DNA of 20,000 nucleotides, taken from an uncultured virus (IMG/VR IMGVR_UViG_3300023175_001302). Lineage: Duplodnaviria > Heunggongvirae > Uroviricota > Caudoviricetes. Of this stretch, positions 1 through 20,000 are shown in pieces. The stretch is from the IMG/VR virus record IMGVR_UViG_3300023175_001302. One strand, 5' to 3'. Under the pieces are notes generated by a model, which was not told where the DNA came from, made no database searches, and was given only the letters and a program-made list of their open reading frames with translations. How positions within the stretch are numbered: the first letter of the stretch is position 1; each line of letters starts with the position of its first letter. Both the position numbers and the translations under genes were made by a program.

Positions 1-2
1 CA

Positions 3-614
3 AATAGTATGTGTCTTACCAATATCTTTACGGTCTCCGAAGTACACCCCAACGTCCAACCCACAATTTATATAGTCTTCTTCTGTCTGTCGAACCAAGT
101 CCTTATTTGGTACAATAACAATAGAGCGACCATACTTCTCTACAATTTTAGACAGTGTAGCAGTCATAATAGTTTTGCCTGCTCCTGTCGCAATCTCTTG
201 TAGTGATTGTGGGTTCTCAATAAATTTATTAATAACTTCAACTTGATAATCACGCAAACGAATTGTTTGACCTTCAACTGGATGTCCTTTAGGCCAACAT
301 GTGTCTCCCCAAAATTCAGTATCTATTTCATTAAATTCTAAAGCAGTGTGTTCACGTTTATCATCAATATCTATCTCGTAACCCGCACTAATGATAATAG
401 GCAATAAATCATCTAATAGATTTAAATATGTTCTACCACCTACATCACAAAAGCGAACTGTTCCATCCCATCTCCCGAGTTTATACGCAGGCATATGATA
501 CGCATGTGGTAAAAAGAACTTGAGTTTATCAGAACACTTTCGTCGTGTTGCTGGATCAAGTCCTTCCAACTTTACGTTCACTTCATCTTTGATTACGATT
601 GTACACTTTTTCAT
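3..614 (-). CDS. uvsW: UvsW-like superfamily 2 DNA helicase, N-terminal part (runs off the left edge; absent from the ORF track)
   Basis: Manual translation from ATG at 614: MKKCTIVIKDEVNVKLEG...PAYKLGRWDG...RLRDYQVE (Q motif)...IATGAGKT (Walker A)...IVIVPNKDLVRQT (motif Ia). Open to the window edge. Confidence 0.85.
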   Translation of the reverse strand, partial: MKKCTIVIKDEVNVKLEGLDPATRRKCSDKLKFFLPHAYHMPAYKLGRWDGTVRFCDVGGRTYLNLLDDLLPIIISAGYEIDIDDKREHTALEFNEIDTEFWGDTCWPKGHPVEGQTIRLRDYQVEVINKFIENPQSLQEIATGAGKTIMTATLSKIVEKYGRSIVIVPNKDLVRQTEEDYINCGLDVGVYFGDRKDIGKTHTI

Positions 615-620
615 TTTTTT

Positions 621-649
621 ATAATAACATTTTTAGTATCGGAAGTCAA
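621..649 (-). promoter_or_regulatory. sigma70-type promoter for uvsW, probably giving a leaderless mRNA
   Basis: TTGACT (649-644), 17-nt spacer ending TGT, TATTAT (626-621). The ATG begins after only 6 intervening nt and there is no Shine-Dalgarno. Confidence 0.65.
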
Positions 650-654
650 TATAT

Positions 655-702
655 AAAAAGACGGATACCAGGGAGAGAAAGGAGAAGACCCAGTATCCGT
701 CT
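655..702 (-). terminator. Intrinsic terminator after the AAA+ ATPase gene, with a large pyrimidine loop
   Basis: Minus strand reads AGACGGATAC-TGGG-[TCTTCTCCTTTCTCT]-CCCTG-GTATCCGTCT-TTTT. Perfect 10-bp arms at 693-702 and 659-668, followed by a T-run. Confidence 0.75.
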
Positions 703-716
703 ACTTGTGAAGCGAG

Positions 717-1691
717 TTATGCCCGCTTCATACAAGTTGTTTCTGCGAAACGCTGCCAGCGTGTCGGGTTCATCTTACACAAGTCTGCAAGTTTTTGAGC
801 CATACGCAGCGAGATTTCACGCATTTTAGATTGATTATTTTCTAAGAACTTTACAATTTCATCCTCTTGTTCTTTACTTAGTCCTTTAGTATCGAACAGA
901 CCACCGTCACGTGCGATTTGCTTAATACGCAAAATCTTTTCACGTGTAGTGTCCATTGTCAAATCAAGATAGTGACAACGAGACATGATAGCTTCTAAGT
1001 GATCCTTGATTTTAGTTGAACGCACATTGTCAAACTTCAAGTTAGTCACAAAGATAACTGAACCTTTGAACTCGAAAGTATCAGGAACTCCTTCACGGCG
1101 AAGAAAGTGAGAGTCAGAGTTCCAAGAAATCTTACGCTTCTTACCGCTATCAAGTGCTGCCTTCAGAATGTTTAGTGCATCCTCGTTGAACAAGATGCTA
1201 TCACAATCGTCAAGCACAACAACTGACTTCGGGTCAGAATACTTGTACAGTGTAGCATATAGACCAATCGGTGACATTGTACCTTTGACAAATGTGTGAC
1301 GTAGCGGACGCTCTGCCATTACGTCAAATAGAGAATCTTTCTCAATGACTTGTTCAATGCCATATGTCTTACCGACACCAGGAGGTCCTGAGACAACCAT
1401 GCCACGCACGATACCGTCAAGTGTAGCAGCAGTCATTTCATCAAGAATGTCGAAACGTTCAGCAATGCGATTCATTACTTGTTCATCTGTTTCGTCATGT
1501 TCACAAACAACCTCAACATCCTCAGGCTTTACTTTGATACGCATCTTAGCACGACCAAACTCAGTTTCAGAACCGTCAACTGTAATAAATGTTGAACCGT
1601 CTTTTGCTTCTTTTATTTCTTGTACAACAGGAAAGATACCTGCAATTTCTTGATTGCGATAAAAACCTGAAGTGATTTGAACTATAGACAT
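717..1691 (-). CDS. AAA+ family ATPase of unknown function (putative early gene)
   Basis: Walker A GPPGVGKT, Walker B VVVLDDCD, sensor-1-like SVIFVTN, Arg-finger-like AIMSR. SD AAGGA upstream. Confidence 0.8.
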   Translation of the reverse strand: MSIVQITSGFYRNQEIAGIFPVVQEIKEAKDGSTFITVDGSETEFGRAKMRIKVKPEDVEVVCEHDETDEQVMNRIAERFDILDEMTAATLDGIVRGMVVSGPPGVGKTYGIEQVIEKDSLFDVMAERPLRHTFVKGTMSPIGLYATLYKYSDPKSVVVLDDCDSILFNEDALNILKAALDSGKKRKISWNSDSHFLRREGVPDTFEFKGSVIFVTNLKFDNVRSTKIKDHLEAIMSRCHYLDLTMDTTREKILRIKQIARDGGLFDTKGLSKEQEDEIVKFLENNQSKMREISLRMAQKLADLCKMNPTRWQRFAETTCMKRA

Positions 1692-1708
1692 AATCTTCCT
1701 TTCTCTCT

Positions 1709-1750
1709 TGATTACATTTATACTATAAAGCGATTCGTTATATTTGTCAA
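1709..1750 (-). promoter_or_regulatory. Early promoter P1 (sigma70 type, GANTC in spacer)
   Basis: TTGACA (1750-1745), 17 nt containing CGAATCG, TATAGT (1727-1722), 6 nt, GTAATCA. Same layout as P2 and P3. Confidence 0.85.
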
Positions 1751-1753
1751 GTT

Positions 1754-1996
1754 TTACAATCGCCTTTCTATTTCTTCTAACTGTGCTAAATGCTTTTCAT
1801 GTTGGTCACGAATATGTACATATGATTTCCACTCTGCGAAATCATGTGTTTCTGGACCAAACTTATTATTACGTGACTCGGCAGCATTTTCTGCCAATTT
1901 TTGACCGAACGAATACCAATCTACAATTTCTTTAGTATCCAATTTATAAACTACATACACTGGAATTCCAGCATCAATTGCTGATTCTAATTTCAT
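1754..1996 (-). CDS. Hypothetical protein (80 aa)
   Basis: ATG start with GGAG SD; packs tightly between the upstream small ORF and promoter P1. Confidence 0.7.
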   Translation of the reverse strand: MKLESAIDAGIPVYVVYKLDTKEIVDWYSFGQKLAENAAESRNNKFGPETHDFAEWKSYVHIRDQHEKHLAQLEEIERRL

Positions 1997-1998
1997 AT

Positions 1999-2163
1999 TT
2001 ACATCTCCGACAATTCAAAATAACAATCAGCAACAAGGCTTTCGCCCATGCTACCATATTCGGAACGAATAATTTCGTATACTTTATCTACATTATTTCC
2101 TTCTTCAATTAAGTCATAAACACGTTCTTGTACTTCAAGAATAAAATTACCTGTTGCACTCAT
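1999..2163 (-). CDS. Small acidic hypothetical protein (54 aa; not in ORF track)
   Basis: MSATGNFILEVQERVYDLIEEGNNVDKVYEIIRSEYGSMGESLVADCYFELSEM*. GAGGTG SD and ATGA overlap with the upstream ORF. Confidence 0.7.
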   Translation of the reverse strand: MSATGNFILEVQERVYDLIEEGNNVDKVYEIIRSEYGSMGESLVADCYFELSEM

Positions 2164-2288
2164 TCAGACACCTCTTTAATTTCATAGATGGTTTTGTCAA
2201 CTTCTTGACCTTTTACATATGCTTCCGCATCTTCACGGCGTGAACAAACCGCTACAGTTTGCCCACCTTTTACTTTTACAATATACAT
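2160..2288 (-). CDS. Small hypothetical protein (42 aa; not in ORF track)
   Basis: MYIVKVKGGQTVAVCSRREDAEAYVKGQEVDKTIYEIKEVSE*. TAATG overlap with the upstream gene and ATGA overlap with the downstream gene. Confidence 0.65.
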   Translation of the reverse strand: MYIVKVKGGQTVAVCSRREDAEAYVKGQEVDKTIYEIKEVSE

Positions 2289-2722
2289 TATGCTGCTGCC
2301 TTTTGTTTATTTGTACAGATATAGGGTTTATCCCAGTAACCAACATTGATACTCATATAAAATGCTGTATCAAAGTAGTCAATCTGAGCATCGCTATTGT
2401 TATACCAAGCACGGCCACCTTCTGCCTTAGCAGGAGCAGACTTCACAATTTCTACAATATCATTGAAAAGATTTTCATGCTCACCATAGAAATGAGTATG
2501 ATACTGATTGATTTGCTCATGACCTGTGAACTTACGCACCCGCCCGTCATACTTGTCAATGCTATCCATAGAACCATCATAAAAGTCAATGACGCCTTCT
2601 TTAAGCGTGATAATAACAGAACTATAGTTATCCCGACGAACACCAAATTTGATATTCTTACCAAACTTTTCTTTTAGTGCTTTACGAATTTCTTTAACTT
2701 CGTTAGTAGAAATATAAGCCAT
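2288..2722 (-). CDS. Hypothetical protein, possibly LPD29-like (large polyvalent protein-associated domain)
   Basis: The pattern EIRKALKEKFG..IKFGVRR..YSSV and C-terminal NSDAQIDYFD resembles LPD29-type phage proteins (recalled, not searched). First gene after P2, with AAGGA SD. Confidence 0.6.
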   Translation of the reverse strand: MAYISTNEVKEIRKALKEKFGKNIKFGVRRDNYSSVIITLKEGVIDFYDGSMDSIDKYDGRVRKFTGHEQINQYHTHFYGEHENLFNDIVEIVKSAPAKAEGGRAWYNNSDAQIDYFDTAFYMSINVGYWDKPYICTNKQKAAA

Positions 2723-2740
2723 GTGATAGTCCTTTTCTCT

Positions 2741-2782
2741 TGATTACATAATTACTATATAGTGATTCGCTATTACTGTCAA
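2741..2782 (-). promoter_or_regulatory. Early promoter P2 (sigma70 type, GANTC in spacer)
   Basis: TTGACA (2782-2777), 17 nt containing CGAATCA, TATAGT (2759-2754), 6 nt, GTAATCA. Confidence 0.85.
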
Positions 2783-2787
2783 CCTTT

Positions 2788-3099
2788 TTAGGCAACTTTT
2801 CCAACAATCATTGAAGTAGGAACCCGTGTTACTGTGCGACCGAAAGGTGTAGCACCTGCGTCTACTACTTCAATAGTTTTGCGATTCATTTTAGTAATAA
2901 CACCACGACGAACATAACCATTGTTTGCCCATTCAACAGTGTCACCTTTTTTCAAACCACGCTTTGCTTGATTTCCGATGAAAGTCATTTGGTCTTTCCA
3001 AACTTTAGCAAGAGCATTCAAATCATCTTGTGTTTGAATTTTGCGAATAGCATCAATTGCGTTAATCAAGTCTTGTGTATTTGACTGAAGCTGTGTCAT
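2788..3099 (-). CDS. Hypothetical protein (103 aa), helical N-terminus and SH3/KOW-like C-terminus
   Basis: LKKGDTVEW...RGVITKMNRKTIEV...RVPTSMI is a typical small beta-barrel pattern. GAGGA SD; first gene after P3. Confidence 0.7.
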   Translation of the reverse strand: MTQLQSNTQDLINAIDAIRKIQTQDDLNALAKVWKDQMTFIGNQAKRGLKKGDTVEWANNGYVRRGVITKMNRKTIEVVDAGATPFGRTVTRVPTSMIVGKVA

Positions 3100-3117
3100 A
3101 AGAAATCCTCTCTTATC

Positions 3118-3158
3118 TGATTACTTAATTAATATAGCATGATTCTCAGTATTGTCAA
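3118..3158 (-). promoter_or_regulatory. Early promoter P3 (sigma70 type, GANTC in spacer)
   Basis: TTGACA (3158-3153), 16 nt containing AGAATCA and ending TGC, TATATT (3136-3131), 6 nt, GTAATCA. Confidence 0.8.
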
Positions 3159-3169
3159 GTTTTATCCAT

Positions 3170-3198
3170 AAAAAAAGGGCGATAAACGCCCTCTTTTT
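3170..3198 (-). terminator. Intrinsic terminator after nrdB
   Basis: Minus strand AGGGCG-TTTAT-CGCCCT followed by a T-run; A/T runs flank both sides. Confidence 0.8.
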
Positions 3199-3213
3199 AA
3201 TATGTTTTAATTT

Positions 3214-4356
3214 TTATAGTGACATTCCACCAAATGTATTTGTGTCAACATCTTGCTTAACACCGCCAATAACATAAGACGAAATCTCTGTTTCTTGTGG
3301 AGCAACTTGTACTTCTGCACCCGCAATCCATTTTTGTGTCCACGGCAGTGGGTTAGCTTGTGGTGTTGTGTATGGACATTTTAGTCCAACTGCGGTCATA
3401 CGCTTACAGCAAATCCATTCAATATAATCACTTAGAAGTTGTGTGTTTAGACCAATCATTGAACCATCTTTAAATAGATATTCAGCCCATTGTTTTTCTT
3501 GTTCTACAGCATCAACAAACATTTTGATACATTCTTCTTCTGTTTCTTGCGCAATTTTTACATAATCAGGATCATCTTTTGGTAGAAGTTTCAGTAGAGT
3601 TTGTGTTGAACCAAGATGTAAGTTTTCGTCACGTGCGATTAGTTTAATAATTTTTGCGTTACCTTCCATCTTCTTCAATTCAGCAAATGCCCACGAACAT
3701 GCGAATGAAACATAGAAGCGAACACCTTCAAGGATATTCACACTCATTAGAGTTTTGTAAAGCGATTTCTTAATTTCATACAAATTAACATTGACATTAC
3801 GTGCTTCACGGTTTGAAGTAACTTGGTGAGTACCTTCACCCAATAAATTATACCACATTGACATTTCAATCAGTTCATCGTAGTTCTTTGAAATATCATC
3901 AGCACAGTCCATGATTTCTTCGATCTCCATCATTTCGTCAAATACTTTTGATGGGTCAGCATACACGTTACGAATGATATGTGTATATGAACGTGAATGA
4001 ATTGTTTCACTAAATGTCCAAGTTTGGATCCATGCTTCTAGTTCTGGAATAGATACTAGCGGAGCAAATGCTTCTGTTGGCGCACGACCCTGTACTGAAT
4101 CTAAAAGAATTTGACGTTTTAGATTAGATGTAAAGATATGCTTTTCATGTTCTGTAAGATTTTTAAAATCATTAGAATCTTTTGTTACATCTACTTCTTC
4201 TGGACGCCAGAAGAAACCCAATTGCTTATCTGTCAACTTATCGAACTGCTTATACTTTAGCATATCATAACGTTGAATTGTTACACCGCCGTTTGGATCT
4301 AGGAATGCTAGTGCCTTCGTGTGGTCTGCTTTATTTTGTGCATTGAATACTGACAT
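3214..4356 (-). CDS. nrdB: Ribonucleotide reductase class Ia beta subunit
   Basis: FFWRPEE, LLDSVQG, ETIHSRSY (radical Tyr), EGVRFY, DENLH di-iron motifs, and C-terminal PQETEISSY. Confidence 0.97.
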   Translation of the reverse strand: MSVFNAQNKADHTKALAFLDPNGGVTIQRYDMLKYKQFDKLTDKQLGFFWRPEEVDVTKDSNDFKNLTEHEKHIFTSNLKRQILLDSVQGRAPTEAFAPLVSIPELEAWIQTWTFSETIHSRSYTHIIRNVYADPSKVFDEMMEIEEIMDCADDISKNYDELIEMSMWYNLLGEGTHQVTSNREARNVNVNLYEIKKSLYKTLMSVNILEGVRFYVSFACSWAFAELKKMEGNAKIIKLIARDENLHLGSTQTLLKLLPKDDPDYVKIAQETEEECIKMFVDAVEQEKQWAEYLFKDGSMIGLNTQLLSDYIEWICCKRMTAVGLKCPYTTPQANPLPWTQKWIAGAEVQVAPQETEISSYVIGGVKQDVDTNTFGGMSL

Positions 4357-4369
4357 ATCTTAACCTCTC

Positions 4370-6667
4370 TTAAATTACACAGCTATCACAAGCTGCGTCA
4401 TCGTCTAATTCTGTCTGTGCTAATGGCTCGTCCATTAGTTTGTTTACATCGATTTCTCCTTGCCCATCAAATGTATTAAAGTAGTAAAGTTGCTTGCCAC
4501 CATATTTGTAGAACATGATTAAGTGTTGTAACATAAGTGACATTGGAATCTTTTCGTCTTCAAAGAATACAGGGTTGTATGATGTATTCACTGAAATACC
4601 CTGGTCGATATATTTCTGCAGAACAGCCATAATCTTTAGATAACCTTCTGGTGTCTGTTGATCCCATAGTAGTTCATATTTGTTTTTCAGTTTATGAATG
4701 CCTGGTACAACTTGCTTTAGAACACCATGCTTTGATTGCTTTACAGACACATAGCTACGTGGCGGCTCAATACCGTTTGTAGAGTTTGAAATCTGCGCTG
4801 ATGTTTCTGCTGGCATCAGTGCCATTAGTGTACTATTACGAATACCGTGTTCTTTTAGGTCTGCACGTAATGATGCCCAATCCTGACGTTCAACGTACTC
4901 CGCTAATTCGTCAACATCAGTCTTACGTGTATCCATTGGAACAATACCGTCACCGTATTTTGTTTCACCGACACCAGGACACGCACCCTGTTCTTTTGCT
5001 AATGTGTTTGATGCTTTAATCAAATAGTATGACCATGCTTCTGCCCATTCATCTACTAGATTTAAATCTGGGTTAGAATAGTTTGTATCGTTCTTCGCAA
5101 GCCAGTAAGCAAAGTTAATAATACCTACGCCAAGTGGTCTACGATTATTAGTTGATAGTTCTGCTGCTAGAACTGGATACTTTTGATAATCTAGTAATGC
5201 GTCAAGCCCACGTACTGCTAATTCACACGGTTTTTCAAAGTCTACTGGTGTTTTGATGTTGCCCCAATTGATTGCTGAAAGTGTACATAGTGAAATTTCG
5301 CCTTCTTCATCAAACACATGCTTTAGCGGTTTAGTTGGTAGATCAATTTCACAGCATAGATTTGATTGACGAATAGGAGCTACATCAGGTTTAAATGAAC
5401 CATGGTCGTTAGCGTGGTCAACATTCATCAAATAGATACGACCTGTATTTTTACGTTCGTTCATAAATGATGAGAATAATTCTGCAGCAGGTATAGACTT
5501 TTTACGTAGTCTAGTATTTCTTTCTGCTGTTTCATATAGTTCACGGAATTTGTCTTGGTCAGCAAAAAATGCTTCATATAATCCTGGAACATCACTTGGA
5601 GAGAATAATGTAATGTTGGCGCCTGTCATTAGACGTTCATACATTAGTTTATTAAACTGTACGCCATAATCTAAGTGTCGTACACGGTTATCCTCAGTTC
5701 CCTTGTTATTTTTTAGAACTAGTAAATCTTCTACTTCTAAATGCCAGATAGGATAATAAAGTGTCGCAGCCCCACCGCGGACCCCGCCCTGTGAGCAAGA
5801 TTTCACGGCAGACTGAAACATCTTATAGAATGGAATAACACCTGTATGTGACGCATCGCCATTACGTATCGGTGAATTGATAGCACGAATACTACCAGCA
5901 CCAATACCAATGCCCGCTTTTTGTGAAACATATTTAACAATTGATGAAGATGTCGCATTGATTGAATCAAGCGAGTCATCTGTTTCAATTAGAACACAGG
6001 AGGAAAATTGTCTCTGCGGAGTGCGAACGCCTGCCATGACTGGTGTTGGAAGTGAAATATCAAAATTGCTGATAGCATCATAATAATCTTTCACCCAACG
6101 CATTCTTTCATCACGAGGATATTGACTGAATAATGTCGCCGCAATAAGAATGTATGCCATTTGTGGTGTTTCGAATAGTTGTTTCGTTACTCTGTTCTGT
6201 ACTAGATACTTTCCACGAAACTGTTCCATTCCAACGTATGAGATATTGAAGTCACGTTCATGCTTAATGAAACCGTTAATTCTATCCCATTCTTCTTCTG
6301 AATAGTCTTCTAGTAATGCTGGATCATAAAAACCTCGTTCTACATTATTTTTAACAAGGTCAAGAACATGCATTGGCTCAAAGTCGCCATATACTTCTTT
6401 ACGAATATGGTAATTAATTAAGTTACCTGCTACCCACTGATAGTTTGGAGTGTCTTCACTAATCAAATCAGCGGCGCTTTTAATAAGAGTTTCTTGGATT
6501 TCAGAACTTGTAATTCCATTATAGAATTGAATATGTGATTTGATTTCTACTTCACTCGGTGATACACCGTTTACTCCATCACAAGCGAAAAATACAACTT
6601 TGTGCATTTTCTCTAAATCTAATTGTTCTTTTGTTCCATCCCTTTTAGTAACTTGAATATTACTCAT
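4370..6667 (-). CDS. nrdA: Ribonucleotide reductase class Ia alpha subunit with ATP-cone
   Basis: N-terminal VTKRDG ATP-cone, FSSCVL, SNLCCEI, LCTLSAIN, LYYFNT and C-terminal CDSC. Confidence 0.97.
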   Translation of the reverse strand: MSNIQVTKRDGTKEQLDLEKMHKVVFFACDGVNGVSPSEVEIKSHIQFYNGITSSEIQETLIKSAADLISEDTPNYQWVAGNLINYHIRKEVYGDFEPMHVLDLVKNNVERGFYDPALLEDYSEEEWDRINGFIKHERDFNISYVGMEQFRGKYLVQNRVTKQLFETPQMAYILIAATLFSQYPRDERMRWVKDYYDAISNFDISLPTPVMAGVRTPQRQFSSCVLIETDDSLDSINATSSSIVKYVSQKAGIGIGAGSIRAINSPIRNGDASHTGVIPFYKMFQSAVKSCSQGGVRGGAATLYYPIWHLEVEDLLVLKNNKGTEDNRVRHLDYGVQFNKLMYERLMTGANITLFSPSDVPGLYEAFFADQDKFRELYETAERNTRLRKKSIPAAELFSSFMNERKNTGRIYLMNVDHANDHGSFKPDVAPIRQSNLCCEIDLPTKPLKHVFDEEGEISLCTLSAINWGNIKTPVDFEKPCELAVRGLDALLDYQKYPVLAAELSTNNRRPLGVGIINFAYWLAKNDTNYSNPDLNLVDEWAEAWSYYLIKASNTLAKEQGACPGVGETKYGDGIVPMDTRKTDVDELAEYVERQDWASLRADLKEHGIRNSTLMALMPAETSAQISNSTNGIEPPRSYVSVKQSKHGVLKQVVPGIHKLKNKYELLWDQQTPEGYLKIMAVLQKYIDQGISVNTSYNPVFFEDEKIPMSLMLQHLIMFYKYGGKQLYYFNTFDGQGEIDVNKLMDEPLAQTELDDDAACDSCVI

Positions 6668-6717
6668 TGTTTTTATATCTCCAAAATTGCAATGTATTTA
6701 CACACATTACTATTAAC

Positions 6718-7185
6718 TTAATATCTGTTGTTTATATCTGCGTCTTCCATTCCAGCTACACGTAGCTTAATAATATTACTTAGTTGGAAATGTTTAATTT
6801 CAAATCCTTTCGTAATACCAAGAAATTGATTTCGCATAAATGCTACTTGGTTTATTAATTCTGAAATTGCTACAACTTCATCTTCACCATCTGCGTACTT
6901 TTCTGCGTCCCTGCTAGACAGTGCTTTGTTGTAGTTCTCCAGATATTTTCTTAGGTATTCGCTACGCTTTTTGCGTAAACTTATATTTAGATGTTCTAGA
7001 ATGGCTTCTAACTCTTGTAGTTGAGAAAATCTTAGTTCAACATATGCTGGTAGTTCTGTAGAATTTTTCTCTACATTTCCTTTGATCTTAACTTCAGCAC
7101 GTGCTTCAGCAAGTTCTTTATCAAAGTGGTCAAGACAAGAAGGAATATTATTCCAGTCTTGTACAACTTTACGATACCAACTCAT
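6718..7185 (-). CDS. uvsY: UvsY-like recombination mediator protein
   Basis: Helical 155-aa protein with YLENYNKALSSRDAEKYADGE and KHFQLSNIIKLR; lies in the ssb-uvsX operon. Confidence 0.7.
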   Translation of the reverse strand: MSWYRKVVQDWNNIPSCLDHFDKELAEARAEVKIKGNVEKNSTELPAYVELRFSQLQELEAILEHLNISLRKKRSEYLRKYLENYNKALSSRDAEKYADGEDEVVAISELINQVAFMRNQFLGITKGFEIKHFQLSNIIKLRVAGMEDADINNRY

Positions 7186-7424
7186 TCGTCATACTCATCC
7201 CATTCATCGTCTTCATCTTCGTAATCATCAACAAAATATCTATCAAATGCTGTTTCTAGTATTTTATCATTTTCAGTCATTTCTTCAATATCAGTTTTTG
7301 ATATACCATAATCGTCACACAGTTTAATGATACGTTCAGCAGCTTCCATTTTATCTTTAGCTGGTACTAAAGGTTTCATTGCTTCCCACATATCAAAGAT
7401 AAAATCAGTTTCAATTGCTGCCAT
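7182..7424 (-). CDS. Small acidic hypothetical protein (80 aa)
   Basis: Start reassigned to MAAIETD (ATG at 7424, GAGG SD, directly after the queD stop). Acidic C-terminus; ATGA overlap with uvsY. Confidence 0.7.
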   Translation of the reverse strand: MAAIETDFIFDMWEAMKPLVPAKDKMEAAERIIKLCDDYGISKTDIEEMTENDKILETAFDRYFVDDYEDEDDEWDEYDE

Positions 7425-7425
7425 A

Positions 7426-7875
7426 TTATGCCTCATAAATTGCTGAGTTTGCTCCGTGTTCTGAACATTCACACGAAACGCACCAACATCGGTTATCTGT
7501 CATATTACGAACCAGTTCGTCTGCCTGTTTCCATGCATGATAGGCAAAGCGTTCTGCTCCGACACCATCAAATATAGTAAGTTCAGCAATACCATCTGAT
7601 TCTAGTTCTTTTAATTTATATAGCATAGGATCATTTTTGTCAACCACTACTTTATGATCAAAGTTATCTTCTAACCATGCTTTAAGCGGTTTAAGTCCGC
7701 CAAAGTCTACAGCCCAATTACGATGGTCTAGTTCATCGCACCCAAATGTAAATTTGAATGCGAGACTGTATCCATGTAAAAATCTACAATGTGAGTGGTC
7801 TGCATGTGGTTGACGAAAGACTGCTGATAATCCTATGTTGTGTCCATATGTTTTTGTAGAAAGATATTTAGCCAT
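7426..7875 (-). CDS. queD: QueD / 6-pyruvoyl-tetrahydropterin synthase family (T-fold) protein
   Basis: FRQPHADHSHCRFLHGY (CxxxHG[H/Y]), VDFGGLK, FDHK and terminal ECSEHGANSA motifs. Confidence 0.85.
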   Translation of the reverse strand: MAKYLSTKTYGHNIGLSAVFRQPHADHSHCRFLHGYSLAFKFTFGCDELDHRNWAVDFGGLKPLKAWLEDNFDHKVVVDKNDPMLYKLKELESDGIAELTIFDGVGAERFAYHAWKQADELVRNMTDNRCWCVSCECSEHGANSAIYEA

Positions 7876-8990
7876 TATTCATTACCATTAAGTTCAGCGT
7901 TTTCATCAATAATTTCACCATTATCATCTACTTGTAGTGCTTCAAGGCCGTGCTTTTCAGCGTCAATATCTTCCATATTCCACTCTGCCATGATAACATC
8001 TAGTTTTTCATCAGTCCAATTTTTACGGAACTCAATCATTTCTTCACCAGATTTGGTCACATACTTTAGACGATTACCTTGCTTTACAAGCAGACCTTTT
8101 GCTTCAAAGAATTCAAGTAGACCTGAATAAGGAGACATACCTGTTTCATATGGGATTTCTACCTGTACACTTTCAAACGGCTTCGCATAACGTGTTTTCA
8201 TAATCTTACATGCCGCACGAATACCATGAACTTGTGATGTCTTGTTACCGTCTGCGTCTGTTTTCAGTTTCAACTTACGCATAGCGATAACAATACTTGA
8301 CGCATAGATAAAGCCTTGACCGCCTGAAATCTTATCATCTGGATCAAACATATCTTGTGACGCATATGTGTGATTAGTTGCTACCATACCTACGTTAAAA
8401 TCGCCAAACATATTCACACAGTTACGAACAAGTGCTGATAGTGCTTTAGGCTTACGACCCATATCACCTTTCATATCGCCTTTATTGAACTGGTCAACAT
8501 CTGTTGGTGTTAACATCATACCCAATGAGTCAAGTACGAATAGAACCTTAGGACGATCTTCTTCGTCTGCGTCACCATAATCAGAACGATACTCTTTCAT
8601 AAAGTCTGAAATGATTTTAGCAACATCATCAATCATTGCTACGTTTAGTTTTAGAAGTTTATCTTCGCTTGTATCTACACCAAGTGCTTCTAGCCAAGAG
8701 TTGTCTAGTGCATTTTCACTATCAATAAGAACTACATAGATACCCTGATCCTGTGCGTTCTTTACTACGTTACCTGACGCAATATAAGACTTACCAGCGC
8801 CGCTTTCGCCTGCTAGAACTGTTACTTTACCTAGCGGAATACCTTTGTGAAAATCACCTGAGATTAACTTGTTTAGACAGTAGTTACCTGTTGAAATCCA
8901 TGTGTCCGGGTCACGAAACCCAATTGACATACCTGGAACTGATTTTGTAATACTTTTACGAAATTTACTCGCATCAAATGCTTTTGCCAT
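7875..8990 (-). CDS. uvsX: UvsX / RecA-like recombinase
   Basis: WISTG, GIPLGKV, Walker A GESGAGKS, IDSENALD, Walker B LFVLDSLG, TNH and ISGG. Confidence 0.93.
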   Translation of the reverse strand: MAKAFDASKFRKSITKSVPGMSIGFRDPDTWISTGNYCLNKLISGDFHKGIPLGKVTVLAGESGAGKSYIASGNVVKNAQDQGIYVVLIDSENALDNSWLEALGVDTSEDKLLKLNVAMIDDVAKIISDFMKEYRSDYGDADEEDRPKVLFVLDSLGMMLTPTDVDQFNKGDMKGDMGRKPKALSALVRNCVNMFGDFNVGMVATNHTYASQDMFDPDDKISGGQGFIYASSIVIAMRKLKLKTDADGNKTSQVHGIRAACKIMKTRYAKPFESVQVEIPYETGMSPYSGLLEFFEAKGLLVKQGNRLKYVTKSGEEMIEFRKNWTDEKLDVIMAEWNMEDIDAEKHGLEALQVDDNGEIIDENAELNGNE

Positions 8991-9008
8991 AATCTACTCC
9001 ATGTTGTG

Positions 9009-9035
9009 AAAAAGAGAGGGCTAATAAAGCCCTCT
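9009..9035 (-). terminator. Terminator/attenuator hairpin between ssb and uvsX
   Basis: Minus strand AGAGGGCT-TTATT-AGCCCTCT-CTTTTT. Confidence 0.7.
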
Positions 9036-9050
9036 AAGTTAGTAAAATGA

Positions 9051-10064
9051 TTAGTCGCTCTTACGGGCACGAATCATTGCTAGAATATCTGAAGCATCCT
9101 TGCCAGCACTTGGAGACTCAGTTGTGACAGCTTCAGCTTCAGCTTCTTCATTTGATTTAAAAGGAATATCGTCTTCCTCTACTGCTGCTGGTGCTGGAGC
9201 AGGCTTTGGAGCCTGAGCAGGAGCAGCTTTTGGAGCTGATGAACCTGATGATGAATTAGTAGCTGCACCTTCAGGAACCTCAAGACCATATGGCTTATAG
9301 AAGTTACCCCAACGCTGTGGATCATATAATTCACCATCTACTGATGCTTCGAACATCTCCATGATTACATTTAATTCATCCTGTGAAGGACGCTTTGGCA
9401 TGAACTCATTCAAGTCAAACAAACCATGAGTTTCGATTGCCTGACGCTCTGCTTCATTTAGAGAACGCTCTTTACGTGCCCAATTTGAAGTAGAGTAATC
9501 TGCGTACTGACCTTTTTGCGTTTTTGTCAAACGGAAGTCTGTACCTGCATCGTAATCAGTTGGAAGATTTTCCATATCTGGATCCATCAACGCTGCTTTT
9601 AGCAGTTTGAAGATTTGTGGACCAATCACAAAACGACGGATTGGATTTTCTGGGGTTTCTTCGTTCATCGGGTCAGTTACTACAAACCCTTGGAAGATGT
9701 ATGAACGCTTTTTCCAATACTTACGACCAAGTTCTTCCATTGCTGGATCTTTGAACCAAGGACGAATTTCAGCATGTACTGGACATGTATCGCCCCACAT
9801 TTCAATACATGGGACCTGAACAGTAACTGGTTTCTGTTCGCCACCTACAACACCTGCGAAAGGCATTTTGATGACCTGACGTTCACGCCAGAAGAATACG
9901 TTACTTGAGTCTGCGTCTGGTAAGAAGCGAATAACCGCAGTACTATCATTATCCATATTCCAGAATGGATAGATTGCGTCTGTACCACGATTTTGATTAG
10001 AATTAGTTTCTGCTTTGTTTTCTTGTGCCAGCAGTTTTGCACGGATTTCTGCTAAAGTTGCCAT
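9051..10064 (-). CDS. gp32: T4 gp32-like single-stranded DNA-binding protein
   Basis: AVIRFLP, PCIEMWGDTCPV, KYWKKRSY, IGPQIFK, GTDFRLTK and YADYSTS, followed by a low-complexity Ala/Pro/acidic tail. Confidence 0.9.
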   Translation of the reverse strand: MATLAEIRAKLLAQENKAETNSNQNRGTDAIYPFWNMDNDSTAVIRFLPDADSSNVFFWRERQVIKMPFAGVVGGEQKPVTVQVPCIEMWGDTCPVHAEIRPWFKDPAMEELGRKYWKKRSYIFQGFVVTDPMNEETPENPIRRFVIGPQIFKLLKAALMDPDMENLPTDYDAGTDFRLTKTQKGQYADYSTSNWARKERSLNEAERQAIETHGLFDLNEFMPKRPSQDELNVIMEMFEASVDGELYDPQRWGNFYKPYGLEVPEGAATNSSSGSSAPKAAPAQAPKPAPAPAAVEEDDIPFKSNEEAEAEAVTTESPSAGKDASDILAMIRARKSD

Positions 10065-10074
10065 AATGTTTACT

Positions 10075-10110
10075 CCTATATTAGCCTATATTAGTTTTTG
10101 TATTAGCCTA
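10075..10110 (-). repeat. Short direct repeats in the ssb leader
   Basis: CCTATATTAG twice in tandem (10075-10094), and TATTAGCCTA at 10079-10088 and 10101-10110. The repeats abut the AGGAG SD. Confidence 0.75.
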
Positions 10111-10136
10111 GATGTACTACCTCTCTAAGTTAATAG

Positions 10137-10169
10137 ATTGATAATAACAGTTTTATTTATCAATGTCAA
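10137..10169 (-). promoter_or_regulatory. ssb promoter: sigma70 type with nested ATAAATA late-type motif
   Basis: TTGACA (10169-10164), 17 nt TTGATAAATAAAACTGT, TATTAT (10146-10141). Near-perfect inverted repeat across 10137-10164. Confidence 0.75.
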
Positions 10170-10172
10170 GCG

Positions 10173-10200
10173 AAAAAGGGAGCCTAAGCTCCCTTTTTTT
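10173..10200. terminator. Intrinsic terminator (bidirectional form) after the 476-aa gene
   Basis: AAAAAGGGAGC-CTAA-GCTCCCTTTTT perfect hairpin with T-runs on both strands. Confidence 0.85.
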
Positions 10201-10220
10201 GTAAAAATATTTTTGTGATT

Positions 10221-11651
10221 TTAGTCTAAATCAAATCTTGAAAATGCTTCACTCAGCATTTCATCAATACGCTCATCTGCTGATTTAGCATCTTCTTCTT
10301 TCTGTACTTTCGAAAGTTTTAAAAGATAACCTGCTAGTTGAATTTTATCTTTTCCTACACCTTTAGGATTTTTACGTATTTCTTCCGCAACATCAGATAA
10401 GAAGTTAGATAATTCTGCTGCTCTATCGTGTCCTTTATTTTTACGTTTCTTATCATCAGACGCATCAACATCTACACGATGTGCGATATCGTCTAATTCT
10501 AACGCAATCATATCCATTTTACGCTCTGCTGCGTTTTCTTTGTCAGAAGGTTCACTATATTGCTTTTTAATTTTATCAAAGTCGTAACCATCTTGTCTTG
10601 CTGGGAAATAGATACGATTAAGATTTTCACCTGTCTTTTTATCTTTACCCATAATGATTGATTTAACACGTTCAACTTGGTTAGCACGGTTGTTTTCCAT
10701 TTCTTCTTCATTTACACGATGAACAAGTGGCAGAATGTCTTTTAATGATTCTTCAAATGTTGACTTTGTGAATTTTGCTACGTAATCATTTACAGTTTCT
10801 TCTGTAATTTCTGCTTCTTCTGACTTTTCATTTAGAGCCATTGATTCAACAAATGATGTATAACCTTTTGCAGTTTGAATACGTTTGATTGACTCTTTGA
10901 TGCTTTCCATCTTTTGCTTTACGTTAGCAACGATTGAACGATTGTTTTCATTTACAAGTCCTTGCTTGTTTACAACGTTCATAAATTCTTTTAGTTTTGA
11001 TAGATTTGACGAATGTTCAACAATCGCTTCGCCAACCATATCACTTGGAACACCACCGCTTGCCACATGTCTAGCCATTGCTCTCGCACCATTAAGATGC
11101 TTGTATGGATACTTAAAACGTTCACCGTCGGCATTCTCAATAAAGATTGATGAAATGTTACGAGAACGTGCACCACGCTGTTCTTCATTAACTGGCGCTT
11201 TATGTTTTACGATAAGTCTTACATTTTCTAGTGTTTGGCGACTTGTACGTGATGAGCCTTCTAATGGATCAAATCCCTCGAATACATCAGCCATAGTCTC
11301 CTCCTTGTTTTGTTCTACTTTGTATGCATAATTTTTTGGCTCAATATGTTTACCAAATGTTCTAATATCGAAATCTAACATATATTCACGTGAAATATTT
11401 TTTAGTGATTTCATTATAGTGTGAACTTGTGAGTTATCAATATCAACTTGTTCACCTAGATGATATTTAATTTCTTTACTGTCTTCATCAATTTGAACCA
11501 TGATGTTTGGTTCTTTGACATAGAAAAATCTAGCTTCTGTTGGGTCTGCTACACTTTTTCCATCTTGTGATGAAAACATACTAGGCTGTAACCCATTACC
11601 CTGAATTACACGCATTACTTTTTCTGATATGTTACTAAAATTTACAGCCAT
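10221..11651 (-). CDS. Hypothetical 476-aa protein, possibly a head-internal/virion protein
   Basis: Long ORF with AAGGA SD and an upstream ATAAATA motif. Charged helical composition with many hydrophobic-x-E motifs; function inferred only. Confidence 0.7.
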   Translation of the reverse strand: MAVNFSNISEKVMRVIQGNGLQPSMFSSQDGKSVADPTEARFFYVKEPNIMVQIDEDSKEIKYHLGEQVDIDNSQVHTIMKSLKNISREYMLDFDIRTFGKHIEPKNYAYKVEQNKEETMADVFEGFDPLEGSSRTSRQTLENVRLIVKHKAPVNEEQRGARSRNISSIFIENADGERFKYPYKHLNGARAMARHVASGGVPSDMVGEAIVEHSSNLSKLKEFMNVVNKQGLVNENNRSIVANVKQKMESIKESIKRIQTAKGYTSFVESMALNEKSEEAEITEETVNDYVAKFTKSTFEESLKDILPLVHRVNEEEMENNRANQVERVKSIIMGKDKKTGENLNRIYFPARQDGYDFDKIKKQYSEPSDKENAAERKMDMIALELDDIAHRVDVDASDDKKRKNKGHDRAAELSNFLSDVAEEIRKNPKGVGKDKIQLAGYLLKLSKVQKEEDAKSADERIDEMLSEAFSRFDLD

Positions 11652-11669
11652 GTTTAATTTCCTTTATAG

Positions 11670-11677
11670 TATTTATC
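11670..11677 (-). promoter_or_regulatory. Putative late promoter GATAAATA
   Basis: Resembles the T4 late promoter TATAAATA; lies in the short intergenic region about 20 nt before the ATG. The same core recurs at 10154, 14210 and 17481. Confidence 0.55.
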
Positions 11678-11684
11678 AAAACTA

Positions 11685-13244
11685 TTAAAATATAACTGGC
11701 AAGGGATCCAAGTCGTAGTCGTCTCCATCTAAACTTTCCCCTAATATACTTTCATATTGTTCATCAAAACGTGAAATTACTTGTATTTGTCTGACACATA
11801 GAAGTGTCGCTGAAACTAAATCGTCTGTTTCTCCTAATTTTGCCTCATATGATTTTCCTTTGGCAACAAATGTTTTCAACTCTCGTATCAAGTTTTTACT
11901 AAGTGGATGCATTTTGTCGCTTTCAATCCAAGACTTCAACTTCATACATGCTGTAATCTTTGTCTTATATGTAGTTGTGAAACCTTTACGAATAGAACGT
12001 TGTACTCCACGTTTCTTTGGTTCATGTAAAAACTCACCTGGGAACTTATCTTCATCCATTTCATCAATAACGATAAGTGCTGCTTCTCCTAGTGTATTGT
12101 TTTCAACTGACCAATATAGTTCTGGTTGCCTATTACCAAGTTCTAATTGCTCATCTTTAATTACATGTAAAATTTCATTTAATATTCTAACTTGTCCACG
12201 TATATCTGTTTTATTATGCTGCCATTCTGCGACTTGCTTAAGCTCTGGTAGGCTCCAAACTTCTATCGCTGCGTTATCACCACCTGTACCCATAGCAGGA
12301 TCAAGACCTACAACATAAGTAGAATCCTTTTTAATAGGTTCATACCATCTTATCTGCCCAGTTTTTTGCTGTGGTTCTTTTCCTTTTAACTGTGAAAGTT
12401 TTATACTGTCTACTAGTGTTTCGTCAAATGCTACGAACTTACATTCATGCTCTCGCATAAATCGTTCTGCTCCAACTCTACCACGTTCTTCGCCTGCCCA
12501 TTTATCATCACGGTCTGGATGTTCACTCCATATAGCCATATATGGTCTAAAGCCGTTAACACCCACTTCTGTTTCGTTACCATATTCATCTATCTTTTTG
12601 TTTGCGCCTTGCCAGATAAGAGCAAACTGGTCATCATCTAAGTTAGGCGTACTTGTGATAATCGCTTTACCACCTGTAGCAAGTGTAGGAGAGATTGAAG
12701 TCCAGAATTCTTTCGCAATAGTAGGTCTAACGAATGCAAATTCATCTGCATATAACAGTGAGATAGAAAGACCACGACCTGTGTTTTCTGTTGTAGCTTG
12801 AGCAATGATACGAGAACCATTATCAAAATCAATTGAACCTTTGTTATATGATGTGACACCACAGCGTATGTGGTCAGGACACATTTCATACGCATATCTA
12901 ATACGGTGCATAATTTCTTGTGCACCAGAATACTTATGTGCTGCTATAAGAATAGTTTGGTCTGGAATAAACATACCGTACCACAGCAAATACCCGGCAG
13001 CTGTAGTAGATTTACCCATTTGCCTGCCGAGCATTGATATAGAATATCTATAATTGTGATAAGAGTTTACAAGTTCATCCTGATAATTATATGCTTTGTA
13101 TATCATACTACCCTTTGTAGGGTGTTGAATTGTAAAGTATTCATTTAGAAAATAATAAGGATCATCTATACATTTACTAAATTCAAGTAATTGTTCATCT
13201 GTATACTCTGTTTTGCTGTACGCACGTTTAGTTAAGTCAGCCAT
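11685..13244 (-). CDS. terL: Terminase large subunit (T4 gp17-like)
   Basis: DDPYYF, YNYQ, Walker A GRQMGKST, Walker B LLYADEFAF, coupling motif ITSTPN, nuclease VVGLDPAMGTGGD and terminal DDLV. Confidence 0.95.
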   Translation of the reverse strand: MADLTKRAYSKTEYTDEQLLEFSKCIDDPYYFLNEYFTIQHPTKGSMIYKAYNYQDELVNSYHNYRYSISMLGRQMGKSTTAAGYLLWYGMFIPDQTILIAAHKYSGAQEIMHRIRYAYEMCPDHIRCGVTSYNKGSIDFDNGSRIIAQATTENTGRGLSISLLYADEFAFVRPTIAKEFWTSISPTLATGGKAIITSTPNLDDDQFALIWQGANKKIDEYGNETEVGVNGFRPYMAIWSEHPDRDDKWAGEERGRVGAERFMREHECKFVAFDETLVDSIKLSQLKGKEPQQKTGQIRWYEPIKKDSTYVVGLDPAMGTGGDNAAIEVWSLPELKQVAEWQHNKTDIRGQVRILNEILHVIKDEQLELGNRQPELYWSVENNTLGEAALIVIDEMDEDKFPGEFLHEPKKRGVQRSIRKGFTTTYKTKITACMKLKSWIESDKMHPLSKNLIRELKTFVAKGKSYEAKLGETDDLVSATLLCVRQIQVISRFDEQYESILGESLDGDDYDLDPLPVIF

Positions 13245-14161
13245 TATTCTTCAGTAGAAGTATCCTCTTCGGTACTTTCTTCAGTTGCTTCTTGTTTTGG
13301 TAACAAATTCATATATTCAGTATTGAATACATCTTTCTTACCATAGATACGGTCAGTAGTTTCATCAGCAAACTTAAAGTACTTGTCTGCCATTTCATCT
13401 AAGAATTCTTCTAAATGATTTGAATGTGGAATGTTTCCTTTTGAGATCCCGTCATTCACAAACTTAATGTATCCACTTACTTCTGTAAGACCTACTTGTG
13501 GGTGTACACCGTATTGCTGCATATATTCAATTGTGGCTGTAGAAGCACGACCGCCATCCATTAGATTACGATACATCAATTCAAAGCCTCTACGAACATG
13601 GTGGCGTTTTTCTTCACGTTCAAAGTCTTCTTCATCCCAATCATCTACGCCGTGTTTTTCTTTTAGACTCTCATAACTGTCAATCAGCGTAGCAATATCC
13701 TTGAAGGAACCGTTGATTTTACTTTCAAGTGTACTAATACTTACAAATGCTAGTCTTAGCTGCGCTTGTAATACATGATCATCTGGATCAGCATCAGCTT
13801 GCTCTTGTAGACGCTCAATCTTTTTAAGTTGTTTAGCATGTGAAACTTGTGCTTCTGCTAATGCCATCTTACGCTTTTCAACCTCAGCCATTACCTGACG
13901 CATCATACGCATTGGTGATTGACCATTAAGCATAGTAATACTCATCATGCTTAGTGTTGTTTGTGAATTGTTTCTATCAAAGAAGCGTGTCTTTGCTTCA
14001 ATCTCAGGTAACCCTGCGTTTACTTTTGCTACTGCTGTTGAATTAATAACATCTTTTGTTACAGTAGGCATATTAAATGTAACTACGTTTTCGGCATTTA
14101 CAATTTGTGTGGTTTGTTGTGTTTCAGCACTTAATTGTGTTGATTTATCTTCTTCGCTCAT
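13244..14161 (-). CDS. Hypothetical coiled-coil protein (about 305 aa)
   Basis: Likely start MSEEDK (ATG at 14161 with GGAG SD) rather than 14173. Heptad-rich middle; TAATG overlap with terL. Confidence 0.75.
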   Translation of the reverse strand: MSEEDKSTQLSAETQQTTQIVNAENVVTFNMPTVTKDVINSTAVAKVNAGLPEIEAKTRFFDRNNSQTTLSMMSITMLNGQSPMRMMRQVMAEVEKRKMALAEAQVSHAKQLKKIERLQEQADADPDDHVLQAQLRLAFVSISTLESKINGSFKDIATLIDSYESLKEKHGVDDWDEEDFEREEKRHHVRRGFELMYRNLMDGGRASTATIEYMQQYGVHPQVGLTEVSGYIKFVNDGISKGNIPHSNHLEEFLDEMADKYFKFADETTDRIYGKKDVFNTEYMNLLPKQEATEESTEEDTSTEE

Positions 14162-14179
14162 TAATGACTCCATGGTGGA

Positions 14180-14229
14180 AAATAAGTTATATTAACTTCT
14201 AATATAACTTATTTATGCTTAAATGTCAA
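14180..14229 (-). promoter_or_regulatory. sigma70 promoter with nested CATAAATA, overlapping a perfect 15-bp inverted repeat
   Basis: TTGACA (14229-14224), 17 nt, TATATT (14206-14201). Inverted repeat AAATAAGTTATATTA (14180-14194) / TAATATAACTTATTT (14200-14214). Confidence 0.7.
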
Positions 14230-14238
14230 GTTGTTTTA

Positions 14239-15378
14239 TTATGCGTTACCTGATGTTGCTCCTGCACGTTCACGTGCTTGTGTTAAGTCTCCAATATCTG
14301 TTGTATTACCTAGCGTTTGTATTGTAAATCTATGAATATCTTGCCCATATGTAGTTTGTGTAGGTTTACCACTAGTAAATACACCATATGTATCATTTGA
14401 TGTTCCTGTGTGTTGAATAAGTCCAGTAGGTCCTATCAAATCACCAAAATCTGTAGCATGTCCCGGTGATGCTATAGTAACATAGTCCATTCTATTCAAG
14501 TAACCGGCAGAAGTCGATGTTCCACCGGAAAATACACCTCGAGTTTCATCTGCTAGTGCTGCTATATGTCTTCTGGCTATAGTTAAATCACCAAAGTCTT
14601 GTGAGTTTCCAGCTGATGCGATTGTTAAATAGTCTATTGTATCTTCATAGACAAAATTTGAAATGGCTCCACCACCGTATAGACCATAAGTACCATCTCC
14701 GCATCCGCCATCTCCATGGCCTCTAGCTACAGTTAGATCACCATGATCAACTGCATGTGCGGCTGTAGCAAATGTTATTTGGTCATTTTGAAGTACCCAG
14801 CTGGTACCACCTTCATCTCCGCCCATTATAACACCATATGTGCCATCACTTGCAGAACCTGGCTCTATACGTTGAGTGGATAAGTATCTACTAACCCCAC
14901 CATCTAAATGTCTAGCAAACTCAACTGCAGATCCGGTTGTAGAAATATTTGCAACAAATACGGAAGTTCCACCACCACCTGCAATATATGCATATGTACC
15001 GTCAGACATTGCGGTCATACCAGTTCTAACGATTGGCAGTTCGCCCCAATCAGTAGCAGTCCCACCAGTATTGATATCAAAATAATCTATGGTTTTATAC
15101 GTAGACACCCCGCTACCACCAGCAACTAAAGCCCTATCGCCGTACCAGTTAACGGCTGGAACATTAGCCGCTGCAATATGCGATAAGTCATCGCTCAAAT
15201 CACCAACATCTACGGGTACATCACTAACCTTAGCGATAGGAATCCCACCAGGAGTTTCGCCATCGTGTAAAATAATTCTATTGTTTGTGATGTCAACAGT
15301 AATTTCTGCTAACTCACCAGTAAATGCTGAGTGGTCTGTAGCTGTACCTCTACGAAATTGAATTGAATATGATGGCAT
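14239..15378 (-). CDS. Tail fibre/adhesin-like protein: Mtd-like N-terminal module plus six-repeat propeller
   Basis: IQFRRGTAT.H..FTG..AEITVD...IILHDG.TPGG N-terminus; about six repeats of roughly 48 aa ending (I/M)DYxTIAsxGnaxDFGDL. Confidence 0.7.
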   Translation of the reverse strand: MPSYSIQFRRGTATDHSAFTGELAEITVDITNNRIILHDGETPGGIPIAKVSDVPVDVGDLSDDLSHIAAANVPAVNWYGDRALVAGGSGVSTYKTIDYFDINTGGTATDWGELPIVRTGMTAMSDGTYAYIAGGGGTSVFVANISTTGSAVEFARHLDGGVSRYLSTQRIEPGSASDGTYGVIMGGDEGGTSWVLQNDQITFATAAHAVDHGDLTVARGHGDGGCGDGTYGLYGGGAISNFVYEDTIDYLTIASAGNSQDFGDLTIARRHIAALADETRGVFSGGTSTSAGYLNRMDYVTIASPGHATDFGDLIGPTGLIQHTGTSNDTYGVFTSGKPTQTTYGQDIHRFTIQTLGNTTDIGDLTQARERAGATSGNA

Positions 15379-15380
15379 CT

Positions 15381-17456
15381 TTAACTTCCTATTGAATTAA
15401 TATCGGTTTTATCAATTGTATTTGTGGTATTATCATACGGACTTGAAAGACCAGAAGAATATCCAGAGAAACCATTTTGACTTGTAGGTGCCTGTGGGGT
15501 TGCTTGTGATAATCCATGACCTGCGCTTAAAGCAGTTAATGTACCATCTGTTCTTGTAGAAGATACATCAGCAAATACATAGTCTCCGTATGTACCCAAT
15601 AACTCACCATTTGGATCATTATGTGGGATTTTAGCTACAAAAGAAGAGTTATAGTTTGTTGGATCAGACGGCATAGTAGAACCAGATATTAATAACTGAT
15701 TATTAGAATCTATATCGGCTCCATTAATAAAAATATCATTGTATCCGTAAGAATTTGATGCTATTGTTGTCAAACCAACATCTGATAATAATTCACCTGT
15801 AGTATCATACTTCAATATATATGTTGCTTGCGACCAAGCACTTACAGATACTACGATATTTCCGTCACTAAGTGGATTAATTCCTGCCACTCTCCAACTA
15901 GAAGATGGATGCAGACTGTTTGTATACCTCTTAATCCAAATTATACTACCGTCACTTGGATTAAGTTTAATTAATACAGCGTTATCAGAATTAGTAGAAA
16001 TATTTCTACCTTTGCCTCCCAATAGTAAATTACCCTCACCATCTATTTCTATACAATTACATTGTATATTATGAAGTGTATCTGCAGCAGATATATGATA
16101 TCCTGTAACAATACTACCGTTAGTCGAATTTAATTTAACAAGAAGAGTTTGCCCCCATCCACTGCTAGGAGAATAATCTCCTATGAACCAAACATCTCCA
16201 TTAGAATCGGTAACAGATCCTCTCCAATCGTTGTAATTGTAACTAGAATTATATATAACTTGGTGCCATGACATGGAACCAGATGAATCATATTTTGCTA
16301 CCACACCATTATGCGTGGAGCTAAAACTTCCGCTACCCATATACGATCCAGATTTGCCACCAACAAATGCGTTATCATTAGAATCTAAAGATACCGTATG
16401 CCATTCTTCATTATAACCACCATTATAAAATTTTTGCCATACAAAGCTACCATCAACTGTTGACATCTTAGCAAGCAGAGCTATATCGCCTTGAGTAGCA
16501 TTTACATCTTCGGTTAAACCTGCCAACACAATGCTTCCATCTGAGTAAATTGCGGTAGAGTGAATTCTGTTAGCACCTGATGTTGTTCCGAAAGATTTAT
16601 TATATACAATAGTACCGTTAGGCTCTATTTTAGTGACTGCGGACTTAGACGGATATCCTGCCTGACCAACTGCGTATATATTATCATCCGAATCTTTTGT
16701 AACATCATAATAAGAATTATATTCATAAGTTATGTTTAAATCATCCGATCTTATAACCCATGCATTATCAATTAAACCTTCAGTAGACACTGGGGCTACA
16801 GGAGCAACATAAGCATCTGAACCAACATTTATTTGTCCGCCCATACCAACACCGTGTACACCACAGTAATACATTAAGTTCAATGGTCTAGGAGATGGAA
16901 CTGTAAATGTAACTGTTGCACCAGCTTGTCCTGCTGTGCCTAATGTAGTAACGCCACTTGTAAACGCTGTCTGTCCCATATCTGTAGTGAATTGTAGAGG
17001 ATGCCCAGAGTTTGAAGCGTCACTCATATCAAATATATAAGTGTAACCAGTTTGTAGTGTAATGTGTGGGTTTTCTGTAAATTCTGTATCGCCCGCAGTA
17101 TCATTTCTTAGATAGAAAACATCACCAGGACCGCCTGGAATTCCTCTACCATTATATCTGAAACCAGATGCTACTGTAACTGTGTAGTTTACAATAGGCG
17201 ATGTAGATGTTAGTGGTAATTCAGTACCTTGTACATCATATGTGTATCCACCCATCAAACCTTCACTATCAGTGTATTCACTAATATCTGTTTTAACATC
17301 TTCTAGTGCGGCAATAAGAAATCCACCAGGTGTTACCCCATCATGTACAACTAATCTCTTTTTATCTGTATCGACCGTTACTTCGCCTTCTGCTCCGACA
17401 AAATTTGCGTGTTCTGCTGAAGTACCACGTCTTAGTTTCACTCTATATGCTGGCAT
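15381..17456 (-). CDS. Tail fibre/adhesin-like protein: Mtd-like N-terminus, cupredoxin-like domain and beta-propeller
   Basis: KLRRGTSAEH..FVG.EGEVTVDTD; YTYIFDMSDASNSGHPL...YYCGVHGVGMGG; repeats of type DSxDNxxVxG...vxKyDxxGxxxW. Confidence 0.7.
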   Translation of the reverse strand: MPAYRVKLRRGTSAEHANFVGAEGEVTVDTDKKRLVVHDGVTPGGFLIAALEDVKTDISEYTDSEGLMGGYTYDVQGTELPLTSTSPIVNYTVTVASGFRYNGRGIPGGPGDVFYLRNDTAGDTEFTENPHITLQTGYTYIFDMSDASNSGHPLQFTTDMGQTAFTSGVTTLGTAGQAGATVTFTVPSPRPLNLMYYCGVHGVGMGGQINVGSDAYVAPVAPVSTEGLIDNAWVIRSDDLNITYEYNSYYDVTKDSDDNIYAVGQAGYPSKSAVTKIEPNGTIVYNKSFGTTSGANRIHSTAIYSDGSIVLAGLTEDVNATQGDIALLAKMSTVDGSFVWQKFYNGGYNEEWHTVSLDSNDNAFVGGKSGSYMGSGSFSSTHNGVVAKYDSSGSMSWHQVIYNSSYNYNDWRGSVTDSNGDVWFIGDYSPSSGWGQTLLVKLNSTNGSIVTGYHISAADTLHNIQCNCIEIDGEGNLLLGGKGRNISTNSDNAVLIKLNPSDGSIIWIKRYTNSLHPSSSWRVAGINPLSDGNIVVSVSAWSQATYILKYDTTGELLSDVGLTTIASNSYGYNDIFINGADIDSNNQLLISGSTMPSDPTNYNSSFVAKIPHNDPNGELLGTYGDYVFADVSSTRTDGTLTALSAGHGLSQATPQAPTSQNGFSGYSSGLSSPYDNTTNTIDKTDINSIGS

Positions 17457-17480
17457 ATTTAATCTCCTAGTTATATACCG

Positions 17481-17488
17481 TATTTATT
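17481..17488 (-). promoter_or_regulatory. Putative late promoter AATAAATA
   Basis: ATAAATA core about 25 nt upstream of the ATG at 17456, ahead of an AGGAG SD. Confidence 0.5.
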
Positions 17489-17521
17489 TCATTTTTTATT
17501 CTGTTTATATCATATTATTAT

Positions 17522-19273
17522 TTAAATCAAACCCAACACTGTTGCGTCAACATCTACTAGTGTTACACTTGCTGTGGTTCCAGATGTTCTTCTCCATACT
17601 GTTGCCCATATGCCTTGAACTGTGCCTGGATTATCAAATGTTTTATCTGCCCATAAACTCCAGTTAACATCGTCATGTGAAATATAGTGTGCTGAATATC
17701 CTGTAGTTGGATTAAAGTATAACGCTGACCACCATGAACTCCTTGAACCCGGATTGAATTTTGTACTCCATCCATATGTACCACTTTCATCAGACGCAGA
17801 GTTATTAACACTATTGCCGTCGCCTCTAAGTTCTGTAGCACTAAGCATATCAGCACTTCCTTCACTCGCATATGTAGTAGTCGCAGTGAAAGCCCAACCG
17901 CCTAGTTTTCTATTCATTATGCCACCGTCCATATCGTCATATTTTACTTTAAACCAAACACCTTCGTTATTACCAGGAGAAACTGCAGCCAAGAAGTTAG
18001 CATTTGGTACTACACCGGCAAAGGTATCACCACCACTGTTAAGTGACCACTTGTAAGTGTTAGCATCATAAGTAGCACCAACATTGTAACTTGAATTTCT
18101 AAGTGAATATCCATCGTCCCATGTTCCGCTAAATGCTGAAACTGAAGTTGATGTAACAGAAGCAGGGCCTCTGACCCATACATATCCAGGTAATGTATTT
18201 GTACTTGATGTACCATTCCATTCACAATACCCAGCACTAGTTGTTTTTGGAGTATTACCACCTGAAGCGCCAAAACCAAACCCAGAGTCAGAGCGAGTTC
18301 CATGATTAGAACCAAATGTGATTCCATTATTATCTAACGGACAACCAATCCAAGCTCCTCCACGACCGACCGACGCAAACCCCTCTGCAGTTGTTGAGTT
18401 TGAAGCATCAGAACTCCACATACCTATACCATATTTTTGAACATACCTTTCAAACAAGCCTGTATTTGTAAATGTATTTCCATTATATTCAAATGCAGTG
18501 TCGTGATATAATACATTAGTAGTATAAGATGGTGATGTAGAATTAGCAGCGACTATATTATTTTGTCCATTAGCCGCAGTAGCTCCACCAGAAGCAGTAA
18601 TAGCTTCAGCAAATGTTCTTTCTGTTGTGAAATTCATAATAGGAGGATATTTAGCAGTTCCATCTTGGTGCATTTCCATCATAAGATGATCAAACTTTAT
18701 ATTATTCCATGTAGCATACTTTGAAAAATTACCTGAAGTTAAATCATCATCTGTTTCATTATGCAGTGTTGTATTTGTCCATAGCGGATTTCCAGATGTC
18801 ATGTCTCCTTGATTATGAACTTTTAATAAAAGATACCAGTCATTTCCGTCTACATAATTAAATTTACAATATGCTTGGAATGGAGTGCCATTTGATATAG
18901 AATTATCAAACCAATACATTCCATCAGTTGTAATACCAGCTGCTCTTAATGCTGTTATATCACTAGCTGGACTTGCTGAAGAAGAGCCTAGTCCAGATCC
19001 TGCTGTACCAGAAACTTGAACTGTTGGTTCTACTGGAGTACCATTATGTATTTCCGATAATAGATTACCTAAAACACCAGTACTATCTTGTAGTTGGCTA
19101 ACATCTGTAATAAGATCACTAAATTTTGGCACTGCTTTGCCACCATTTGTAGTACCATCATGTACTACAAGTGTATTAGTGTCTGTAGTTACAACTACTT
19201 CCCCTTCCAATCCAGTAAAGGATGCATTTTCTGCTGTTGTCCCTCTTCTAAATTGTATCGCATATGCTACCAT
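17522..19273 (-). CDS. Tail fibre/adhesin-like protein: Mtd-like N-terminus plus fibrinogen-C/intelectin-like domain
   Basis: IQFRRGTTAEN..FTG.EGEVVV.TD; SPASD...TDGMYWF...PFQAYC...DGNDWYLLLK resembles the start of a fibrinogen-related domain. AGGAG SD. Confidence 0.7.
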   Translation of the reverse strand: MVAYAIQFRRGTTAENASFTGLEGEVVVTTDTNTLVVHDGTTNGGKAVPKFSDLITDVSQLQDSTGVLGNLLSEIHNGTPVEPTVQVSGTAGSGLGSSSASPASDITALRAAGITTDGMYWFDNSISNGTPFQAYCKFNYVDGNDWYLLLKVHNQGDMTSGNPLWTNTTLHNETDDDLTSGNFSKYATWNNIKFDHLMMEMHQDGTAKYPPIMNFTTERTFAEAITASGGATAANGQNNIVAANSTSPSYTTNVLYHDTAFEYNGNTFTNTGLFERYVQKYGIGMWSSDASNSTTAEGFASVGRGGAWIGCPLDNNGITFGSNHGTRSDSGFGFGASGGNTPKTTSAGYCEWNGTSSTNTLPGYVWVRGPASVTSTSVSAFSGTWDDGYSLRNSSYNVGATYDANTYKWSLNSGGDTFAGVVPNANFLAAVSPGNNEGVWFKVKYDDMDGGIMNRKLGGWAFTATTTYASEGSADMLSATELRGDGNSVNNSASDESGTYGWSTKFNPGSRSSWWSALYFNPTTGYSAHYISHDDVNWSLWADKTFDNPGTVQGIWATVWRRTSGTTASVTLVDVDATVLGLI

Positions 19274-19320
19274 TTATTTTCTCCTAAATTAAATCTTTAT
19301 CATTCCCATGGCGAAATTAG

Positions 19321-19998
19321 TCATTGTATACTGGTTCCTAAATCAATTAATGTGTTAGAATTCACAGATGCATATGCTTGTGCTGAATTAGTTATTAGCG
19401 CAACTTCATCAGAGAAATCAGGCTGTGTCGCACCATATACAGTTACACTTGTTGGATATCTATAAGCAGAGTCAGAACTACCCAACTGTAGATATCTCAA
19501 TTCAGTTCCATGTACATATGAAGCACCTAAATCATATTCAAGTGTGAACGGTAGTGTATCCAGATTAGTGTGTTCACTATTTTGTGGACTCTGAGCGTTA
19601 TTTACAAGGGCAATCGTTGGTGATTGGCTTGTAGCTGTACTACCAGTACCATACCAGTTTGTGATTGTTTGTCCAGTAATAAAGTCAGTTGCACCATTTT
19701 CACCAGTAAATGAAATTTCTGTTACTTGTGCTTGTGTACCACTACTAACACTGTTTAATACTACTTTCATATATCTGTATGATGTAGATGTAGGAGTAGT
19801 TTCAGTCACAGTACCTTGATATGGGTATCTGAATATCACGACACCAGATCCACCGTTACCACCTGTACTTGAAGAGCTACTACCAGAAGCATAAGAGCCA
19901 CCGCCGCCGCCACCTGTATTTGCTGTAGCATTTGCGCCATTTCCGGAACCGTTTGAACCAGCTCCACCGCCGCCAAGTCCGCCAGCTCCGCCAGCTCC
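19321..19998 (-). CDS. Glycine-rich tail-fibre-like protein, C-terminal part (start lies beyond the right edge)
   Basis: The frame is open from the window edge: GAGGAGGLGGGGAG...ANTGGGGGG...GGNGGSGVVIFRY, then a beta-rich domain with YRYMKVV and LRYLQL. The GTG start at 19839 in the ORF track is internal. Confidence 0.75.
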   Translation of the reverse strand, partial: GAGGAGGLGGGGAGSNGSGNGANATANTGGGGGGSYASGSSSSSTGGNGGSGVVIFRYPYQGTVTETTPTSTSYRYMKVVLNSVSSGTQAQVTEISFTGENGATDFITGQTITNWYGTGSTATSQSPTIALVNNAQSPQNSEHTNLDTLPFTLEYDLGASYVHGTELRYLQLGSSDSAYRYPTSVTVYGATQPDFSDEVALITNSAQAYASVNSNTLIDLGTSIQ

Positions 19999-20000
19999 GC

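Follow-up and report, generated by a model that had tools for sequence, protein, structure and literature searches.

The hairpin that follows a phage gene for an AAA+ ATPase carries in its loop a pyrimidine stretch complementary to the ribosome-binding site (RBS) of the same gene. Does the 3' end of this mRNA pair with its own translation start, is the loop directed at other messages, or is the match fortuitous? The gene lies in a virus record of 73 kb (G000) that is 13% complete; the window, the final stretch of 20,000 nucleotides in this record, contains the gene and encodes terminase, SSB, UvsY, UvsX and ribonucleotide reductase. By terminase, the closest cultured relatives are PA5oct-like jumbo phages (57% identity), and two close relatives, G001 and G002, are 342-kb records, the completeness of the two being 92% and 100%. 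Elsewhere in the window, an ORF between UvsX and the UvsY region (7426-7875, − strand) encodes what we take to be a relative of QueD/6-pyruvoyl-tetrahydropterin synthase. Four consecutive proteins are encoded at 14239-19839 (− strand), three of which share a short N-terminal motif recognized by eye (IQFRRGT/VKLRRGT) followed by differing sugar-binding- or propeller-like bodies; they are probably tail fibre or decoration proteins.

The ATPase matches PHROG 1250 over its full length (E 4e-92) and T4 nrdC.10 with 32% identity (E 2e-50). Its Walker A (GPPGxGK) and Walker B (DDCD) motifs are invariant across 30 sequences. The structure model predicts an SH3-like N-terminal beta barrel (residues 1-66) followed by an AAA+ module (residues ~72-324) that comes nearest to NorQ/CbbQ (Z 13.0, rmsd 3.7, 212 aligned residues), tied with many other AAA+ clades. 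The best match of the N-terminal domain (Z 5.3) is SH3-like, and the matches include the KOW domains of Spt5 and S4e; this similarity is too weak for RNA binding to be claimed. In the accessible text of PMC1524935, nrdC.10 is noted merely as an AAA ATPase, and the terms ATPase and thioredoxin did not lead to the gene in the accessible part of the PA5oct transcriptome paper. The features of the locus are listed in Table 1.

Table 1. Features of the ATPase locus in window coordinates
Feature	Position	Strand	Basis or remark
Promoter of the downstream DNA helicase gene (helicase ATG at 614)	621..649	−	
Intrinsic-terminator-like hairpin with a 14-bp stem, a 16-nt loop and a short U run	655..702	−	folding and stem covariation
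All-pyrimidine loop; 11-nt anti-RBS = 683-673	673..688	−	anti-RBS predicted 92-96% unpaired
Hairpin whose loop contains the stop codon, immediately before the terminator	703..737	−	predicted
324-aa AAA+ ATPase, PHROG 1250, T4 nrdC.10 orthologue	717..1691	−	profile and sequence matches, structure model
24-nt ATPase mRNA leader, GTAATCA early-cassette type, putative 5' end	1692..1715	−	
Target site: purine tract including the SD, −16 to −6 of the ATG	1697..1707	−	pairing extendable to 1693-1696
ATPase promoter, host sigma70-type, TTGACA-17-TATAGT (11/12)	1722..1750	−	pattern match

Transcription of the ATPase gene probably starts at 1715. The spacer of its promoter contains the word GAATC (1736-1732), which is common to the early-type promoters of this phage. 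In the window such promoters lie at 1722-1750, 2754-2782 and 3131-3158 (− strand), each with GAATC between −35 and −10 and a leader beginning with GTAATCA, and the same pattern occurs 8-9 times in the 73-kb record, 15 times in G001 and 19 times in G002. GAATC is possibly an activator site or the mark of a recombination cassette. One early-promoter gene (2288-2722, − strand) encodes an LPD29 polyvalent-protein domain (PF18847, E 1.7e-8). Just behind the terminator the helicase gene has a promoter of its own, which speaks for a monocistronic ATPase mRNA, and promoter, terminator and downstream promoter together point to a single-gene message of 1.07 kb. The + strand has among the matches listed a weak promoter-like site (1717-1744, 9/12) directed away from the gene. 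Parts of the window are contained in 24 RNA runs, all as assembled contigs; the aligned RNA contigs of four runs are mostly from relatives at 90-99% identity, including close relatives of the ATPase gene. One RNA-run contig covers 300-898 and hence crosses the terminator, which either DNA or read-through could explain.

In the stem of the terminator hairpin, 702-689 pairs with 672-659, and the U run (about 5 U) occupies 658-655. The hairpin has a predicted energy of −20.8 kcal/mol (z −3.85), a stability reached by none of 200 shuffles. Across 13 sequences, 96.5% of the stem positions are paired and nine of the 14 pairs have changed on both sides, a result that none of 500 shuffles matched. A G+C-rich covarying stem, a U run and a position behind the gene are features of an intrinsic terminator, and termination would be expected here. 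The loop is atypically long. The first-pass annotation had described it as an all-pyrimidine loop of 15 nt; the composition stands, but the length is 16 nt, the same hairpin having been drawn one pair out of register. The stop-codon hairpin in front of it recurs in close relatives with a long-loop terminator and is weaker or absent in relatives with a short loop; it could couple the arrival of ribosomes to the folding of the tail. Rfam gave no match over 655-720 at E values up to 10.

The loop segment 673-683 (GAGAGAAAGGA on the + strand) is the reverse complement of 1697-1707, so that the eleven contiguous complementary nucleotides over the SD reported earlier, at −16 to −6 of the ATG, were confirmed, as was the extension to 14 bp, the 11-bp helix gaining 3-4 bp beyond a 2-nt bulge. 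Loop and 24-nt leader together reach −18.1 kcal/mol, and the predicted costs of opening the loop site and the leader site are 0.4 and 1.3 kcal/mol, respectively. The 73-kb record contains no other 11-nt complement of the loop on either strand. Of 20,000 shuffles each, pairing at least as stable was obtained with 37 (mononucleotide) and 263 (dinucleotide) shuffled leaders, with 487 and 1377 shuffled loops, respectively, with 506 shuffles of the purine tract only and with 721 in which AGGA was held fixed. The match therefore exceeds composition-matched shuffles, but modestly (0.2-7% of shuffles); it is suggestive and not decisive, and relatives are needed to decide. Folding of the whole mRNA speaks neither for nor against the pairing, which as a pseudoknot cannot be displayed there; when a nested loop-leader helix is forced, the terminator melts and the structure lies 2.4 kcal/mol above the optimum.

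Homologous loci were collected in four scans that kept 80 of 97, 80 of 175, 73 of 73 and 80 of 83 relatives. Both gene ends were present in 279 loci of the relatives kept, which comprise 127 distinct loci; 122 were analysed after three cultured phages and two loci with mis-called starts (L203 and L261) were left out. A self-match was defined as a Watson-Crick run of at least 6 nt with an energy of −8 kcal/mol or lower, at least half unpaired and at most 110 nt from the stop codon. Start codons were assigned by rule; the thresholds were chosen after the data had been seen, and the controls were treated identically. An exposed tail segment antisense to the SD or start region of its own gene was found in 61 of the 122 loci, as opposed to three of 291 control genes from G000-G002 that have a non-coding tail and two of 187 controls with a purine SD. 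The energy rule was satisfied by antisense segments in 67 of 122 loci and by direct repeats in five, and a complement of the SD region of at least 8 nt occurs in the 100-nt tail of 28 loci versus the ~950-nt coding region of four. The terminator loop holds 27 of the self-matches and a separate or unassigned hairpin another 27; the remaining seven are beside the stop codon. With few exceptions, the helices of the 61 loci cover the SD or the start codon. Among loci with at least 66% identity, 25 of 27 long-loop hairpins fit their own start. Eight tails (L269, L270, L271, L272, L285, L280, L299 and L305) have two antisense sites within 110 nt of the stop codon, one near it and the other in the loop of a later hairpin.

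These counts bear on the possibility that the match has no RNA function. Purine and pyrimidine tracts, being of low complexity, may have matched by chance, or the leader may have been copied in inverted form, either as a relic of template switching or as a DNA site. The 1-7% of composition-matched shuffles that equal the match at this locus, and the half of the relatives that have none, are what such an origin would allow. Against it stand the excess over the controls (61/122 versus 3/291), the preponderance of antisense over direct repeats (67 versus 5), the display of the match in hairpin loops with covarying stems and its re-matching to several leader words. With both sides weighed, an origin of this kind is extremely improbable.

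The re-matching provides the main argument that loop and leader belong together. The paired word differs between lineages (GAGAGAAAGGA, GAGAAAGAGA, AGAGAATCA, AGGAGTGAGA, CGGAGTGAGAAA, AGGAGCTAAAA, TAGGAGTTCA and AAGGAGCGAA) and tracks the leader, including letters outside the SD. In one clade of ten loci (L024, L025, L032, L036-L038, L040, L045, L047 and L048) the paired word is (T)GAGTGAGA, located on the start codon and the first codons; there the SD varies but the loop does not. These first codons (Met-Ser-Glu) form an N-terminal extension that is absent from the other homologues, and RNA pairing may here have shaped the coding start. A cognate-pair test, which covered all loci and also those lacking a match, drew a single locus from each cluster at 90, 80 or 70% identity (50, 27 and 11 clusters). 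Tails paired better with their own start than with the starts of other lineages (median p 0.001; worst draw at 70% identity 0.08); measured by run length, p was 0.007 (worst 0.48). In the 49 loci that combine GGAG in the leader with CTCC in the tail, the adjoining base is complementary in 41 (30 C, 11 T). Eight independent pairs taken from the tree scored 4.2 in the same and 0.0 in the opposite direction, a result that is underpowered and not significant (median p 0.125), and for the other word tests there were too few independent pairs. The predicted covariation of loop and leader across homologous loci is thereby borne out, and with it the proposal that the 3' end pairs with the RBS of its own gene gains support. 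Natural compensatory change appears to back the pairing, and a self-directed interaction, whatever its geometry, is very probable.

The leader of the window's clade, GTAATCA, is the common early-promoter leader in G000-G002, and sister lineages have GGAG-type ATPase leaders. The distribution suggests, on an unrooted tree, that the leader was swapped and that the loop was then re-matched in some lineages and lost in others. Two loci would still be unmatched: the long CU-rich terminator loops of L021 (2609-2680) and L240 (2479-2550) miss their own leaders and resemble complements of another, GGAG-type leader. Compensation may be lagging in these two phages, or the target may lie elsewhere in the genome, which is possible since both records are fragments; a search for longer records of the L021 exception yielded just the two known contigs. 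In all, 61 of the 122 loci have no self-match, and it is missing in several distant clades. Even among the 29 closest loci, 16 have a plain loop of 3-8 nt, which indicates that the self-match is dispensable in some phages. A loop match was found in none of the 15 cultured phages examined (T4, PA5oct, Acj9, VAP7, K471, PM2, F86, avDM7, X1, 121Q, CBB, SNUABM_50, WFL6982, CC31 and TSW001). The only cultured candidate is PA5oct (L082, 3140-3175), where the hairpin after the orthologue repeats seven leader nucleotides in its 5' arm and complements eight in its 3' arm; this stem-arm match is possibly due to chance.

A loop complementary to an SD could also work more broadly, as an anti-SD sRNA or decoy that acts on host mRNAs or on those of other early phage genes; the fit to its own leader would then be a side effect of a shared SD sequence. 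The first-pass annotation had considered a 3'-derived sRNA of this kind and had pointed to the leaders it called P2 and P3. Their complementarity to the loop does exist (−11.1 and −10.6 kcal/mol, with 7 and 5 contiguous nt) but lies at background level, the mean of the shuffled purine tract being −12.7, and they were ruled out as real targets. Apart from the ATPase leader, early leaders of the 73-kb record pair with the loop at −14.6, −13.1 and −11.1, so that weaker cross-talk with a few of them, at best −14.6, may occur, and the L021 and L240 loops, which look complementary to a different leader, also fit a broader role. When all starts of a record were ranked by their pairing with the loop, however, the gene's own start came first in four of six records: 1 of 103 in G000, 1 of 448 in G001, tied 1 of 41 in G004 and 1 of 39 in G005. 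In G002 it was third of 441 by energy and first by run length, and in G003, which contains the L021 exception, it was 34th of 52. G001 and G002 each possess a single terminator with a long pyrimidine loop, at the ATPase gene. In G001 the loop pairs with the ATPase leader at −17.1 and with the best of the 15 early-type promoters found at −10.8, and in G002 the ATPase leader is the best of 19; the loop thus fits the ATPase leader and not the shared early leader. The fixed anti-SD core for other genes that marks CU-loop sRNAs was not seen: the loop word varies with the gene's own leader, and several loops lack a CCUCC-like core and follow letters outside the SD (AGAGAATCA, and GAGTGAGA at the start codon). 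The same architecture was not found at other genes of G000, G001 and G002; G000 has one further match on the + strand. Own-start rank and the fit to the ATPase leader in both 342-kb relatives make a general early-gene or host sRNA highly improbable, and judged from these rankings the target of the element is the gene that carries it.

How the self-directed pairing acts is a separate matter. In the most likely model, a fold-back of the 3' end onto the 5' end, like that of icaR in Staphylococcus aureus, limits translation to nascent mRNA. Host sigma70 polymerase would start near 1715 and synthesize the single-gene message. As long as the tail is unmade, the leader would be open, its predicted opening cost being small, and ribosomes would load. 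Once the message is complete, the terminator would fold, with a stem attested by covariation and a loop of 16 pyrimidines predicted to be held unpaired. The loop would then dock at −16 to −6 through 11-14 bp as a pseudoknot, mainly within one molecule, with a gain of about −18 kcal/mol before the cost of loop closure; the complementarity is evident in the DNA, and covariation argues for the pairing. A pseudoknot is sterically plausible because the helix starts 8 nt from the putative 5' end, whose short free end can thread. Initiation would halt and decay may follow, as extrapolated from icaR and from Gill et al. That the loop pairs in cis with the RBS of the finished mRNA, blocks ribosome loading and caps the amount of ATPase made per early transcript is our preferred reading and probably correct, although coupling of transcription to translation and ribosome traffic could leave the site open.

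Precedents exist for the single elements of the model. The 3'UTR of icaR contains an anti-SD motif that pairs with the SD of its own mRNA (PMC3868564, accessible text). As in icaR, the phage anti-SD lies downstream of the stop codon and is complementary to the SD of the same gene (11 contiguous nt), and in the phage promoter, ATPase gene and terminator are contiguous, which bears on whether leader and anti-SD share one transcript. The icaR 3'UTR is long and its interacting region of ~40 nt is cut by RNase III; cis and trans action were left undecided there too, according to the accessible text of that study (PMC3868564). The phage tail, by contrast, measures ~60 nt, displays the anti-RBS in the terminator loop itself, forms a helix of 8-14 bp and belongs to an early ATPase gene for which the argument rests on covariation rather than on experiment. 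A helix of 11-14 bp is probably too short for RNase III. In the type I toxin mRNAs hok and aapA, a 3' anti-SD element is likewise directed against the SD and the full-length mRNA is silenced; as described in the available portion of PMC6733600, these mRNAs encode small toxins, are silenced while nascent as well, become active by 3' trimming and are countered by an antisense antitoxin. The phage mRNA instead encodes a 324-aa ATPase and no small toxic peptide ORF, its nascent leader is predicted to be open, and no antitoxin RNA is evident at the locus, where the + strand offers the weak 9/12 site at 1717-1744. In Bacillus subtilis, an 8-nt anti-SD has been shown to pair in vivo with an RBS that lies hundreds of bases upstream of it and to act as a repressing element; such distal words block initiation and accelerate decay, and genes are depleted of them (Gill et al. 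2025, PMC12697547, in the part available). Whereas B. subtilis selects against them (PMC12697547, same part), these phages keep one on a hairpin, which suggests that it is selected for.

The same pairing could take place in trans. The partner of a newly made ATPase leader would then be a stable hairpin fragment from a 3' end or another copy of the message, and the accumulation of such partners would create a dose-dependent negative feedback that senses transcript or genome copy number. All covariation results suit this geometry as well as cis pairing, and a stable 3' hairpin would resist 3' exonucleases. A loop atop a strong stem is the usual seed for pairing in trans, and the CU-rich terminator loop of LhrC from Listeria monocytogenes binds the SD of lapB (PMC4132741, accessible portion). 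As described there, LhrC occurs as a free sRNA in multiple copies, has three CU sites and acts on another gene (PMC4132741); the phage loop differs in being single, in lying within the mRNA and in tracking its own leader. RNAIII and certain alphaproteobacterial RNAs are further sRNAs with CU loops. The icaR mRNA dimerizes in vitro, which favours trans action, but an ectopically expressed icaR 3'UTR left expression unchanged, as stated in the accessible text of PMC3868564. At the phage locus an internal promoter or processing site is not evident, and tethering provides the cis partner at a high local concentration. Action in trans is therefore unlikely, although it deserves to be kept in mind. 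An extended version, in which the mRNA counts itself, is decidedly unlikely: the stable hairpin fragment would silence new ATPase messages and so hold output steady when genome copies or co-infecting phages become more numerous, the pairing would be switched by ribosomes moving across the stop-codon hairpin or by the ATPase itself with its AAA+ motor and SH3/KOW-like barrel, and the loop would be re-tuned whenever recombination of early cassettes brings a new leader. If true, it would constitute a natural, repeatedly evolved antisense feedback loop within a terminator.

Pairing of the two ends might also be real without being repressive and might protect the message or aid ribosome recycling. 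Precedent comes from the hbs mRNA of B. subtilis, in which 14 nt of pairing between the 5' and 3' UTRs shields against RNase Y (PMC7821165, in the part accessible), and the purine-rich single-stranded phage leader is a plausible nuclease target. Yet in nearly all 61 matches the helix sits on the SD or start codon, where pairing normally blocks binding of the 30S subunit, and distal anti-SD words lowered expression (PMC12697547, in the part available). A protective role is very unlikely.

In placing the control of translation at the SD, the fold-back model resembles phage T4, where RegB cuts GGAG in the shut-off of early mRNAs and RBS hairpins act at e, soc, 49 and I-TevI (PMC3014915, accessible text). 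It differs in that the T4 hairpins are local and RegB cleaves, and T4 nrdC.10 lacks the tail match of the window locus. No RegB match was found in the two near-complete relatives by a search that detected the T4 positive control; one may speculate that the fold-back is used for this gene in place of SD cleavage by RegB. Pairing of a phage mRNA tail with its own RBS was not found in a full-text search of largely open-access literature, confined to main texts, that included the accessible text of PMC5737381, PMC3014915 and PMC7318152; the hairpin could be contained in the supplementary motif lists of structured-RNA screens. What is added here, namely display in a terminator loop, genome-wide specificity and re-matching after a change of leader, is well supported by comparison of the sequences.

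Few natural long-range pairings between the 3' and 5' ends of an mRNA have been described in bacteria. An entire family of jumbo phages from aquatic habitats appears to keep an anti-SD displayed on a hairpin and to re-match it upon leader change. The locus offers a compact, portable test case of ~50 nt in which a terminator would act as a timer that restricts translation to nascent mRNA, possibly also a part for synthetic biology. It further hints that the dose of the widespread, uncharacterised nrdC.10 ATPase matters in early infection.
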